A DNA stretch of 62,672 nt, counting the filler, from an uncultured bacterium (GTDB taxonomy: Bacteria > CAZDME01 > JAYEMH01), in the NCBI GenBank assembly GCA_964506785.1. It is 3 parts of 3 records of this genome, joined end to end, with 100 filler letters (N's around TTAATTAATTAA, not from the genome) between each part and the next. Parts side by side here need not be neighbours in the genome. Positions count along the whole stretch, not along the records: positions 21,187 to 41,977 come from CAZDME010000020.1; 2 more parts are not named here. One strand, 5' to 3'. The notes under the pieces are model-generated. The model was not told the origin of the DNA and ran no database searches. It worked only from the letters and a program-made list of their open reading frames with translations. The translations under genes and the position numbers were made by a program. Position 1 is the stretch's first letter. Each line of letters opens with the position of its first letter. This document shows positions 1 through 62,672 of the stretch, piece after piece.

Positions 1-742
1 CATACAAACGAGGAGCAATAAAAACATTATATTTAGAAAGAAAATCAAAATATTTTATTCCCAGATAAGGTAAAAACTTATTAAACGGTTTTGAAAGATA
101 AAGGGCCGACTGCCATTGATGAACGTTCTGGTCGTCTTTAAAATTGGCGGAATGGACTCCGCTCCAAAATTTCTGGTTCACTGCCCAATCCTGAATCTTA
201 TATTTCCGTCCGGTATTATCCCGGGTAGTACGTTCAGCGGCATCGGTCTTAAACCAAAGGTAGGATAAACTCATACCTATTTTCCAATCATCTTTAAATT
301 CTATAAGACTGGCTCTTATTCCTCCGCCGAGAGCAACCCCCCAATCACTTTCAAGATCGGTCCGGCTAACCTTGGCTCCATCCTGATACCAATCCAGCTG
401 CCAGTCGGCAAAGGCGCCGCCAACTTTAAAAAAAATATCGAAATTGTCACGGAAACTATAAGCGGTAGCGGCCAAAGGAAGATAAATTTCCCCTTCTACC
501 CCTCTGACATCTTCCCCGCTGGTCAAACCTCCCTGGCTAATAATGCCGCCGCTGGCGTTACAGCGGGTATAAGAGAACTCCTCCAGCTTACCTTCCGGGC
601 GAGTATAATCCGCTTCAAAAGTAGTCGTAAAAGTCCCTTTGGCCTGAGGCGATATCGGATTTCCGGCGGGTAAAGCGTCCAGGGAAGGAATAAAAAAAAG
701 TGAAATTAAACTCAAGGAAATTAAAGCTGGGAAAAATCTCAT
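1..742 (-). CDS. MOMP-like outer-membrane beta-barrel porin, paralog 3 (3' end outside window; absent from ORF track)
   Basis: Hand translation from ATG at 742 (SD GGAGGTG upstream): MRFFPALISLSLISLFFIPSLDA-LPAGNPISP...DLESDWGVALGGG...HQWQSALYLSKPFNKFLPYLGIKY. The frame stays open to the window edge and shares motifs with the two adjacent paralogs. Confidence 0.85.
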   Translation of the reverse strand, partial: MRFFPALISLSLISLFFIPSLDALPAGNPISPQAKGTFTTTFEADYTRPEGKLEEFSYTRCNASGGIISQGGLTSGEDVRGVEGEIYLPLAATAYSFRDNFDIFFKVGGAFADWQLDWYQDGAKVSRTDLESDWGVALGGGIRASLIEFKDDWKIGMSLSYLWFKTDAAERTTRDNTGRKYKIQDWAVNQKFWSGVHSANFKDDQNVHQWQSALYLSKPFNKFLPYLGIKYFDFLSKYNVFIAPRLY

Positions 743-782
743 CCTTCACCTCCGGGAATAGTTTTAAAAGGCAGACTAAATT

Positions 783-1541
783 TTAGAAATTGATTTTAAA
801 ACCGGCGTTCAAAGCCGTTTCGTCGATAAATCTCCCTTCCAGGTTTAAAGAAATATTTTCCTTCCATTGATAATCACAACCGAGGAATATACCGACGATA
901 TCTTTGCTGTTCGCCCTTGTCGTATGTATTGTCCCGTGGTCATCAATTTCCAATTTACATTCGCAATCCGAATATTTAACCCCGAGGTAAGGAGTAAATT
1001 GTGGAAGACTATAAGAAACACCCAAACTGCCTTGCCATTCTCGATATCTAAATTCCCTCTTGATAACACCGCTTACATCTGCGCCTGATTTTTTGACCGT
1101 TTCCACCCCGGGAGCATAATCGCGGTAATCCCCCCCCAGGCTAACCCGTAAAATACCATCGCCGTATTTTTCGGTCTCATAAAGAAGCAATTTAAAACCA
1201 GAACCCCAGGCGACAGCCGGGTCTGTCTCTAAAGTATAATCATTAACCGTCCACTCATCGATTTCCAAATCGGCAGTCCCTATTAATCCGTAAATATCTA
1301 TCTTTTCAACCAATTTTATACTCACTTTACCAAAATACCATTGCCCTTTGATTACGGCATTATCGCCCGATAGGTCAAAATCCCGGTCAAACAGAAAATC
1401 AACCATAGCTTCTGCCTTAATTGGATAAGTGCCGTTAAGAAGCACCGGATCGGCTGGATTCCCTGCCGGCGCCGCTTGAGCGGAAACCGTTGTCGCCAAA
1501 AGCAATCCAAAAACCGCTAAAAATAAAAACACCCTCATCAT
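783..1541 (-). CDS. MOMP-like outer-membrane beta-barrel porin, paralog 2
   Basis: Signal peptide, then APAGNPADP, DFLFDR, YREWQGSLGVSY, FTPYLGVKYS, EGRFIDETA and a C-terminal Phe. These motifs resemble chlamydial MOMP/OmpA. Confidence 0.85.
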   Translation of the reverse strand: MMRVFLFLAVFGLLLATTVSAQAAPAGNPADPVLLNGTYPIKAEAMVDFLFDRDFDLSGDNAVIKGQWYFGKVSIKLVEKIDIYGLIGTADLEIDEWTVNDYTLETDPAVAWGSGFKLLLYETEKYGDGILRVSLGGDYRDYAPGVETVKKSGADVSGVIKREFRYREWQGSLGVSYSLPQFTPYLGVKYSDCECKLEIDDHGTIHTTRANSKDIVGIFLGCDYQWKENISLNLEGRFIDETALNAGFKINF

Positions 1542-1590
1542 TCCCTCCCCCTTGCCTAGAATTTTTGCCGCTTTGTTTTTTGCCTTCTAT

Positions 1591-1620
1591 ATTATATTGT
1601 ATAAAAACTCCGCCTGTCAA
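1591..1620 (-). promoter_or_regulatory. sigma70-type promoter of porin paralog 2
   Basis: TTGACA-18 nt-TATAAT on the minus strand. Confidence 0.7.
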
Positions 1621-1638
1621 GGAGATAAAATAATGCCG

Positions 1639-1678
1639 AAAAAACAAAAAGGCAGGGGTAATATTCTCACCCCTGCCT
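1639..1678 (-). terminator. intrinsic terminator after porin paralog 1
   Basis: 9-bp stem GGCAGGGGT/ACCCCTGCC followed by a U-tract on the minus strand. Confidence 0.8.
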
Positions 1679-1682
1679 GCAA

Positions 1683-1787
1683 ACCCCGTTAGAAAGTTTA
1701 AAAGGCACTTCAAACTTTGCCTGCTTAATCCTTTTTTGATATTAACTCATCTCATCTAAAGGATTAAAGGGTTCTTTCTAACGGGGC
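1683..1787. repeat. palindromic MITE/REP-like element, intergenic copy
   Basis: Perfect 13-bp inverted repeat CCCCGTTAGAAAG (1684-1696) / CTTTCTAACGGGG (1774-1786). Confidence 0.8.
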
Positions 1788-1807
1788 AAATAGAAAATTG
1801 GACTGTC

Positions 1808-2539
1808 TTAGAAATTAATCTTCAGGCCAACATTCACAGCTGTTTCGTCGATAAACCTTCCTTCCAGATTCAAAGCAATGTTTTCCGCAAACAGATAATC
1901 GGCTCCGACGAATACCCCAACTACATTATCACTGTTGATACTGAGAGTATCCAAAGTACCTATATTTGTTCCACTTATCTCAAGGTTAACATCTGAATAT
2001 TTTACGCCAACATAAGGGGTAATCTTGTCTAAAGTGTAGGAAAGTCCTAAGCTGGCTCCCCACTCGGCAAAGTCAACTTCCCCAGAAGAACTTGTGCTCC
2101 CGGAGATAGTATCAATATCCGGTTTATAAGCTCGGTAGTTGCCATCTACGCTAACCCGTAAAATACCGTCACCGTATTCCTCGGTTTCGTAGAGAAGCAC
2201 CTTGGCCCCAAGGCCCCAAGCAACGCCGTATTCTGACTCTATATCATAAACGCTGCTCGTCAATTTTTTCGGCTCTAAATTAGCTGTCCCGAGAAGACCG
2301 TAAACGTCTATTTTTTCGATTAAGGTAACACCTACCTTGGCCAAATACCATTGGGCTTCAATCTCACTACCTTGGTCCAATTCTCTCTCAAAAACAATGT
2401 CAGCTATGGCTTCGCCCTTGATTGGATAGGTGCCGACGAGAAGAACCGGGTCAGCTGGATTACCGGCAGGTGCCGCCTGACTGAGAGCTGGCATAATCAG
2501 AATTAAACTCAAAACAGTTAAAAATAAAATTTTCCTCAT
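1808..2539 (-). CDS. MOMP-like outer-membrane beta-barrel porin, paralog 1
   Basis: Clear paralog of 783..1541 (APAGNPADPVLL, YETEEYGDGILRVS, TPYVGVKYSD, LNLEGRFIDETA, KINF). Confidence 0.85.
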   Translation of the reverse strand: MRKILFLTVLSLILIMPALSQAAPAGNPADPVLLVGTYPIKGEAIADIVFERELDQGSEIEAQWYLAKVGVTLIEKIDVYGLLGTANLEPKKLTSSVYDIESEYGVAWGLGAKVLLYETEEYGDGILRVSVDGNYRAYKPDIDTISGSTSSSGEVDFAEWGASLGLSYTLDKITPYVGVKYSDVNLEISGTNIGTLDTLSINSDNVVGVFVGADYLFAENIALNLEGRFIDETAVNVGLKINF

Positions 2540-2601
2540 TTCTTCACCCCCTTTCTACCAAAACTAAGTTTTCAGCATTTTCTAATTCGCTAACTTGGTC
2601 T

Positions 2602-2630
2602 ATTATATTAAACTGTGCCGGGCTTGTCAA
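2602..2630 (-). promoter_or_regulatory. sigma70 consensus promoter of porin paralog 1
   Basis: TTGACA-17 nt-TATAAT on the minus strand. Confidence 0.8.
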
Positions 2631-2664
2631 GGAAATAAAAGGGTAAAATAAAAATCCTCATTTT

Positions 2665-2985
2665 TTATTTAACCGGGCTTCCCGCGGCAACCGCTCTATC
2701 AGGAGCCAGCAAGGAAATTCCCTTTTCATCTTGCGCCGCCAAAAGCATACCCTGGCTTTCAACCCCTCGAATAATTGCCGGCTCTAAATTGTCGATTATT
2801 ACAAACTGCTTCCCTAAAAGCGACTCTTTTTCATAAAAAGCCTTAATACCGGCGACCAGCTGTTTCTCCCCGCTTCCGGTATTTACCTTGAGCACTAAAA
2901 GTCTATCCGCTTGAGGATGCGGATTTACCTCAAGCACTTCGGCAACTTTTAAATCCATTTTCTTGAATTCTTCTAAGCTTATCAT
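2665..2985 (-). CDS. stand-alone tRNA-binding OB-fold protein (MetRS beta / Trbp111 / CsaA family)
   Basis: DLKVAEVLEV, HPQADRLL, NLEPAIIRGVESQGMLLAA motifs. Confidence 0.9.
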   Translation of the reverse strand: MISLEEFKKMDLKVAEVLEVNPHPQADRLLVLKVNTGSGEKQLVAGIKAFYEKESLLGKQFVIIDNLEPAIIRGVESQGMLLAAQDEKGISLLAPDRAVAAGSPVK

Positions 2986-3034
2986 CGTTTAACCCTCCAT
3001 TTATAATTTATAAGAAAGACGAATATCCGATAAC

Positions 3035-4429
3035 CTATCCCTTCAATTCTTTTTTTAAGGATTCAAGTAAAGTTTCCGCCTTACCCTTGTCTTTAGTCTC
3101 GCCCATAATTCTGATGACCGGCTCGGTATTAGAAGGGCGGACCAGCCACCAGAAGTTTTCCCCTTCTACTCTAATACCGTCAGAAAAACTAACTTTACAG
3201 TTTTTCGTCCTCTTTTTAATCAATTTCTTAAAAACCGAAAAAATCCCTTTACTCTTGGCGGAAGAAACTTCTATCTTATCATTAAAACGATGGTATCTCG
3301 GGATTGCATCCCTCAACTTAGAAATGGTTTGATTGCTGGAAGCTAATAATTCTAAAATCAAACCCATACCCACTAAGCTGTCTCTTGCCCAGTTAATTGA
3401 GGGGCAAATAACCCCGCCGTTTCCCTCTCCCCCAAACAAAGCACCAATTTCCTTCATCTTTCGAACTACGTTTACCTCGCCAACCTTAGTACGCCAAACT
3501 TTCCAATTGGTTCCCCGGGCAACATCATCAATCATCCGCGTAGTTGCCAAATTAATGACTATTGCCGGTTTTCTTTTAAAAGCGGTCTGGCTGAATTTCT
3601 TCATCCATGCTTTAAAGGCTAAAGGCAGGGTGTATTCCTCTCCGATAGGAATACCTCTCTCGGAAACAAGCGCCAGTCTGTCGGCGTCAGGGTCTTGAGC
3701 GAAACCTAAATCCAAATGACGTTTTTTTACTAATCGAGAAAGATTTTTCAGGTTTCGTGATAAGGGCTCGGGTGGACGGCCAAATCGGCCGTCAGGGGTT
3801 TCATTGATAGAAAAAACCCGGCAATTCAATTTTTCCAAAAATTTCCTGGTAATTACCGCCCCGGCTCCATTAACCGGGTCAATACCCACTTTAAATTTCC
3901 GTTTTTTAATTAATTCCCCGTCAAGATGCTGAATTACTGACTGGATATGAGAATCAAGGGCCTTAATCCCGCAGCTTTTTGCGGTTTTGGCGGAAAACTT
4001 TTTCTCCGAAACCAGCGCTTTATACTGAAACTTGGATTTATTTTTTTTAAAGCTGCATAGAAACTTTCTAAACTGCTGGGGATTTAGAAAGAAGCCTTTA
4101 GAATTGATAAATTTCAAACCATTCCAGCCTTCGGGATTATGGCTGGCCGTAATCATTATCCCGCCGCCCGCCTTCATTTTTTTTACCAATAGAAGAAGGG
4201 CCGGGGTCGGAATAATTCCAAAATCAATTGCTTCCCGGCCGCTTTTTGTTACCGCTTCGATTAGCACGCGGGAAAATTTTTTACCCGATGGGCGAGTATC
4301 CCGGCCAATTAAAATTTTCCCCTTATATAATCCGGCAAAGGCCAATCCCAAATTAAAAACGGCCTCATCAGAAAGCGTTTCCCCGACAATGCCGCGGATA
4401 CCCGAAAGCCCTGCTTTAAAGTCTTCCAT
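3035..4429 (-). CDS. phosphohexomutase (phosphoglucosamine mutase / PMM family)
   Basis: ITASHNP phosphoserine motif, DPDADR metal loop, GGEGNGG, VRPSNTEP. Confidence 0.9.
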   Translation of the reverse strand: MEDFKAGLSGIRGIVGETLSDEAVFNLGLAFAGLYKGKILIGRDTRPSGKKFSRVLIEAVTKSGREAIDFGIIPTPALLLLVKKMKAGGGIMITASHNPEGWNGLKFINSKGFFLNPQQFRKFLCSFKKNKSKFQYKALVSEKKFSAKTAKSCGIKALDSHIQSVIQHLDGELIKKRKFKVGIDPVNGAGAVITRKFLEKLNCRVFSINETPDGRFGRPPEPLSRNLKNLSRLVKKRHLDLGFAQDPDADRLALVSERGIPIGEEYTLPLAFKAWMKKFSQTAFKRKPAIVINLATTRMIDDVARGTNWKVWRTKVGEVNVVRKMKEIGALFGGEGNGGVICPSINWARDSLVGMGLILELLASSNQTISKLRDAIPRYHRFNDKIEVSSAKSKGIFSVFKKLIKKRTKNCKVSFSDGIRVEGENFWWLVRPSNTEPVIRIMGETKDKGKAETLLESLKKELKG

Positions 4430-5702
4430 GAAAGGTTTCTTTCATCCGTTCCGGCTTGGTCAAAGTAAAAATTTTCCTGAATAAGTTTTTTTCCCTGATA
4501 GAAAACTTCCCCCCCCGGCGAGCCATTACCCGCTGGGCAACCTCAAAAAATTTCTCTAATCTATAAGTAGAGAAGTCGCCTTTTTCTCCCCAGGAAAAAG
4601 AGGGAACAAATTTAGGATGAAAATTGCTGCCGAAAAGATTACAACTTACCCCAACGACTGTTCCGGTGTTAAATATAGTATTAATGCCCGATTTAGAATG
4701 GTCTCCCATAAAAAGACCGACAAAAGTCAGCCCCGTATTAATAAATTGGCCGTCAATAAAAGCCTTAACCGGGCCATAATTGTTCTTTAAATCGCTGTTA
4801 GTAGTACCGGACCCAAGGTTAATCCAACTGCCCAAATAAGAATGTCCAATAAATCCATCATGCTGTTTATTGCTGAAATCGCAAATGATTGATTCTTCAA
4901 CTTCTCCGCCAACTTTACATACCTTGCCGATTGTTGTCCCCGGATAAATCTTCGCTCCTATCTTTAAGATACTCCCCTTGCCTATATAGGCGGGGCCGAT
5001 TATGGTTACCTGAGGAAAAATCTTTGCCCCCTCTTCAATAATCACTGGTCCGGTTTGCGCATCTACCACCACTCCTGGGCTAATTTTTACCCGGCGGTTA
5101 ACAAAGGTGTTTCCCTTATTGAGCAAATGTACCCCGTCGGGAATTTCAGTTAAGCATTTTCCTAATTTAGCCGATTTCAAAGCATCTTTTTTGAGCCATG
5201 TTTCATTCTGGTTAACTATCTCCCAGGGATAGCTAACTAAAGAAACCTCCTGGTTTAATCTAATTTTCGGCATGTCATGGCTAAACTGCTTAAGTTTAAA
5301 AGAAAGTTTCATTGGTTCTTTTTTAAAAATTGATTTGGCTTCTTTAAGCTTTTCTGCCCCCAGCCGTATAGCCACCACTTCTTTATCTTTCAGAAAAACT
5401 GTTTCTTTCCCTGCGTTCTTAGATAAAAGAAGCGAAAAACCTTTCTCTGGCAGAATACGTCCATTAATAAAAAGATAATTTTCGCCAGCCAAGCGGTTGA
5501 TGGGAACCTTAGGTAAAAAACTTTTTAACACTGGGGCCAGATAGCTTCGGCAATGAAGGCTAATTTTTGCCTGAGGGAAAGAGTTGCTTATTTTATGCCT
5601 CAGGGTGGTATAACCACAAACCAAATCATAAACAGGGCGGGTATAAACAAGCGGCAAGAAATTAACAAATTTTTCATCTTCGAATATGCAAATGTTAGAC
5701 AT
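4416..5702 (-). CDS. GlmU-like sugar-phosphate nucleotidyltransferase with hexapeptide repeats
   Basis: LPLVYTRP N-terminus; left-handed beta-helix repeats; NKQHDGFIGHSYLG, NSDLKNNY. Confidence 0.8.
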   Translation of the reverse strand: MSNICIFEDEKFVNFLPLVYTRPVYDLVCGYTTLRHKISNSFPQAKISLHCRSYLAPVLKSFLPKVPINRLAGENYLFINGRILPEKGFSLLLSKNAGKETVFLKDKEVVAIRLGAEKLKEAKSIFKKEPMKLSFKLKQFSHDMPKIRLNQEVSLVSYPWEIVNQNETWLKKDALKSAKLGKCLTEIPDGVHLLNKGNTFVNRRVKISPGVVVDAQTGPVIIEEGAKIFPQVTIIGPAYIGKGSILKIGAKIYPGTTIGKVCKVGGEVEESIICDFSNKQHDGFIGHSYLGSWINLGSGTTNSDLKNNYGPVKAFIDGQFINTGLTFVGLFMGDHSKSGINTIFNTGTVVGVSCNLFGSNFHPKFVPSFSWGEKGDFSTYRLEKFFEVAQRVMARRGGKFSIREKNLFRKIFTLTKPERMKETFHGRL

Positions 5703-5720
5703 TATTACCTCCTTTTAAAT

Positions 5721-5805
5721 CACCCTGTTACCTACCACCTATTACCTATTTCACCTACAACCTACTACCCACCACCTATTACCTAGAACCTATTACCTTC
5801 TACCT
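5721..5805. repeat. degenerate 7-mer tandem array (ACCTAyy, about 12 units)
   Basis: ttaccta ccaccta ttaccta ... caaccta ctaccca ccaccta ttaccta gaaccta fills the intergenic spacer. Confidence 0.85.
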
Positions 5806-6750
5806 TCAAATCTCTACCCAAACATCCCGGTTAAACCCTTCTTTCACTGTCCCATAAGCAACCTTAACTTTCCCTTGATTGGCATCGCTGTAGCGGGCAG
5901 TAAATTGAGCTGCCTCCTTAATAGAAGAGAGATCTTTATTTCCCCTTAAAATAGTAATCGGTCCGGGAGAACCTTTCACTTCAAACACAAGGTCTTCCCC
6001 CTCAGTCAATTCCAAAAGGGATTTATTTTCGACTCTATTCCGGCCGACTATAATTTTTCCATCCAGGGAAGTGCGAAAATGCCGGCCCAACTTCAATAAA
6101 ATCATATCATTGATTCTATCTTCCCCATGATTTAAAGCATCATGTAATCGGCCGGCAAAAGCCGGATCGGTAAGTAAACATCCTCCCGCCGGAGCGCCAT
6201 GGCGCTTTAAATTAAATTCTTTTGCCAAAGTCAGCTGAAGCTTCCGCGATCGGCCGGAAATGTCAAAAAGCTCATTACGCTTAACGATCCCTTCCAACTC
6301 TGGGACGGTTGGATGAAAAAGTTTAGCTGAAAGAGGGCGCAAAAGGAAACCGGTAGTTCTTGAATCTCTTTCTATTATTTCCAGAGCCCGGCGGTTCTGC
6401 GATTTTGGGCGCTCACCTAAAACATCCCCGGTAATAATAAAAGAAGCATCAAATTCTCCTAAAAACTCTTTAGCCCTCTTAAGCATCAAAATATGACAGT
6501 CAATACAAGGATTGATATTTTTGCCATAGCCATACTGCGGCTTTTTGACTAACTCTATAATTTCATCAGATATATCAATAATTTCTAACCTGAGATTTAT
6601 TTCTTGAGCCGCCCGGCGGGCCACTTGGGCAGAAAAAAAAGGGCTGATAAAATTTATGCCGATTATCTCAATCTTCTGTTTTTCTATTATTTTTACCGCT
6701 AAAACACTGTCTAATCCGCCAGAAAATAAAGCTAAACATCTTTTTTTCAC
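5806..6750 (-). CDS. PP-loop tRNA thiolase-like protein (ThiI/MnmA-like, DUF814-associated)
   Basis: SGGLDS PP-loop, NPCIDC, GGCLLTDP, GRHFR. Confidence 0.8.
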   Translation of the reverse strand: MKKRCLALFSGGLDSVLAVKIIEKQKIEIIGINFISPFFSAQVARRAAQEINLRLEIIDISDEIIELVKKPQYGYGKNINPCIDCHILMLKRAKEFLGEFDASFIITGDVLGERPKSQNRRALEIIERDSRTTGFLLRPLSAKLFHPTVPELEGIVKRNELFDISGRSRKLQLTLAKEFNLKRHGAPAGGCLLTDPAFAGRLHDALNHGEDRINDMILLKLGRHFRTSLDGKIIVGRNRVENKSLLELTEGEDLVFEVKGSPGPITILRGNKDLSSIKEAAQFTARYSDANQGKVKVAYGTVKEGFNRDVWVEI

Positions 6751-6764
6751 GATTTCCCCTTAAA

Positions 6765-6791
6765 GAAAAAAACCGAGAGAAAATCTCTCGG
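6765..6791 (-). terminator. intrinsic terminator ending the alpha operon
   Basis: CCGAGAGA-aaa-TCTCTCGG hairpin plus U-tract on the minus strand downstream of rplQ. Confidence 0.8.
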
Positions 6792-6815
6792 CCCATACCA
6801 TTAATTGAACATCTA

Positions 6816-7391
6816 TTACTTTTCTGGACGCATGCCAAAACTTTTCCTCCTGAAAATTCGGGTAAACCCGGGGAACTTTCCTTTTTTTTCTCTTTTTTTC
6901 CTCTCCTGTTCCTTATCTTTCTCTTTTTCCTTCTCTTTCTCTTTTTCGATAGCCCCTTTATCCTCTTCAGAAAGCTTCTTTCCCTTTACCTTCTTTTCTT
7001 CCGATTTCAGCTTTTTTTTAGGTTTGGCTTTTTCAGTTTTTATTACTAATTCCAACAAAACCAATGAAGCATTGTCGCCCAGTCTTGAATTTAATTTATA
7101 GATTCTGGTATATCCTCCGGCTCGGTCTTTGAAGCGTGGCCCCAGCACATTAAAAATTTTAGCCAGAAGTTTCTTGTTTGAAATCTGCTTAGCCACTTCT
7201 CGCCGAGCCGCAAGAGTTCCAGCTTTGGCAAAACTAATTATTTTTTCAGCTAAACGGGAGATTTCCTTTGCTTTAGCTTCGGTTGTCCTGATACTTTCAT
7301 ACTCCAATAAAGCCGCAGATAGGTTCCGGAAGAGTGCCTTCCGATGATCTTTAGAACGATTGAATTTTTTCCCTCTTTTCAGATGGCGCAT
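6816..7391 (-). CDS. rplQ: 50S ribosomal protein L17 with long Lys/Glu-rich C-terminal tail
   Basis: MRHLKRGKKFNR, TTEAKAKE, GGYTRI; follows rpoA. Confidence 0.97.
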   Translation of the reverse strand: MRHLKRGKKFNRSKDHRKALFRNLSAALLEYESIRTTEAKAKEISRLAEKIISFAKAGTLAARREVAKQISNKKLLAKIFNVLGPRFKDRAGGYTRIYKLNSRLGDNASLVLLELVIKTEKAKPKKKLKSEEKKVKGKKLSEEDKGAIEKEKEKEKEKDKEQERKKREKKGKFPGFTRIFRRKSFGMRPEK

Positions 7392-7394
7392 AAA

Positions 7395-8426
7395 TTAATC
7401 CTTAAGATTTTTTACTTTCGGTTTTCCCGCAGGCATTAAGTCCGGTTTTACATCCTCAGCTAATTTCATTCCGAAAGATAATCCCATATCGCTTAGAATT
7501 TTACCGATTTCGTTAAGGGATTTTTTGCCAAAATTTCTATATTTGAGCATTTCTGCTTCTGTCTTTTGGACCATCTCCTGGATAGTGTCGATTTTGGCTG
7601 CTCTAAGACAATTAGCCGAACGAACAGATAATTCTAATTCGTTTACACTCATCTTCAATTTTTCTTTGAGTTTTTCTTTCTCTTCGTCGATTTCCTCCCG
7701 TACTTCCTCCTGTTCTAACAGCTCCTCAAAATTGATAAATATCGAGAAGTGGTTTTTCAAGAGATAGGCCGCATGGGCCAAAGCATCTTCCGGGCTGATA
7801 GTTCCATTGGTCCATATTTCAAGAAGCAGTCGATCGTAATCGGTAATTTTGCCAACTCGAGTATTTTCGATTTCAAAATTTACCTTCTTAACCGGAGTGA
7901 ATATAGCATCGATTGGAATAACCCCAATTTGACGGGAACTATCTTTATGTTTTTCTATCCCGGCATAACCCCGGCCTACTTGAACCTCCATTTCCATTTC
8001 TAATTTTGCCCCTTTGTTCAAAGTAGCGATGTGGAGGTCGGGATTCAAAATCTCTATGGCTTCATCGACGATAATATCTTTAGCCTTAACTTCCTTCTCC
8101 CCTTTAGCCTGGATTTTGATAGTCCGCGGCCGGTCACTGTGCATCTTTATTATTAGCTCTTTAAGATTCAAAATAATTTCTGTGACATCCTCCCGTATTC
8201 CGGGAATGGTGCTGAATTCATGCATTACCCCGGTAATTTTAACCGAAGTCACCGCCGCCCCCTGGATAGAGGAAAGCAATACCCGCCTGAGACAATTACC
8301 GATAGTTATCCCGTAGCCGCGTTCGAACGGCTCAGCGATTAGCTTGCCATAAGTCGGCTCAAGGCTTTCTCCCTCCCAGTTTATCTTTTTGGGCATTTGT
8401 AAATCTTTGATTAATCTAACGGCCAT
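7395..8426 (-). CDS. rpoA: RNA polymerase alpha subunit
   Basis: EPFERGYGITIGN, LELSVRSANCL, NFGKKSL. The start is placed at ATG 8426 (GGAGG SD), not the TTG at 8510. Confidence 0.97.
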   Translation of the reverse strand: MAVRLIKDLQMPKKINWEGESLEPTYGKLIAEPFERGYGITIGNCLRRVLLSSIQGAAVTSVKITGVMHEFSTIPGIREDVTEIILNLKELIIKMHSDRPRTIKIQAKGEKEVKAKDIIVDEAIEILNPDLHIATLNKGAKLEMEMEVQVGRGYAGIEKHKDSSRQIGVIPIDAIFTPVKKVNFEIENTRVGKITDYDRLLLEIWTNGTISPEDALAHAAYLLKNHFSIFINFEELLEQEEVREEIDEEKEKLKEKLKMSVNELELSVRSANCLRAAKIDTIQEMVQKTEAEMLKYRNFGKKSLNEIGKILSDMGLSFGMKLAEDVKPDLMPAGKPKVKNLKD

Positions 8427-8531
8427 TTTTATCCTCCATGTCCTCACACCTTCTTGTGGAACATTTCCACTTAAGGCCTCCGTCAAAATCTCTCTGCGCG
8501 AAAAATCCAAACAAATAGGTGTGGAAATGAA

Positions 8532-9164
8532 TTATTTAGAATATAACTCAACAATTAGTTGCTCTTTTATCGGCAAGCCCATTTCTTCCCTGGCAGGGAA
8601 CCGCAGTACTTCCCCAAGTAAATTTTCTGCATCAACTTGGACCCAAGACGGCATAATTCCCTTTTCTTGCCGCCATTTCAATATTTCCCTAACTCTATCG
8701 ACAACCTTCCCATTCTGTTTCACCGTGATTTTGTCGCCTTCACGGACTAAAAAGGACGGCATTCGATTCCTTGTTCCGTTAATTAAAAAATGCCCGTGAC
8801 GAGTAAGCTGGCGTGCCTCCATCCGGGAAGAGGCAAACCCAAGACGATAAACAATATTATCAAATCTTCTTTCCAACAGCAGTAAAAGATTAAACCCGGT
8901 CATTCCCTTAAGCTTGGCCGCTCTTTTAAAGTACAGACGGAATTGTTTTTCCATAACTCCGTAGATCCTTTTTACTTTTTGCTTTTCTTTTAACTGCAGC
9001 GCATAATCGCTAAGTTTCGTCCTTCGTTTACCGTGTTGGCCTGGCGGATAATTACGTTTTTCCAAACCGCATTTCTCGGTTTGACAGCGTTTCCCTTTCA
9101 GGAAAAGCTTCATTCCTGTCCGCCGGCATTCTTTGCACTTTGCTCCAACTATTGCTCTTCCCAT
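8532..9164 (-). CDS. rpsD: 30S ribosomal protein S4
   Basis: PPGQHG, QLKEKQK, ARQLTRHGH, LIVELYSK. Confidence 0.97.
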   Translation of the reverse strand: MGRAIVGAKCKECRRTGMKLFLKGKRCQTEKCGLEKRNYPPGQHGKRRTKLSDYALQLKEKQKVKRIYGVMEKQFRLYFKRAAKLKGMTGFNLLLLLERRFDNIVYRLGFASSRMEARQLTRHGHFLINGTRNRMPSFLVREGDKITVKQNGKVVDRVREILKWRQEKGIMPSWVQVDAENLLGEVLRFPAREEMGLPIKEQLIVELYSK

Positions 9165-9200
9165 ATGTACTCCTGTAATTCGTTATCTCGTTTTTTAATA

Positions 9201-9256
9201 TTGTTCACTGTAAAATGTTAGCTGTCCACTGTAACCTGTAAACTGTTAACTATATT
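9201..9256. repeat. degenerate 7-mer tandem array (CTGTwAA, about 8 units)
   Basis: ttgttca ctgtaaa atgttag ctgtcca ctgtaac ctgtaaa ctgttaa between rpsK and rpsD. Confidence 0.8.
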
Positions 9257-9258
9257 AA

Positions 9259-9660
9259 TTAGACCCTCCGTCTTTTAGGAGGCCGGCAGCCATTATGTGG
9301 AATGGGGGTAACATCTTTTATCAAGCTTATAGAAAGTCCGGCTGCCTGTAGAGATCTAATCGCCGATTCCCGTCCGGCCCCTGGACCCTTTACATACACC
9401 TCAATGTGCTTCAGACCAAAATCCATGGCCTTTTTGGCCGCTGATTCGGCCGCTAATTGTGCTGCAAAAGGAGTTCCTTTGCGGGCTCCTTTAAAACCAA
9501 TGGCTCCGGCACTAGCCCAAGTCAAAGCATTGCCTTCTTTGTCAGTAATGGTAACCACGGTATTATTAAAAGTTGATTGGATGTGAGCAACACCATGGGT
9601 AACGGTCCGGGTAATTTTTTTCTTTCGAGTAGCTTTCTGCTTTTTTATCTGTTTAGCCAT
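9259..9660 (-). CDS. rpsK: 30S ribosomal protein S11
   Basis: [30 protein letters not shown]. Confidence 0.98.
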
Positions 9661-9676
9661 TTATTCTTCAATTCTC

Positions 9677-10081
9677 CTATTTTTCAGTTTTCCCCGCTGT
9701 TTTCTGCGCGGATTTTTTACGCATCACCCCAACCGTTTTCTTTGGTCCCTTACGTGTTCGGGCATTAGTTTTAGTACGCTGCCCCCTGACCGGCAATCCT
9801 CTGCGATGCCGAATCCCTCGATAACAACCAATGTTTATCAACCTCTTGATGTGGGAATCAACTTCCTGCCGGACATCCCCTTCTACTTTATAATCTTTAG
9901 AAATGACCGCGTTTAATTTGCCCAGTTCTTCATCGGTAAGGTTCTTCACTCTGGTATCAGGGTTAATTTGGGCTTTAGCTAAAATTCTAAGGGATTGTGT
10001 CCTGCCGACTCCATAGATATAGGTTAAGGCGATTTCAATCCTTTTATCCCTTGGCAAATCTACACCAACAATTCTGGCCAT
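9677..10081 (-). CDS. rpsM: 30S ribosomal protein S13
   Basis: [29 protein letters not shown]. Confidence 0.98.
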
Positions 10082-10239
10082 TTCTCCCTCTCTCTATAAA
10101 ATTTGTCTAGAGTGCATCCCACATTACATAACTAACATGCAAACACACCGTCTATAGTTATGTCCCATGTGTAAAATGTCATCTATTTTGGACCCTCTTT
10201 CCATCTTTTCATTACACATTCAAGATTAGACAATTTTTA

Positions 10240-10353
10240 TTATCCCTGCCTCTGCTTATGCCTCGAGTTTGAACAGATAACTCTCAGGATACCTTTTCTC
10301 TTAACAATCTTACATTTTTCGCAAATCCGCCTAACCGACGGTTTAACTTTCAT
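10240..10353 (-). CDS. rpmJ: 50S ribosomal protein L36, zinc-binding type (absent from ORF track)
   Basis: Hand translation [37 protein letters not shown]; lies between infA and rpsM. Confidence 0.97.
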
Positions 10354-10369
10354 TTTATCCCTCAAATAA

Positions 10370-10588
10370 TCATTTACTGCGATAAGTTATTCTTCCTTTA
10401 GTCAAATCATAAGGAGAAAGTTCAACCGTCACATTATCTCCAGGAAGGATGCGGATAAAATTCATCCTCATTTTCCCTGAAACATGGGCCAAAACTTTGT
10501 GGCCATTTTCTAATTCAACTTTAAACGTGGCATTAGGCAAAGTTTCCCGAACTATCCCCTGAACCTCGATTGCTTCTTCTTTTGGCAT
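10370..10588 (-). CDS. infA: translation initiation factor IF-1
   Basis: [29 protein letters not shown]. Confidence 0.98.
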
Positions 10589-10623
10589 CTCGCTTATCCT
10601 TCTTTCACCCTTTTATAACAGGT

Positions 10624-11376
10624 TCATCTTGTTAATATCTTTGGCCCACGGGAAGTAATGGCTACCGTGTGTTCAAAATGAGCCGATAAACTTCCGTCTC
10701 TGGTTACCACCGTCCAATTATCCTTCTCTATTTTTACTTCACTTCCGCCAATATTAACCATCGGTTCAATAGCCAAAACCATACCCTCTTTTAACCTTGG
10801 CCCTTGACCCGGCGGACCAAAATTGGGTATCGGCGGTTCTTCATGCAGCTCTTTTCCAATACCGTGTCCCACAAACTCTCTGACCACGGAAAACCCATCT
10901 CTTTTGGCGAAACATTCTATGGCATATGAAATATCCGAAAGAAACCCGCCATCTCTTGCCTTTTTAATTCCCTTAAACAGAGCCTTTTGAGTAGAGGCAA
11001 TCAAACGCTTAGCTTCTGGTGTTATTCTGCCTATCCCCTGAGTAAAAGCCAAGTCAGAAAAATACCCTTTATATTTAATCCCGATATCGACGCTGAGAAT
11101 ATCTCCCTCAACTAATTTCCGGGAACCAGGAATAGCATGCACCACCTGATTGTTAAGAGAGGCGCAAATGCTTCCGGGAAATCCCCGATAACCTTTAAAA
11201 GCTGGCTCTGCCTGACTCTCCCGAATTAATTCTTCAGCTAATTTATCCAAAAAACCAGTTGTTATCCCGGCTTTAATTTCTTTTTTTAAAACATCCCTAA
11301 CACCGGCCAGAAGCTTCCCTGCTTGATACATCAGCTCTATCTCTTCCGGTTTCTTTATAGAGATTTGCGCCGTCAT
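10624..11376 (-). CDS. map: methionine aminopeptidase type I
   Basis: VGHGIG, HEEP, AIEPMVN, SAHFEHT. Confidence 0.97.
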   Translation of the reverse strand: MTAQISIKKPEEIELMYQAGKLLAGVRDVLKKEIKAGITTGFLDKLAEELIRESQAEPAFKGYRGFPGSICASLNNQVVHAIPGSRKLVEGDILSVDIGIKYKGYFSDLAFTQGIGRITPEAKRLIASTQKALFKGIKKARDGGFLSDISYAIECFAKRDGFSVVREFVGHGIGKELHEEPPIPNFGPPGQGPRLKEGMVLAIEPMVNIGGSEVKIEKDNWTVVTRDGSLSAHFEHTVAITSRGPKILTR

Positions 11377-11430
11377 AATTTTTCGACACCTTTCGCCCTC
11401 TCAGGGCACAAATAACCCCCAACCGCTCTT

Positions 11431-12090
11431 TTAACTCCCTTTCTTGATTTCATTTAACATTGCAAAGAGTTTAACCTGGGCTTCCTCAAGGGGTAAATCG
11501 CCAGGGAAATCAATCAAAATTCCTTTATCCCTATAATATTCGATTAAAGGGTAAGTGTTTTCATTATAAACCTTTAATCTTTTTTTAACTGTCTCTTCCC
11601 GATCATCTTCCCGGATATACAGTTCACCCTGACAACGATCACAAATACCTTCTTTTTTGGGCGGCAGATTTTTAATATGGTAATTAGCTCCGCACTTCCG
11701 ACAGACCCGCCGCCCGGCAAGCCGGCTGATAATCACGTCATCGGGAGTAACGAAATTTATAACTTTTCCGATGGCTCTTTCTTTCCCCAAATAATTATCT
11801 AAAATCTCAGCCTGTTTAATCGTCCGGGGGAAACCATCAAGAATAAATCCATCTTTAACCTCTAAGCTATTAAGCCGACGCTTTATAATCTCGATAACCA
11901 GGTTATCCGGAACCAACTCACCCTTTTGAATATACGGTCTCACTTTATCGGCCAATGGGTCGCTTTCTCTTAGGATCTGGCGCAAAATATCACCCATAGC
12001 CACATGAGATATGCCCAGTTTTTCGCTCAACTGTGCCGCTTGCGTTCCTTTTCCTGCTCCTGGTGGCCCGAAAAAAATTAAATTCTGAAT
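11431..12090 (-). CDS. adk: adenylate kinase (probable ATT start at 12090)
   Basis: The P-loop GPPGAGKGTQ lies upstream of the ORF-track start and in the same frame. LDGFPRT and a CxxC/CxxC zinc lid are present. SD GAGGAG sits 6 nt before the in-frame ATT. Confidence 0.93.
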   Translation of the reverse strand: MQNLIFFGPPGAGKGTQAAQLSEKLGISHVAMGDILRQILRESDPLADKVRPYIQKGELVPDNLVIEIIKRRLNSLEVKDGFILDGFPRTIKQAEILDNYLGKERAIGKVINFVTPDDVIISRLAGRRVCRKCGANYHIKNLPPKKEGICDRCQGELYIREDDREETVKKRLKVYNENTYPLIEYYRDKGILIDFPGDLPLEEAQVKLFAMLNEIKKGS

Positions 12091-12136
12091 TTTCTGCTCC
12101 TCACTATTATATACGCTATTTTGATATTCGATTCTT

Positions 12137-13453
12137 TTAGTATCTTCCTTTTATTTTACCCTTTTTAATAAACCCTTCATAATGACGCATCATTAGATGC
12201 GATTCAATCTGTCGAATCGTATCCAGACTAACGCCAACAACAATCAAAAGCCCGGTCCCGCCAAAAAAACTGGCGATTATATAAGGGATTTTTAAACCGC
12301 CATAGATAAGCGTAGGAAACTCCGCGACAACCACCAGATATATTGCTCCAATTAAAGTGATTCGGGCCATGATATGGTCAAAAAATTCAGACGTCGGCCG
12401 CCCCGGGCGAATCCCGGGGACAAAACCGCCGTATTTCTTCATATTATCTGAGACATCGGTCGAATTAAAGGTAATCGCCGTATAAAAAAAACAAAAGAAA
12501 ATAATCAAGGCGGCATTGACCAATAAATAAAACCAGCCGCCGGGATTTAACAGTTCGGCAAACTTCCGCATAAAACCGACCCGGGCAAATTGAGCTAAAG
12601 TGGCCGGCATCATCATAATCGAAGAAGCAAAAATTATGGGAATAACACCGGGATGATTAACCCTCAGGGGAATGTAGGTGCTTTGTCCGCCATATATTTT
12701 CCTTCCCACAATCCGCCGGGCATACTGGACAGGGATATTACGCTGTCCCTGGCTGAGAATAATTATCGCCATAACTATGCCCACAAACATCGCCGCTAAA
12801 AATAACAGCTTGAAGAAACGGATTTCCCCGGCGGCAAAAAGAATTCCTAAATTATGCAAGGCTGGAGGAAATCTTGAAATAATTCCGGCGGTGATAATCA
12901 GAGAGATGCCATTGCCGATTCCTCTTTGCGAAATTTGCTCTCCCAGCCACATAATAAAAATAGTCCCGCAGGTTAAAGTAATGACGGTAACCATCCGAAA
13001 ATGCCAGCCGGGATCGGGGACGACAATAATGCCGTTAAAATTACGGGCGTTCTCTAACCAGAAACTGATACCGAATGATTGAATGACGCTTAAGATTACC
13101 GTGGCCAAACGTGTATACTGATTTATCTTGGCTCTTCCAGCCTGTCCTTCTTTAGAAAGTTTTTCCAATTGGGGAATAACTACGGTAAGAAGCTGAAAGA
13201 TAATCGAGGCACTGATATAGGGCATAATTCCCAGGGCAAAAACCGTCAATCTCCGGAATGAACCTCCGGAAAAAAGGTCCATAATGCCTAAAAGAGTCCC
13301 TTGAGCCTGGCTAAAAAATTGACTTAAGGCCGCCCCATCTATGCCCGGTGTAGGGATATGGGCGCCAACACGAAAGACAAAAAGAAGACCGACAGTAAAA
13401 AATATTCTTTTCTTAAGCTCTGGAATTTTAAATATACTTTGTACTGCTCCCAT
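12137..13453 (-). CDS. secY: preprotein translocase SecY
   Basis: FALGIMPYISASII, GIGNGISLII, IPIIFASS, PGIRPG. Confidence 0.98.
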   Translation of the reverse strand: MGAVQSIFKIPELKKRIFFTVGLLFVFRVGAHIPTPGIDGAALSQFFSQAQGTLLGIMDLFSGGSFRRLTVFALGIMPYISASIIFQLLTVVIPQLEKLSKEGQAGRAKINQYTRLATVILSVIQSFGISFWLENARNFNGIIVVPDPGWHFRMVTVITLTCGTIFIMWLGEQISQRGIGNGISLIITAGIISRFPPALHNLGILFAAGEIRFFKLLFLAAMFVGIVMAIIILSQGQRNIPVQYARRIVGRKIYGGQSTYIPLRVNHPGVIPIIFASSIMMMPATLAQFARVGFMRKFAELLNPGGWFYLLVNAALIIFFCFFYTAITFNSTDVSDNMKKYGGFVPGIRPGRPTSEFFDHIMARITLIGAIYLVVVAEFPTLIYGGLKIPYIIASFFGGTGLLIVVGVSLDTIRQIESHLMMRHYEGFIKKGKIKGRY

Positions 13454-13460
13454 AAAAATC

Positions 13461-13955
13461 CTATTTTATTACTTCCGCCCGGCCGCCTTTTTCTTCAATC
13501 TTGTGCCTGGCAGATTTACTTAAGGCATGGGCCTTGATGACCAAGGCTTTTTTTAGCTCTCCTCCGCCTAAAATTTTTATTCTATTTTCCCTTTTTTTAA
13601 TTAAGCCTTCCTTTATCAACAGCTCGGGCGTAACCACCGTATCTTTTTTAAATTGGTTCAGGCTATATAGATTGACTACCGCGTATTTTCTGCGGAAAAT
13701 ATTGGTAAAACCTCGTTTGGGAATCCGTCTGACTAAAGGCATTTGGCCGCCTTCAAACCCCGGACGTTTTCTCCCTCCGGAACGTGCTTTCTGCCCCTTA
13801 TGCCCGCGGGTAGAGGTTTTTCCATGCCCGGAACTTGGTCCTCGGCCGACCATTTTCTTCCTTTTTTTTGCCCGGATTGAATATTGCAGTCTATCCAAAC
13901 CCAAAATCGGCGATACTTTCTCTTTCTTAACTTTATTCTTCTTCGAGGACATCAA
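13461..13955 (-). CDS. rplO: 50S ribosomal protein L15 (start uncertain)
   Basis: [28 protein letters not shown]. Confidence 0.96.
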
Positions 13956-14478
13956 TCATTTCTCCGGTTCTGCGTCTCTTTTCGACATCTTCTTTCGTTT
14001 TTAAACTCTGAAGACCTTGCAAGGTCGCCCGGACAAGGTTTATCGGATTATTACTGCCCATTGATTTAGTTAAAACATCTTTTACTCCGCCTAAATCTAA
14101 AACCGGACGGGCCGAACCTCCAGCAATAACCCCGGTCCCCGGGCTAGCCGGGCGGAGAATAATTCTGGACGCCCCAAAACACCCGATGATTTCGTGAGGT
14201 ATTGTCGTCCCGTCCAAAGAAACAGTAAAAATATGTTTTTTCGCCTGTTGGGTAGCCTTATTAATTGCTTCAGGAACACCATTGGCTTTACCAAAGCCGC
14301 AGCCAATTTTACTTTTCCCGTCACCTACCACCACCAAAGCATTAAAACTGAAACGTTTCCCTCCTTTAACTACTTTGGAAACGCGGTTCACGCTAATTAC
14401 CCGTTCGGCTAACTCTGGTTCTTCAGCAAAAAACGATTCGCCTTGTTGCCTGCCTTTTTTGACTTTTTCCTTTGCCAT
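13933..14478 (-). CDS. rpsE: 30S ribosomal protein S5
   Basis: [23 protein letters not shown]. Confidence 0.97.
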
Positions 14479-14840
14479 TAAAACTCCAACCCTCCCTGTC
14501 TTGCTTCTTCAGCCAAAGCTTTCACCCGGCCATGATAAGCATAGCCGGCACGATCAAAAACTATTTTTTTAATATTTTTCTTCAAAGCCTTTTCTGCCAG
14601 CAGCTTACCGACTGCTTTAGCCGCTTCGATATTGCCGCCGTTTTTAAATTTCTTCTTTACCTCTGCATCCAAACTGGAAAGGGCTAATAAAGTTTTCCCC
14701 TCCGCATCGTTAATAATCTGGGTAAAAATATTGTTCAGGCTTCGAAAAATACACAGCCTCGGGCATTGTTTCGTCCCTTTAACCTTTAGCCTTATCCGCT
14801 TATGTCTTTTGACTCTTCCAGTTTGTCTATTCTTAATCAA
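14478..14840 (-). CDS. rplR: 50S ribosomal protein L18
   Basis: [25 protein letters not shown]. Confidence 0.97.
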
Positions 14841-14851
14841 ATCGGTTCCTC

Positions 14852-15418
14852 TTATTTGCCGGCACCAGGCGCCCCGATGCCCACGGCGGCCTTACCTGCT
14901 TTTCGCCGGACATGCTCGTTCAAATAACGGATGCCTTTGCCTTTATAAGGCTCCGGCGGGTAAAAATGGCGCACCTCTGCCGCCGTTTCCCCGACTAAGT
15001 GTTTATTAAACCCTTTGATGACAATCCGGTTCCCTTTAATAACGGAAATTTCTATCCCTTCAGGGATAGAATATTCTATCGAATGGGAAAACCCTAATTG
15101 AAGTTGAAGTTTCCCGCCCTGAGACTGGACTCGAAAACCGACTCCATGAACCTCTAATATTTTTTCAAACCCTTCGGTGACTCCTGTAATTAGATTGGCT
15201 AACAGTGCGCGTATCAACCCCTGATAGGCATCAGCCGCTTGCGTTTCTTTCAATTTAACTACACAAAGTTCTTTGCCGTCTTTTACTTCAAGTTTCACTA
15301 AAGGTTTGATTTCCTCTTTAACTTTTCCTTTAGGCCCTTCTATTTCGACTGCATCTGCTCCAATGTTAACTTTTACCTTTCCCGGAATAACTACGGGTTT
15401 CCGCCCTACTCTAGACAC
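14852..15418 (-). CDS. rplF: 50S ribosomal protein L6
   Basis: SRVGRKP from GTG 15418; [12 protein letters not shown]. Confidence 0.97.
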
Positions 15419-15453
15419 TATACACCTCACCATTCAAGCCCATGCTGAGCAAC

Positions 15454-15846
15454 TTACCACACGTAACAAAGAACTTCACCGCCGACATTTGCCTGGCGGG
15501 CTTCTTCATCGGTTAAAATACCCTGCGGAGTTGAAAGAATGGCAACTCCCAATCCTCTCAGGACATAAGGAATGCCTTTCTTCTTTCTGTAAACCCGCAG
15601 ACTCGGCCGGCTAACTCTTTTCAGTCCGGTAATAACTCTTTTTTTCTCCGGCCCGTAGCGAAAATAAATTTTAAGAACCGGTTTTTTACCGCTTTCGGCA
15701 ATTTTATAATCTTTTATAAAAGCTTCTTTTTTCAAAATTCGGGCAACACCCAGACGCATCCGGGAAGAAGGCATCTCCAGCTCAACCTTTCGCGCCTGGT
15801 GAGCGTTACGGATTCTGGTTAACATGTCAGCAATCGGGTCAGTCAT
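15454..15846 (-). CDS. rpsH: 30S ribosomal protein S8
   Basis: MTDPIADMLTRIRNA, GGEVLCYVW. Confidence 0.98.
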   Translation of the reverse strand: MTDPIADMLTRIRNAHQARKVELEMPSSRMRLGVARILKKEAFIKDYKIAESGKKPVLKIYFRYGPEKKRVITGLKRVSRPSLRVYRKKKGIPYVLRGLGVAILSTPQGILTDEEARQANVGGEVLCYVW

Positions 15847-15890
15847 CTTTTATCTCCTTACAGGGATTAACCCAGGTCTCTATTGGGATT

Positions 15891-16079
15891 TTACCAGCTT
15901 GCTTTAATCACTCCGGGGATTTTCCCTTCAGAGGCTAAATTTCTAAAACAAATCCGGCAAAGCCCAAATTTTCGGTAATATCCCCGGGCTCGGCCGCATA
16001 TAAAACAACGATTTTTCTGTCTGACTTTGAATTTTGGCTTCCGTTTAGATTTTTCGATCATCGCTAATCTAGCCATCAA
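15891..16079 (-). CDS. rpsN: 30S ribosomal protein S14 (zinc, type Z)
   Basis: RCFICGR...[15 protein letters not shown]. Confidence 0.97.
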
Positions 16080-16631
16080 TTAACTCTCCGATTTTTTAAA
16101 AGGCATGCCTAAGCGCAACAGCAATTCCTTGACTTCTTCTTTCTTCCTGGAACTGGAAACAATACTGATGTCCATCCCGTTAATCTTAGTTACTTTATCG
16201 AAATCTATTTCTGGAAAAACGATTTGTTCACGGACAGCCAATGAGAAATTTCCATTTTTATCGAAGGAAGAATCGCTTACTCCCCGAAAATCCCTGATCC
16301 GCGGTAAAACCACGTTTACCAGCCGGTCAAAAAATTCATACATAATTTTTTTTCGCAAAGTTACTTTGCATCCGATAGGAGTCCCTTTTCTTAACTTGAA
16401 ATTAGAGATGGACTTTTTCGCCCGGGTCATTACCGGGCGCTGTCCGGCAATCATAGCTAATTCCTCCATAGCGGTATCTAAAATTTTGCGATCAGACATT
16501 GCTTCTCCGCCACGGCCCATATTGATAACTATTTTTTTAAGTCTGGGCACCTGCCACTGATTGCTATATCCAAATCTTTGCATCATCCCTGGTATTATTT
16601 CTTCTCTATATTTCTTCAGCAGTCGCGACAT
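16080..16631 (-). CDS. rplE: 50S ribosomal protein L5
   Basis: KSISNFKLRKG, PRIRDFRG, EQIVFPEI. Confidence 0.98.
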   Translation of the reverse strand: MSRLLKKYREEIIPGMMQRFGYSNQWQVPRLKKIVINMGRGGEAMSDRKILDTAMEELAMIAGQRPVMTRAKKSISNFKLRKGTPIGCKVTLRKKIMYEFFDRLVNVVLPRIRDFRGVSDSSFDKNGNFSLAVREQIVFPEIDFDKVTKINGMDISIVSSSRKKEEVKELLLRLGMPFKKSES

Positions 16632-16676
16632 ATCGTCCTGTCTCCTAAACAGCTGTGCTTTAGCGTTTCTTCGTTT

Positions 16677-16991
16677 TTAAGCTTTTACCGGCTCCCCGCA
16701 TTTCCGGCAATACCTTTCTCTCTTCCCATCGCTTAAAAGCCTTCTTCCGACGCGAGTGGAACGGCTGCAACGGGTACAGAAAATTTGAATATTAGAACAA
16801 TTCAACGGGATTTCTTTATCGACAATTCCACCTTTTTGCTGCTTGGCGGAAGGACGGAGATGCTTTTTGGCTAAATTTACTCCTTCAACAATAGCCCGAT
16901 TATTTTTAGGAAAGATTTGAAGGACTTTGCCGACCTTGCCTCTATCTTTCCCGGATATAACCTTGACCATATCGTCTTTTCTAATTTTCAT
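16677..16991 (-). CDS. rplX: 50S ribosomal protein L24
   Basis: KOW motif VISGKDRGKVG, VEGVN; CxxC pairs near the C-terminus. Confidence 0.97.
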   Translation of the reverse strand: MKIRKDDMVKVISGKDRGKVGKVLQIFPKNNRAIVEGVNLAKKHLRPSAKQQKGGIVDKEIPLNCSNIQIFCTRCSRSTRVGRRLLSDGKRERYCRKCGEPVKA

Positions 16992-17015
16992 TATTAATAC
17001 CTATATCAGTTTTTT

Positions 17016-17384
17016 CTAAACCACTTCAGGAGCCAAAGAAATAATTTTCGTAAATTTTTTTTCTCTTAACTCTCGGGCTACCGGGCCAAAAACACGCGTC
17101 CCCTTTGGTTCACCTTGGTCGTTTATAATCACCGCCGCATTACTATCAAACCGAAGATAAGAACCGTCTGGTCTTCTAATCTCCTTATGGGTTCTGACAA
17201 TGACGGCCTTAACTACTTCTCCCTGTTTAGTCACTCCATCAGGAATCGATTCTCTAACCGAAGCAACAATTATATCCCCAACCCGGGCGTAGCGCTTTTT
17301 TGAGCCGCCAAGAACACGGATACAGCGGATTTTTCTAGCCCCGGTATTATCAGCGACATTAAGATAGCTGTGTATCTGAATCAT
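17016..17384 (-). CDS. rplN: 50S ribosomal protein L14
   Basis: [12 protein letters not shown] from ATG 17384; [18 protein letters not shown]. Confidence 0.98.
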
Positions 17385-17385
17385 C

Positions 17386-17649
17386 TTATTCTCTAATCTT
17401 CTCCAGCACTTCAACTACCCGCCAGTGCTTATCTTTGCTCAAAGGGCGGGTTTCGGAAATTCTTACTTTATCGCCTAAATGTGCCTTGTTTCCCGAATTA
17501 TGGGCTTTAAATTTCTTGCTCTTCTTGACCCGCTTCTTGAGAAGAGGATGAACAAACATTCTATCTACCGTAACTACCACCGTTTTTTCCATGCGGTCGC
17601 TGGTAACAATACCTACTTTTACTTTCCTTTTTTCCCTTTTTCTTGTCAT
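17386..17649 (-). CDS. rpsQ: 30S ribosomal protein S17
   Basis: [21 protein letters not shown]. Confidence 0.97.
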
Positions 17650-17840
17650 TTCTTCAATTGTCTTTCTCTGGTTATCGTCTTCATACAGGCAATATCCTTT
17701 TTGACGCTTCGAATCTGGCGATGTTTTTTTAATTGACCGCTTCGCACCTGCTGCCGTAAATTATACAATGCGGCTTCTTTCTCCCGGAGTTTTAAATTAA
17801 TTTCTTCGTCGGTTAAATCGCGAATTTCTGCTGGTTTCAC
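17646..17840 (-). CDS. rpmC: 50S ribosomal protein L29
   Basis: EIRDLT...IRSVKKDIA; lies between rplP and rpsQ. Confidence 0.93.
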   Translation of the reverse strand: MKPAEIRDLTDEEINLKLREKEAALYNLRQQVRSGQLKKHRQIRSVKKDIACMKTITRERQLKK

Positions 17841-17845
17841 GAGAT

Positions 17846-18259
17846 TTATTCTCCTCTAGAAACAAACCGGGAATGAACTGGAAGTTTATGAGCTGCCAAT
17901 CTCAGTGATTCGCGGGCCAACTCCTCAGAAAGCCCTTCAATTTCAAAAACTATCCTTCCTGGTTTGACTACTGCCACCCATCCCTCGGGCATCCCTTTTC
18001 CTTTACCCATTCTGGTCTCAGCTGGCTTTTTAGTAAAAGATTTATCAGGAAATATTCTAATCCAGAGCTTGCCTCCTTTTTGAATGTGGCGACTGATAGC
18101 CACTCGAGCCGCTTCAATTTGCTGGCTGGTAATCCAGGCTGGTTCTAAAGCCTGCAAACCATATGAGCCAAAATGGAGGCGGTTGCCCCGTTTAGCTTTT
18201 CCTTTGCGGCGTCCCCGATGAATCTTGCGAAATTTTACTCTTTTGGGCATTAAAACCAT
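17846..18259 (-). CDS. rplP: 50S ribosomal protein L16
   Basis: [20 protein letters not shown]. Confidence 0.98.
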
Positions 18260-18273
18260 TATTAATCACCTTT

Positions 18274-18954
18274 TTATCTGGCTTCTGGTTTCTTACCTCT
18301 ATCTTCTTTTTCCTTTTGTTTCTGCTCTTCGTGTGCCTTCTCTTCCTGATAAATCCAGACTTTTACGCCAATCGCTCCATAGTTGGTATGTGATTTCACG
18401 CAAGCATATCTAACGTCGGCTCCTAAAGTGTGCAAGGGAATCTTCCCTTGTTTGACACTTTCGCTGCGCGCAATCTCTGACCCGCCTAACCGGCCGGAAC
18501 ATATAATCTTGATACCATCCGCTCCTTGCTGCAGAGCCTGACTCACCGCTTTCTTCATTGCCCGGCGGAAAGGAATTCTTTTCTTAAGTTGCAAAGAAAT
18601 TCCCTCACCCACCAACTGCGGATCTAATTCTGGTTTATTAATCTCTTGGATATTAATAAAAATCTGCTTATTGGTCATTTTTTGTAATTCGTCGCGGAGA
18701 CGATCTATATCGCTGCCTTTCTTTCCAATGACAACTCCTGGCCGAGCCGTATGAATGTCAATGCGCATCTTCTTATCTGTTTTTTCAAGAATAATCTTCC
18801 CTACTCCAGCAAAAGAAAGGCTATTTTCTATATGCCTTCTAATGTTAACATCCTCTTCTAAAAGAAAATGATGCCGCTTTTTTGCAAACCAACGCGAATC
18901 CCAAGCTTTAGTTACAGCAAGCCTAAAACCTCTAGGATTTACTTTTTGTCCCAT
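18274..18954 (-). CDS. rpsC: 30S ribosomal protein S3
   Basis: MGQKVNP, RPGVVIGKKG, GRLGGSEIAR. Confidence 0.98.
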   Translation of the reverse strand: MGQKVNPRGFRLAVTKAWDSRWFAKKRHHFLLEEDVNIRRHIENSLSFAGVGKIILEKTDKKMRIDIHTARPGVVIGKKGSDIDRLRDELQKMTNKQIFINIQEINKPELDPQLVGEGISLQLKKRIPFRRAMKKAVSQALQQGADGIKIICSGRLGGSEIARSESVKQGKIPLHTLGADVRYACVKSHTNYGAIGVKVWIYQEEKAHEEQKQKEKEDRGKKPEAR

Positions 18955-19354
18955 GAGTCCCCGCCTTTATTTTTAGTCTTTCCCGGATTACAAGATTAAC
19001 ATGCGCTGTCCTTTTTAGATATCGATCCGCCCGGCCCATAGCCCGAGGACGAATCCGCTTCCACCGGACGCCGTCATTAGCCCAGACCCGGGCAATATAT
19101 AAATCTTTCTCCTCAACCTTTCCTTTTTGCCTGGCGTTAGCAACCGCTGATTTAATTAGTTTAGTGACAACTTTTGAGCTTCGCTGAGGAAGACCTGCTA
19201 AAATCTCAAAGGCCCTGGGTACATTTTCCCTTCGGACTGCATTGATAACCAGCCGTACTTTACGCGGAGAAATACGTACAAACCGAACTATCGCCTTTGC
19301 CTCTATAGCCTGTTTCGTTTCTGCTTCTCTATTACTTCTGGCCTTTCTTGCCAC
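18932..19354 (-). CDS. rplV: 50S ribosomal protein L22
   Basis: RISPRKVRLV, SAVANA, PRAMGRA. Confidence 0.97.
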   Translation of the reverse strand: MARKARSNREAETKQAIEAKAIVRFVRISPRKVRLVINAVRRENVPRAFEILAGLPQRSSKVVTKLIKSAVANARQKGKVEEKDLYIARVWANDGVRWKRIRPRAMGRADRYLKRTAHVNLVIRERLKIKAGTHGTKSKS

Positions 19355-19395
19355 TTAGTTCTTACTCCTTCGCAAAAAAATCATCCATTCTCTAC

Positions 19396-19680
19396 TTAGG
19401 TTTTATCCAGTGACCTCTCTGTATGAGCACTATGCCTTCTAAAAATTCTCGTTTGCGAAAATTCTCCTAAATAATGGCCAACCATATCTTCGCTGACACG
19501 AACCGGTACAAATTTATTCCCGTTATGTACGGCAAAAGTATGTCCGATGAATTCAGGCATAATAACGGAGCGCCGGGACCAAGTCTTAATTGGCTTCTTG
19601 CTTCTGATACTTCCCGCTTTTTTAACCTTTTCTAAGAGTTTTTCGTCGACAAACGGTCCTTTTTTAAGAGAACGCCCCAA
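19396..19680 (-). CDS. rpsS: 30S ribosomal protein S19
   Basis: [26 protein letters not shown]. Confidence 0.98.
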
Positions 19681-19691
19681 TTTTCCCTCCT

Positions 19692-20537
19692 TTACCCTTT
19701 CGTTTTCCTTTTCTTTTTTGGCCTTCTTTTCACGATAAAGTTTGCCGTCCTTTTATTCTGGCGGCTCCTGAATCCATAAGCCGGTTTTCCCCAAGGAGAT
19801 ACCCCTGGCCTTCCGCCGGAAGCTTTCCCCTCGCCGCCGCCTAAAGGATGGTCGATTGGATTCATAGCCACCCCCCTTACCGAAGGCCTGATTCCTAACC
19901 AACGGACTCGGCCAGCTTTTCCGTAAGAAATATTTTCATGCTCTATATTTCCTACTTGTCCTATAGTGGCGTGACAATCTAAGTTGAGTAAACGAATTTC
20001 TCCAGAGGGCATTTTCACCTGGGCATACTTCCCTTCCTTCGCCATTATTTGGGCCGCCGCTCCGGCCCCGCGAGCCAACTGTCCGCCTTTATTCAACTGT
20101 AGTTCGAGGTTATGAATCATTGTTCCCAAAGGTATGTTTCTTAAAGGCAGCACATTCCCTGGATTAATTTCGGCATTATCGCTGGCAATAACTTGATCGT
20201 CAACTTTTAATCCCAGAGGAGCTAAAATATAACTCTTTCCACCGTCATTATATTGCAAAAGGGCAACCCGGGCGGATCGATTCGGATCATATTCGATGGC
20301 CATTACCTTGGCCGGCATATCGCGTTTATCCCGTTTAAAATCAATCAACCGGTAATGCCGCCGGTGCCCGCCGCCCCGATGGCGGACAGATACCCTTCCC
20401 CGGCTATCTCTGCCAGCGTGTCTTCTCAAAGGCTTAAGCAAAGACTTCTCTGGTTTCTTTTTAGTTATATCCTGAAAACTATCAATGTTTTTAAACCGCT
20501 GCCCCGGAGTTATTGCCTTATACTGTTTTAATCCCAT
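19692..20537 (-). CDS. rplB: 50S ribosomal protein L2
   Basis: [25 protein letters not shown]. Confidence 0.98.
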
Positions 20538-20552
20538 TTTTTTCCTCTAAAT

Positions 20553-20632
20553 CGGAGGCCGGAAGACAGAACCCGGAAGTCAGAAAAAATCCTTTTTTTA
20601 TTCTGTTTTCTGTCATCTGTCTTCTGTGCTCT
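20553..20632. repeat. inverted pair of 7-mer arrays (CAGAAGA / TCTTCTG family)
   Basis: cggaggc cggaaga cagaacc cggaagt cagaaaa ... ttctgtt ttctgtc atctgtc ttctgtg between rplW and rplB. Confidence 0.8.
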
Positions 20633-20641
20633 TTTTTTAGT

Positions 20642-20920
20642 CTAACTAACCTCAATTTTTTCGCCTGGCTTTAAAGTAACAATTGCCTTCTTCCAGCCAG
20701 CTGTTTTCCCTTCCTGCCAACGCACCTTTTTTTTCTTCCCTTTCACCTTAAGGGTATTAACCCTGGCGACCTTCACCTTATAGATTTCTTCAACAGCCTT
20801 TTTTATCGTCACTTTATTCGCTTGGATAGAAACCTTAAATGCGTATTTATTATACGGGCCTAAATGCGACATTTTTTCGGTTATCACTAATCCTTTTACT
20901 ACCTGGTATGGGCTTTTCAT
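20642..20920 (-). CDS. rplW: 50S ribosomal protein L23
   Basis: ITEK, ANKVTIKKAVE, WKKAIVTL. Confidence 0.97.
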   Translation of the reverse strand: MKSPYQVVKGLVITEKMSHLGPYNKYAFKVSIQANKVTIKKAVEEIYKVKVARVNTLKVKGKKKKVRWQEGKTAGWKKAIVTLKPGEKIEVS

Positions 20921-21086
20921 TTATTTCCTTTAAGGTAGTGGTCTTCGTTTTTTTTAACGGGAGGAGGTTTATCCTTTGAAGCTTTGCTGAAATAAAACAG
21001 CCTTTTCTCTAAAGAGTCAAAGGCTCCTTTAGTAAAAACCAGCCGGTCGTTGTATAAAAGATCGAATGTATTATCCTGCAACCATT
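20917..21086 (-). CDS. rplD: 50S ribosomal protein L4, 3' fragment (cut by contig end)
   Basis: Hand translation NTFDLLYNDRLVFTKGAFDSLEKRL...; TGA overlaps the rplW ATG. Confidence 0.8.
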
Positions 21087-21186
21087 NNNNNNNNNNNNNN
21101 NNNNNNNNNNNNNNNNNNNNNNNNNNNNNNTTAATTAATTAANNNNNNNNNNNNNNNNNNNNNNNNNNNNNNNNNNNNNNNNNNNN
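21087..21186. other. artificial contig-join spacer
   Basis: 100-nt N run with central TTAATTAATTAA (stops in all six frames). Confidence 0.98.
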
Positions 21187-21669
21187 ATGTTAGAAGAAGT
21201 AATAATCCGCCATTTTCAGAATTTTATAGAAAAAAAGAAAAGGTTGCCTGAGTTATTAGTTATTGACGGCGGCCGCGGCCACCTTAACCGGGCTTTAAAT
21301 ACCTTAGGAAAGATGAAGATAGAAAATATCAGCGTTATCGCTTTAGCTAAGGAGTTTGAATATATTTATCTTCCGGGGAAAATGATGCCTATAAGCCTTC
21401 CTTTTAGTTCTTCCGGATTGGCACTTATCCAGCGTTTACGCGATGAAGCCCATCGTTTTGCCCACACATATTTTTTAAAGTTGAGAAAAAAACAGGTTTC
21501 TCTTTCAGTCCTCGATGAGATTGCCGGTATCGGCCCCCGCAAAAAAAGGGACCTTTTAAAGTTTTTTGGGTCAATCGAGATGATTAGGAAAGCAAATGTT
21601 CGAGATTTAGAGCGGGTAAAAGGCATAAATAAGTATTTAGCCAGAAGGGTAAAGCGGCATTTGAAATAA
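21187..21669 (+). CDS. uvrC: excinuclease UvrC, C-terminal part (5'-truncated)
   Basis: PELLVIDGGRGHL, IALAK, QRLRDEAHRFA, HhH IAGIGP. Confidence 0.95.
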   Translation: MLEEVIIRHFQNFIEKKKRLPELLVIDGGRGHLNRALNTLGKMKIENISVIALAKEFEYIYLPGKMMPISLPFSSSGLALIQRLRDEAHRFAHTYFLKLRKKQVSLSVLDEIAGIGPRKKRDLLKFFGSIEMIRKANVRDLERVKGINKYLARRVKRHLK

Positions 21670-21671
21670 AA

Positions 21672-21728
21672 GCAGGTAATAGGCGGCAGGGAGCAGGGAA
21701 AAACCTATAACCTCTGCTCTATAATCTG
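21672..21728. repeat. inverted 7-mer arrays (AGG/ACCT family)
   Basis: gcaggta ataggcg gcaggga gcaggga / acctata acctctg ctctata. Confidence 0.6.
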
Positions 21729-21733
21729 GATGG

Positions 21734-22210
21734 TTGGTTGAAATGTCTTTACATTATGTTCTGGACGGATATAATATTATTAAGCAAGTCCAGTTTGCCA
21801 AGTTAGCGCTAAAAGACGGGCGGAAAAGTTTAATTCGTTTTATTGAGACCTTTCGTCCACAGGGCAGCCGGCAGAACAAGATAACCGTTGTCTTTGATGG
21901 GAAGAAGGATGTATTTTCTGCCCTTTTCAAAAGCGAGGTTAAAGTAGTTTTTACCAAGGATGAAACGGCTGACCAATGGATTAAAAGGTATATTGAAAAG
22001 GCAGCCCAGCCGAAAGATTTTGTCGTCATAACTGACGATAAAGAGATAAAATTTTTTGTCCGTGCTTTAGGGGCAAAGGTTATCTCTGTCCAGGAATTTA
22101 TGGGTAAAGCGCAAAGAAAGTTTCTTCCGCCGAAAAAGGAAGAAAAAGTTCTTTCTCCCGACGAGTTACGCAAAATTACTGAAGAATTAGAAAAAATTTG
22201 GCTTCAATGA
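21734..22210 (+). CDS. NYN/YacP (Rae1)-like PIN-fold RNase
   Basis: VLDGYN, VVFDG, ETAD, VITDD motifs. Confidence 0.85.
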   Translation: MVEMSLHYVLDGYNIIKQVQFAKLALKDGRKSLIRFIETFRPQGSRQNKITVVFDGKKDVFSALFKSEVKVVFTKDETADQWIKRYIEKAAQPKDFVVITDDKEIKFFVRALGAKVISVQEFMGKAQRKFLPPKKEEKVLSPDELRKITEELEKIWLQ

Positions 22211-22251
22211 AACTGAGCGATTGAACTTTAACAGATTCTTACATCCAAATT

Positions 22252-22638
22252 ATGGCTAAAGATAAGTTGACTTTGAAAACATTGGATTTTGAAATAGAGT
22301 TTTATGAGAAGTTACTGGAAAATAATCCTGACGAAATTAGCACTCTTATTCCGCTGGGGGATGTCTATACGCAAAGAGGGCTATATGAAAAAGGCTTAGC
22401 TATTGACAAAAGGTTGGTTAATCTCCGGCCGAAGGAACCCGTTTTTTATTATAATCTTGCCTGCAGTTTCTCTCTATTAGGTAAGAAAAAAGAAGCCATT
22501 CAAGCCATTAAGCGGGCTTTTGAGCTTGGCTATCGAGATTTTGAACAGATAAAGCTGGACGGCGATTTAGATAATATTCGATATGATAATCGTTTCCGGG
22601 CCCTGCTTAAAAAACATAAACTCTCTTCAAAAGTTTAA
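22252..22638 (+). CDS. TPR protein
   Basis: LGDVYTQRG, YNLACSFSLLG, DGDLDNIR. Confidence 0.85.
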   Translation: MAKDKLTLKTLDFEIEFYEKLLENNPDEISTLIPLGDVYTQRGLYEKGLAIDKRLVNLRPKEPVFYYNLACSFSLLGKKKEAIQAIKRAFELGYRDFEQIKLDGDLDNIRYDNRFRALLKKHKLSSKV

Positions 22639-22642
22639 CATT

Positions 22643-24091
22643 ATGAAGAAACTAGAAATTTTTATCTTACTTGCCGGATTAGTATTTTTGGCAGTTTCAG
22701 CTGTGGCCGATGAACCTTTAGTTTACCCTGTTAGAAGCGAGTCAGCAGAGGCATCTCCGGCACCTTCAGTGCGGATTTCTAACAGGGTTAACCTTATAAA
22801 AATTGACGATCAGGTGATTAATCCAGTAATCGCCGAATATATTATCCAGGCGATTAACCGGGCTGAGAAAGAAGAGGCTCAATGTTTGATTATAGAGTTA
22901 GATACGCCAGGAGGGCTTCTTTCCTCGACCCGAAAGATTGTTAAGGAGTTAATGAATGCTGATCTTCCGGTGGTTGTTTATGTTGCTCCCCAGGGAGCGC
23001 GGGCTGGGTCAGCCGGTGTTTTTATCACTTTAGCCGCTCATATTGCCGCCATGGCTCCTTCAACTAACATTGGGGCGGCTCACCCGGTGCAGTTACAGGA
23101 AAAGAAATCTACCGGAGAAAGTCTCAAAGAAATAATTGAGGCGGTTTTTAAAAAGGGCTCTTCAAAAGAGTCAGAAGAAAGAAAAGAAGGGAAGGGAAAG
23201 AAGAAAGGGGTAATGGAGGAGAAGATAATTAATGACACCTTAGCCTGGGTAAGCACCATTGCTAAAAGACGGGGTAGAAATGTAGAATGGGCAAAAAAAG
23301 CGGTTAGGGAAAGTGTCTCGGCTACTGAAGACGAAGCTTTAAGCTTAAGGATAGTTAACTTTTTAGCTTCAGACGTGAACGAACTTCTTTTAAAAATCAA
23401 TGGCTTGAAGGTTTCCTTGCCTGATGGAGTCGTAACCTTAAGGACGAAGGAGGCTTTTTTAAAAACTCAGGAGATGGATTTAAGGCAGAAGATTTTAAAT
23501 GTTATTGCTAATCCTACCCTGGCTTATATTCTATTGCTTTTGGGATTTTATGGATTGCTTTTCGAATTTACCCATCCCGGTATCGGCTTTCCCGGAATTG
23601 CCGGGGCGATATCGATTATTAGCGCTTTTTATGGGCTCCAGATGTTGCCGACCAATTACGCCGGAGTGGCTTTAATCGCCCTGTCTCTTATTCTTTTTAT
23701 TGCCGAAGCACAGATGCCGGGATTTGGATTACTTGCCTTGGGGGGAGTTATTTGCATGCTGCTCGGCTCTCTTATTTTGGTTAATTCCCCTTATGAGTTT
23801 ATGTCTATTTCCCTGAAGGTCATTATTCCTTTAACTTTGGCTACCGCTTTGATTGTTGTCTTTTTGTTAGGCGCAGTTATCCGTGTCCATCGCCGGAGAA
23901 TAAGAAGTGGCCGGGAAGGTTTAATCGGGGAGGCAGGAAGAACCTTAACCCCGGTATCTTCGAATGGCAAGGTTTTTATCCACGGTGAAATCTGGAATGC
24001 CAAAAGCGAAACTCTTATTGATAAAAATAGCGAAGTTGAAATAGTAAAAATCGAGGGAATGATTATTTGGGTCAAAAAAAAGGCGCCATAA
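22643..24091 (+). CDS. nfeD: NfeD-family membrane-bound ClpP-class serine protease
   Basis: Signal peptide from ATG 22643; LDTPGG, RAGSAG, TNIGAAHP; TM helices; C-terminal OB fold (HGEIW). Confidence 0.92.
   Translation: MKKLEIFILLAGLVFLAVSAVADEPLVYPVRSESAEASPAPSVRISNRVNLIKIDDQVINPVIAEYIIQAINRAEKEEAQCLIIELDTPGGLLSSTRKIVKELMNADLPVVVYVAPQGARAGSAGVFITLAAHIAAMAPSTNIGAAHPVQLQEKKSTGESLKEIIEAVFKKGSSKESEERKEGKGKKKGVMEEKIINDTLAWVSTIAKRRGRNVEWAKKAVRESVSATEDEALSLRIVNFLASDVNELLLKINGLKVSLPDGVVTLRTKEAFLKTQEMDLRQKILNVIANPTLAYILLLLGFYGLLFEFTHPGIGFPGIAGAISIISAFYGLQMLPTNYAGVALIALSLILFIAEAQMPGFGLLALGGVICMLLGSLILVNSPYEFMSISLKVIIPLTLATALIVVFLLGAVIRVHRRRIRSGREGLIGEAGRTLTPVSSNGKVFIHGEIWNAKSETLIDKNSEVEIVKIEGMIIWVKKKAP
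22725..22788. repeat. palindromic element inserted in frame in nfeD
   Basis: Perfect 12-bp IR ACCCTGTTAGAA / TTCTAACAGGGT; reads YPVR...ISNRV. Confidence 0.8.
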
Positions 24092-24129
24092 AATGGCGTT
24101 TTTAATCTATTAACCTATGGAGGTGCAAT

Positions 24130-24900
24130 ATGAACCCAGTTTTTATTGTTTTTGGCGCGCTCATTTTATATCTCTTGAACTGTATTAAGGTTTTGAATGA
24201 ATATGAGCGGGGGGTAATTTTTCGCTTGGGGCGGGTGCTTTCTAAACCTAAGGGGCCGGGAATTATTTTTGTTTTTATTCCTATTGACCGAATGGTCCGG
24301 ATTAGCATGCGAATTGTTACTTTAGATGTCCCGCCTCAGGATATTATCACCCGCGATAATGTTTCGGTTAAGGTAAACGCTGTTGTTTATTACCGGGTTA
24401 TGGAACCCTCAAAAAGTGTTATTGAAATTGAAAACTATCATTTTGCTACTTCGCAGATGGCCCAGACAACTTTAAGAAGTGTTATTGGACAGAGTGATTT
24501 TGATGATTTGCTTTCTAAGCGGGATAAAATTAATGGCGAACTGCAAAGTATTTTAGACCGGCAGACTGATCCCTGGGGGATAAAAGTTTCGACGGTGGAG
24601 ATAAAACATGTGGACATAACCGAGGAATTAAGACGGGCTATGGCCCGGCAGGCCGAGGCCGAAAGAGAAAGAAGAGGAAAGGTTATCGCCGCTGAGGGAG
24701 AGTATCAAGCGGCAGAAAAATTGGTTCAGGCGGCGGGAAAGATGCAGGATTATCCTATGTCCCTTCAGATGCGCTATCTACAAACTCTGGTCGAAATTGC
24801 TTCTGAAAATAATTCAACCATAGTTTTTCCTCTGCCCATAGATTTAATGCAAGCTTTTGTTGGGAAAATGGCCAATAAAAAGAACGTTCGTAAAGGATAG
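24130..24900 (+). CDS. SPFH/band 7 stomatin-like protein
   Basis: [36 protein letters not shown]; paired with nfeD. Confidence 0.95.
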
Positions 24901-24903
24901 GCA

Positions 24904-25101
24904 ATAAAAAAAGAATTTTTCGATGTAATTATCGTGACTCCGGGCATACTTGGTTGTGAGGCGGCTTTGGCGTGCGCCTGGTCAGGTTGCCGAAGCTTAT
25001 TGCTTACCCTTGATTTGGATATTAGTGCCTTAATGTTCTGTAATCCGGCTGTGAAATTAGGTTTAAAGCGGGGGAATAGGTGGGTGAGATTAAGGAGGTA
25101 A
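24904..25101 (+). pseudogene. mnmG: degenerate 5' remnant of mnmG (gidA)
   Basis: Hand translation from [53 protein letters not shown]. This matches the MnmG N-terminus (FDVIVVGGGHAGCEAALA...MSCNPAIGG) with a broken FAD loop and stops after 65 codons. Confidence 0.8.
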
Positions 25102-25607
25102 AGTTAGCCAAGCTGGTTATCGGTATTTTTGGGGTCGACTTTTCTCTGGTTAAGCCAGCCGAAGAGAAATTAGTTAAAAAATTCAAAAGGATAGATTACG
25201 AATCTCATATTCTTTCTTTTGATATCACTGATTATTATCAGGCGGAAATGGGAAGTAATCTTAAACGTAAATTTTATGCTTTTGAAAGGTTAATCTCTCC
25301 CAATTTGCTTCCCCGGATAAAAATTTTTACCAATCGGCTCGAGAAAAAACTGGCAAAAAGAAACGGTCAGCGCCAGTTCAATATAGACCCCGGATATCTA
25401 ACGCTCTCTAAGTTTGTTTTGGCGACAACTAAAGATTATAGTCATCGGTTATATCTAAATAAGGGAATTTATGCCGAGGTAACTTTAAAATTTAAAGATG
25501 AGACCTTCCAGCCTTGGGAATGGACCTATCCCGATTACCGCCAGAAGGAATATCTTGAAATTTTTAATAAAATCCGTAAAATATATAAGGAGCAGCTAAA
25601 GCGGTAA
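25080..25607 (+). CDS. DUF4416-family protein
   Basis: [35 protein letters not shown]. Confidence 0.85.
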
Positions 25608-25675
25608 TAGCTTAAGTCAAATATCAAAATGGCATATAAAAGCGCAAAGATAGAAAGCTATTCTTTAAAAGGGAG

Positions 25676-25942
25676 GTGAAAAAAATGGAGGAGAAAAAGA
25701 TTGGTGAAGTCACTCATTACTTTAGCAATATTGGCGTTGCGATTATAAAAATTGATAAAGAAGGGTTGAAGATTGGTGATACCATCCATATTAAAGGGTA
25801 TACTTCAGATTTCAGCCAAAAAATAGAGTCGATGCAGATTGAACATAAATCGGTTACTGAAGCTAAAGTGAAGGATGAAGTTGGTCTAAAGGTTAAAGAA
25901 CATGCCCGGGAAAAAGATGAGGTTTTCAAGGCAACTGCTTGA
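25676..25942 (+). CDS. small EF-Tu domain-2-like beta-barrel protein
   Basis: IGEVTHYFSNIGVA, LKIGDTIHIKG, SMQIEH. Confidence 0.8.
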   Translation: MKKMEEKKIGEVTHYFSNIGVAIIKIDKEGLKIGDTIHIKGYTSDFSQKIESMQIEHKSVTEAKVKDEVGLKVKEHAREKDEVFKATA

Positions 25943-25957
25943 GAAAGCCTTAAAAGT

Positions 25958-26440
25958 CTAATTATTTTTGCTTAGTTTTTTGACTAATTTGGCTACCCGG
26001 CGCCCTAAGTCCAGACATTCGGCCTCTGCTCTTTTGTCGGGCTGATTGATACTAACGGGGCCATAATGGTCGCCGGAACTTGTGCCTTGAATAATCATTC
26101 CGTGAATCAAAAAAGCTTGAAGCAGTCCTAAAATGGTTGTTTCATTACCGCCGCCGATATTGGCTGAAGAACTGAAAGCAGCGGCTATTTTTCCTTCCAG
26201 TTGACCGTGTAATTTAACACTTTCGTCGAGTAATTTTTTTATCGCCGAACTGGGCTGCCCGTAATAAGTTGGAGAACCAATAATAACCCCCTGGTGTTCT
26301 TTGAGGTCTTCTAACTTTGTTTCCTCAATTTTTTTTATTCGACAGGAAATTTTTTCTTTTTCGACTCCTCTGCCGATAAATTCCGCCATTTTAGCGGTAT
26401 TGCCGGTTTGGCTGTCATAGATGATTATAATCTTAGGCAT
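25958..26440 (-). CDS. flavodoxin / WrbA-like FMN protein
   Basis: YDSQTGNTAKMA from ATG 26440; GSPTYYG; GGNETT. Confidence 0.9.
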   Translation of the reverse strand: MPKIIIIYDSQTGNTAKMAEFIGRGVEKEKISCRIKKIEETKLEDLKEHQGVIIGSPTYYGQPSSAIKKLLDESVKLHGQLEGKIAAAFSSSANIGGGNETTILGLLQAFLIHGMIIQGTSSGDHYGPVSINQPDKRAEAECLDLGRRVAKLVKKLSKNN

Positions 26441-26611
26441 AGATTTCCCCCTTTCACTTATTAGGCTTTCATTATACCAATCGCTGAAGGTTTGGCAAGA
26501 CAAAAAAGAGGCAATAAATAAATAGACAAAGGAATCCTTATTTGATATAAACAGCAGGGAAATCTCATAAGCGGCTATCCGGTTTTTTCTAATTGGGCCA
26601 AGCCTTAATAT

Positions 26612-27454
26612 TTGGTTAAGGAAATGTATAGAATTGTTAAAAAAGAAAATTTAGCTCCAGACATAGAGAAATTTCTCATTGATGCTCCGCTTATCGCCCG
26701 GGCCGCTCAGCCGGGACAGTTTGTTATTCTCCATCTCTTTGAAGGGGGAGAAAGATTTCCCTTGACTATTGTCTCCACCGTCCCTGAAGAGGGATTAATC
26801 GAAATTATCTCCCAGCGGGTAGGCAAGAGTACCGAAGCATTGGCTGTTTTAAAAGCAGGTGATTTCATTCGGGATATAGCCGGTCCTTTGGGTAATCCCA
26901 GCGAAATAAAGAAATATGGGCGGGTGGTGGTTATTGGTGGCGGGGTGGGGATTGCTCCTCTTTTGCCTATCAGCCGGGCCTGGAAGAAAACCGGTAATGA
27001 AATTACGGCTATTTTAGGGGCGCGTTCGAGGAATTTGTTATTTTTTGTGGAGGAATTTAAAAAGATAGCCCAGATTGTCTATCTTACAACCGATGATGGC
27101 AGCCTGGGTAAAAAGGGATTTGTTACTGATGTTCTTAAAACGCTCATTGCTGAGAAAAAAAAGATTCATAAGGTAATGGCCATCGGGCCGGTAGTGATGA
27201 TGAAAGCTGTCAGTGAATTAACCAGGAAAAATAATATATCCACTACGGTTAGCCTCAATCCCATTATGATTGATGGCACAGGGATGTGCGGGGGGTGCCG
27301 CTGTCTGGTTAAAGGGGAAAGCAAATTTGCCTGTATCCATGGGCCCGAGTTTGATGCCCACCAGGTTGATTTCAATCTCCTTATTCGCCGGCAGAATATG
27401 TTTTTGGAAGAGGAAAAGATTGCCCGGGAAAGATTCAAAGAAGGCAGGGGATAA
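26612..27454 (+). CDS. nfnA: electron-bifurcating transhydrogenase small subunit (NfnA/SudB)
   Basis: PGQFV, GPLG, GGGVG, DGTGMCGGCR...C [2Fe-2S] motif. Confidence 0.9.
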   Translation: MVKEMYRIVKKENLAPDIEKFLIDAPLIARAAQPGQFVILHLFEGGERFPLTIVSTVPEEGLIEIISQRVGKSTEALAVLKAGDFIRDIAGPLGNPSEIKKYGRVVVIGGGVGIAPLLPISRAWKKTGNEITAILGARSRNLLFFVEEFKKIAQIVYLTTDDGSLGKKGFVTDVLKTLIAEKKKIHKVMAIGPVVMMKAVSELTRKNNISTTVSLNPIMIDGTGMCGGCRCLVKGESKFACIHGPEFDAHQVDFNLLIRRQNMFLEEEKIARERFKEGRG

Positions 27455-28849
27455 ATGGCTAAAATTCAATCTCAGGTTAAAATGAAAGAGCAAAAAATCT
27501 CGGAGCGGATTAAGAATTTTTCTGAAGTCCCTCTGGGCTATAATGAAGAGGAAGCCGTTCAGGAAGCCAGCCGCTGTCTTCAGTGCCGCCAGGCCCCCTG
27601 CATTAAAGGTTGTCCGGTCTCTATTAATATACCCGAATTTATCCGTTTGGCCAGAGAAAGAAAATTTTTAGAGTCAGCCCGACTTATCAAAGAAGCTAAT
27701 AGTTTACCAGCCATTTGCGGGCGGGTCTGCCCTCAGGAAGAGCAGTGTGAAAAGGCTTGTGTTTTGAATAAGCAGAAAAAAGCCATTGCCATTGGCTATT
27801 TAGAAAGGTTTGTTTCTGATTATGAAAGAGACAGAAAGAAAATTTATATTCCCGAGATAAAGGTTAGGAAAAATGAAAAAATTGCTATAGTCGGTTCCGG
27901 CCCTTCCGGCTTAACCTGCGCCGGCGAGTTGAAAAAGATGGGTTATTCAGTGACTGTTTTCGAAGGATTGCACCGGGGCGGTGGCGTTTTAAGTTACGGT
28001 ATCCCCGAATTTCGTTTGCCCAAAGAAATTGTCCGGCAGGAAATTGAATATATAAAGCGCTTAGGCGTGGAGATAAAGTACAACATGGTTATTGGCAAAC
28101 TTTACACGGTTGATGAATTATTGGAGCAGGGTTTTTCCGCCGTTTATATTGCTGCCGGAGCCGGTTACCCTAGTTTCATGGGTATCCCCGGGGAAAACCT
28201 CAATTATATCTATTCCTCTAATGAATTTTTGACCAGAATTAATTTAATGAAAGCATATCGTTTCCCGCAATATGATACCCCGATAAAAATTGGGAGAAAG
28301 GTTGCCGTTATTGGCGGCGGAAATACGGCAATGGATAGTGCCCGTTCTGCTTTAAGGCTGAAGCCAGGAAAAGTTTATTTAATTTACCGCCGTTCCCGCG
28401 AGGAAATGCCGGCCCGAATTGAAGAAAGCCACCGGGCCGAAGAGGAAGGTGTAAAGTTCCATCTCCTCACTTTGCCTGTTGAATTTCTGGACGATGAAAA
28501 AGGTAATGTCCGGGTGATGCGCTGCCAGAAAATGAAATTGGGTGAGAAAGATTCCAGCGGCCGCAGACGCCCGATTGCCATTCCCGGGACTGAATTTGAA
28601 ATTGAAGTAGATTCAGTGGTAGTAGCTATTGGCACCCAGGCTAATCCCTTGGTTGCCGCCGCCACAAAAAATCTAAAAACTAATAAATGGGGATACATTA
28701 TTGTTGATGAGTTTGGACGGACCAGCCGGCCGGAGGTTTTTGCCGGAGGTGACATTGTCAGCGGTTCAGCTACGGTAATTGCCGCTATGGGCGTGGCCAG
28801 GAAAGCCGCTCAAGCAATTGATCGATATCTTAAGGAGAAAAGAGGGTAA
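27455..28849 (+). CDS. nfnB: electron-bifurcating transhydrogenase large subunit (NfnB/SudA, GltD-like)
   Basis: RCLQC..PC..GCP, CGRVCPQEEQCE, GSGPSG, GGGNTAMD; directly follows nfnA. Confidence 0.9.
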   Translation: MAKIQSQVKMKEQKISERIKNFSEVPLGYNEEEAVQEASRCLQCRQAPCIKGCPVSINIPEFIRLARERKFLESARLIKEANSLPAICGRVCPQEEQCEKACVLNKQKKAIAIGYLERFVSDYERDRKKIYIPEIKVRKNEKIAIVGSGPSGLTCAGELKKMGYSVTVFEGLHRGGGVLSYGIPEFRLPKEIVRQEIEYIKRLGVEIKYNMVIGKLYTVDELLEQGFSAVYIAAGAGYPSFMGIPGENLNYIYSSNEFLTRINLMKAYRFPQYDTPIKIGRKVAVIGGGNTAMDSARSALRLKPGKVYLIYRRSREEMPARIEESHRAEEEGVKFHLLTLPVEFLDDEKGNVRVMRCQKMKLGEKDSSGRRRPIAIPGTEFEIEVDSVVVAIGTQANPLVAAATKNLKTNKWGYIIVDEFGRTSRPEVFAGGDIVSGSATVIAAMGVARKAAQAIDRYLKEKRG

Positions 28850-28864
28850 TGTTTTTTCAATTCC

Positions 28865-28892
28865 TTGACATTAATTTATTTTCCTCTATAAT
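28865..28892 (+). promoter_or_regulatory. sigma70 promoter of the purF-like gene
   Basis: TTGACA-16 nt-TATAAT. Confidence 0.75.
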
Positions 28893-28990
28893 ATCTACTG
28901 GATAGTTTTATGAACCGAGGAAAGCCGCCACCTAGCAACTTCCACCTACGCGGTGGAGGACGGAAGTAAGAGAAAAAGGAGAAAAAATAG

Positions 28991-30415
28991 ATGAGTGGGA
29001 TCTTCGGCGTGGTTAGCCAGAAGAATTGCTCTGAACTTTTGTTTTATGGCACTGATTATCATTCTCACCTGGGAACAGAATTTGCCGGACTGGCCGTTTG
29101 CGGCAAAAGGATAGTCCGTAAGATTCGCCAGATTAATCAGGCTCAATTTAAAGCCAAGTTCCAAGATGAATATAAGACGATGCTTGGCAATAAAGGAATC
29201 GGTGTCATTAGTTCCCAGGACGAACAGCCCATTTATCTTAATTCTAAATTTGGTCCTTTTGCCATCTGTGTCAATGGATTGATTACTAATTCCCGCCAGT
29301 TAGTCAGGGAAATGCACCAGGATGGAGTATCCTTTAGCGAAACCAGTGAGGATACAGTTAATATGGCCGAACTGGCAGGCAAGATAATCAGCCGGGGTAA
29401 CAATATTGGCGATGGCATCGAAAAGATGTTTGCCCGGATAGAAGGGGCCTGTTCTTTGTTAATTCTACACCAGGATGGTGTTTATGCCGCCCGGGATAAA
29501 AGGGGTTTATCTCCTTTGGTGGTTGGTGAAAAAGAGGAAGCTTGGGCGGTTACCTCTGAGACCACCGCTTTCCCTAATTTAGGGTTTAGGGTAAAGAAAT
29601 ATCTGTCTCCGGGGGAAATTGTTTTACTTACGGAAAAAGGGCCGAAACTTAGAAGTAAGGGAGAGAAAAACGAGCAAATTTGCGCTTTTCTCTGGATTTA
29701 TACCGGTTTCCCAGCCTCCAGTTATGAAGGGATAAATGTAGAAATGGTCAGGGAAAAGTCTGGTCAGTTTTTAGCTAAAAATGATAATGTTAATCCAGAT
29801 ATAGTTAGCGGAGTCCCTGATTCAGGCACCGCTCACGCCATTGGTTACGCTATGGAATCAAAAGTGCCTTTACGGCGCCCTCTGGTTAAATATACCCCGG
29901 GTTATGATCGCAGTTACACCCCGCCTTCCCAAAGGACTCGGGATCTTATTGCCAAAATGAAATTGGTGCCTATTCATCAACTGATTAAAGGAAAGAAAAT
30001 TGTTATCTGCGAAGATTCTATTGTCCGGGGCACCCAATTAAAAAACTATACCGTTCAGAAGCTCTGGAATAACGGGGCCAAAGAGATTCATATTCGTCCT
30101 GCTTGTCCGCCGCTGATGTTTCCCTGCATATTTAATGTTTCTACCCGCTCGATCGATGAGTTAATTGCTCGAAAGGCAATTAAAGCCCTGGAAAGGAAAA
30201 GCCCTAAAGATATCAGCGAGTATCTTGATTCAGGTTCTCGGAAATATAAGCGAATGGTTGAATGGATAAGAAAAAATCTGGGGGTAACCAGTTTAAAATA
30301 TCAAACCATTGATGATATGGTAAAGGCTATTGGATTGCCCAAAAAGAAACTTTGCCTTTATTGCTGGAACGGAAAATTTCCTCCACCTTCCCCAAATTCT
30401 AAAGGATCCGGGTAA
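28991..30415 (+). CDS. purF: amidophosphoribosyltransferase homologue lacking the catalytic N-terminal Cys
   Basis: N-terminus MSGIFG; GVPDSG, EDSIVRGT PRPP motif; Fe-S cysteines (ICAF, PACPP, CLYC). Confidence 0.8.
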   Translation: MSGIFGVVSQKNCSELLFYGTDYHSHLGTEFAGLAVCGKRIVRKIRQINQAQFKAKFQDEYKTMLGNKGIGVISSQDEQPIYLNSKFGPFAICVNGLITNSRQLVREMHQDGVSFSETSEDTVNMAELAGKIISRGNNIGDGIEKMFARIEGACSLLILHQDGVYAARDKRGLSPLVVGEKEEAWAVTSETTAFPNLGFRVKKYLSPGEIVLLTEKGPKLRSKGEKNEQICAFLWIYTGFPASSYEGINVEMVREKSGQFLAKNDNVNPDIVSGVPDSGTAHAIGYAMESKVPLRRPLVKYTPGYDRSYTPPSQRTRDLIAKMKLVPIHQLIKGKKIVICEDSIVRGTQLKNYTVQKLWNNGAKEIHIRPACPPLMFPCIFNVSTRSIDELIARKAIKALERKSPKDISEYLDSGSRKYKRMVEWIRKNLGVTSLKYQTIDDMVKAIGLPKKKLCLYCWNGKFPPPSPNSKGSG

Positions 30416-30532
30416 AAAGAAATTCCTTTTTCTCTGATAAAGGCAAGCCGGCGCCTCTGCTTGGCAAGCAGCTTGAGTCGTGTTTTTCTGCCTGGCAGAG
30501 ATTAAGGTTTATGGAGGGTTACACTGGCAGCT

Positions 30533-31213
30533 TTGCTTAATGGTTTAGCTATTCATTTAGAAGGGTTTTCTATCTTAACTTATCTTTCCGTTTTTTTAGG
30601 GGGATTTCTTATTTCCTTTACCCCCTGTGTTTACCCTTTAATCCCTATCATTATCGGCTATATAGGCGGGCAGAAAGAAAAATCCCGGCCCAGAGCCTTT
30701 TTCCTTTCTCTGATTTATGTTTTAGGTATGGCCATCACTTACTCAATTTTAGGAGCGGCCGCGGCTTTCTCGGGAAAAATTTTTGGCGAAATTCAAACCA
30801 GCCCTTTAGCCCACATTATCGTCGGCAATATTATCATTTTCCTGGGACTTTCCCTTTTGGGTGTTTTTAAACTGCCTTTTTTTTCCTTTGGCGAGAAGCT
30901 GAAGCTAAAGGGCCTGGGTTCTTTAGGGATGGGAATGGTTTCTGGTTTAATTGCCTCGCCCTGTGTTTCGCCGGTTTTAGGAGTATTACTTGCTTTTGTT
31001 GCTACCAAGCAAAATGTTTTTTATGGGCTAAGTTTGCTTTTTACCTTTGCCTTAGGCATGGGGGTGCTTTTATTGGTTGCTGGCACTTTTACCGGGGTAC
31101 TAATGGCTTTGCCCAAGTCGGGAAAATGGATGGAACGGATTGAAAAGGTTTTTGGCATTTTTATGATATTTTTGGGCCAGTACTTCATCATTAAAGGGGG
31201 ATATTTGTTATGA
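30533..31213 (+). CDS. ccdA: CcdA/DsbD-type transmembrane thiol-disulfide transporter
   Basis: SFTPCVYP and ASPCVSP; six TM helices; PKSGKWM. Confidence 0.9.
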   Translation: MLNGLAIHLEGFSILTYLSVFLGGFLISFTPCVYPLIPIIIGYIGGQKEKSRPRAFFLSLIYVLGMAITYSILGAAAAFSGKIFGEIQTSPLAHIIVGNIIIFLGLSLLGVFKLPFFSFGEKLKLKGLGSLGMGMVSGLIASPCVSPVLGVLLAFVATKQNVFYGLSLLFTFALGMGVLLLVAGTFTGVLMALPKSGKWMERIEKVFGIFMIFLGQYFIIKGGYLL

Positions 31214-31716
31214 AAAAGATTTTTTTTATAGGCTTTATCACGTTTTTTCTTGGATTAGCAGTGGGCTGTGGCCGCCAGGAAGAAGCTTCAATCTCAGCTG
31301 CCACTGGGGTTGAATACGGAAAAGCCCCGTTTTTTTCTCTGGCGAATTTAGATGGGGAGATAGTCAACTTGGAAGATTTAATTAGCAAAAAAATCATTCT
31401 TCTTAATTTTCAATCCATTAATTGTCCTCATTGTTCAACCATGATTCCTTCTTTAAAAAGGTTAAATAAGGAGTACGAAAAACAGGTAAAACTTCTCAGT
31501 ATTTATGTAAGGGGCGGGATAACCAGGCTTAACTCTTTGGTTAAAAGTCGTGGCATCGAATATACTGTCCTTTTCGATGATACACAAGAGGTGTCCTATC
31601 AGTACGGAATTATCGGTGTGCCTACCCTGTTTGTCATAGATTTGGAAGGTGACATCAGGTATGTGGGCTATGATATTAACAAGGCCGAGGAAATAATAAA
31701 GGAGTTACTCGGTTAA
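31210..31716 (+). CDS. TlpA/ResA-like thioredoxin lipoprotein
   Basis: Lipobox LAVGC, CPHC active site, GVPT cis-Pro loop. Confidence 0.88.
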   Translation: MKKIFFIGFITFFLGLAVGCGRQEEASISAATGVEYGKAPFFSLANLDGEIVNLEDLISKKIILLNFQSINCPHCSTMIPSLKRLNKEYEKQVKLLSIYVRGGITRLNSLVKSRGIEYTVLFDDTQEVSYQYGIIGVPTLFVIDLEGDIRYVGYDINKAEEIIKELLG

Positions 31717-31730
31717 GCTATTTTGTATCA

Positions 31731-32159
31731 ATGGATAACCAGGATTTAATTGAATTAATAAAGGATGCCTCAGAGCCTTTGATGCTCAGGGTTTCAGGGT
31801 CCAGTATGTTTCCGTTTCTGAAGGCAGGCGATAAAGTAAAGGTTAGAAAAGAATCTTTATCTAAAGTTCCCGCAGGAAGTTTGATTATCTACCAGGAAGG
31901 TGGCCGGTTGTTTTCTCACCGGTTAATACAAAAGATTAAAGGAAAGGAAAAATATTTTTTTCTGGAGAAGGGGGATAACACACTGAACTTTTCTCTGCGA
32001 GGTGAAGATGATTATCTGGGTAAGGTGGAAAAGATTGAATCGCAGGAAAAAATTAAAGATTTAGAAAGGTTCCCTCAAGTTTTTTTCAATAAAATTTTTC
32101 TCATCTGGGATCTTCTCCTTATAAATTTAATAAGGTTTAAACGGAATCTAGCTTTTTGA
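31731..32159 (+). CDS. S24/S26 peptidase-like protein
   Basis: VSGSSMFPFLKAGD, HRL, EKGDN. Confidence 0.75.
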   Translation: MDNQDLIELIKDASEPLMLRVSGSSMFPFLKAGDKVKVRKESLSKVPAGSLIIYQEGGRLFSHRLIQKIKGKEKYFFLEKGDNTLNFSLRGEDDYLGKVEKIESQEKIKDLERFPQVFFNKIFLIWDLLLINLIRFKRNLAF

Positions 32160-32225
32160 TATTTATCTGTTCGTTTTTTGGATATTTACTGTGGCGCTTA
32201 ACGAATCTTAAAAGGGGAATTTATT

Positions 32226-34652
32226 ATGGATAAAAAATTAGAACTTCCGCTGGAGAAACTTAAGTGGAGCTGCGATCCTAATCTTTTTAAGTTTAAAACT
32301 ACAGCTGAACTTTCCCCCTTCGATGGAGTGATTAGTCAGAAGAGGGCTGTCCACGCTCTGGATTTTGGCTTAGGTATTACTGGAGAAGGATTTAATATTT
32401 ATATCAGCGGCCCGATTGGCACGGGCCGCTCATCAACAGCTAAATCAGCCGTGGAGAAAATTGCCGGCGGTCAACCGGTGCCGGATGACCTTTGTTTTCT
32501 GCATAATTTTAAGGACGATAGCCGGCCCTGGGCGGTATTTCTGCCTGCCGGGATAGGCAACCAGCTGGTTAAAGATATGGACGAGCTGGTTAAGGATTTA
32601 AAGAAAGAAATCCCTAAAGGTTTCGAAAGCCCTGAATACCAAGAAGAAAAAAATAGATTGCTTAAAAGTTATGATATAGAACGGGAGGAGGTTTTAGCTT
32701 CTTTAAACGAGAAAGCCCGCTTAATGAATTTCACCCTTCAGAAAAGCCTGGGCAGTATTAGCACGGTCCCTTTAAAGCATAACCGCCCTATGAGTGAAGA
32801 AGATTTCCAGGCTTTATCGGAAAAAGAAAAGAAGGAGCTAAGAGAAAAAAGCGAAGAGTTGCAAAATGATTTAGATGCGGCCATGAGGAAGGTAAGAGAG
32901 GTTGAGAAAAAAATCAAAGAGAGGATAAAAAAGATTGAAACGCAAATTGTTCTTTTTTCAGTGAGGCATATTTTAGAGGAATTGAGGCAGTCCTATAAAA
33001 ATTTCCCTAAGCTTAAAGATTATTTTGATGAAATTCAGAAAGATATTTTAGAAAATTTTGAGGATTTTCGCAAACGCGATGCCGTTGAGTCACCCATCCC
33101 GGGTTTAAAACTGCCGGCAGACGAACCATCTTTCAGCCGCTATAAGGTCAATGTTGCCGTGGATAATAGCCGTCTTAAAGGGGCGCCGGTAATTATTGAG
33201 TCAAATCCTACTTATTCTAATTTGATTGGCAAAATTGAATACCGCTCTCGTTTTGGAAGCATGATGACGGATTTTACCATGATTAAAGCCGGCACGCTCC
33301 TAGAAGCTAATGGAGGATACCTGATAATTCAGGCCTTGGATGTTTTAAGAGGCTTTTTTACCTGGGAAGGGCTCAAACGTTGTATAAAAAACAGAGAGGT
33401 AGTTATTGAAAGCGTTGGTGAGCAATTTACCTTGGTCTCTATCCCAACTTTAAAGCCAGAAGCTGCTCCGATTAAAGTTAAGGTAATTATGATTGGCAGT
33501 CCCCTCATTTACCATCTCCTTTACATCCTGGACGAAGATTTTCGAAAGCTTTTTAAGGTTAAAGCGGATTTTGATGTCCAGATGCCTCGAAGCGATGAAA
33601 ATATCAAGGAATATGCCGCTTTTATAAGCGCTTTTTGTAAGCGTGAAGGGCTGCTTCATTTCGACCGGGAAGCAGTAGCTAAGGTCGTTGAATATAGCGT
33701 GCGCATTTCCGCAGATAAAGAAAAACTTTCCACCCGGTTTATTAAAATAGCGGATTTGATTAACGAGGCTGATTATTGGGCGCAAAAAAAGAAGGCCAAA
33801 ATAATCTCAAGCGAGCATATTGAATTGGCTGTTAAAGAGAAGATTAAGCGTTCTTCTCAAATTGAGGAAAAAATTCAAGAGTTGATTAGTCAGGGAACAA
33901 TTATGATTGATACCGCAGGTAGCTTTCCTGGACAGGTAAATGGCATTTCGGTGCTTGACTTGGGTGATTATATGTTTGGTAAACCTTCCCGAATTACGGC
34001 TAAGACTTTTATGGGACAAGCCGGGGTAGTGGATATTGAAAGAGAGTCCAAAATTGGAGGAAACATCCATCATAAAGGGACCTTGATTATTTCCGGTTTT
34101 TTGGGTTCTCTTTTTGCCCAGGATAAACCGCTTTCCCTTTCGGCGAGTATTTGTTTTGAACAGCTTTATGAAGAAGTGGAAGGGGACAGTGCTTCCAGCG
34201 CCGAACTTTACGCCATCCTTTCGGCTTTATCAGGGATGCCTATTGACCAGCAGATTGCCGTTACTGGTTCGGTCAATCAAAATGGCCAGATTCAGCCGAT
34301 TGGCGGTGTCAATCAGAAAATTGAAGGTTTCTTCTATACCTGTAAAGTAAAGGGTTTGACTGGAAATCAAGGGGTAATGATTCCCGAGACAAATGTCAGG
34401 CATTTGATGCTGCGGGATGAAATCATTGAGGCAGTTAAAAAAGGCCAGTTTCATATCTGGGCCGTCAAAACCATTGAAGAGGGAATTGAAATTTTAACCG
34501 GAAAACCAGCCGGGAAAAGGCAGCCTGATGGAAGTTTTCCCAAAGGAACGGTTTTTTATCTGGCGGATAAACGTCTGCATGATTTAGCCTCGGGTTTAAA
34601 AAAATTCGCCGTTCAAACTAAGAAAAGGGCTAAGAAAAATGAAACCAGTTAA
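32226..34652 (+). CDS. LonC-like (AAA_32 / Lon C-terminal) protease
   Basis: GPIGTGRS Walker-A-like, ANGGYL, EGDSASSAE, QPIGGVNQKIEGF. Confidence 0.9.
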   Translation: MDKKLELPLEKLKWSCDPNLFKFKTTAELSPFDGVISQKRAVHALDFGLGITGEGFNIYISGPIGTGRSSTAKSAVEKIAGGQPVPDDLCFLHNFKDDSRPWAVFLPAGIGNQLVKDMDELVKDLKKEIPKGFESPEYQEEKNRLLKSYDIEREEVLASLNEKARLMNFTLQKSLGSISTVPLKHNRPMSEEDFQALSEKEKKELREKSEELQNDLDAAMRKVREVEKKIKERIKKIETQIVLFSVRHILEELRQSYKNFPKLKDYFDEIQKDILENFEDFRKRDAVESPIPGLKLPADEPSFSRYKVNVAVDNSRLKGAPVIIESNPTYSNLIGKIEYRSRFGSMMTDFTMIKAGTLLEANGGYLIIQALDVLRGFFTWEGLKRCIKNREVVIESVGEQFTLVSIPTLKPEAAPIKVKVIMIGSPLIYHLLYILDEDFRKLFKVKADFDVQMPRSDENIKEYAAFISAFCKREGLLHFDREAVAKVVEYSVRISADKEKLSTRFIKIADLINEADYWAQKKKAKIISSEHIELAVKEKIKRSSQIEEKIQELISQGTIMIDTAGSFPGQVNGISVLDLGDYMFGKPSRITAKTFMGQAGVVDIERESKIGGNIHHKGTLIISGFLGSLFAQDKPLSLSASICFEQLYEEVEGDSASSAELYAILSALSGMPIDQQIAVTGSVNQNGQIQPIGGVNQKIEGFFYTCKVKGLTGNQGVMIPETNVRHLMLRDEIIEAVKKGQFHIWAVKTIEEGIEILTGKPAGKRQPDGSFPKGTVFYLADKRLHDLASGLKKFAVQTKKRAKKNETS

Positions 34653-35412
34653 GATAATTCCCTGTTTAGATGTAAAAGAGGGAAGGGTAGTTAAAGGAAT
34701 AAAATTTGTGAATCTCCGTGATGCCAGGGATCCGGTTGAAGCCGCCGAAATTTATTGCCGCCAGGGAGCCGATGAACTGGTATTTCTGGATATTGCTGCC
34801 ACCGTTGAAAACCGCCCCACCCGGCTGGAATGGGTCAAAAAAGTAGTTGATAAAGTTACTATTCCTTTTGCCGTAGGCGGCGGAATCAGGAATGTTTCTG
34901 ATATGGCCGCACTTTTTGATTTAGGGGTGGATAAGGTTTCTATCAATACGGCCGCCTTCAAAAATCCCCAATTGATTAAGGAAGCCAGCCTTAAATTTGG
35001 GAAGGAAAAGATTGTGGCGGCTATTGATGGAACAAAGAATCCCCCGGGAAGCGGTAGGCCACGGCTGGAAGTTTTAATCAGCGGTGGGGAGGAAGCCACC
35101 GGGAAAGATATTATTAAGTGGGCCAGGGAGGTAGAAAACTTAGGAGCCGGTGAAATTCTTCTAACCAGCAAGGATGCCGATGGGACGAAAGATGGCTATG
35201 ATTTGGAGATGACCCGGGCGGTTGCCGAAGCGGTAACTATTCCAGTAACCGCCTCAGGAGGAGCCGGCAGCCTCCAGGATTTATATAAAGCGGTAGTTGA
35301 AGGAAAAGCCTCGGCGGTTTTAGCCGCCTCTGTCTTTCATTTTGGCGAGATTTCTATCCCTGAAACTAAAAAATATCTGGCCAAAAGAGGGCTTAAGGTT
35401 ATTTCTTCATAG
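34639..35412 (+). CDS. hisF: imidazole glycerol phosphate synthase cyclase subunit
   Basis: IIPCLDV, GADELVFLDI, GAGEILLTS, DGTKDGYD, ASGGAG. Confidence 0.93.
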   Translation: MKPVKIIPCLDVKEGRVVKGIKFVNLRDARDPVEAAEIYCRQGADELVFLDIAATVENRPTRLEWVKKVVDKVTIPFAVGGGIRNVSDMAALFDLGVDKVSINTAAFKNPQLIKEASLKFGKEKIVAAIDGTKNPPGSGRPRLEVLISGGEEATGKDIIKWAREVENLGAGEILLTSKDADGTKDGYDLEMTRAVAEAVTIPVTASGGAGSLQDLYKAVVEGKASAVLAASVFHFGEISIPETKKYLAKRGLKVISS

Positions 35413-35418
35413 ATTTCC

Positions 35419-36225
35419 ATGCCTAAGGTAAGTGTTGTTATTCCCACCCATAATCGCGCTTCACTTTTAAAAGAGGCTATTAATTCAGTTTTTCAGCAGA
35501 CCTTTTCTGATTTTGAATTAATTATTGTTGATGACGGTTCAACTGATGAAACGGCTCAGTTAATCAAAGATTATCCCGCCATTCGCTATATCTATCAGAG
35601 AAATAGAGGGGTAAGTTTTGCCCGAAACCAAGGCATCAAACTGGCTCAAGGAGAATTCGTTTCTTTTCTTGATTCCGATGATTTATGGCTGGATAATAAA
35701 CTGAAAAGACAAGTAGATTTCTTTAGGCGCAATCCCAAAGCTTATATTGTCCAAACCGAAGAAATCTGGCTGAAGGATGGGCGGCCGCACAATCCGAAAA
35801 AACGGCATAAAAAATATTCCGGTTATATCTTAAAGGAATGTTTGCCCCTTTGTATTGTTAGCCCTTCGGCGGTGATGTTAAGGCGGGAAATCTTTGAAAA
35901 AGTGGGATTTTTTGATGAATCTTTGCCGGTTTGTGAAGACTATGATTTCTGGCTCAGGGTAGGGGTGTTTTATCCTATCCATTTAATTAATGAACCGCTG
36001 ATTATCAAAAGGGCTCGGTTTCCTGACCAGCTTTCACATCGCTTTTGGGGGATGGATCGTTTTCGGCTGAAAGCCATAAAGAAGCTTTTGAGAGAGGATA
36101 TTTCGCCTGAGATGAAAGAGGAGGCGATGAAAGTTTTTAAGGAGAAAAGAAAAATTCTTATTCGCGGCTGTCTTAAACGCCGGCGGTATCTTCCGGCCCT
36201 TTTTTATCGATTTTCTTTTCGCTGA
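35419..36225 (+). CDS. family 2 glycosyltransferase
   Basis: VSVVIPTHNR, VDDGSTD, FLDSDD, CEDYDFW. Confidence 0.92.
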   Translation: MPKVSVVIPTHNRASLLKEAINSVFQQTFSDFELIIVDDGSTDETAQLIKDYPAIRYIYQRNRGVSFARNQGIKLAQGEFVSFLDSDDLWLDNKLKRQVDFFRRNPKAYIVQTEEIWLKDGRPHNPKKRHKKYSGYILKECLPLCIVSPSAVMLRREIFEKVGFFDESLPVCEDYDFWLRVGVFYPIHLINEPLIIKRARFPDQLSHRFWGMDRFRLKAIKKLLREDISPEMKEEAMKVFKEKRKILIRGCLKRRRYLPALFYRFSFR

Positions 36226-36276
36226 ATAAATTTAGTAATCTGGCGGCATTTTTTTGCCCCTTTTAAAGGTCTTGCC

Positions 36277-37017
36277 TTGATAAAGTTAAAGCCGACATTT
36301 AATCTGGATAAAGTTTTTTTAAAGGTTTTTGGCTCTTCCCCCGACTTTATTGCCAAAAAGGTGGTAATTTCTCCTTTTATTAGTCCAGACCGGTTCAAAT
36401 TACATTTTAAAAAAGAGACCGTTAAAGAATTCTCCGGTGAACTTTATAGGGGGGTGACCGGCCGGTTCTATAACGGTTTGATAACCTTTATTAAAACGGG
36501 CCCGGGCAGAGTTCTTCTTAAGGATTGCCTTTTTTTTCTAAGTCATGCCGGGGTAAAAGAGATGTTATTTCTTGGCAGCGCCGGGGGACTCAGAGATTTA
36601 AAAATTGGAGATTTACTTTTATCTCTTCGAGCCACCCCTCATAAAGATTTTAGTAGCTATTCTCTGTCTGACGGGGACTACTCCCGGAAATTGAAAGATT
36701 ATTTTCTCTCTATCGGAAGAAAATCCCAGGTTTTCTTAAAAGAAGGCAAGGTTTTTACCTTATCTTCTCTTTTTGAACAAAACCAGGCTTTTCTTAGGCG
36801 GTTAGAAAAATCAGGATTTTCTGGTTTAGATTTGGAATTGTCCCATTTTTTCCAAGCTGCTACGATTAGTAAAATCAAAGCAGCCGGATTATGTGCCATC
36901 AGCGATCTTCCTTTAAAAAGACCTCTGGGTGAGGTTGATAAAAAGGGAAAAAAACTCCTTTTAAATTCCTTGAATTACGCTATAATCAATGTTCTAAACT
37001 TCCTTATCCGGGAATGA
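36277..37017 (+). CDS. nucleoside phosphorylase-fold (PNP/UDP) protein
   Basis: FLGSAGGL..LKIGDL, G.VFT..S, GLDLE, ISD motifs. Confidence 0.7.
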   Translation: MIKLKPTFNLDKVFLKVFGSSPDFIAKKVVISPFISPDRFKLHFKKETVKEFSGELYRGVTGRFYNGLITFIKTGPGRVLLKDCLFFLSHAGVKEMLFLGSAGGLRDLKIGDLLLSLRATPHKDFSSYSLSDGDYSRKLKDYFLSIGRKSQVFLKEGKVFTLSSLFEQNQAFLRRLEKSGFSGLDLELSHFFQAATISKIKAAGLCAISDLPLKRPLGEVDKKGKKLLLNSLNYAIINVLNFLIRE

Positions 37018-37964
37018 AGAATAAAGAATTGATTGAAATCTCTATAGGCGAAATTAATAATAAGGATAGAACATTTTCTCTGAGTTATCCTCTTTATCCT
37101 CTTCCCCTGGCTTCTTTTATAAAAGAGACCGGATTTATCTCCCCCTTAATCTTACGGAGGCAAAAAGGCAATAGGCGTTACCAGATTGTATCTGGTTTTA
37201 AAAGAGCGGCTATTCTCAAAAAGAGAAGCCAAGGGAAAATTCCCGCTTTTATTTTTTCCGAAAAGGAGATGCCGGATAAAAAAGCCATCCTTTTAAGTTT
37301 TTATGAGAATTTAAGCCATCGCCAGTTTAACGAGATAGAGAAAGCCCTGGCTATAGAGAAGTTATTTTCTTTAGGTAAAATTCCCGAGGAGCGGCTCATC
37401 AATTTTTTCCTTCCCTTGCTTGGTTTGCCGCGCAGCAAGAAATATTTAGATGGTTATTTTGCCTTAAGCGGCCTGGAAGAGCCAGTAAAAAAAGATTTAG
37501 TCCAGGGTATAATCGGTGTTGAAGTCGGAATTATACTTGCCGGTTTTAATCCTTTGGTAAGAAAACTTTTTTTGCGCTTGATAAAAAGGCTCAAGTTAAA
37601 TCAGAATAAAACCAAAGAAGTCATTACCTTGCTTGGGGAAATAAGCCGCCGGGAAGATAGGTTAATCCCTTCTTTACTTAGGGAAGAGCCGATAAGAAAG
37701 GTTCAAAATTTTTCCACCCTCAGGGATTATTTGTTAAACAGGCGTTATCCTGAATTTAAAGCCTATGAGAAGAACTTTTTGAAGTTAACTAAAAAACTCA
37801 AGCTTTCATCGGGAATAAAAATTGTGCCGCCGCCTTTTTTTGAAGACGACAAGTTGAAGATTAATTTAGAGGTAAAAGAGGAAAAGGAATTAGAGGAAAT
37901 TCTTTCCAGCCTTAATAAAGCTTTTAAAAGCAAGCGCTTTGGAGAAATTTTGTCTTTTTTATGA
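37014..37964 (+). CDS. ParB/Srx-domain protein
   Basis: GFISPLIL...YQIVSGFKR, ENLSHRQFNEIEKA; ATGA overlap with the upstream gene. Confidence 0.8.
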   Translation: MKNKELIEISIGEINNKDRTFSLSYPLYPLPLASFIKETGFISPLILRRQKGNRRYQIVSGFKRAAILKKRSQGKIPAFIFSEKEMPDKKAILLSFYENLSHRQFNEIEKALAIEKLFSLGKIPEERLINFFLPLLGLPRSKKYLDGYFALSGLEEPVKKDLVQGIIGVEVGIILAGFNPLVRKLFLRLIKRLKLNQNKTKEVITLLGEISRREDRLIPSLLREEPIRKVQNFSTLRDYLLNRRYPEFKAYEKNFLKLTKKLKLSSGIKIVPPPFFEDDKLKINLEVKEEKELEEILSSLNKAFKSKRFGEILSFL

Positions 37965-37990
37965 ATTAATATGAATTAATATGAATTAAT
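37961..37990. repeat. perfect 10-bp tandem repeat x3
   Basis: ATGAATTAAT x3 spanning the ParB-like stop codon. Confidence 0.9.
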
Positions 37991-37995
37991 AGGAA

Positions 37996-39090
37996 ATGAA
38001 AGACTTTATCCCTGAGGAGATTTTTATCGAGAGGGCGGTTTCAGGCTCAAATTTGGCCGGGGGTATAACCAAAAAATTCCCCCGCTCTAAGATTTTTGAA
38101 ATATCCGGTTTCAAAGATTACCTGAGGTTGTTTTCCCCTGCCCTCTCTATAAATAAGGCAAAAAAGAGGTTATATATTGCTAAACAGAAAGGCAGTTTTC
38201 TTAAGCCCTGCCCGGGCACTTCTGGTTATCTTTGCTGCAATTACTACATTCTGAATATCGGATTTGGCTGTTTCTACGATTGCAGCTATTGCTATCTCCA
38301 AAGTTATCTCAATTTTCCGGGGATAATTCTTTATGCTAACATAGAAGATTTTTTTCGCCAGATCGATATATCTCTCAAGAAAAATCCCCGGCTTTTTTAT
38401 CGGTTAGGGACGGGTGAATTCACTGATTCTTTAGCTTTTGAGAGAATTTTTTCATACGCCGGGGAACTTGTTCCCTTTTTTTCAAATAAGAGAATTATGC
38501 TTGAGTTGAAAACCAAAAGCGATTATGTGGAAAATTTGTTAAATCTTAATCATGGCGGAAGCACCGCTATTTCCTGGTCTCTCAATCCCCCGGGAATAAT
38601 AAGAAATGAGGAAAAAGGAAGCCTGTCTTTAAAAAAGCGCTTGAAGGCGGCTCGTGCCTGCGCCCGGGCCGGATATCCCATTGGCTTTCATTTCGACCCA
38701 ATTATAATTTATTCCGGCTGGCAGGAGGATTACCAGGGAACGATTCAAGAGATTTTTAAATATGTTTCTAAAGAGAACCTTTGCTGGATAAGCTTAGGCA
38801 CCTTGCGCTTTTCTCCCGGGCTCAAAGAGATTATTGCCCGGCGTTTTCCCAAGACGAAAATAATATATGAAGAGTTTATTACCGGACTCGATGGCAAAAT
38901 GCGCTATTTTAAGCCAAAGCGGGTCGAGATTTATCGAAAGATGCTCTCCTGGATAAAGGAATTTGCCCCGGAGGTTCCTGTTTATTTATGCATGGAAAGC
39001 CGGGATGTCTGGAGAAAGGTTTTTGGGTTTTCCCCGAGGGACCCGCGGGAAGTAGAAAAACTTTTTAAAATTAAAAAATGGTTAAATTAA
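37996..39090 (+). CDS. spore photoproduct lyase-like radical SAM protein
   Basis: GCFYDCSYCYLQ (CxxxCxxC), GTGEFTDSL, ELKTKS, WSLNP, GFHFDPII, DGKMRY, YLCME. Confidence 0.88.
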   Translation: MKDFIPEEIFIERAVSGSNLAGGITKKFPRSKIFEISGFKDYLRLFSPALSINKAKKRLYIAKQKGSFLKPCPGTSGYLCCNYYILNIGFGCFYDCSYCYLQSYLNFPGIILYANIEDFFRQIDISLKKNPRLFYRLGTGEFTDSLAFERIFSYAGELVPFFSNKRIMLELKTKSDYVENLLNLNHGGSTAISWSLNPPGIIRNEEKGSLSLKKRLKAARACARAGYPIGFHFDPIIIYSGWQEDYQGTIQEIFKYVSKENLCWISLGTLRFSPGLKEIIARRFPKTKIIYEEFITGLDGKMRYFKPKRVEIYRKMLSWIKEFAPEVPVYLCMESRDVWRKVFGFSPRDPREVEKLFKIKKWLN

Positions 39091-40082
39091 AAATCATTAC
39101 CATATCTCTTCTCTGTTTTTTTATTACCGGGTGCAGCACCGCTTATTATACCCGGCTTCCAGAGGAAGAAATTTTCCCCGAAGAGGCTCGCCGTCTTAAA
39201 TTGGCGGATTTAAAAAAATTCTACGCTTACGATAATCCTCAGGGAAAAATGGAGATTCATTTGCTTAAAGAGAGTTCTCGTTTTAGAATCTACCAGATTA
39301 AGTTTCCTTTTGTTTTAAGAAATTTTTTTCCGGATAAGGAGGTTGTTGAATTCGAATATTATCTCCCTAAAAGAGAAGGAAAGTTCCCGGCGATAGTGGT
39401 TCTTCCGCATTTGGCCGGGAAATCGGGCCTGGAAAGTTTTTTTGCCCGGGGATTGGTCAGAAAGGATTTTGCCGTTTTATCCATAGGAGAGCCATATTTT
39501 GCTAAAGACCGCCGGGAGGGGAGATGGTGGATGCATCAAATTCAAAGACCTGAAGATTTAGAAAAAATTAAAATGCTCTTTCGTCAGCTGGTGATTGATA
39601 CCCGCCGGGGGATAGATTTTTTAGAGGCCCAACCAGAGATTGACCCGGATAATATCGGGATATTAGGATTGAGTTTAGGCGGATGTCTGGCTGTGTTAGT
39701 AGCCGGGATTGAGGAGAGGGTAAAAGCAGATGCTTTTCTTCTTTCCGGAGGGGATTTAGTTACTTTAATTAAACAAAGTGATTATTCTGAAATTTTGCGC
39801 CGGCATATGGAGAAAGGGAATATTAGTTTTAAATTGCTGGGAGAAAATTGGCTGGAAATCGAACCTTTAGTTTTGGCTCCCTACCTTAACGGCCGGCCGA
39901 CGCTGATGATTAATGCCACTTTCGATCATTTAATGCCCTATACCTGCACAAAAAAACTCTGGCAGGCTTTAGGTAATCCCAGAATAATCTGGGTTCCCAG
40001 CGGGCATTATGGCTCAGCTATTTTTCTTGCTTATGCTCGAGGGGAAATAATTCGTTTTTTTGCTAAAGAATTATCTCGTTAG
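39078..40082 (+). CDS. alpha/beta hydrolase lipoprotein
   Basis: Lipobox FITGC; GLSLGG nucleophile elbow; Asp (FDH) and His (SGH). Confidence 0.85.
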   Translation: MVKLKIITISLLCFFITGCSTAYYTRLPEEEIFPEEARRLKLADLKKFYAYDNPQGKMEIHLLKESSRFRIYQIKFPFVLRNFFPDKEVVEFEYYLPKREGKFPAIVVLPHLAGKSGLESFFARGLVRKDFAVLSIGEPYFAKDRREGRWWMHQIQRPEDLEKIKMLFRQLVIDTRRGIDFLEAQPEIDPDNIGILGLSLGGCLAVLVAGIEERVKADAFLLSGGDLVTLIKQSDYSEILRRHMEKGNISFKLLGENWLEIEPLVLAPYLNGRPTLMINATFDHLMPYTCTKKLWQALGNPRIIWVPSGHYGSAIFLAYARGEIIRFFAKELSR

Positions 40083-40247
40083 CAACCCATAGCAATTTAT
40101 TCTTTAGTTTTCCTGAAGCTATGGAAAGCTGCGCTGTCCGTATTTAACTAATTAGCCTCAGGGGAAAATTCTTGCATTTATTGTTTCTTTATAGTAAAGT
40201 GTTGGCACCAGGGAGATGAATCCCGCATTTTTTACGGAGGGAAAGCA

Positions 40248-40715
40248 ATGGAATATACTTTTTTACCCATTCCTAAAAATTTCTGTTTGGTAAGCGGCAA
40301 AAGTGAAGGTGCCACTGAGCTTAATGCTTTCGATAATGCCTTGATTGCCGCCGGGATTGGCGACGCCAATTTGATTAAGGTAACCAGTATTATTCCTACC
40401 GGCTGTAAGTTTCAAAAAAAACCTAAACAATTTTTAAAGGGAGAATTTATCCCGGTTGTCTACGCAGAAAAGACTAGTTTGCTAAAGGGAGCCCGTATTG
40501 CCGCCGCCCTGGGAGTGGGAATTGCCTCCGATGGATTTGGTGTGGTTGTTGAGGCCAAAGGGGCCTCTTTCCGCCAGGTAGAAAAGGATATTGAGAAAAA
40601 AATTAAAGCGGCTTTTAAGATTCGCCGCTTGAGGTTAAAGGAAATAAGATTTACCGCTCAGGAACATCAGGTAAAAAAATGCGGCTGTGTTTTAGCCGCT
40701 TGTCTTTATTGGTAA
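40248..40715 (+). CDS. pdaD: pyruvoyl-dependent arginine decarboxylase
   Basis: LNAFDNAL..AGIGDANLIKVTSIIP (Thr-Ser cleavage site); first gene of the polyamine operon. Confidence 0.88.
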   Translation: MEYTFLPIPKNFCLVSGKSEGATELNAFDNALIAAGIGDANLIKVTSIIPTGCKFQKKPKQFLKGEFIPVVYAEKTSLLKGARIAAALGVGIASDGFGVVVEAKGASFRQVEKDIEKKIKAAFKIRRLRLKEIRFTAQEHQVKKCGCVLAACLYW

Positions 40716-40759
40716 GATAGAAGACAGGAGTCAGAAAACAGAGGATAGATAACAGAAAA
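40716..40759. repeat. 7-mer array (CAGAAGA family)
   Basis: atagaa gacagga gtcagaa aacagag gatagat aacagaa. Confidence 0.7.
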
Positions 40760-41608
40760 ATGGCGAAAAAGGATAGAAGGAAAATTAAATATTTTACTGA
40801 AGAGCAGGTGCCTGAGCTTTTTTTTCGGGTAGGGGTTAAACGAAAGCTTTGCTCTCTCAAAACCGCCTACCAGAAAGCAGAGATTTTTGAAAGCTATCCT
40901 TTGGGAAAACTTTTTTCTCTGGACGATATTGTTATGCTTAGCGAAAAAGATGAGGCTTTCTATCACGAGATGTTAGTTCATCCGGCCATGTTTCTTCATC
41001 GTTCGCCTAAAGATGTTCTCATTATTGGCGGCGGCGATGGAGGAACCTTACGTGAGGTTCTGCGGCATCGTTCGGTAAAGGAAGCCATAATGGTTGAAAT
41101 AGACGGCGGGGTAGTTGAAATATGCAAAAAATATCTGCCGGGAATTAATAGGGGAGCTTTTACTGATAAAAGGGCAATTCTGGAAATTAACGACGGGGCA
41201 AAGTTTTTAAAGGAAACCAAATCTAAGTTTGACATCATCTTGGTTGATTCCACTGACCCGATTGGCCCGGGCAAGGTTCTTTTTAGCCGTCTTTTTTACC
41301 AAGCGGCCCACCGGGCTTTGAATAAAGACGGGCTTTTTGCCTGTCAGTCCGGTTCGCCTTTCTATCAAGGAAAGGTTTTAAGACAAAATTACTTACACCT
41401 TAAAAAAATTTTCCCCTGGGTCAAAGTCTATCTTGGTTTTGTACCTTCTTATCCAAGCGGACTCTGGAGTTTTTGTCTGGCCGGCCGCACTCCTTACGAC
41501 ATTAACCGGCCGGTTAAACTCACCTTTAATACTAAATTTTACAATTCCCGGATTCATCAAGCCGCTTTTAAACTTCCTCAATTCGTCGAGAATTTACTAT
41601 GCCGGTAA
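40760..41608 (+). CDS. speE: polyamine aminopropyltransferase (spermidine synthase)
   Basis: YHEMLVHP, IIGGGDGG, VEID, DSTDP. Confidence 0.95.
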   Translation: MAKKDRRKIKYFTEEQVPELFFRVGVKRKLCSLKTAYQKAEIFESYPLGKLFSLDDIVMLSEKDEAFYHEMLVHPAMFLHRSPKDVLIIGGGDGGTLREVLRHRSVKEAIMVEIDGGVVEICKKYLPGINRGAFTDKRAILEINDGAKFLKETKSKFDIILVDSTDPIGPGKVLFSRLFYQAAHRALNKDGLFACQSGSPFYQGKVLRQNYLHLKKIFPWVKVYLGFVPSYPSGLWSFCLAGRTPYDINRPVKLTFNTKFYNSRIHQAAFKLPQFVENLLCR

Positions 41609-41977
41609 GCCGCGTTAGAAAACTTACACCGGGTATTAAAACCCGCCTTCGTAAACTAAAGAGCAGCTCTAAGGTAAGGCTCGAGACATTTCCTAACGGG
41701 GTCAAGTTTTTAGAAAGTAAAAATTTCCCTCAGGCAAAGCTCGCCATTTTAGGAATTCCTTTAGAAGCAACAGAGACCTTTCGCGGCGGAGTAAAAAAAG
41801 CTCCAGATGAAATTAGAAAAGCCTCTCATTCTCTCGAAAGTTATAGCCGTTTTTTAAATTATGACCTTAAAGATTTAAATTTCTCTGATTTAGGCAATTT
41901 ATCCTTAAACGGGAAATTGATAGAGACTTAAATTTAATTGAGAAGAAAACTTCCTCTTTCCTTAAGGAGAAAAAAAA
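41599..41977 (+). CDS. speB: agmatinase, 5' part (frameshift near 41910, cut by contig end)
   Basis: ILGIPLEATETFRGG..KAPDEIRKAS, DLGNL; an alternative frame continues EIDRDLNLIEKKTSSFLKEKK. Confidence 0.8.
41608..41702. repeat. palindromic element inserted in frame in the speB N-terminus
   Basis: CCGCGTTAGAAAA ... TTTCCTAACGGGGT; reads SRVRK...FPNGV. Confidence 0.7.
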
Positions 41978-42077
41978 NNNNNNNNNNNNNNNNNNNNNNN
42001 NNNNNNNNNNNNNNNNNNNNNTTAATTAATTAANNNNNNNNNNNNNNNNNNNNNNNNNNNNNNNNNNNNNNNNNNNN
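41978..42077. other. artificial contig-join spacer
   Basis: 100-nt N run with central TTAATTAATTAA. Confidence 0.98.
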
Positions 42078-42231
42078 GCTCTTTTCATACCTCTCCTTAT
42101 CCTTAATTGATATTTAAATTTAATTTGCGCGTACCGATTGGTGTATTATAACATATAGGTTATATAAGTAAAGGAGTTTTTTGCCCCGCCTTTCTGCTCG
42201 CGGGTTTAAGCCTGGGCTTCAATAGGAAGGG

Positions 42232-44610
42232 CTAAAATTTCACTTCATGTTCAAGGCCAACAAAATCCTCATCTTCTTCAATGCGCAATTTGAATTTTTC
42301 TTTCCCTTTTATCCTATATTCCAATTCCATTTCAGGACCTGGTTCTTCAGCCAAATCTTCTTCTGGCTTACCTACCGTAGGAGTCCTCAAGCTCACGGCA
42401 AAACCTCCGGATACCTCCTTAGTCAAACTTAGCTCATCTTTCTCTTCTTTTTGATCGATTTCCCATCCTTTCCAAACCATCTGGCTCTCATCCAGAAGAT
42501 ACTCAATGTCTCTAAACATCTGCTTGCCTTTTCCGCTAAAGTCTATCGGCCCTCGGCAAATAAGCCTCGTTCCGTCCATTACCACCGGTGATTCCTTCAG
42601 GATAAAGCATGGATTGATTCCTTCAATTTGGAACTTGGCATATTCGATGTTTTTCTTCCCGATTTTAGAATCCTTTAACTCGACTATCCCTTGAACGGCT
42701 ATTTCCGGCCATTTCCCTTTACATTCTATTTTCCCAGAGGCTCTACCGAAATTATCCTCTGCAGAGAAACTGGGAGAAAACCCAAGAAGGGGAACTATAT
42801 CAGCGTTTTCTAAAGTTAAACTTAAATTAATCACCTGCGGGTTGAAACCAATCTCCCCTTCTAAAAAATAAGCCTCAAGCCACCTCATCTTTTCGATAAT
42901 TATTTTTTTTGACCCTATCTTTAATAAACCCCTCATGGGTAAATATTCTTTCCCTTGAATGACTACCGGCTCAACCAATATTTTACCGGTAAACCCCGCA
43001 GGCAGCATCTCACCTGTCAAATTCAACTGGGCTTGAGAAGAAACCTTTTTCCCCTCTAAATTAGCTTTAAGTTTCAGAATATCTGCTTTTTTCTCCCCTT
43101 TAAGGCGGCAAATCAATTTTCCTGAAGATAAAACTGACTCTTCAAGAACTAACCGCTCCTTATCTCCTCTTAAATTAATCTGGCCGTTTAGCCTGCTCGA
43201 CGAATTATCCGCCAGGGGCAAATCTTTTAAAAAAAGTTGAAGCCGCAATAAATAAGGATGAGAAGAAAGGGAGCCGGTTAGGTATGCTTTTTCGCCAAGA
43301 GAGACATTTTCTATTCTGACTGAATCTGCATCCTTTTTAATTTTCCATTTAATAATATTTTTCTTTCCAAAGCGTTCCCAAACCAAATTTCCTTGATAAT
43401 TAACCTCAGGGGAACCGATTAAGCCGGTAACCCTGCCCTCCGCTTTAAATACCCCGGGAAAATCCGGCCACTTCTTTAAGTAAAAAGATAAATTTTTGCT
43501 TCCTAAAGGCGGCAGGCAAAAATGAAATCCATAGGTTAAATCATCCTTTACCTCCGCCTGCCAGACTAATTTTCCCAGCTCAGCCACAAATATTTCTCCA
43601 TTTTTACAGAACAGGTTTTGGTCGACACGGCCTAATTGACAGCTAATCTTTTCTAAAGAAATTTTCTCCTCCCCTTGAACAAAAATAAGGTTTCCTAAAA
43701 CCCTGGGTTCAAATAAAGGCCCGCTGAAGTTTATCTCCCCAAAACACTCGGCAAAAGGCAGCTTAATCCCTTTTATTTTCATCTGACTGACCAGATTCGG
43801 TTTAGAAAAAATTTCGGTAACTTTTATTTTCCCGGCAATTTGTCCTTTTAGAATTTTTGCCTGGGCTGGCGAAAAATTAATAAATCCATCGCCAAAATAA
43901 AAGTTGGATTTGATCTGCGGAAATTGGAAATTTTTAGACCCGACGTTATTCAATACGATTTCGCCCAGAACTTTTATTTTCCCCGGCTCTCCAGTTAAAC
44001 GTCCAGAAATCCTGCCCCGGCCGGAAAGTTTCAAAGGTTCCAATCTTGGCCAAAATCCGGCTAAATCCTTTATTCCAAAATTGTCTGTCTCGACATCTAA
44101 ATCAATCGTTGGGCCGGCGACAAAATTTCTCAGCCAACCCTTTAGAATCACTTTAGTTTCTCCCAGAGGAAATATCAGGCGGTCAACGTAAAAGTCGTGG
44201 TTGGTTACCACGATTTTCCCTTTGATATTTTTCACCGGCTTGGCTAATGAACGTAATTTCATATTCCCTCCCTGAAAAGATATTTTGCGGAAGGCCTGTT
44301 GATAATCTTTCTTACCTCTAATTAAGTTAAAAAAATTCAGGTGGGTTACCAGCCGGGCCGCCCGAAAACGCTCCAGGGGATATTCTTCTCCAAGAGTCCG
44401 AACCTCCAGGTCAAAAAGATATATTCCTCCTAAAAAACTTACTTTCACTTCTCTTACGGTTATCTCCCTCCCCAGTTTATGGGAAAGCATATCTATCAAG
44501 CTGGCTTTGTAATCTCTTACGAATTTGTTTAAGACAATAAATATGGAAACTCTCCCCGCTAAAAAAAGAATTAAAAGAGAGATAACGACTATCTTTATCT
44601 TTTTTTTCAT
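42232..44610 (-). CDS. AsmA/TamB-like periplasm-spanning beta-rich protein
   Basis: N-terminal membrane anchor, then LSHKLGREITV and repeated amphipathic beta strands (G.I.G.L.G patterns). Confidence 0.6.
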   Translation of the reverse strand: MKKKIKIVVISLLILFLAGRVSIFIVLNKFVRDYKASLIDMLSHKLGREITVREVKVSFLGGIYLFDLEVRTLGEEYPLERFRAARLVTHLNFFNLIRGKKDYQQAFRKISFQGGNMKLRSLAKPVKNIKGKIVVTNHDFYVDRLIFPLGETKVILKGWLRNFVAGPTIDLDVETDNFGIKDLAGFWPRLEPLKLSGRGRISGRLTGEPGKIKVLGEIVLNNVGSKNFQFPQIKSNFYFGDGFINFSPAQAKILKGQIAGKIKVTEIFSKPNLVSQMKIKGIKLPFAECFGEINFSGPLFEPRVLGNLIFVQGEEKISLEKISCQLGRVDQNLFCKNGEIFVAELGKLVWQAEVKDDLTYGFHFCLPPLGSKNLSFYLKKWPDFPGVFKAEGRVTGLIGSPEVNYQGNLVWERFGKKNIIKWKIKKDADSVRIENVSLGEKAYLTGSLSSHPYLLRLQLFLKDLPLADNSSSRLNGQINLRGDKERLVLEESVLSSGKLICRLKGEKKADILKLKANLEGKKVSSQAQLNLTGEMLPAGFTGKILVEPVVIQGKEYLPMRGLLKIGSKKIIIEKMRWLEAYFLEGEIGFNPQVINLSLTLENADIVPLLGFSPSFSAEDNFGRASGKIECKGKWPEIAVQGIVELKDSKIGKKNIEYAKFQIEGINPCFILKESPVVMDGTRLICRGPIDFSGKGKQMFRDIEYLLDESQMVWKGWEIDQKEEKDELSLTKEVSGGFAVSLRTPTVGKPEEDLAEEPGPEMELEYRIKGKEKFKLRIEEDEDFVGLEHEVKF

Positions 44611-44667
44611 AAGGGATTTCTCGCTGGTTTTAGGCTTCTCAGGATGAATAAAACCGCTTGGCTTTAT

Positions 44668-47115
44668 TTATTTGTTATCTGCCTTTTCAAATACTAATTT
44701 ATCCTTTTGGGATTTTACTACAACTAGAGAACCAATCGGAAATTTGCCTTTTAGCATATCCATAGACAGGGGGTCTTCGATAAACCTCTGAATAGCTCGG
44801 CGTAAGGGGCGGGCTCCAAAGCTGGGGTCGTATCCTTTATCAATCAAAAACTCTTTGGCTTCGTTGGTGAGTTTTATCTTTAATTCTTTCTCGGTAAGGC
44901 GTTTCTTTACCTTTTCCACCATTAAATCAACAATTTGCATAAGGTCTTCTTTAGAAAGAGACGAAAAAACAACCATTTCATCAATGCGGTTAAGAAATTC
45001 GGGCTGAAAGGTCTTTCTAAGTTCATCCATCAATTTGTCTTTCATCTCTTTGTAAGATTCAGCCCGATCAGGCGCAGTAAAACCCAAAGAAGTTTTTTTA
45101 TCAATCAAACGCGCCCCGACATTTGAAGTCATTATTAAAACTACATTTCGGAAATCTACGGCCCGGCCCAGACTATCGGTAAGACGCCCGTCTTCAATAA
45201 CCTGAAGAAGAATGTTAAAGACATCGGGATGAGCCTTTTCTATTTCATCTAAAAGGACAACAGAATAAGGCCTCCTTCTGACTTTTTCGGTTAACTGCCC
45301 GCCTTCTTCATAGCCGACATAACCCGGAGGCGCTCCCACTAAACGAGAAACCGCAAATTTTTCCATATATTCGGACATATCAATTTGAATCATCGCCTCT
45401 TCATTGCCAAAAAGAAATTCAGCTAAAGCTCGAGCCAGCTCGGTTTTTCCCACTCCGGTAGGCCCCAAAAAGATAAAAGAGCCAATCGGCCGTTTGGGGT
45501 CTTTTATCCCCGCCCGTGAACGCCGCACCGCCCGGGTAACCACTGATAAAGCCTCATCCTGTCCGACAACTCTTTTATGAAGCTCTTCTTCCATCCTGAG
45601 AAGCCGGCCGGTCTCTTCCTCTTCCAACTGGGTAACCGGAATACCCGTCCATTTGGAAACAATCGAAGCAATATCTTCCCCGGTAACAAGAACCTTTTCT
45701 TCAGCCGTTTCATCTTTCTTCCACTGCTTCTTAGTCGTCTCCAGTTCTACCTTGAGTTGATGGTGCGTATCCCGAAGGCCGGCGGCGCGTTCGAATTCCT
45801 GCATTTTGACTGCCGCTTCTTTCTCTTTGTTCACTTTAGAAATTTCCTTTTCCAATTCCTGCAGTTTAGGCGGCGGGGTGCCTGCTTTTAAACGAGCTCG
45901 AGAACCAGCTTCGTCAATCAAATCAATCGCCTTATCAGGTAAAAATCTTCCGGAGATATATCGGTCAGAAAGCTTGGCCGCCATCTCCAAAGCTTCATCA
46001 GTAATTTTTACCCGGTGGTGAGTCTCATAACGGCCCCTTAATCCTTTAAGAATCTCGATGGTTTCATTAACCGTTGGCGGTTCGATAAAAATGGGCTGAA
46101 ATCTCCTCTCTAAAGCAGCGTCTTTTTCAACATGTTTGCGATATTCGTCTAAAGTAGTCGCTCCAATACATTGAATTTCTCCGCGAGAAAGAGCCGGTTT
46201 CAAAATGTTGGACGCATCAATTGCTCCTTCAGCCGCCCCGGCCCCCACCAGATTATGCAATTCATCGATAAAAACAATTACGTCTTTAGAACGGCGGATT
46301 TCATTCATTACCGCTTTAATTCTCTCTTCAAACTGACCGCGGTACTTAGTCCCGGCGACCATTAAAGCTAAATCCAGAGTTACTAATCGGCGGTTTTTCA
46401 ATACATGAGAAATTTCGTCGGCAACGATTCTCTGCGCTAAACCTTCAACAATGGCCGTCTTGCCGACACCAGCTTCTCCAATGAGAACGGGATTATTCTT
46501 TGTCCGGCGGCTCAAAACCTGGATGACTCTTTCAATTTCATCTTGGCGGCCGATAACCGGGTCAAGTTTATCTTGACGGGCTAACTCGGTTAAATCCCGG
46601 CTAAAAGCGTCTAAAGCCGGGCTTTTAGATTTTTTGGCCGTCTCTCCGGCTATCCCTAAGCCTGGGGGAGATTCGGCTGCTCCTCCTAAAAGATTACTGA
46701 TTTCTATTTTTACCTTTTCAAAGGTAAGTCCCATTTTTTCTAAAACTCTAGCGGCCACACCTTCACCTTCCCGGACCAAACCAAGCAGGATATGTTCCGT
46801 GCCAATATAGGTATGAGCCATCGCTTGAGCGCTCTCAATAGCCAATTCCAAAACCTTCTTAGCCCGGGGGGTAAAAGGTATCTCTCCTAAGGTTAAAGTT
46901 GGCGGCCCGCCTTGGACCATCTTTTCGACTTCTAATCGGAGGCTGTCTAAATCCAAACTTAAATTCTGCAGGACAATGGCGGCTACACCCTCTCCTTCGC
47001 GAACTAAACCTAAAAGGAGATGTTCGGTGCCGATATAATTATGCCCTAATTTGCCCGCTTCTTCACGAGCAAGTTTTATTACCCTCTTTGCTCTTTCGGT
47101 AAAATGTTCAAACAT
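44668..47115 (-). CDS. clpC: ATP-dependent Clp protease ATPase ClpC
   Basis: Two Clp N repeats (YIGTEH), [11 protein letters not shown] coiled coil, [15 protein letters not shown]. Confidence 0.96.
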
Positions 47116-47151
47116 AAGTCCTTACCTCCCTCAATAGCTCTATTTGGCTTT

Positions 47152-47281
47152 TAGCTCATCGCTCATAGTTCATTGCTCATAGTTAAAATATTTGTTTTTT
47201 ACCATGAGCCATCAGCTATGAGCAATGAGCCACTTTTACATTACACATATCACATTACACATTACACAATTACAATGAGCT
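47152..47281. repeat. composite 7-mer element: inverted GCTCATA/TATGAGC arms plus ATTACAC array
   Basis: tagctca tcgctca tagttca ttgctca / ccatga gccatca gctatga gcaatga, then ttacatt acacat... Related to 51853-51935 and 54615-54691. Confidence 0.85.
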
Positions 47282-47282
47282 G

Positions 47283-48347
47283 TCAGCCATAAGGATGAGC
47301 TAATTTTTCCCTAATTATCGCTGCCCTTTTTTCATCTCTTTCCATCGGGGTTAATGCTTTTTTTCCCATCTTCTGCAGGTGCGCCGGCTGGGTAATAATA
47401 AATAATTCGTTTATTTTTTTTCGATCTACTTCCTTTTCGCTTATAATCCCCAAAGCCAGACCAAGTCGGATAGTTGATAATAAACCGATTGTCTCCTGGC
47501 TGCTGATAAGGCGGACATTTTTTAAAATCCCTAAAGCCCGAAAGACTTTATCGGCGGTTTCTGACTTTGATTTATCCAAAACAATTTTTTTTGCGTTCTG
47601 TTCATATTCGATAATTTGTTTAATTACCCGGTCAATATTTTCAATAAGTTCTTCCTCAGTTCTTCCCAGACAAATCTGATTGGAAATTTGGAAGTAATTA
47701 CCGGTTGCCTGCGTTCCTTCTCCGTAAAGCCCGCGCACCGCTAATCCTAATTTGGCTACCGCTTGCAGCAGGCGATTAATATCCCGGGAAAGGGCTAAAG
47801 CCGGCAGGTGCATTAAGACCGAAGCCCTTAGCCCGGTCCCGGTATTAGTTGGACAAGCAGTTAAATATCCCCATTTTGAAGAAAAAGCGTAATTTAGATT
47901 TTTTCCTAACTCATCGTCAACTTTAGTGGAAATTTCCCAGGCTTGATGAAATTCTAATCCGGAAAAAATAATCTGAAGGCGCAGATGATCTTCCTCATTA
48001 ACCATCACCCCGATTATTTCTTTTTCTCCGATAATCACCGCTCTGTCTTTATCCCCCCGGGTTTGCTCCTGGCTGATCAGGTGCCGTTCGGCTAAAAATT
48101 GCCTGTCCAAAAGAGGGATTTGGTCTAAACGGATGAACAGGCTTTTTTTCAGACTCGGGCTTTTGGCGGCTGCTTCCTGGACTAAAGAAAGCACCTTTTC
48201 CCTATCATCCTTTTTTGCCCACTGGGGAAAAGGAATTTTAGTGATATTCCGCGCCAGTCTTATACGGCTGCTAATAACCACCTCGCCATAAGAACCTTCG
48301 CCCTGAAGCCATTGTCCGGATTGATGGATTAAATCTTCGAATTTCAT
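47283..48347 (-). CDS. mcsB: protein arginine kinase
   Basis: SSRIRLARN, NEEDHLR, GYLTACPTNTGTGLRAS, VRGLYGEG. Confidence 0.95.
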   Translation of the reverse strand: MKFEDLIHQSGQWLQGEGSYGEVVISSRIRLARNITKIPFPQWAKKDDREKVLSLVQEAAAKSPSLKKSLFIRLDQIPLLDRQFLAERHLISQEQTRGDKDRAVIIGEKEIIGVMVNEEDHLRLQIIFSGLEFHQAWEISTKVDDELGKNLNYAFSSKWGYLTACPTNTGTGLRASVLMHLPALALSRDINRLLQAVAKLGLAVRGLYGEGTQATGNYFQISNQICLGRTEEELIENIDRVIKQIIEYEQNAKKIVLDKSKSETADKVFRALGILKNVRLISSQETIGLLSTIRLGLALGIISEKEVDRKKINELFIITQPAHLQKMGKKALTPMERDEKRAAIIREKLAHPYG

Positions 48348-48351
48348 TTTT

Positions 48352-48867
48352 TTACGAATTAGTTTCCTTTTTTTCTAATGCTCGGATTTTATCCCTGATT
48401 TTGGCTGCTTTTTCAAATTCCTCTCGTTCTACCGCTTGAACTAATTCAGCTTTAAGTTTCTCTATTCCAGAAAGAGGTTCTATCTTCCGGCGGCTGATTT
48501 TCCCTTTGCCTTTTTTAGGGAATTTTCCCCGGTGCTGTATGCTTCCATGAATTTTCCTGAGAAGAGGAACCAATGTTTTAGCAAAACTTTGATAACATTC
48601 ACTGCAGCCCAAACGGCCAATCTTTGCAAATTGGGCATGGCTTAAGCCGCAATTCTTGCACTTAATTTCCGCCTTTTCAACCTGAGGGGGACTAATGCCT
48701 AAATTGATTAGTCCAACGAGAAGATCGGCAATGGAAAAATGAGGCTGCATGCTTAAACCCTTCTCCTGGGCGCAATCCTCACAAAGGTGCAGCTCCTTAA
48801 TCTGGTTATTTACCACTTCGGTAAAATGGACGGTGGCTTCTTTTTCCCCGCAAATCTGGCATAACAT
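48352..48867 (-). CDS. mcsA: McsB activator McsA
   Basis: Four CxxC motifs, GRLGCSECY, C-terminal UVR domain. Confidence 0.93.
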   Translation of the reverse strand: MLCQICGEKEATVHFTEVVNNQIKELHLCEDCAQEKGLSMQPHFSIADLLVGLINLGISPPQVEKAEIKCKNCGLSHAQFAKIGRLGCSECYQSFAKTLVPLLRKIHGSIQHRGKFPKKGKGKISRRKIEPLSGIEKLKAELVQAVEREEFEKAAKIRDKIRALEKKETNS

Positions 48868-48890
48868 TTTAACCTCGCTCCGCTCCCTAA

Positions 48891-48987
48891 TAGTATCAAA
48901 GTGTCAGAGTATCAAAGTGTCAGAGTATCAAAGTTGCTTTGACACGAGCTCACGAAGTGAGCGATGACACTTTGACATTTTGACACT
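48891..48987. repeat. inverted 8-mer arrays with an internal hairpin
   Basis: (agtatcaa agtgtcag)x2 agtatcaa ... tttgacac GCTCAC-gaa-GTGAGC tgacact ttgacatt ttgacact. Confidence 0.85.
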
Positions 48988-49861
48988 AATAAATAGGCAC
49001 ACCCTCTCTTTTGGTAAGCTTATGAAACTCTTCAATCAATCTTAAGGTAGTTTTACCCGGTTTCCCGCTGCCGATAATATGCTCATCTATTTTTACCACC
49101 GGTATAATCTCGGCCGCTGTCCCGGTCAGAAAACATTCATCGGCGCTATACAACTCTTCTATTTTCACCTCTTTTTCGGCTGAGGCAATCTTAAATTGCC
49201 GGGCCATATCCAAAATAATCGCCCGGGTAATCCCTTCCAGCAGCCCCAAATGAACCGGTGGAGTGAGAAGTTTTCCCTGGCGAATAATAAAAATATTGTC
49301 CCCGGTACATTCCGTAACTAACCCCTGGTAATCCAGCATAATCCCTTCTATCGCATTTCTACCCATAGCTTCAATCTTCCCTAAAATGTTGTTTAAATAA
49401 TTCAATGACTTTATTCGAGGGTCAAGGGCTTTAGGATGGTTGCGCCGGGTGGCAAGGACAACAATTTTTAAACCCTGTTTGTAAAAGCTCTCTGGATAAA
49501 GGCTAATTTTATCAGCAATAATAACAACGGTGGGACGCTGGCATTTTCTGGGATCAAGCCCTAAATCTCCTTTCCCCCGGCTGACGATCAGGCGGATATA
49601 AGCATCCTTGAGTTCATTTTTCCTTAAAGTCAAAAGGACAGCTCCTTTAAGCTCCTCTTTTCTTAAGGGAATCTTAAGGGCAATTCTCTCGGCCGATTTG
49701 TAAAGCCGGTTAAGATGCCCTTCCAATCGAAAGACTTTCCCTTCATAGGAACGGATACCTTCAAAAATCCCATCGCCATAGAGAAATCCATGGTCGAAAA
49801 CAGAAATTTTAGCTTCGCTTTGCTTATAAAACTTTCCGTCTATATAAATCTGCAGTTCCAT
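48986..49861 (-). CDS. ilvE: branched-chain amino acid aminotransferase
   Basis: DHGFLYGDGIFEGIR, KSLNYL, LEGITR, FLTGTAAE. Confidence 0.95.
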   Translation of the reverse strand: MELQIYIDGKFYKQSEAKISVFDHGFLYGDGIFEGIRSYEGKVFRLEGHLNRLYKSAERIALKIPLRKEELKGAVLLTLRKNELKDAYIRLIVSRGKGDLGLDPRKCQRPTVVIIADKISLYPESFYKQGLKIVVLATRRNHPKALDPRIKSLNYLNNILGKIEAMGRNAIEGIMLDYQGLVTECTGDNIFIIRQGKLLTPPVHLGLLEGITRAIILDMARQFKIASAEKEVKIEELYSADECFLTGTAAEIIPVVKIDEHIIGSGKPGKTTLRLIEEFHKLTKREGVPIY

Positions 49862-49894
49862 GCTTTCATCCCTTCTTACCGAATACTCCCTGGT

Positions 49895-49960
49895 TTTGTC
49901 TGCCTTCTGTCTTCCGCCTTCCGTCTTCTGTTTTCTGTCTTCTGTTATCTGTCTTCTGCC
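49895..49960. repeat. 7-mer array (TCTTCTG family), overlapping the lolD stop
   Basis: gtctgcc ttctgtc ttccgcc ttccgtc ttctgtt ttctgtc ttctgtt atctgtc ttctgcc. Confidence 0.85.
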
Positions 49961-50643
49961 ATCTCTCTAAGCGCTCCATCTTTTAATCTGAGTACTCTTT
50001 CAGACTTCCGGGCTAGAGCTCCTTCATGAGTAGCCAAAATAAAGCTTTTTCTTTTTCCCTTATGCAGCTTTTTAAATAATAATTCCTCAATTATCTCCCC
50101 GCTTTGGCGGTCCAAATTGCCAGTCGGCTCATCGGCAAAAATTATCTCTGGCTCATTGATTAAAGCCCGCGCAATAGCTACCCGCTGCTGCTCCCCTCCG
50201 GATAAACAGCCGGGTTTATGACTGGCCCTTTTGGCTAAACCCATCTCTTCTAAAAGCTTCATTCCTTTCTTTCGTATTTCAAAAAAATTTCCCCTCCCTG
50301 GGCCAATTAAAGAAGGGAGCATCACATTTTCCAAAGCGCTAAATTCCGGAAGGAGATGATAAAATTGGAAAATAAACCCCATTTTGTATTTACGGAATTG
50401 ATCCCTTTTTCTTTCAGAGAGGGATATAAGAGAACCCTTTTCCCAAAAGACCTCACCGGAGGTGGGAGAATCTAAAGTGCCTAAAATGTGCAATAAAGTG
50501 CTCTTTCCTGCCCCAGAGATACCGACGATACTTAAACTTTCGCCTCTCTCCAGGGTTAGGTTAATGCCTTTAAGAACCTCTAAAACCTCAGAACCATTTC
50601 GGTAAATTTTCTTTAAACCCCGGGCGGCTAAAAGCTCACTCAT
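49945..50643 (-). CDS. lolD: lipoprotein-releasing ABC ATPase
   Basis: [33 protein letters not shown]; follows lolC/E. Confidence 0.9.
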
Positions 50644-51850
50644 AACGAATTGCCTCAATCATATTTAACCGGGAAGCCTGCCAGGCCGGATAGATTGTCG
50701 CTAATAAACTGATTAAAAAAGCCGCCCCAGCAATTCTTAAAAAATCCAAATTTTCCATTTTAACCGGTAGGTATTCGATATAATAAATATCGCCTGGCAA
50801 CTTAATAAATTGATATTTCTCAAGCAAACTAGCCAATCCATACCCCCCAAAACATCCCAAAACCGTCCCCACCAAACCGATAGTTAATCCCATCATAATA
50901 AAAATGGTCAAAATACTTCGGCGGCTGGTCCCCAGGGAACGAAGTATACCGATATCCCGGGTTTTCTCCATAGTAATCATAATTAAGGTGCTAATGATAT
51001 TGAAAGCAGCCACAATAACAATCAAGGTTAGAATAATAAACATCGCCTTTTTTTCTAGCTGCAAGGCGGAAAAAAGATTGCGGTTAGCCTCAAACCAGCT
51101 TTTGACTATATAAGGAAAGCCTAAATCTCGGCGTAAATCTTTGCTCAGGCGGCCAGCTTCATCTAAATTGTCGAGTTTTAAGGCCAGTCCGGTAATGCTG
51201 TCATCAAGCCCAAAAAGCCGCTGTGCCTCTTCCAATTCCAGATAGGCCAGATGAGAATCATAATCATACATACCCGATTTAAATATGCCTTGAAGCTTGA
51301 ATCGGCTCAACTGGGGTATGGAGCCCAGGGGTGTTAAGGTAAAACTGGGCGAGATTACGGTAAGCATCTCCCCCGCCTTGACATTTAAACTCCTCTTTAG
51401 CTCTTCCCCGATAAGAATCCATTTGCGGCTGCCTTTAGGGATTTTACCCTCTTTTATAAAACTATTTAACCCGGTAGTCTCTATTTCCTGAAAGTAATCA
51501 ACCCCTTTGACCATTACTCCCTGAATGCGGTCTCTATGACGGAGCATTGCCTGCCCGTAGATGTAAGGTGAAATAGCCCGGACATGAGGATAATTTTTCA
51601 ATCTTTCAATTAAATCCGGGTATCGATAAAGGGCCGGCTGGCCTTCGACATAAATATGGGCATTAGTCCCCAAAATTTTATTTTTTAGCTCCGAATTAAA
51701 ACCATTCATTACCGCCAGAACAACAATCAGGGCCATCACCCCAATCATCACCCCGGCCATGGAAATCAGGCTGATTAAAGAAATAAAGGCTTCTTTCCGT
51801 CTCCCCATAAGGTAACGCAAACTTATGAATAATTCAAAAGGTAAACGCAT
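50636..51850 (-). CDS. lolC: lipoprotein-releasing ABC permease LolC/E
   Basis: VLAVMNGF, VAAFNIISTL, DIGILRSLG, YPAWQAS. Confidence 0.9.
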   Translation of the reverse strand: MRLPFELFISLRYLMGRRKEAFISLISLISMAGVMIGVMALIVVLAVMNGFNSELKNKILGTNAHIYVEGQPALYRYPDLIERLKNYPHVRAISPYIYGQAMLRHRDRIQGVMVKGVDYFQEIETTGLNSFIKEGKIPKGSRKWILIGEELKRSLNVKAGEMLTVISPSFTLTPLGSIPQLSRFKLQGIFKSGMYDYDSHLAYLELEEAQRLFGLDDSITGLALKLDNLDEAGRLSKDLRRDLGFPYIVKSWFEANRNLFSALQLEKKAMFIILTLIVIVAAFNIISTLIMITMEKTRDIGILRSLGTSRRSILTIFIMMGLTIGLVGTVLGCFGGYGLASLLEKYQFIKLPGDIYYIEYLPVKMENLDFLRIAGAAFLISLLATIYPAWQASRLNMIEAIRYE

Positions 51851-51852
51851 AG

Positions 51853-51935
51853 TAGTCTTTAGCTCTTTGCTCTTAGCTTTTTTACATTACACATAACACA
51901 TCACACATTACACAATTACTATGAGCTATAAGCCC
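51853..51935. repeat. composite 7-mer element (GCTCTTA arm, ATTACAC array, TATGAGC arm)
   Basis: ttttacattacacataacacatcacacattacacaattactatgagct is nearly identical to 47234-47281. Confidence 0.85.
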
Positions 51936-51939
51936 TTTC

Positions 51940-53412
51940 CTATTTCTCCGGCCTAAGTTGAGGAAAAAGAATTACCTCTCTAATTGAATGGCAATCGGTC
52001 AGTAACATTACCAATCGGTCAATACCAATACCTAACCCGCCGGCCGGAGGCATACCGTATTCAAGCGCTTTTATAAAATCTTCGTCCAGCTTTTTCTTCC
52101 TTTGAGTATCCCTTTTAAGCTGGGAAATAAGTCTTTTTTTCTGTATCCGGGGATCGTTCAGCTCAGTATAAGCATTGGCTAATTCTTGGCCGTTAATAAA
52201 CAGCTCAAAGCGTTCGGCCGTTTCCGGCTCATCCTTCTTAGCTTTAGCTAAGGGAGTAAGTTCAATCGGGTAATCAATGACAAAAGTAGGTTGAATAAGA
52301 TAAGGCTGAACTAATTTATCGAATATAGTAACCATAATCTCTGCCTTGTTTTCTTCGCCGGCCAAATCCAAATTTAACTCTTTCGCCGCCTTTTTGGCTT
52401 TTCCAAAACTATCAATATCCCTGAAGTCTATTTTGGTTTTTTTCCTGATGGCATCCATAAAATTAACCCTTTCCCAGGGAGAGGACAGTCTAATTATTTT
52501 ACCCTCGGAGCTTAATTCCGAAGAGCCCAAGATTTTCTCTGCCAGAAGAATTATCAAAGATTCAGTCAAATCCATCATCAACTGGTAATCACCGTAAGCC
52601 GCATAAACCTCTAACATGGTAAATTCAGGATTATGACGGGTAGAAAGGCCTTCGTTGCGAAAGTTACGATTTATCTCGTAAACCTTCTCAAAACCGCCGA
52701 CTAACAACCGCTTTAAATATAATTCGGGAGCAATTCTTAAAAAAAGTTCGGTATCCAAAGCCTTATGGTAGGTAACAAAGGGCTCGGCTTTCGCTCCGCC
52801 GGGAATCGGCTGCATCATCGGTGTCTCAACTTCAAGGTAACCTTTTTTATTCAGAAATTCCCGGGTTAAGGTAATTATCTGACTCCGCCTTAAAAATATA
52901 TCTTTCACTTTGGCATTGGCAATTAAATCCACATAGCGCTCCCGGTAGCGGGCTTCAGTATCCCGTAAACCATGCCATTTTTCTGGAAGCGGCCTTAAAG
53001 CCTTAGCCAAAACCGTTAATTTTTCAACTTTAACGGTTAACTCCCCCGTCCGGGTTTTAAACAAAGTCCCCTTCACTCCGATTATATCCCCCCGGTCAAT
53101 GAGCCGGGAAATTTCAAACTCTACTTCTCCCAGAATATCTAATTTTAAATAGAGTTGAATCTTGCCGCTATCATCATGTAAATCAGCAAATACCGCTTTC
53201 CCATGCCCCCGCATTAACATTACCCGTCCGGCAATTTGCACCGGGGTTTTCTCCAACTCTTCACCCAAAGAAGCGAATTTCTCTCTTAATTCCCTAATGG
53301 AGTGCGTCCGCAGAAAAGACTGCCCGTAGGGAGCAATACCCCTGGCTTCTAAAACCTCAAGGTTCTTAAGCCGCTCTTCAACTTGAGCTTGCGGTTTGTC
53401 CTTCTCACCCAT
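51940..53412 (-). CDS. lysS: lysyl-tRNA synthetase (class II)
   Basis: LPEKWHGL, RIAPELYLKRL, FRNEG, GMPPAGGLGIGIDR. Confidence 0.97.
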   Translation of the reverse strand: MGEKDKPQAQVEERLKNLEVLEARGIAPYGQSFLRTHSIRELREKFASLGEELEKTPVQIAGRVMLMRGHGKAVFADLHDDSGKIQLYLKLDILGEVEFEISRLIDRGDIIGVKGTLFKTRTGELTVKVEKLTVLAKALRPLPEKWHGLRDTEARYRERYVDLIANAKVKDIFLRRSQIITLTREFLNKKGYLEVETPMMQPIPGGAKAEPFVTYHKALDTELFLRIAPELYLKRLLVGGFEKVYEINRNFRNEGLSTRHNPEFTMLEVYAAYGDYQLMMDLTESLIILLAEKILGSSELSSEGKIIRLSSPWERVNFMDAIRKKTKIDFRDIDSFGKAKKAAKELNLDLAGEENKAEIMVTIFDKLVQPYLIQPTFVIDYPIELTPLAKAKKDEPETAERFELFINGQELANAYTELNDPRIQKKRLISQLKRDTQRKKKLDEDFIKALEYGMPPAGGLGIGIDRLVMLLTDCHSIREVILFPQLRPEK

Positions 53413-53443
53413 ATTACCTCGCTTTTTATTACATTAAGCAGCT

Positions 53444-53472
53444 ATTTTATTATAAAGAGAATCCTCTGTCAA
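53444..53472 (-). promoter_or_regulatory. sigma70 promoter upstream of lysS
   Basis: TTGACA-17 nt-TAAAAT on the minus strand. Confidence 0.65.
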
Positions 53473-53507
53473 GTGCTGTTTGGCCAATTGAATTAGTCTT
53501 TACCAAC

Positions 53508-54603
53508 CTACCTTTTCCTTTTTAAAGCGGCAAAAATAAAAGAATCTATCTCACCATCCATAACCGCCTGGACATTCCCTTTTTCCAGTTTAGTGCGGTG
53601 GTCTTTCACTAAAGAGTAGGGGTGGAAAATATAGGAACGAATTTGGCTGCCCCAGGCAATTTCTTTTTTCTCATCCCAATCTTCCTCTAATTTTTTTAAT
53701 TTCTCTTTTTTATATTGTTCGTAAAGCCGGGATTTAAGAACCTTTAAAGCCGTCTGTCTATTTTTGTATTGTGACCGCTCGCTCTGACACTGCACCACTA
53801 TCCCGGAAGGCAAATGAGTAATTCTTACCGCCGAATCGGTCACATTAACATGCTGTCCGCCCGGGCCGCTGGCTCGATAAGTATCGATTTTCAAATCGTT
53901 CGCTTTTATATCTACCTCTATATCTTCTTCGATTTCCGGGATAATATCCACTGAAGCAAACGAAGTATGTCTCCTCCGGTTGGCATCGAAAGGAGAGATT
54001 CTTACCAGCCGGTGGACACCAATTTCATTTTTAAGATAACCAAAGGCATAATCTCCCGAAATAATCGCCGTCATACTTTTTACCCCGGCTTCTTCTCCGG
54101 GCAAAAAATCGACTACCTCCAGGGAATATCCTTTTTTTTCTGCCCAGCGGGTATACATTCTGAGAAGCATCGCCGCCCAATCGCAGGCTTCAGTTCCTCC
54201 GGCTCCGGCATGGATACTAATAATTGCCGGTCTTATGTCATTTCGGCCGCTTAAGAAAACCTTAAACTCCAAACTCTCTATATCTTGGATTAACTCTGTA
54301 GCGTCTTTAACTAAATCTTCAACTAAATCTTTGTCTTTTCCTTCGCTTATAGCCGCCAATTCCTTTAAATCATCAAAACGGTGGACGATATTTAAAAAAG
54401 GCTCAATCTGCCGTCTGAGCAAATTTAATTCCTGGATACTCCTTTTCGCCTGGAGTGGGTCCTGCCAGAAATCAGGACTTTGAACCAGCTTATTAAGTCC
54501 GCCTAACCTTTCTTTCTTCTGCTGCAGGTCAAAGATACCCCCGGAGTTCAATTAATTTTTTATCTAATTCCTTAATAATTGTTTCTAACGGCTCTTTCAC
54601 CAT
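53508..54603 (-). CDS. prfB: peptide chain release factor 2 (programmed +1 frameshift)
   Basis: ATG 54603 MVKEPL...LRGYL, then CTT-TGA-C; the main frame has SPF and GGQ motifs. Confidence 0.96.
54528..54543 (-). promoter_or_regulatory. RF2 autoregulatory +1 frameshift site
   Basis: CGGGGG-TAT-CTT-TGA-C: internal SD-like run plus the canonical slippery site. Confidence 0.93.
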
Positions 54604-54614
54604 CGCCTCCCTAA

Positions 54615-54691
54615 ATGGTTCGTGGTTCATAGCTCTTCGCTCATAGTTTTTTTGCTGTTATCTTTTTACCATGAGACACTAGCTATGAGCC
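54615..54691. repeat. inverted 7-mer arms (GCTCATA/TATGAGC family)
   Basis: tggttcg tggttca tagctct tcgctca tagtt / ccatgag acactag ctatgag; homologous to 47152-47232. Confidence 0.8.
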
Positions 54692-54712
54692 AAAATTTTT
54701 ATCCCTTTGTAT

Positions 54713-56242
54713 CTACCCTCTTATGATTACACTTATCGCTATTAATCCCCCGCTGCCTAATAAATTCAGCCAGGCAAACCAATCACCAAAACGGGTATAA
54801 AAAGTCAATTTATCTATCAGGCCGGCTTCCTGGATTAGGAATCCTCTCACCCAGAGCGGATTACCCTTATTATCGGCCACTTCTCCTAAAATTTCTCCCT
54901 GGGGGCTGATAAAGGCGGAAATTCCCGTATTGGCGCAACAAATTAGATAACGACGATTCTCTATGGCCCTAAAAACACCCATAGCCATATGCTGGAAAGG
55001 AGCGCTGCTTTTCCCGAACCAGGCATCGTTAGTAATGTTAATTAAAAATTCTGAGCCTTTTTTTGTAAATTGGCGGACTAAATCGGGAAAGATATCTTCA
55101 AAACAAATAAGAACATTAAATTTCCCCTGGGGTATTTCAAAAATTATCTTTTCTTTTCCCGGGGTATAATCACCCACTTCCTGAAAAACCCTATCAAAAA
55201 AATGTAGGAAATATTTTTTTTTAGGGACATATTCGCCAAAAGGGACCAAATGAAGTTTATCATACCTGGCTTTGAGCTCTCCTTCGGGTGAAATTAAAAA
55301 AGCACTATTAAAATATTCTCCCCTTTCTTCGAAATAATAGGGCGAACCAACCAAGAGGAAACCGGCGCTTGTTTCCGCCAGAAAACTTAAGGTGTTGCGC
55401 CATTCCAAATCCTGCGGCAGAGAAACGGTTACCGCTGTCTCCGGCCAAATAATTAAATCCGGACGATTAAAAGCCGCTTCTTCGGTAAGAACCTGATAAA
55501 TCTCTCGATTATAATTTTCATATTCGTCCAGCCATTTTATATTTTGCGAAATATTTCCTTGGATAACGGCAATCTTTAGAGTTTCCCGGGCTTCATATCC
55601 TTTGAAAATTTTCTTTCCATATCCGAAACAAATAAAAAATAGAACGGCCACAATTAAAGGGCCAATCCATTTATTTTTTAGCCCGCCTCTTTTTAATGAT
55701 CCGCCGCCTGCCACCCAGGAAGGGGTTACCTGAACGAAAATTTCCGCCAGGGCAGCATTGACAGCCACAATTAAGAAAGAAAGGCCGTAGACCCCGGTAA
55801 ATTCCGCTATCTGAATCAGGCCTAAATTAAGATACTGGCTGTTGCCCAAAGGCAGCCAGGGGAAACCGGTCAGGAAAGAACCCCTTAACCATTCCAGGCC
55901 CACCCAGAGAACCGGACTGATAAAAGTTAAAGAAAAATTTGTTTTCTTCTGAATGAATTTTATCCCGGCTCCCCAGAGAAAAAAATAAATTGCCAGATAG
56001 AAAGCTAAAAGGGCCAACCCGACGGTAGTAACCAATCTCAGCCAGAAAAGAACAGCCAGCCAGAACACAAATCCTAAAAAAAAAGAAAACCGGCCTGACT
56101 CTGCAGGCGATTTTCCTTCTATCGCCAAAAAGAAGGGAACTAAAGCCACCCAGGCTAAGGGTTCCAAATCAAACCGGGGAAACGATAAAACCAATAGAAC
56201 CGCACTGATTAAAATTAAAAAATAATCTTTTTTCCTCATCAA
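54713..56242 (-). CDS. lnt: apolipoprotein N-acyltransferase
   Basis: FPWLPLG, IQGNI, WPET, KLHLVPFGEYVP, LICFE, ITNDAW, NTGIS. Confidence 0.95.
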   Translation of the reverse strand: MMRKKDYFLILISAVLLVLSFPRFDLEPLAWVALVPFFLAIEGKSPAESGRFSFFLGFVFWLAVLFWLRLVTTVGLALLAFYLAIYFFLWGAGIKFIQKKTNFSLTFISPVLWVGLEWLRGSFLTGFPWLPLGNSQYLNLGLIQIAEFTGVYGLSFLIVAVNAALAEIFVQVTPSWVAGGGSLKRGGLKNKWIGPLIVAVLFFICFGYGKKIFKGYEARETLKIAVIQGNISQNIKWLDEYENYNREIYQVLTEEAAFNRPDLIIWPETAVTVSLPQDLEWRNTLSFLAETSAGFLLVGSPYYFEERGEYFNSAFLISPEGELKARYDKLHLVPFGEYVPKKKYFLHFFDRVFQEVGDYTPGKEKIIFEIPQGKFNVLICFEDIFPDLVRQFTKKGSEFLINITNDAWFGKSSAPFQHMAMGVFRAIENRRYLICCANTGISAFISPQGEILGEVADNKGNPLWVRGFLIQEAGLIDKLTFYTRFGDWFAWLNLLGSGGLIAISVIIRG

Positions 56243-56278
56243 CTCTTTCTTTATTTTTTCCCCGTTACCCGCCCATTT

Positions 56279-59074
56279 TTATTTCCCGCAGCACCTTTTA
56301 TATTTCTTGCCGCTGCCGCACGGACAAGGGTCATTACGGCCAATCTTTTTCCCCTCCCGTTCAAAAGGTTTGCTGGCCGGCCTGGTTTCTTTTTTATCTT
56401 CAGAGACCTCTGTTCTTTCGCCCGGGCCTGGTGAAGATTCCCTAAATGAAGAGTATTCGTCATGAATCATGGTTGCCGCCGGCCTAACCGGACGAGCCCT
56501 TTCCGGCCGGGCGGCTACTTCAATTTTATAGAGGTACTCCAGAGCATCAAATTTAATCCTTTCAATCATTTCCTGAAACATAGAATGAGCTTCTTTTTGA
56601 TATTCAATTAATGGGTCGCGTTGCCCGTAAGCCCTCAGACCAATCCCCTCACGCAAATTATCCATCGCATAGAGATGGTCTTTCCATTGGTTATCAACCG
56701 TTTGCAAAAGCACCATTCTCTCTAAATGGCGCATAAATGCTTCGCTTAGCCTCTTTTCCTTCTGCTGATAATACTCCTTGAGTTTCCCTAAAATTTTTTC
56801 TTTCATCTCATCCCGGGTAATAGTTTCCAGGTCTACTCCATTACGCCCCGTTATAAAATCTCCTTTGAGATGAACTCCACCGCTGATTTTGCCGGCAGCT
56901 TTATCTAAAGGGCTAAAATCGAACTCCACCCCGAAAAGATTTTTTAGCTTTTCCTCCAAACCTTCGAGATTCCACTCCTCCGGATGGACCTTTTCTCCCA
57001 GATACAAATCTGTCAATGAATCAAGGGAATCACTAACCATCTCTTCCATATATTCCTTTAAATTTTTCCCTTCAAGGATCATTTGGCGCTGGCTGTAGAT
57101 TATCTCTCTTTGTTTATTCATTACGTTGTCGTATTCTAAGATATGTTTTCTAATCTCGAAATTCTGTCCCTCTACCCGTCGCTGTGCAGTTTCAATTGCC
57201 CGGGTAACCAAGGGATGGGTAATCGGCTGGTCCTCTTCCATCCCCAGCCTGTCCATAATCAAAGAAAGGCGGTCTGAACCAAAGATACGCAGGAGATTAT
57301 CTTCCAGTGAAAGATAAAAACAGGATGACCCGGGATCTCCCTGTCGCCCGGCTCGGCCGCGCAGCTGGTTATCAATACGGCGAGCCTCGTGCCTTTCGGT
57401 GCCGATAATATGCAGCCCGCCTATATTAGCCACTCCTTCTCCTAAAACAATATCTGTTCCCCTCCCGGCCATATTAGTAGCAATTGTTATCCCTCCCCGT
57501 TGTCCGGCTAAAGCGACAATTTCCGCTTCTTTCTCATGATATTTAGCGTTAAGAACACTGTGGTCAAGCAATCCCCTCTGTTTTAAAAGACCGCTCAAGC
57601 GTTCTGATGTATCGATAGAAATCGTACCGATTAAAACCGGACGCCCTTTTTTATGCATCTCCTCTATTTCATTTATGACCGCCTGGAATTTCTCTTTCTC
57701 CGTTTTATAAATCATATCCGGGTGGCTATGCCGAATCAAAGGTTTATTGGTAGGAATGACTACCACGTCTAAATTATATATTCCCGCAAATTCTTTGGCT
57801 TCGGTTTCGGCTGTACCCGTCATTCCGGCCAGCTTCTCATAAAGGCGAAAATAATTTTGGAAGGTAATTGTGGCCAGGGTCTGATTTTCCCTCTCAATCT
57901 TCACCCCTTCTTTTGCTTCCAGAGCCTGATGTAAACCATCGCTATAACGCCGTCCCGGCATTAATCTGCCGGTGAATTCATCGACGATTAAAACCTTTCC
58001 GTCTTTAACCATATAGTCAACATCCCGGTTAAAATTGCAGCGGGCCTTAAGCATCTGTTCGGCATGATGTTTATATTCCATCGTTTCAATAGTGTGAAGG
58101 TCTTTTAAGCCTAGCGCCTCGGCAACCTTCATTTCTCCCTCTTCGGTAAGGTAGGTAGTGTTCGCTTTCTCGTCGATAATATAATCGCCGGTCTCTTTCT
58201 TGGTTTCTTCATCACGGCTTCCTTTTTTAAGCCGGGGAAAAATCCGGTTCAATTTATAGTATTTATCCGTCGATTCCTCTGCCGGTCCAGAAATAATTAA
58301 AGGGGTACGGGCTTCATCAATCAGGATGCTATCCACTTCGTCGACGATAGCATAATGAAGGGGGCCCTGGACACAATCTTCCTTACGCACCGCCATATTA
58401 TCCCTGAGATAATCAAACCCAAACTCGTTATTTGTGCCATAGGTGATATCACAATGATAGGCTTGTTTTCTTTCCTCAGGAAGCATATCATGCTGAATTA
58501 CCCCCACGGTCAGGCCTAAAAATTCATAGATTGGCCCCATCCAATCGCAATCCCGGCGGGCTAAATAATCGTTTACGGTAACTAAATGAGCCCCTTTACC
58601 AAGCAGGGCATTGAGGTATAAAGGCAAGGTAGCCACCAAAGTTTTCCCTTCCCCGGTAGCCATTTCGGCGATTTTCCCCTGATGAAGAACAATTCCGCCT
58701 AAAAGCTGAACATCAAAATGACGCATATTGATTGCTCTTCGGCTGGCCTCCCTGACTACAGCAAAAGCCTCTATTAAAACATCTTCGAAAATTTTATTCC
58801 GGGCTAATTTCAATTTCTCTTTGAGCCTTATTTTTTCTTCGGGGGTAATAACCTCTCTAAGCCTTGCCTCAATTTCTTTGATTTCTTCTTCGAACTCCTG
58901 ATTTTTCTTCTGCACCTGGTCCCGGAAAAAATCTGTCTTGGAACGAAGTTTTTCATCGCTCAGGCGGGAAATCTCCGGCTCCAGGGCATTAATGGCTAAA
59001 ACCTTAGGCAGAAGTTGTTTAATATCCCGTTCGCTTTTACTCCCAAAGACTTTAGATAAAATATGGTTTAACAT
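56279..59074 (-). CDS. secA: preprotein translocase ATPase SecA
   Basis: [33 protein letters not shown]-terminal SEC-C ([13 protein letters not shown]). Confidence 0.98.
56834..56914. repeat. degenerate palindromic element in frame in secA
   Basis: TACTCCATTAC-GCCCCGTTATAAAA ... TTATCTAAAGGGCT; reads SPLDK...FITGRNGV. Confidence 0.5.
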
Positions 59075-59358
59075 TTTTTCTTTTTTCTCTCTTTTTTCAG
59101 CAATTGTTCTTTTTTCCTTAGCCCTAGGGAAAAACCTCCTAAACTGCCGTCACTGCGAATAACCCGATGGCAGGGAATAATTCCGGGATAAGGATTCCTT
59201 TTTAAGGCCTGGCCGACTGCCCGGGCCGCTTCGGGACGGCTTACCATTTTTGCCACCCAGGCATAACTGCGAGTCTCCCCTTCAGGAATAGTTTTGACCA
59301 TATGCCAAACCGCCCGCTGAAAATCGGTATACCGGGATAAATCTACATTCCTCTTCAT
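59068..59358 (-). CDS. O6-alkylguanine-DNA alkyltransferase (C-terminal domain only)
   Basis: [19 protein letters not shown] active site. Confidence 0.9.
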
Positions 59359-59403
59359 ATAGCGTAATGAAATTTCCCCCTAAAAACTCGGATAATCTTT
59401 AAT

Positions 59404-59688
59404 CTAACGAGGACAAACACAGGGTATTGCCCCGCATTTAGGACAGCCTTTTTCATAAATCTTTAAGGCCTTTTCCAAATTGATACCCATAAGGTTAGCC
59501 AGGCTGGTCAACCAGGCTAAACAATCGGCCATCTCCATTTGCTTCCCGGTAAAATCCCCTTTTCTTATCTCCTCAGCTAATTCGCCTAATTCCTCCATTA
59601 ACCATAAAAAAGTCCGGCTTACCCCTCTTCGGTTATCCTTGTCAAAATAAATCTTATGCATCAAATCCTGAAAAGCGCTTATCTCCAT
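59404..59688 (-). CDS. MazG-like NTP pyrophosphohydrolase with C-terminal Cys cluster
   Basis: EELGELAE...EMAD; CPKC..PCVC. Confidence 0.85.
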   Translation of the reverse strand: MEISAFQDLMHKIYFDKDNRRGVSRTFLWLMEELGELAEEIRKGDFTGKQMEMADCLAWLTSLANLMGINLEKALKIYEKGCPKCGAIPCVCPR

Positions 59689-60428
59689 TGATGCCCTCCT
59701 CCATATTCATACTGCAAGATGGATAAAACTGCCAGGGCAGCGGTATCGGATTTTAAAACATTCGCACCCAAGTTGATTAAATTAAAGCCGCTAAGTTTTG
59801 CCTGTTTTATTTCCTCGGAAGAAAACCCCCCTTCCGGCCCGATAAGAACCAAAATATTGCAAGGCCTGCCTTTATGCCTAATATTTCTTTTAAGCGCGCC
59901 TCCTTCGGAGCTCAAACAGAAGAACAAAACCAAATCAAACTCCGCTATTTTCCTTAAAAATTGAGAGAATTTAATTATTCGGCTGATTACCGGCAGACTG
60001 ACCCGGCCGGATTGTTTAGAAGCGGAAACAGCAATTTTCTCCCAGCGTCTTCGGGCCGCCTCGGCCTTAGTTCTATTCATTTTCACCACCGAGCGTTGAG
60101 TCTCCAAGGGGAAAATTTTATCCACTCCTAATTCTGTCGCCTTCTCCACCAGATAATCCATTTTTCCTCTGGCGGGAATTCCCTGGGCCAAAGTTATGCT
60201 TGGCTGGTTTAATCTTTTTACCTTTTTCCTGGTTAAAATTTTCACTATTGCTGATTTTTTCCCTTCCTCAATTATTGGGCCTTCATAGCTATTGCCCTGT
60301 CCGTCAAAAATAGCTACTTCGTCCCCTTTTTTCAGCCGCATCACTTTAAGAAGGTGATGGGCCTCTTTCCCTTCGATAAAAATTTTATCGTCTTTGACAC
60401 TTTCCGGAGGTGAAAAGAAACGGCTCAT
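59679..60428 (-). CDS. rsmE: 16S rRNA m3U1498 methyltransferase
   Basis: HHLLKVMRL, KATELGV, IGPEGGFS. Confidence 0.93.
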   Translation of the reverse strand: MSRFFSPPESVKDDKIFIEGKEAHHLLKVMRLKKGDEVAIFDGQGNSYEGPIIEEGKKSAIVKILTRKKVKRLNQPSITLAQGIPARGKMDYLVEKATELGVDKIFPLETQRSVVKMNRTKAEAARRRWEKIAVSASKQSGRVSLPVISRIIKFSQFLRKIAEFDLVLFFCLSSEGGALKRNIRHKGRPCNILVLIGPEGGFSSEEIKQAKLSGFNLINLGANVLKSDTAALAVLSILQYEYGGGHQWR

Positions 60429-60940
60429 TTCTTCTCCCATGTTTTCATAATCCCTTTATAGACCTTATCGAAGTTATCCTTGGTAAGCTCAAAAATCTTT
60501 AACCGCGGGCAAATCTTTAAATTCTCGGCGAACTCGTTTTTACTTTGACTCACTACTGCTAAAACCCTTTTGGGGCTATTTAGAGACTTAACAACCTTAT
60601 CCTTAAAGTTATGAGAAAATAATTCCATCTTTCCGATTTCATCGATAATGACTATCCCCTTACTGCCAATAGCCTGACTAACTGCTTTCACGCCCACTCT
60701 TTCTAAATCGGCGAGATTAACCCCATATTTCCCGACGCGGAATTTACTTCGATATTTTTCCCGGGCTAACTTTCCTTTCTCTCCGGATAAGGAAATAACA
60801 TCGAATCCGATTCGTCCTTTTTCTTTTCTTACTTCTTGAGTATAAAACCCCCCGGCGCTGCCACCGTAAAAATTAGCTATTTTTTTTATCAGCGTTGTCT
60901 TCCCAACGCCGGGTTTCCCGGTAATAAAAATATTTTTCAT
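60425..60940 (-). CDS. NTPase_1 (THEP1/UPF0334) nucleoside triphosphatase
   Basis: ITGKPGVGKTT, GGFYT, RVGKYGV, IDEIGKME. Confidence 0.88.
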   Translation of the reverse strand: MKNIFITGKPGVGKTTLIKKIANFYGGSAGGFYTQEVRKEKGRIGFDVISLSGEKGKLAREKYRSKFRVGKYGVNLADLERVGVKAVSQAIGSKGIVIIDEIGKMELFSHNFKDKVVKSLNSPKRVLAVVSQSKNEFAENLKICPRLKIFELTKDNFDKVYKGIMKTWEKK

Positions 60941-60995
60941 AACAGAAAAATGAATTGCAATTCGGTTTCTCGTAAAATGCTGGGTAAATAAAAAG

Positions 60996-61325
60996 TCAAG
61001 GTATTTCGTGGCCTTCTATCGAACAGGTAGGCTTTTCACCTATGGTGTTTAGGGAATAAGTGCCTTGGGAAGGGCATTGGGGCCTTAATTTAATGAAGTC
61101 CGGGACTATATCGCTAAAACATACCGTATCGCCCGGCGATAATTTTGCCGAGGCAGCAAATCTTTCGAGGGCTTCTTCAATCTGTTTAAGGTTGGATATA
61201 CAGGTTATTCTCTCAACTTCCCTTTGAGTTTTTATATAGCTGGGGACAGCAATAACCACTAAGAGAGCCAAAATAGAAAGAACAACTAAAATTTCCAGCA
61301 GGGTAAACCCCGACTTATTTTTCAT
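60996..61325 (-). CDS. type IV pilin-like protein
   Basis: Prepilin motif KSG/FTLLE, hydrophobic helix, C-terminal Cys pair. Confidence 0.85.
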   Translation of the reverse strand: MKNKSGFTLLEILVVLSILALLVVIAVPSYIKTQREVERITCISNLKQIEEALERFAASAKLSPGDTVCFSDIVPDFIKLRPQCPSQGTYSLNTIGEKPTCSIEGHEIP

Positions 61326-61329
61326 CCTT

Positions 61330-61911
61330 CTATGCTCTCAGTTTAAAATTGCTATTGGCTGCCTTCAATTTCTCAACAAGCCTTTTGATTTCATCAAGAT
61401 TACTCGAAGAGCTAATTTTTTCTAATAACTCGCGGTTATTTCTAAATTCTTCATTAAGCTTTTTAGTCAACTCTTCCAGAGAATCAGCCAGAGACTGAAA
61501 TTCGTCATTTTTTCTCAGCTTGGAGACCAGAGTCAAATCCCCTTTCGCCATAGCCCGGAGGTTATGTTCGAGCCGATAAACCGGGCCGGCAATTTTGTGG
61601 GAGACAAAGATACTGGCTATGGCAATTAAAAAAGCTAAAAAAATAAGCTGGCCAACCAGGCAGAAATTGGCGTATTGAAATACACTTAGCAAATTCACAT
61701 AAATTGCTTTTTCAAGGAAAAACCGGCTGATTAATTTCCAGTTAAAAATATAGATCCTGTAAGTAACTAACAGTATGATAGTGCACATGCCCAGGAAGAC
61801 AGCTATAGCAAACTTTAATTGGAACGGCTTTTGTACAAAATAGTTTTTCCTTCTAAATAGCTTCTTCCCATCAGCAAATGATTTCTCCATATTCCCCTCT
61901 CCTTCTTTCAT
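61330..61911 (-). CDS. two-TM HAMP-domain protein
   Basis: RRKNYF..FQ, SHKIAGPVYRL, GDLT..LRKNDE. Confidence 0.75.
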   Translation of the reverse strand: MKEGEGNMEKSFADGKKLFRRKNYFVQKPFQLKFAIAVFLGMCTIILLVTYRIYIFNWKLISRFFLEKAIYVNLLSVFQYANFCLVGQLIFLAFLIAIASIFVSHKIAGPVYRLEHNLRAMAKGDLTLVSKLRKNDEFQSLADSLEELTKKLNEEFRNNRELLEKISSSSNLDEIKRLVEKLKAANSNFKLRA

Positions 61912-62062
61912 ATATAAGGATTTTATAGCATAAGTGGGGTTTAGTCAATAAAAAAATCTCTTGCCTAAAATCCGAGAAAAGGAGTAAAATAAATAAACGA
62001 TTAATGTGGTAATTATAAACGGTGAATGGGAACCGGTAATATTTTAACAACTTGACAAGGAG

Positions 62063-62461
62063 GTGAAAATTATGGCTAAGTTAGCTCAAGAATTATTAGT
62101 CGCCACTCCCAATAAAGCAGGAATGCTGGCCAAAGTCTGCGGCACTATTACTGCCGCCGGAGCAAATATTACCGCTATCTGCGCTTATGTGGTGGCCGAT
62201 GAGGGTTATTTCCGCATCATAAGTTCGGATAATGCCAAGGCAAAAACTGCCTTAGAGTCTTCAGGATTCAGAATTACTGAAAACGAGGTAGTCATCGCCG
62301 AGTTAGAAAATAAGGCGGGAGCCGCCAAAGAGATGGCGCAAAAATTAGCCCGGGCAGGAATTGACTTGAAAAATATCTACGGGACTACCAGCGGGACTGG
62401 TTTAGCTACCCTCGTTTTTACCGCCGATAATAACCCAAAAGCGGTTGGGTTGCTAAATTAG
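62063..62461 (+). CDS. tandem ACT-domain protein
   Basis: NKAGMLA...GANI and ENKAGAA...GIDL repeats. Confidence 0.85.
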   Translation: MKIMAKLAQELLVATPNKAGMLAKVCGTITAAGANITAICAYVVADEGYFRIISSDNAKAKTALESSGFRITENEVVIAELENKAGAAKEMAQKLARAGIDLKNIYGTTSGTGLATLVFTADNNPKAVGLLN

Positions 62462-62672
62462 AGGCGGGAAATAAAATCTTTGAAATTCTGCATCTTTAGG
62501 GAATTTGCGGCTGCTTCATCCGCATCTTTCAGAAGCTTCTGCAGGTATTTTTTTGCCTGGTCATCTTTTAAATTAAAAGAGCTATCGCCATAAGTGCGCA
62601 AAACCTCAAGGACCTCTTTGAGTAAAATTTTCTCTATGGGCTTGGCCGGCTGATAATTAATTTCCTCGCCTT
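62458..62672 (-). CDS. 3' end of a CDS, possibly the winged-helix C-terminus of a YihY/BrkB-type protein
   Basis: Open frame GEEINYQPAKPIEKILLKEVL...FISRL* from the window edge. Confidence 0.5.
   Translation of the reverse strand, partial: GEEINYQPAKPIEKILLKEVLEVLRTYGDSSFNLKDDQAKKYLQKLLKDADEAAANSLKMQNFKDFISRL

Follow-up and report, generated by a model that had tools for sequence, protein, structure and literature searches.

Organization of the locus and its host

Three paralogous genes lie on the minus strand at one end of the window (the whole 62.7-kb stretch of DNA that was analysed), two of them preceded by a promoter of their own and separated by a hairpin (Table 1). The precursors are of similar size (~245–250 aa in all three, with the end of paralog 3 cut), and paralogs 2 and 3 are 55% and 25% identical to paralog 1, respectively. 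A hydrophobic, signal-like N-terminal segment followed by a site of the A-x-A type was read from each of the three sequences, in agreement with the first-pass annotation of this DNA, which had described three co-directional paralogs with signal peptides. Mature paralog 1 would begin at residue 23 (APAGNPADP...). Paralog 3, reported as missing from the ORF track, is a real frame that shows only when open-ended frames are included, and it was probably absent from the track because it is truncated at the window edge.

Table 1. Position of the three genes and of the associated transcription signals in the window
Feature	Coordinates	Strand	Description
Paralog 1	1808..2539	minus	243-aa precursor, compact MOMP-family barrel, 0 Cys; Pfam PF01308 47.8 bits
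Paralog 2	783..1541	minus	252 aa, compact MOMP-family barrel, 3 Cys; PF01308 36.4 bits
Paralog 3	2..742	minus	247 aa, C-terminus cut at window edge, 1 Cys; PF01308 18.6 bits
Perfect sigma-70-type promoter, TTGACA/17 nt/TATAAT	2602..2630	minus	Upstream of paralog 1; 12/12 consensus
Perfect sigma-70-type promoter, TTGACA/18 nt/TATAAT	1591..1620	minus	Upstream of paralog 2; 12/12 consensus
Terminator-like hairpin, 12-bp stem then T run	1650..1678	minus	Between paralogs 1 and 2; pattern match

The consensus sigma70 promoters announced for paralogs 1 and 2 were found at full identity. Perfect TTGACA-N16–18-TATAAT sites occur three times in the whole window and were never obtained in 100 shuffles, and two of the three stand before these two genes. 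In the relative L001, whose SecY is 84% identical, a perfect promoter also precedes both orthologs of paralogs 1 and 2. Paralog 3 starts 40 nt past the stop of paralog 2; it has a ribosome-binding site of its own but nothing matching a promoter, and is therefore probably co-transcribed with paralog 2. Paralog 1 would be produced as a single-gene transcript from its consensus promoter, with putative termination at the hairpin, whereas one transcript from the second promoter would carry paralogs 2 and 3. The match to the promoter consensus suggests that the expression of these genes may be high.

The array is syntenic in L001, where it comprises exactly three genes followed by a radical-SAM gene, in line with the "at least three" paralogs of the first reading. 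The ortholog of paralog 2 was located at L001 6914..7669 (tree support 99), and paralog 3 paired with L001_7744 (support 100). The full-length ortholog of paralog 3 in L001 has 300 aa and gave no Pfam match at E 0.001. Searches of the window gave no meaningful match with NCBIfam and no matches in the Rfam and tRNA scans. The window sequence was present in seven DNA sequencing runs, from sediment and seawater metagenomes, and no RNA runs were among those listed.

The genome had been considered apparently non-chlamydial, and the comparison of SecY points the same way, with 47% identity to a Rhabdochlamydiaceae MAG versus 84–86% to two MAGs that form a phylum of their own. Judged by this protein, the host lineage is not chlamydial, and its phylum in the database consists of two genomes. 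SecY was also 59–62% identical to that of two Omnitrophota-labelled genomes and 60% identical to that of a Thermodesulfobacteriota-labelled one; since these values are similar, PVC membership is not claimed for the lineage of the window.

Relationship to the chlamydial MOMP

MOMP is the leading vaccine antigen of Chlamydia. The profile search and the AlphaFold modelling that the first-pass annotation had proposed were both carried out. The curated cut-off of the Pfam family PF01308 (Chlam_OMP) is 20 bits, and it was exceeded by paralogs 1 and 2, whereas paralog 3, which is cut by the window edge, scored just below it. When a profile of the alignment A1 was compared with solved structures, it matched PDB 9oq7/9oqd ("Major outer membrane porin"), the structure of native C. 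muridarum MOMP (Guo et al. 2026; PMC13254160), with an E value of 4.1e-31. Profile positions 23–255 covered residues 1–365 of 9oq7_A end to end in two stretches, and the next best solved structure was OmpX, with an E value of 0.012. The three genes encode genuine members of the MOMP family, as had been put forward.

The alignment to Chlamydia MOMP is collinear over the whole mature protein, up to the Phe at its C-terminus, and the shared motifs are xPxGNPxxPxL, EWQ, PYxGVK(Y/W)S and E-x-R-x-IDE-x-A...F. All the motifs originally quoted from this locus were found in paralog 2. Their MOMP counterparts, as given in the first-pass annotation, matched the 9oq7 alignment with one exception, where the alignment reads LYTDTAFAWSVG and the annotation had LYTDTTFAWSVG.

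Alignment with hmmalign located the difference between the compact and the long proteins. A true MOMP (L110, 761 bits with the Pfam model) aligned as the compact profile plus insertions of 20, 32, 26, 22 and 35 aa, which correspond to one Cys-rich periplasmic loop (the 20-aa insertion) and to the variable domains VD1–4. Four of these five insertions map to predicted loops, between strands 1-2, 3-4, 5-6 and 7-8. All four VD insertions and the 20-aa Cys-rich loop are missing from paralogs 1 and 2, which confirms that, as first described, the proteins lack the large variable loops and are poor in Cys (0–3 residues, against 8–10 in six MOMP rows). Unlike Chlamydia MOMP, the paralogs come from a non-chlamydial organism, are ~135 aa shorter and are devoid of the Cys-rich loop and of the VD1–VD4 segments that form the trimeric antigenic cap.

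Ordinary 8-stranded barrels of the OmpA, OmpX or opacity type, resembling MOMP in motifs by chance, would be an alternative explanation, and weak Pfam matches to such families were obtained (27.8 and 20.7 bits for OMP_b-brl, PF13505; 16.4 and 12.6 bits for Opacity); one source even labels a relative as "opacity protein-like surface antigen". However, these scores fall below the respective cut-offs (28.7 and 21), the match to MOMP runs end to end at an E value that OmpX does not approach, and the model described below has ten strands. This identity was therefore refuted, and we give it practically no credence. NCBI and JGI label the close relatives as "hypothetical protein". Because the Pfam model already detects the paralogs, they extend a known family and do not represent a new kind of protein.

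Predicted fold and proposed closure of the barrel

Mature paralog 1 was modelled with AF2 on a 148-row alignment, which gave a ten-stranded barrel with pLDDT 95.2 and pTM 0.89. The N-terminal residues 1–10 were modelled with pLDDT 94, a short helix is predicted at residues 8–11, and very short loops are predicted for both paralog 1 and paralog 2. A barrel of ten strands is thus common to the solved Chlamydia MOMP and, as a prediction, to the compact paralog. The best fold match was the Legionella Dot/Icm porin I (9nh1; Z 14.2, 189 residues aligned), and further matches were OpcA (2vdf; Z 13.0, 183 residues) and pOmpT (7xw0; Z 12.9, 195 residues). 9nh1 and OpcA are also the structures named as closest to MOMP in the structural report (PMC13254160). 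A solved MOMP entry was not among the matches listed in the three fold searches (Foldseek library to April 2026). The likeness to the 10-stranded "OmpT-like" barrels 9nh1, 2vdf and 7xw0 exists at the level of fold, whereas identity in the structural alignments with the paralog 1 model is just 8–16%, and when solved structures were searched by sequence, none of the three was matched at E values up to 1. They also differ from the paralogs in their loops and functions (protease, adhesin and secretion-system component).

One important question is whether these proteins are porins, as they had been named. In the 9oq7 alignment, residues 1–12 of the mature protein (APAGNPADPVLL) line up collinearly with the stopper segment of MOMP (LPVGNPAEPSLM) and resemble it. 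According to the structure paper, the ten strands of MOMP form a narrow barrel, closed by a plug, that sugars cannot pass, and its tunnel measures ~4.3 A at the narrowest point even without plug and cap (PMC13254160). The same paper cites earlier bilayer and liposome assays that gave MOMP porin activity, and leaves possible a second, porin-competent conformation (PMC13254160). Given that the MOMP barrel as solved is narrow and closed by a plug, and that the plug segment is kept in the sequence here, the label "porin" became doubtful. The N-terminus being collinear with the lumen plug of MOMP, an abundant protein with a closed or nearly closed, structural role is the most likely one, and we are fairly confident that the paralogs are compact MOMP-family barrels of this kind and not general diffusion porins. 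Each paralog would be exported by means of a cleavable signal peptide, and the mature protein, ending in an aromatic residue, would form a barrel of ten strands whose surface loops are short; such a barrel would represent the membrane "stem" of MOMP, lacking both the four variable domains and the periplasmic Cys-rich loop. The N-terminal segment would occupy the position of the plug. The strict GNPxxP motif was found in just 5 of the 67 other non-chlamydial rows, and the plug may therefore not be general across the family.

General diffusion through small, MOMP-like nutrient channels is an unlikely function for these proteins. MOMP has long been called a porin (PMC2811131; older assays cited in PMC13254160), the apparently strong promoters would suit a major porin, and the small 12-stranded channels KdgM and NanC appeared lower among the fold matches (Z 9–10). 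Nevertheless, the predicted barrel has ten strands, and the 16-stranded OmpF/OmpC chains matched it poorly (TM 0.17–0.24, Foldseek). In addition, the tunnel of the solved MOMP is smaller than a sugar (PMC13254160), and the paralogs retain the stopper segment in their sequence.

A role at the cell surface as adhesins or receptors, with the 10-stranded barrel as scaffold in the manner of OpcA and of the adhesion proposed for MOMP, and with paralog 3 as a specialised binder, seems somewhat less likely still. OpcA was among the top fold matches, paralog 3 and its ortholog carry inserts of 20 and 14 aa (hmmalign) at the sites of VD1 and VD3 of MOMP, and for Omnitrophota-labelled relatives a life in attachment to other cells has been proposed (PMC10066038). 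By contrast, the very short loops predicted for paralogs 1 and 2 would offer little binding surface. Adhesion is, moreover, compatible with the closed structural role preferred here and does not exclude it.

Distribution of the family and probable origin of the long MOMP

When five chlamydial genomes were surveyed at an early stage, the MOMP cluster was reported from Chlamydiaceae only (PMC2811131); it was subsequently recognised in other chlamydiae as well, with compact, Cys-poor MOMP-like proteins described from environmental members (PMC6490308). No paper on MOMP homologs outside Chlamydiota was found in our literature search. The whole family comprises 2123 cluster representatives, and the compact form is the commonest; together with its previous description in environmental chlamydiae, this removes the singularity that had been attributed to the array. 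The compact form is the usual one among environmental Chlamydiota, with 59 of 80 genomes, and the family is present in 26 of 101 sampled Omnitrophota genomes, in the two-genome phylum of the window and in some Thermodesulfobacteriota-labelled genomes. A six-frame search with PF01308 gave matches in G001 and G002 alone among 30 putative relatives of G002, and no match in 14 control genomes. The OmcB family (PF03504) gave no match in G001, G002, G004 and G005, the chlamydial genome and the controls included, and its absence is therefore uninformative.

In the family tree, 60 of 60 chlamydial rows and 74 of 74 non-chlamydial rows were placed on opposite sides of one branch (support 100, FastTree), and the same split was recovered by IQ-TREE with 92 rows (SH-aLRT 100). 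Recent horizontal transfer from a chlamydia followed by loss of the loops, to which the N- and C-terminal motifs strikingly close to those of MOMP would lend some colour, is very improbable in view of this fully supported branch. Furthermore, paralogs 1 and 2 cluster with rows labelled Omnitrophota, a second species retains both the array and its promoters in synteny, and GC content is uniform over the paralog region. The paralogs are compact and low in Cys like the environmental-chlamydial MOMP-like proteins (frames of ~255–310 aa), which are often arranged in tandem as well, but the paralogs belong to another phylum and stand across the deepest supported split of the tree.

Long MOMP was nested among the compact chlamydial homologs in the trees, and compactness is therefore probably the ancestral state with respect to long MOMP, as the first-pass annotation had supposed in speaking of a possibly ancestral minimal barrel. 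A large, unnamed environmental family of compact barrels appears to be the source from which the antigen of chlamydiae grew. The MOMP barrel would thus be one branch of this family, with a concrete path for the evolution of the antigen, in which the stem came first and loops were inserted later at four fixed sites. More tentatively, and with the balance tipped slightly against it, the plugged barrel with its stopper may be an old and widespread environmental module that predates Chlamydiota, MOMP being a late offshoot that gained the Cys-rich loop and the four insertions. If this were true, the non-porin architecture of MOMP would be ancestral, and in lineages like the host of the window the main outer-membrane protein would be a closed barrel. 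The topology of MOMP, which the array had been expected to inform, was already solved in 2026. Natural Cys-free homologs should, on the other hand, ease expression for folding and structural work, and those of 220 residues would, if the module is indeed that old, provide a minimal native scaffold for studies of MOMP folding, trimerisation and loop display.

The family had also been described as expanded in this genome. At least two copies per locus were counted at 21 of 34 chlamydial loci versus 4 of 69 non-chlamydial ones, and three copies at 1 of the 69. The three copies are nonetheless modest compared with the 24 family matches found in one chlamydial genome. For other chlamydiae, PMC6490308 cites counts of 37 such proteins (MOMP and MOMP-like) for Simkania negevensis and 5 for Rhabdochlamydia helvetica.

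Homology of the window proteins to MOMP

At the start of the window, three compact genes lie co-directionally within 2.5 kb. The first-pass annotation had described them as signal-peptide paralogs homologous to MOMP, the main surface antigen of Chlamydia, and the analysis bore this out. By sequence reading, each protein opens with a hydrophobic stretch that resembles a signal peptide and closes at an A-x-A-type site. Paralog 1 is 55% identical to paralog 2 and 25% to paralog 3. The Pfam model Chlam_OMP (PF01308, cut-off 20 bits) matched paralogs 1 and 2 with 47.8 and 36.4 bits, respectively, and paralog 3 fell below the cut-off with 18.6 bits. Generic small-barrel Pfam families stayed below their own cut-offs for the window paralogs, and an NCBIfam scan of these proteins gave no useful match. 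From all PDB sequences, a profile built on 23 family members (A1) retrieved 9oq7/9oqd ("Major outer membrane porin") with an E value of 4.1e-31, the second-best match being OmpX (E 0.012). Positions 23-255 of A1 aligned with residues 1-365 of the mature 9oq7/9oqd chain, and every motif pair given in the first reading was seen in the alignment with 9oq7. By these profile comparisons the window paralogs classify as MOMP-like. Since the Pfam model already detects them, the find is an extension of a known family.

Coordinates of the gene array and its transcription signals
Feature	Position	Strand	Description
Paralog 1	1808..2539	minus	243-aa ORF
Paralog 2	783..1541	minus	252-aa ORF
Paralog 3	2..742	minus	247-aa ORF, C-terminus missing (crosses window start)
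Promoter before paralog 1	2630..2602	minus	consensus match 12/12
Promoter before paralog 2	1620..1591	minus	consensus match 12/12
Terminator-like hairpin, gap between paralogs 1 and 2	1678..1650	minus	consensus scan

The absence of large variable loops and the low cysteine content (0, 3 and 1 residues in paralogs 1, 2 and 3, respectively) were upheld. A bona fide MOMP from a chlamydial genome (L110, 761 bits with the Pfam model) corresponds in the profile alignment to the compact profile with five stretches inserted, 20, 32, 26, 22 and 35 aa long. The first is a Cys-rich segment directly after the N-terminal 12 residues, and the other four occupy the loops between predicted strands 1-2, 3-4, 5-6 and 7-8, which are the positions of the variable domains VD1 to VD4. 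Paralog 3 carries insertions of 20 aa and 14 aa at the MOMP VD1 and VD3 sites, so that these loops look like recurrent sites of elaboration.

Gene array and host lineage

The consensus promoters reported for paralogs 1 and 2 were confirmed. Perfect TTGACA-N16-18-TATAAT sites occurred three times in the 62.7-kb window versus none in 100 shuffles, and two of the three are those before paralogs 1 and 2. The third (28865-28892, plus strand) is located upstream of an ORF (28991-30415) whose 474-aa product has glutamine amidotransferase domains. The start of paralog 3 lies 40 nt past the stop of paralog 2 and has its own GGAGG-type site, and no promoter match was found for it in the consensus scan. 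From the layout of promoters and hairpin and the promoterless 40-nt gap, we infer that paralog 1 forms a monocistronic unit and paralogs 2 and 3 a bicistronic one.

Upstream of the array are housekeeping genes for a tRNA-binding domain protein, a phosphoglucomutase-type enzyme and a sugar nucleotidyltransferase, followed by rpoA, secY and the ribosomal protein region. The gene order of the window (rpoA, rplQ, ThiI-like, nucleotidyltransferase, mutase, tRNA-binding, paralogs 1-2-3) is repeated in locus L001 of an uncultured bacterium (G001), where perfect promoters also precede the orthologs of paralogs 1 and 2 and the full-length paralog 3 ortholog has 300 aa. Because a radical-SAM gene and pyruvate kinase come next in this syntenic locus, the array consists of three genes, and "expanded" was too strong a word for it. 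In a second related genome (G002; locus L002, contig C36), two family genes are present about 6 kb apart, not in tandem, in a gene neighbourhood that differs from those of the window and L001.

Host placement was based on SecY identity to labelled genomes. The highest values were obtained with G002, a MAG labelled Candidatus Ratteibacteria (86%), and G001 (84%), followed by two Omnitrophota-labelled genomes (62% and 59%) and others labelled Thermodesulfobacteriota (60%), Ratteibacteria (G003, 54%), Kiritimatiellota (52%) and Elusimicrobia (49%); identity to a Rhabdochlamydiaceae MAG was 47%. The phylum of G002 comprises only two species genomes in the genome collection, G001 and G002. Judged by these identities and the two-genome phylum, the host is not a chlamydia, in agreement with the first reading, and belongs to a deep lineage of which very few genomes have been sampled. 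One of G001 and G002 bears the NCBI label Ratteibacteria, yet G003, with the same label, reaches only 54%.

Two further features of the window were recorded. The sign of the GC skew changes together with gene orientation: in the blocks at 1-20 kb and 42-62 kb the skew is negative and the ORFs lie on the minus strand, and in the block at 22-42 kb it is positive and they lie on the plus strand. A 792-aa ORF (42232-44610, minus strand), for which no Pfam family was found at E 1e-5, adjoins a gene for a ClpB/ClpC-type AAA protein (44668-47115).

Predicted structure and function

The AF2 model from a shallow alignment was fair (pLDDT 78.6). When the alignment was enlarged to 148 family members and the signal peptide cut off, paralog 1 was modelled with ten strands at pLDDT 95.2 and pTM 0.89; its first ten residues had a pLDDT of 94, and a short helix was placed at residues 8-11. 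The top three hits of a full-library structural search were all 10-stranded barrels: Legionella Dot/Icm porin I (9nh1; Z 14.2, 189 residues aligned), OpcA (2vdf; Z 13.0, 183 residues) and pOmpT (Z 12.9, 195 residues). Foldseek agreed, with OmpT and Pla, and no solved MOMP entry was present in any fold-search output. According to a 2026 structure paper (PMC13254160), native C. muridarum MOMP forms a trimer in which each barrel is narrow, non-permeable and built of 10 strands; the variable domains make a folded cap, and its nearest known structures are OpcA and 9NH1. Taken with this description, the predicted fold would make the compact proteins the counterpart of the MOMP stem and stopper (the N-terminal segment plugging the barrel lumen), whereas the cap and the cysteine-bearing periplasmic loop are absent. 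The find offers a possible minimal cysteine-free model of the MOMP barrel.

The name "porin" used in the first-pass annotation is doubtful for these proteins, because the MOMP barrel has a minimal diameter of still ~4.3 A after computational removal of cap and stopper (PMC13254160) and the stopper sequence is kept almost residue for residue in the window proteins. On the best reading they would be structural proteins of the outer membrane, abundant and either closed or almost closed, inserted into it by the usual route of signal peptide and C-terminal aromatic residue. This reading is put conditionally because the strict GNPxxP motif, found in 5 of 7 window-lineage rows, 29 of 54 compact chlamydial rows and 5 of 6 long MOMPs, occurs in only 5 of the 67 other non-chlamydial rows, and because the same paper leaves an alternative MOMP conformation possible.

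Spread and evolution of the family

The compact family is very common, and a reading of it as singular is not supported. A word-indexed search returned 36 relatives of ~250 aa, the majority with a precomputed PF01308 match and named, where a name was given, "hypothetical protein" or "opacity protein-like surface antigen"; a close relative in NCBI is a "hypothetical protein [Candidatus Ratteibacteria bacterium]". Exhaustive searching with the profile recovered 2123 cluster representatives at E <= 0.001 (1347 at 1e-10, 279 at 1e-30), and nearly all of the best 150 of the 2123 measured 230-300 aa. Among sampled genomes, A1 matched (E <= 1e-5) 59 of 80 Chlamydiota, with one further genome unscored, 26 of 101 Omnitrophota and both genomes of the window's own phylum, as well as 2 of 101 in the phylum of the Kiritimatiellota-labelled MAG (seed included) and 15 of 101 in that of the Thermodesulfobacteriota-labelled MAG (seed included, several weak).

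Strong Chlamydiota matches (E 1e-30 to 1e-42) were frames of 255-310 aa, often adjacent, in genomes of 1.4-2.6 Mb, and genomes of ~1.0-1.2 Mb contained frames of ~394-405 aa, the classical MOMP. The compact chlamydial frames agree with the Cys-poor MOMP-like families of Simkania and Rhabdochlamydia described in PMC6490308. At least two tandem copies were present in 21 of 34 chlamydial loci versus 4 of 69 non-chlamydial loci (three copies in one), a contrast that the differing flanks (~1.5 kb vs 6 kb) if anything understate. In the accessible parts of the literature searched, Omnitrophota papers included, no mention was found of a MOMP homolog from Omnitrophota or any further phylum outside Chlamydiota; Heinz et al. 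2009 (PMC2811131), comparing five chlamydial genomes, reported the MOMP cluster in Chlamydiaceae only.

The 140 profile matches from the loci were reduced to 134 distinct ORFs of at least 225 aa (five shorter ones and one duplicate left out), the non-chlamydial rows being a biased sample from a motif-seeded scan. FastTree separated all of the 60 rows from chlamydiae, 54 of them compact and 6 long, from all of the 74 non-chlamydial rows with support 100, so that a recent transfer of the window genes from chlamydiae is unlikely. The long MOMPs formed a single clade (99) inside the compact chlamydial rows. Paralogs 1 and 2 grouped with their G001/G002 orthologs (100), adjoining two Omnitrophota-labelled rows (84), and paralog 3 with its L001 ortholog (100) in a separate major subclade. 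Paralog 2 paired with its own L001 ortholog (99), so the duplication giving paralogs 1 and 2 is older than these species. A brief IQ-TREE run under LG+G4, on the 92 rows left after thinning at 62% identity, agreed with this, with SH-aLRT 100 for the chlamydial split and the long MOMP nested in chlamydial sets of 11 (99), 13 (96) and 34 (100) rows. Neither tree is rooted, and polarity is taken from this nesting and from the breadth of the compact form, by which the compact state is probably the ancestral one and the Chlamydiaceae line acquired the variable domains. The suggestion of a possibly ancestral barrel thus probably holds for compactness; the window proteins themselves group as cousins of MOMP, not as its ancestors. 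For the question of where the MOMP antigen came from, the find is moderately informative.

Two environmental Chlamydiota MAGs (L042, 6766-8016; L050, 7346-8647) encode, directly after a compact MOMP-like gene or pair, a protein of 416-433 aa whose N-terminus is signal-like and whose C-terminal residue is aromatic. The L042 copy had no Pfam match at E 0.001, and the protein may be another unnamed outer-membrane barrel. Much longer family members were also seen, namely a 454-aa protein on an Elusimicrobia-labelled contig (L071, 5374-6735) and a 608-aa cluster representative with two matched stretches (P0051), which suggest fused or duplicated forms.

Follow-up and report, generated by a model that had tools for sequence, protein, structure and literature searches.

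The locus examined here raises the question of what a protein resembling spore photoproduct lyase (SPL) is doing in DNA with no sporulation genes in view, packed against genes for a glycosyltransferase, a nucleoside phosphorylase-like protein and a ParB-like protein. It lies in a window (the whole stretch of DNA that was analysed) of 62,672 nucleotides. The initial annotation had described five genes as an unexplained operon, possibly encoding an undescribed pathway of nucleotide or DNA modification or repair. These genes are:

35419..36225, + strand: GT2 (GT-A fold) glycosyltransferase of a dedicated subfamily, 268 aa, core partner (PF00535, E 4e-40)
36277..37017, + strand: NP-I fold protein (nucleoside phosphorylase/nucleosidase), 246 aa, TTG start, lineage-restricted accessory (PF01048, PNP_UDP_1, E 4e-15)
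37014..37964, + strand: orphan ParB paralogue, 316 aa (Pfam ParB_N, E 4e-7)
37996..39090, + strand: SPL-fold radical SAM enzyme with remodelled pocket, 364 aa, core (Pfam SPL, E 1e-34)
39078..40082, + strand: alpha/beta-hydrolase lipoprotein, 334 aa, adjacent but outside the conserved module (Pfam alpha/beta-hydrolase families)

Gene neighbourhood and the conserved unit

The five open reading frames are co-directional and overlap at 37014-37017 and 39078-39090 as originally described, so that the tight packing holds, but they do not form an operon of their own because they are embedded in a longer run of + strand genes (hisF ends 6 nt upstream of the set and is itself overlapped by LonC). A promoter/terminator scan gave 28 against 20.8 expected and 14 against 17.9, and no usable boundary. 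Neither a ParA family nor any sporulation family was found among the 62 window ORFs scanned, in keeping with the earlier remarks that no parA lies beside the ParB-like gene and that no sporulation genes are in view, and a diderm host is supported by Lnt, a LolCDE-like pair and two beta-barrel proteins in the window. None of the five proteins was matched by PADLOC models.

Neighbourhood analysis of 80 loci encoding the enzyme indicated that a module is conserved across phyla. Either the ParB-like gene or the helical domain of its product is present in 52 loci, the same GT2 in 39, the same NP-I protein in four and the hydrolase in one; at least one of GT2 and a ParB-type domain is found in 60 and neither in 20 (12 of these with at least 2.5 kb upstream). 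Where the ParB-like gene is separate it nearly always ends within 300 nt of the enzyme gene (46/49). A ParA-like motif was seen in a single locus (L035), itself without the ParB-like gene. One locus (L048) comes from a cultured organism, Desulforhopalus sp. IMCC35007, and combines GT2 with the enzyme. Three of the partners are also fused to the enzyme: a search with a single enzyme protein as query (638-2000 aa) gave 17 long relatives, of which ten carry GT2, two NP-I (P0271 and P0275) and two ParB; on a quick tree those with GT2 are spread over three or more positions. A search with alignment A1, restricted to 789-2250 aa, found none. One further long relative (P0281, 1/17) is fused to the tRNA-modification GTPase MnmE on one short contig and is possibly a read-through. 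The loci are set among housekeeping genes and their other neighbours are clade-specific, with no further biosynthetic or export gene recurring across lineages and no recurrent repair gene as direct neighbour. LexA boxes were found upstream in 1/77 loci against about 0.9 expected over five motifs; these phyla may use boxes that are not yet described.

The hydrolase has an ITGC resembling a lipobox (residues 16-19) and, at 197, GLSLG, and scores 49 bits against the RcgR model (cut-off 182). As a full-length adjacent homologue occurs in only 1/80 loci (L001, the nearest relative), it was ruled out as a module member and is best regarded as a passenger, although it was first listed with the operon; elsewhere there were only two weak partial matches, on the other strand and more than 5 kb away. 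DUF4416, also suggested as a neighbour, lies at 25080-25607, about 10 kb upstream of the five genes, and accompanies the enzyme in 0/80 loci (blastp, 1e-5). The conserved unit is therefore four genes, not five, with the NP-I gene a lineage-restricted member, and these four very likely act together. The idea of an undescribed modification or repair pathway thus gains from the conserved partners, the fusions and the modelled ParB binding described below; the hydrolase and DUF4416 fall away.

An SPL fold with a remodelled pocket

The enzyme model (pLDDT 90) has the full SPL fold, N-terminal domain included (Z 36.0, rmsd 2.3 Å over 324 residues to Geobacillus SplB, 4fhc; next match Z 14.6), and the protein scores 120.1 bits against the Pfam SPL superfamily model PF20903 (gathering score 27). 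Against TIGR04070, the SplB model, it reaches 123.1 bits, under the curated cut-off of 400, identity to SplB is about 26%, and a branch of 5.5 substitutions separates the two on another quick tree. The enzyme has the SPL fold, yet is distinct from SplB, and it has conserved ParB, GT2 and NP-I partners rather than splA or spore genes. Other SPL superfamily members in non-sporulating bacteria (TIGR03886, TIGR04470 and the Fusobacterium/vent Campylobacterota type) are without CPG..CC and GTGE, and the enzyme scores far under the TIGR03886 and TIGR04470 cut-offs (57 against 438 and 27 against 410).

As GTGE, FHFDP and CME served as scan patterns for the 80 loci, their invariance there is partly circular, and residue counts were therefore taken from 135 protein-search matches (119 near and 16 long relatives, P0287 excluded). 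Shared with SplB are the radical SAM motif CxxxCxYC (here C92/C96/C99) and, in SplB numbering, D143, K174, S195, R273, K309 and Y339; the phosphate-binding Arg273 and Lys309 are retained as R271 and K301, and Tyr339, which contacts dihydrothymine, as Y330. The other dihydrothymine contacts are replaced, Arg193 by S193 (S/A/T in 135/135; S/A in the comparison with SplB) and Glu268 by S266 (134/135). The tip of the lesion-flipping beta-hairpin (Arg304/Tyr305) is deleted in a six-residue gap over WGRYGI, and the enzyme has a CC-bearing insertion of six residues, a CME motif and an extension at the C-terminus, and new invariant residues R136, E170, K172, H232 and D234. The second active-site tyrosine of SPL (Y98 in Geobacillus, Y99 in Bacillus) corresponds to Tyr100 in the window copy and is Tyr in 44/135 relatives, a variability that would fit loss of radical recycling.

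The GTGEFTDS segment has no cysteine, as first noted, Glu141 aligning to Bacillus Cys141 (C140 to Glu in the SplB comparison). This absence, which had been taken as a sign of a missing H-donor, carries little weight because clostridial SPL (Cys74-77 type) uses an upstream cysteine whose position is filled here by Cys72. By sequence alignment only, and beside an insertion, C72 is paired with Cys76 in the 4rh0 mutant and with Cys75 in the clostridial enzyme; PMC3467042 states the equivalence. The extra CPG..CC cysteines are present in the enzyme, and conservation is high for C72 (133/135, Phe in the other two, both GT2 fusions), C80 (121/135), C81 (135/135) and C332 (134/135).

The partner proteins

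The ParB paralogue consists of an NTP-binding domain, a degenerate HTH, a helical docking domain (about 190-250) and a C-terminal alpha/beta region, and belongs to a family of 2982 clusters at 50% identity. Across residues 1-210 it is nearest to DNA-binding Noc/ParB (fold search E 1e-8; profile E 9e-26), the fold search hardly covering residues 247-316. In common with the CTP clamps ParB/Spo0J and Noc it has the fold of NTP domain plus HTH and the GxxR and ENxxR motifs (among 121 relatives G61 100%, R64 100%, N99 95%, R103 96%), but it differs from them in having no adjacent parA, a poorly conserved recognition helix (top residue 21-54%), a conserved RRYP/FE docking surface, and forms that lack the NTP domain or are fused to the enzyme. 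As the NTP domain is missing, together with the HTH, in 15/49 separate partner genes, and the whole NTP domain also in three helical-domain fusions, NTP binding is dispensable for some partners. The NTP-binding ParB partner proposed earlier therefore holds as to ParB fold and GxxR and not as to NTP binding as a universal requirement. PMC12704722 reports that the NTP cannot be predicted from sequence, 17/28 tested proteins having bound none, and that the ParB fold is also employed in SerK, Srx and PadC. Matching the window to a parS pattern gave nothing, and plasmid collections gave no match for the ParB C-terminal half.

Modelling of the ParB–radical SAM complex, a step that the initial annotation had recommended, docked the C-terminal half of ParB on the beta-hairpin of the enzyme with a score of 0.79, the best of three controls giving 0.00. 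This mark was reached by 116/157 solved and 2/215 mismatched pairs, counts that are only roughly valid for this job. At least 94% of contacts agreed between runs, with partner pLDDT at or above 85, and the interface holds the partner's four most conserved residues within 148-316 (P246, E277, R244 and F276) and, on the enzyme side, E293 (132/135) and R303 (133/135). The C-terminal half of ParB is thus predicted to bind the element with which SPL engages DNA, and which in this enzyme has lost its tip.

The GT2 copies are 42-68% identical, and D85-S-D-D88 and C172-E-D-Y175 are invariant in 38/38 aligned full-length copies; these are the DxD and ED motifs of the GT-A fold, which have catalytic roles. 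The match to the TAGT model PF20691 is under the gathering score (E 0.011, 16.1 bits against 27.5), the phage glycosyltransferases among the 12 of 42 records listed are at most 34% identical, and plasmid and phage collections gave only distant SplB-type matches and generic glycosyltransferases. NP-I proteins of the same subfamily lie directly upstream in their four loci (L001, L009, L025 and L076). D185, E187 and D210 are invariant (7/7). In DeoD-type purine nucleoside phosphorylase the Arg of RxGS binds phosphate, and at the position of this residue (RVGS in DeoD) the NP-I proteins have F98 (7/7); the protein may be inactive.

Possible functions of the module

The reading that we prefer is a chromosomal, ParB-assisted, oxygen-independent system of DNA base modification, similar to the phage pathways of ParB, dioxygenase and glycosyltransferase; we give a probability of about 0.4 to DNA as substrate and a glycosylated base as product, taken jointly. 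DNA is suggested as substrate because of the Noc/ParB-like NTP domain and HTH region and because R271 and K301 are retained, and the enzyme would modify DNA bases rather than repair UV damage. A ParB dimer would hold or slide the enzyme on double-stranded DNA, NTP switching being optional, and would stand in for the hairpin tip that was lost. The 5'-deoxyadenosyl radical would abstract hydrogen from a flipped-out base, with C81, C332, C80 and C72 serving either to relay the radical or to ligate a second metal centre by which it is oxidised. The radical step might then leave a hydroxyl or similar handle, formed without oxygen, to which GT2 would attach a sugar, and the NP-I protein might clear 5'-deoxyadenosine or salvage the modified nucleoside.

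Phage thymine dioxygenases (5mYOX/TET-JBP) are activated on dsDNA by a ParB paralogue that likewise has no parA, that works for a cognate enzyme acting on bases, and whose NTP residues are non-essential; glycosyltransferases are encoded nearby and are the commonest neighbours (31%) (PMC13229309). The phage systems differ in being Fe/2-oxoglutarate- and oxygen-dependent and phage-borne, against radical SAM chemistry encoded chromosomally among housekeeping genes, and their ParB is without a DNA-binding domain and no stable complex was trapped (PMC13229309), whereas ParB here keeps a degenerate HTH. Observations that sit against the DNA reading are that GT2 has no tie to DNA (TAGT match sub-threshold, listed phage glycosyltransferases at most 34% identical), and that the recognition helix is weak and, with the NTP domain, absent from 15/49 partners. 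Also on that side are the 20/80 loci with neither partner, the housekeeping setting, the want of a PADLOC match, Tyr100 in the window copy, the NP-I protein without the DeoD-type Arg and Phe for C72 in 2/135. A bolder and unlikely version would make the module a widespread oxygen-independent counterpart of TET/JBP plus glycosyltransferase, in which the enzyme, loaded by ParB and equipped with a second metal centre bound by Cys, oxidises a DNA base that GT2 then glycosylates; if true, an unrecognised base-J-like sugar-modified base would be present in chromosomes of sulfate reducers, Acidobacteriota, Binatota, Omnitrophota and other lineages.

The best surviving alternative, itself doubtful, is small-molecule or envelope biosynthesis, in which the enzyme would take a free nucleotide or an NDP-sugar into what was the dinucleotide pocket, or add an adenosyl group, NP-I would remove the base, GT2 would transfer the product, and the ParB derivative would be a scaffold or a SerK/Srx-like enzyme; the HpnH/HpnG/HpnI logic of hopanoid synthesis is a precedent. 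The GT2 and NP-I fusions, the exchange of two bulky base-contact residues for Ser/Ala together with the new invariant residues, and the dispensable DNA-binding half of a partner whose fold recurs in SerK, Srx and PadC (PMC12704722) agree with this scheme, but the partner's closeness to DNA-binding Noc/ParB over 1-210 and the failure of any further biosynthetic or export gene to recur across lineages speak against it. Rather less credible is a repair role directed at some DNA lesion different from spore photoproduct, for instance a cross-link or an adduct that is bulky or glycated: ParB would scan as a clamp, the enzyme would cleave the adduct with Cys72 as H-donor, and GT2 and NP-I would tag or salvage the released product. 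The full SPL fold, Cys72 at the proven H-donor position, the retained R271, K301 and Y330, and the SOS neighbourhoods of other SplB-like radical SAM genes (PMC3765255) would suit such a role, while a repeatedly fused glycosyltransferase is hard to account for, LexA boxes of the five motifs scanned are about as frequent as expected and no repair gene recurs as direct neighbour. Modification of tRNA or rRNA by the enzyme and GT2, with the ParB derivative as adaptor, is improbable, since the MnmE fusion that hints at it comes from only one sequence, on a short contig, and is possibly a read-through, and ParB ancestry indicates dsDNA, even though a laterally open barrel suits macromolecules (PMC3467042). 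An ordinary stand-alone SPL with chance neighbours, as the superfamily score, fold, clostridial-type Cys and database names ('spore photoproduct lyase') might imply, is largely refuted by the conserved neighbourhood with its fusions, and with the low TIGR04070 score, the replaced Arg193 and Glu268, the lost Arg304/Tyr305 and the long branch from SplB is very improbable, in line with the doubt about simple spore-photoproduct repair raised at the outset.

In spore-less bacteria, proteins that carry the name 'spore photoproduct lyase' or 'DNA photolyase' run into the thousands and have been without explanation (6896 matches among 8000 scored candidates). One large SPL-like branch now gains defined partners, a predicted interface and testable residues, and a large orphan ParB family gains a candidate job. 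Should a modified DNA base prove to be the product, ParB-activated base modification would reach beyond phage dioxygenases and include anaerobic radical chemistry acting on the chromosomes of bacteria; otherwise the module would still represent an undescribed radical SAM plus glycosyltransferase pathway. A literature search of article texts found no description of the module; the supplements of PMC12704722 and PMC13229309 may list the ParB family. Pfam did not confirm the NP-I-like N-termini of P0287 and of the Fusobacterium copy (L082), although the N-terminal region of the latter, whose gene adjoins an SDR gene, aligns by eye with NP-I proteins; the Fusobacterium linker scores 11.7 bits against the helical domain, the best of 1000 shuffles giving 11.2. 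An SPL-like copy in Nautilia has previously been noted as unexplained (PMC2628731).

Gene content and conservation of the locus

35419 to 40082 (+), five-gene locus: GT2, NP-I (phosphorylase fold), ParB-like partner, radical SAM enzyme, hydrolase lipoprotein
37014 to 37964 (+), ParB-like partner, 316 aa
37996 to 39090 (+), SPL-fold radical SAM enzyme, 364 aa

An ORF check of the window recovered the five ORFs and both overlaps reported in the initial annotation, as well as its domain assignments (GT2, PNP_UDP_1, ParB_N, SPL and alpha/beta-hydrolase), all on the middle (21187 to 41977) of three contigs separated by N spacers. As had been claimed, no ParA or spore families were found among the 62 scanned ORFs of the window, while Lnt, a LolCDE-like pair and beta-barrels point to a diderm host. 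LonC and hisF precede the five genes and polyamine genes follow them in a longer series of co-directional genes, so that adjacency in one genome alone is no proof of joint function.

The neighbourhood analysis that had been suggested was carried out on relatives of the radical SAM enzyme, for which 6896 of 8000 scored candidates matched, the best 120 being used. An alignment of the window protein with 98 of these 120 was used to scan GTDB genomes, giving at least 600 stretches, of which 588 were confirmed and the best 80 retained, which represent the close family only. A full-length ParB-like gene is present in 34 of these 80 loci; another 15 have only its C-terminal half, and three have its helical (docking) domain fused to the enzyme N-terminus, making 52 with some form of it; the same GT2 subfamily occurs in 39/80 and either component in 60/80, counts which are not independent events as gene order is common to kin. 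Where at least 2.5 kb of upstream sequence was present (65 loci) a partner was found in 53. Of the 49 separate ParB-like genes, 46 have their end no more than 300 nt from the enzyme, and GT2 genes are co-directional with it and within 1.5 kb (36/39). Taxonomic labels of the carriers include Thermodesulfobacteriota, Binatota, Acidobacteriota, Omnitrophota, Aerophobota, KSB1 and WOR-1. The remaining 20 loci, mainly Desulfobacterales, have neither GT2 nor ParB-type partner; as a ParB-like gene lies 7 kb from the enzyme in one locus of this clade (L008), gene separation may explain some of them.

The phosphorylase-fold subfamily of the NP-I gene is adjacent in only 4/80 loci. The hydrolase lipoprotein, counted in the operon by the initial annotation, is adjacent in only one of the best 80 loci (L001, enzyme 68% identical) and was excluded from the module, and DUF4416, suggested for a co-occurrence check, is near none of the 80.

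Among relatives longer than 637 aa (n = 17) the enzyme is fused to this GT2 in ten, to the phosphorylase fold in two, to the ParB-like protein in two, and to a second radical SAM domain, MnmE or an unassigned N-terminus in one each; most are known from one to five contigs each, so that isolated examples may be artefactual. All ten GT2 fusions, however, differ from one another (at most 82% identity), and a quick tree places them in a way that requires three or more changes, plus another GT2 pair elsewhere. Six more proteins carry the helical domain as a fusion, and the window enzyme groups in a starred clade with phosphorylase and helical-domain fusions. What relatives join in varied combinations is thus kept in the window as four separate genes.

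Of the undescribed pathway originally proposed, what stands, without the hydrolase, is a real, widespread three-to-four-component system that is apparently undescribed. No description was found by full-text search of open-access main texts. In these texts, ParB, photoproduct lyase and glycosyltransferase are named together only in a Clostridium genome report, and the word 'lyase' is absent from the main text of a ParB-fold survey (PMC12704722). Other papers mention an SPL homologue of vent bacteria as unexplained (PMC2628731) and discuss different SplB-like genes in SOS contexts (PMC3765255).

The radical SAM enzyme and its predicted complex

The enzyme model (pLDDT 90) aligns with an SPL structure along 324 residues (Z 36.0, rmsd 2.3), against Z 14.6 for the next match. 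Residues were mapped using PMC3467042, PDB alignments and Bacillus and Clostridium SplB (spore photoproduct lyase) sequences. The SAM and cluster contacts are retained, as are Arg273 and Lys309, which bind phosphate in SplB, but Glu141 occupies the Cys140/141 position, and the family has lost Arg193, Glu268 and the Arg304/Tyr305 hairpin tip, is variable at Tyr98 (Tyr in 44/135) and has its own near-invariant residues (C81, C332, C80, R136, E141, E170, K172, H232 and D234), the extra cysteines among them being candidate ligands of a second cluster. The enzyme scores far under TIGR04070 and TIGR03886, and a branch of 5.5 on the quick tree separates its family from both; it is not an SplB. The earlier argument from a missing H-donor cysteine fails, however, because in sequence Cys72 aligns with the clostridial Cys and with Ser76, a site 4.2 Å from the lesion according to PMC3467042; clostridial C74 is named as the H-donor in PMC5368176.

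The partner has intact GxxR and ENxxR motifs, a Noc/ParB-like NTP domain and an HTH with a weakly conserved recognition helix. Its family comprises 2982 clusters at 50% identity, the Atlas name for its C-terminal half is hypothetical only, and the system is not ParABS. Modelling of the complex, another suggestion of the initial annotation, predicted docking of the enzyme with partner residues 148-316 at 0.79 (best control 0.00), a mark reached by 116/157 solved and 2/215 mismatched pairs in a calibration that is only rough here, as we supplied alignments of our own and riding ligands. Contacts agree between runs to at least 94%, partner pLDDT is 85 or more, and the prediction supports binding of the enzyme by the partner. 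PDB searches found no solved complex of this kind. The modelled interface joins enzyme 288-308 (the shortened hairpin) to partner 209-213, 244-251 and 274-279, including the four most conserved residues of the partner C-terminal half; conservation averages 0.62 in the interface and 0.40 in the remainder. Fused forms keep the EI.R and RRYP motifs. Enzyme E293 is kept even in loci without an adjacent partner, which fits either a structural role or a partner gene located elsewhere.

Candidate functions of the module

We put the probability that the module performs DNA modification at roughly 0.4. DNA is favoured as substrate by the ancestry of the partner, its predicted docking on the DNA-engaging hairpin of SPL and the retained phosphate contacts. 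The system probably works like ParB-assisted base hypermodification, its chemistry being putative. The closest working precedent (PMC13229309) is a phage system in which thymine dioxygenases are activated on dsDNA by ParB paralogues, NTP residues being dispensable, and in which GTs are the commonest neighbours. As the enzyme pocket is remodelled, the modified base need not be thymine.

The GT2 keeps DSDD and CEDY with many subfamily-specific residues, and neither its sequence nor its nearest solved relatives, generic GT2 enzymes, gave an indication of the acceptor. In the NP-I protein D185, E187 and D210 are kept and Phe replaces the DeoD Arg, so that a hydrolase or binder is more likely than a phosphorylase. 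Small-molecule synthesis is a weaker candidate than DNA modification, at about one chance in four. Repair of a DNA lesion other than spore photoproduct (SP) is unlikely, as the repeatedly fused glycosyltransferase favours modification instead. RNA modification is less likely again, and plain SP repair is very improbable.

Other features of the window and related loci

A 10-base AT-rich unit in three tandem copies (37960-37989) runs across the stop codon of the ParB gene and the spacer that precedes the radical SAM start; in L001 this spacer is only 5 nt. The window also carries:

783-2539, outer-membrane beta-barrel genes, two in tandem
25080-25607, DUF4416 gene, some 10 kb upstream of GT2
31731-32159, single S24/S26-type peptidase-like gene
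40248-41977, arginine decarboxylase, spermidine synthase and an agmatinase ORF stopping at 110 aa just short of the end of the contig, probably broken or wrongly assembled
42232-44610 (-), 792-aa protein without any Pfam or NCBIfam match
44668-48867 (-), McsA-McsB-ClpC, in a diderm

Among the long relatives, two GT2 fusions without the helical domain (P0276 and P0284) have C72 changed to Phe together with E141 to Gln; as these positions face each other in SPL, this suggests variant chemistry. Single cases join the enzyme to a second radical SAM domain through a helical-domain-like linker (P0277) and to MnmE (P0281). In Binatia-type loci (L002, L007, L010, L029, L031 and L073) a CoxG/START-fold gene lies directly upstream of GT2, and glutamate racemase and secA are often downstream of the enzyme. 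In a Sumerlaeota locus the gene immediately after the enzyme (L041:11028-11810) is a different PNP_UDP_1 gene, with an MTAN-type N-terminal Glu. A Fusobacterium 623-aa protein (L082:4098-6898) combines a nucleosidase-like N-terminus with a distant SPL-like domain and has an SDR after it; one clade of Thermodesulfobacteriota likewise has an SDR after the enzyme.
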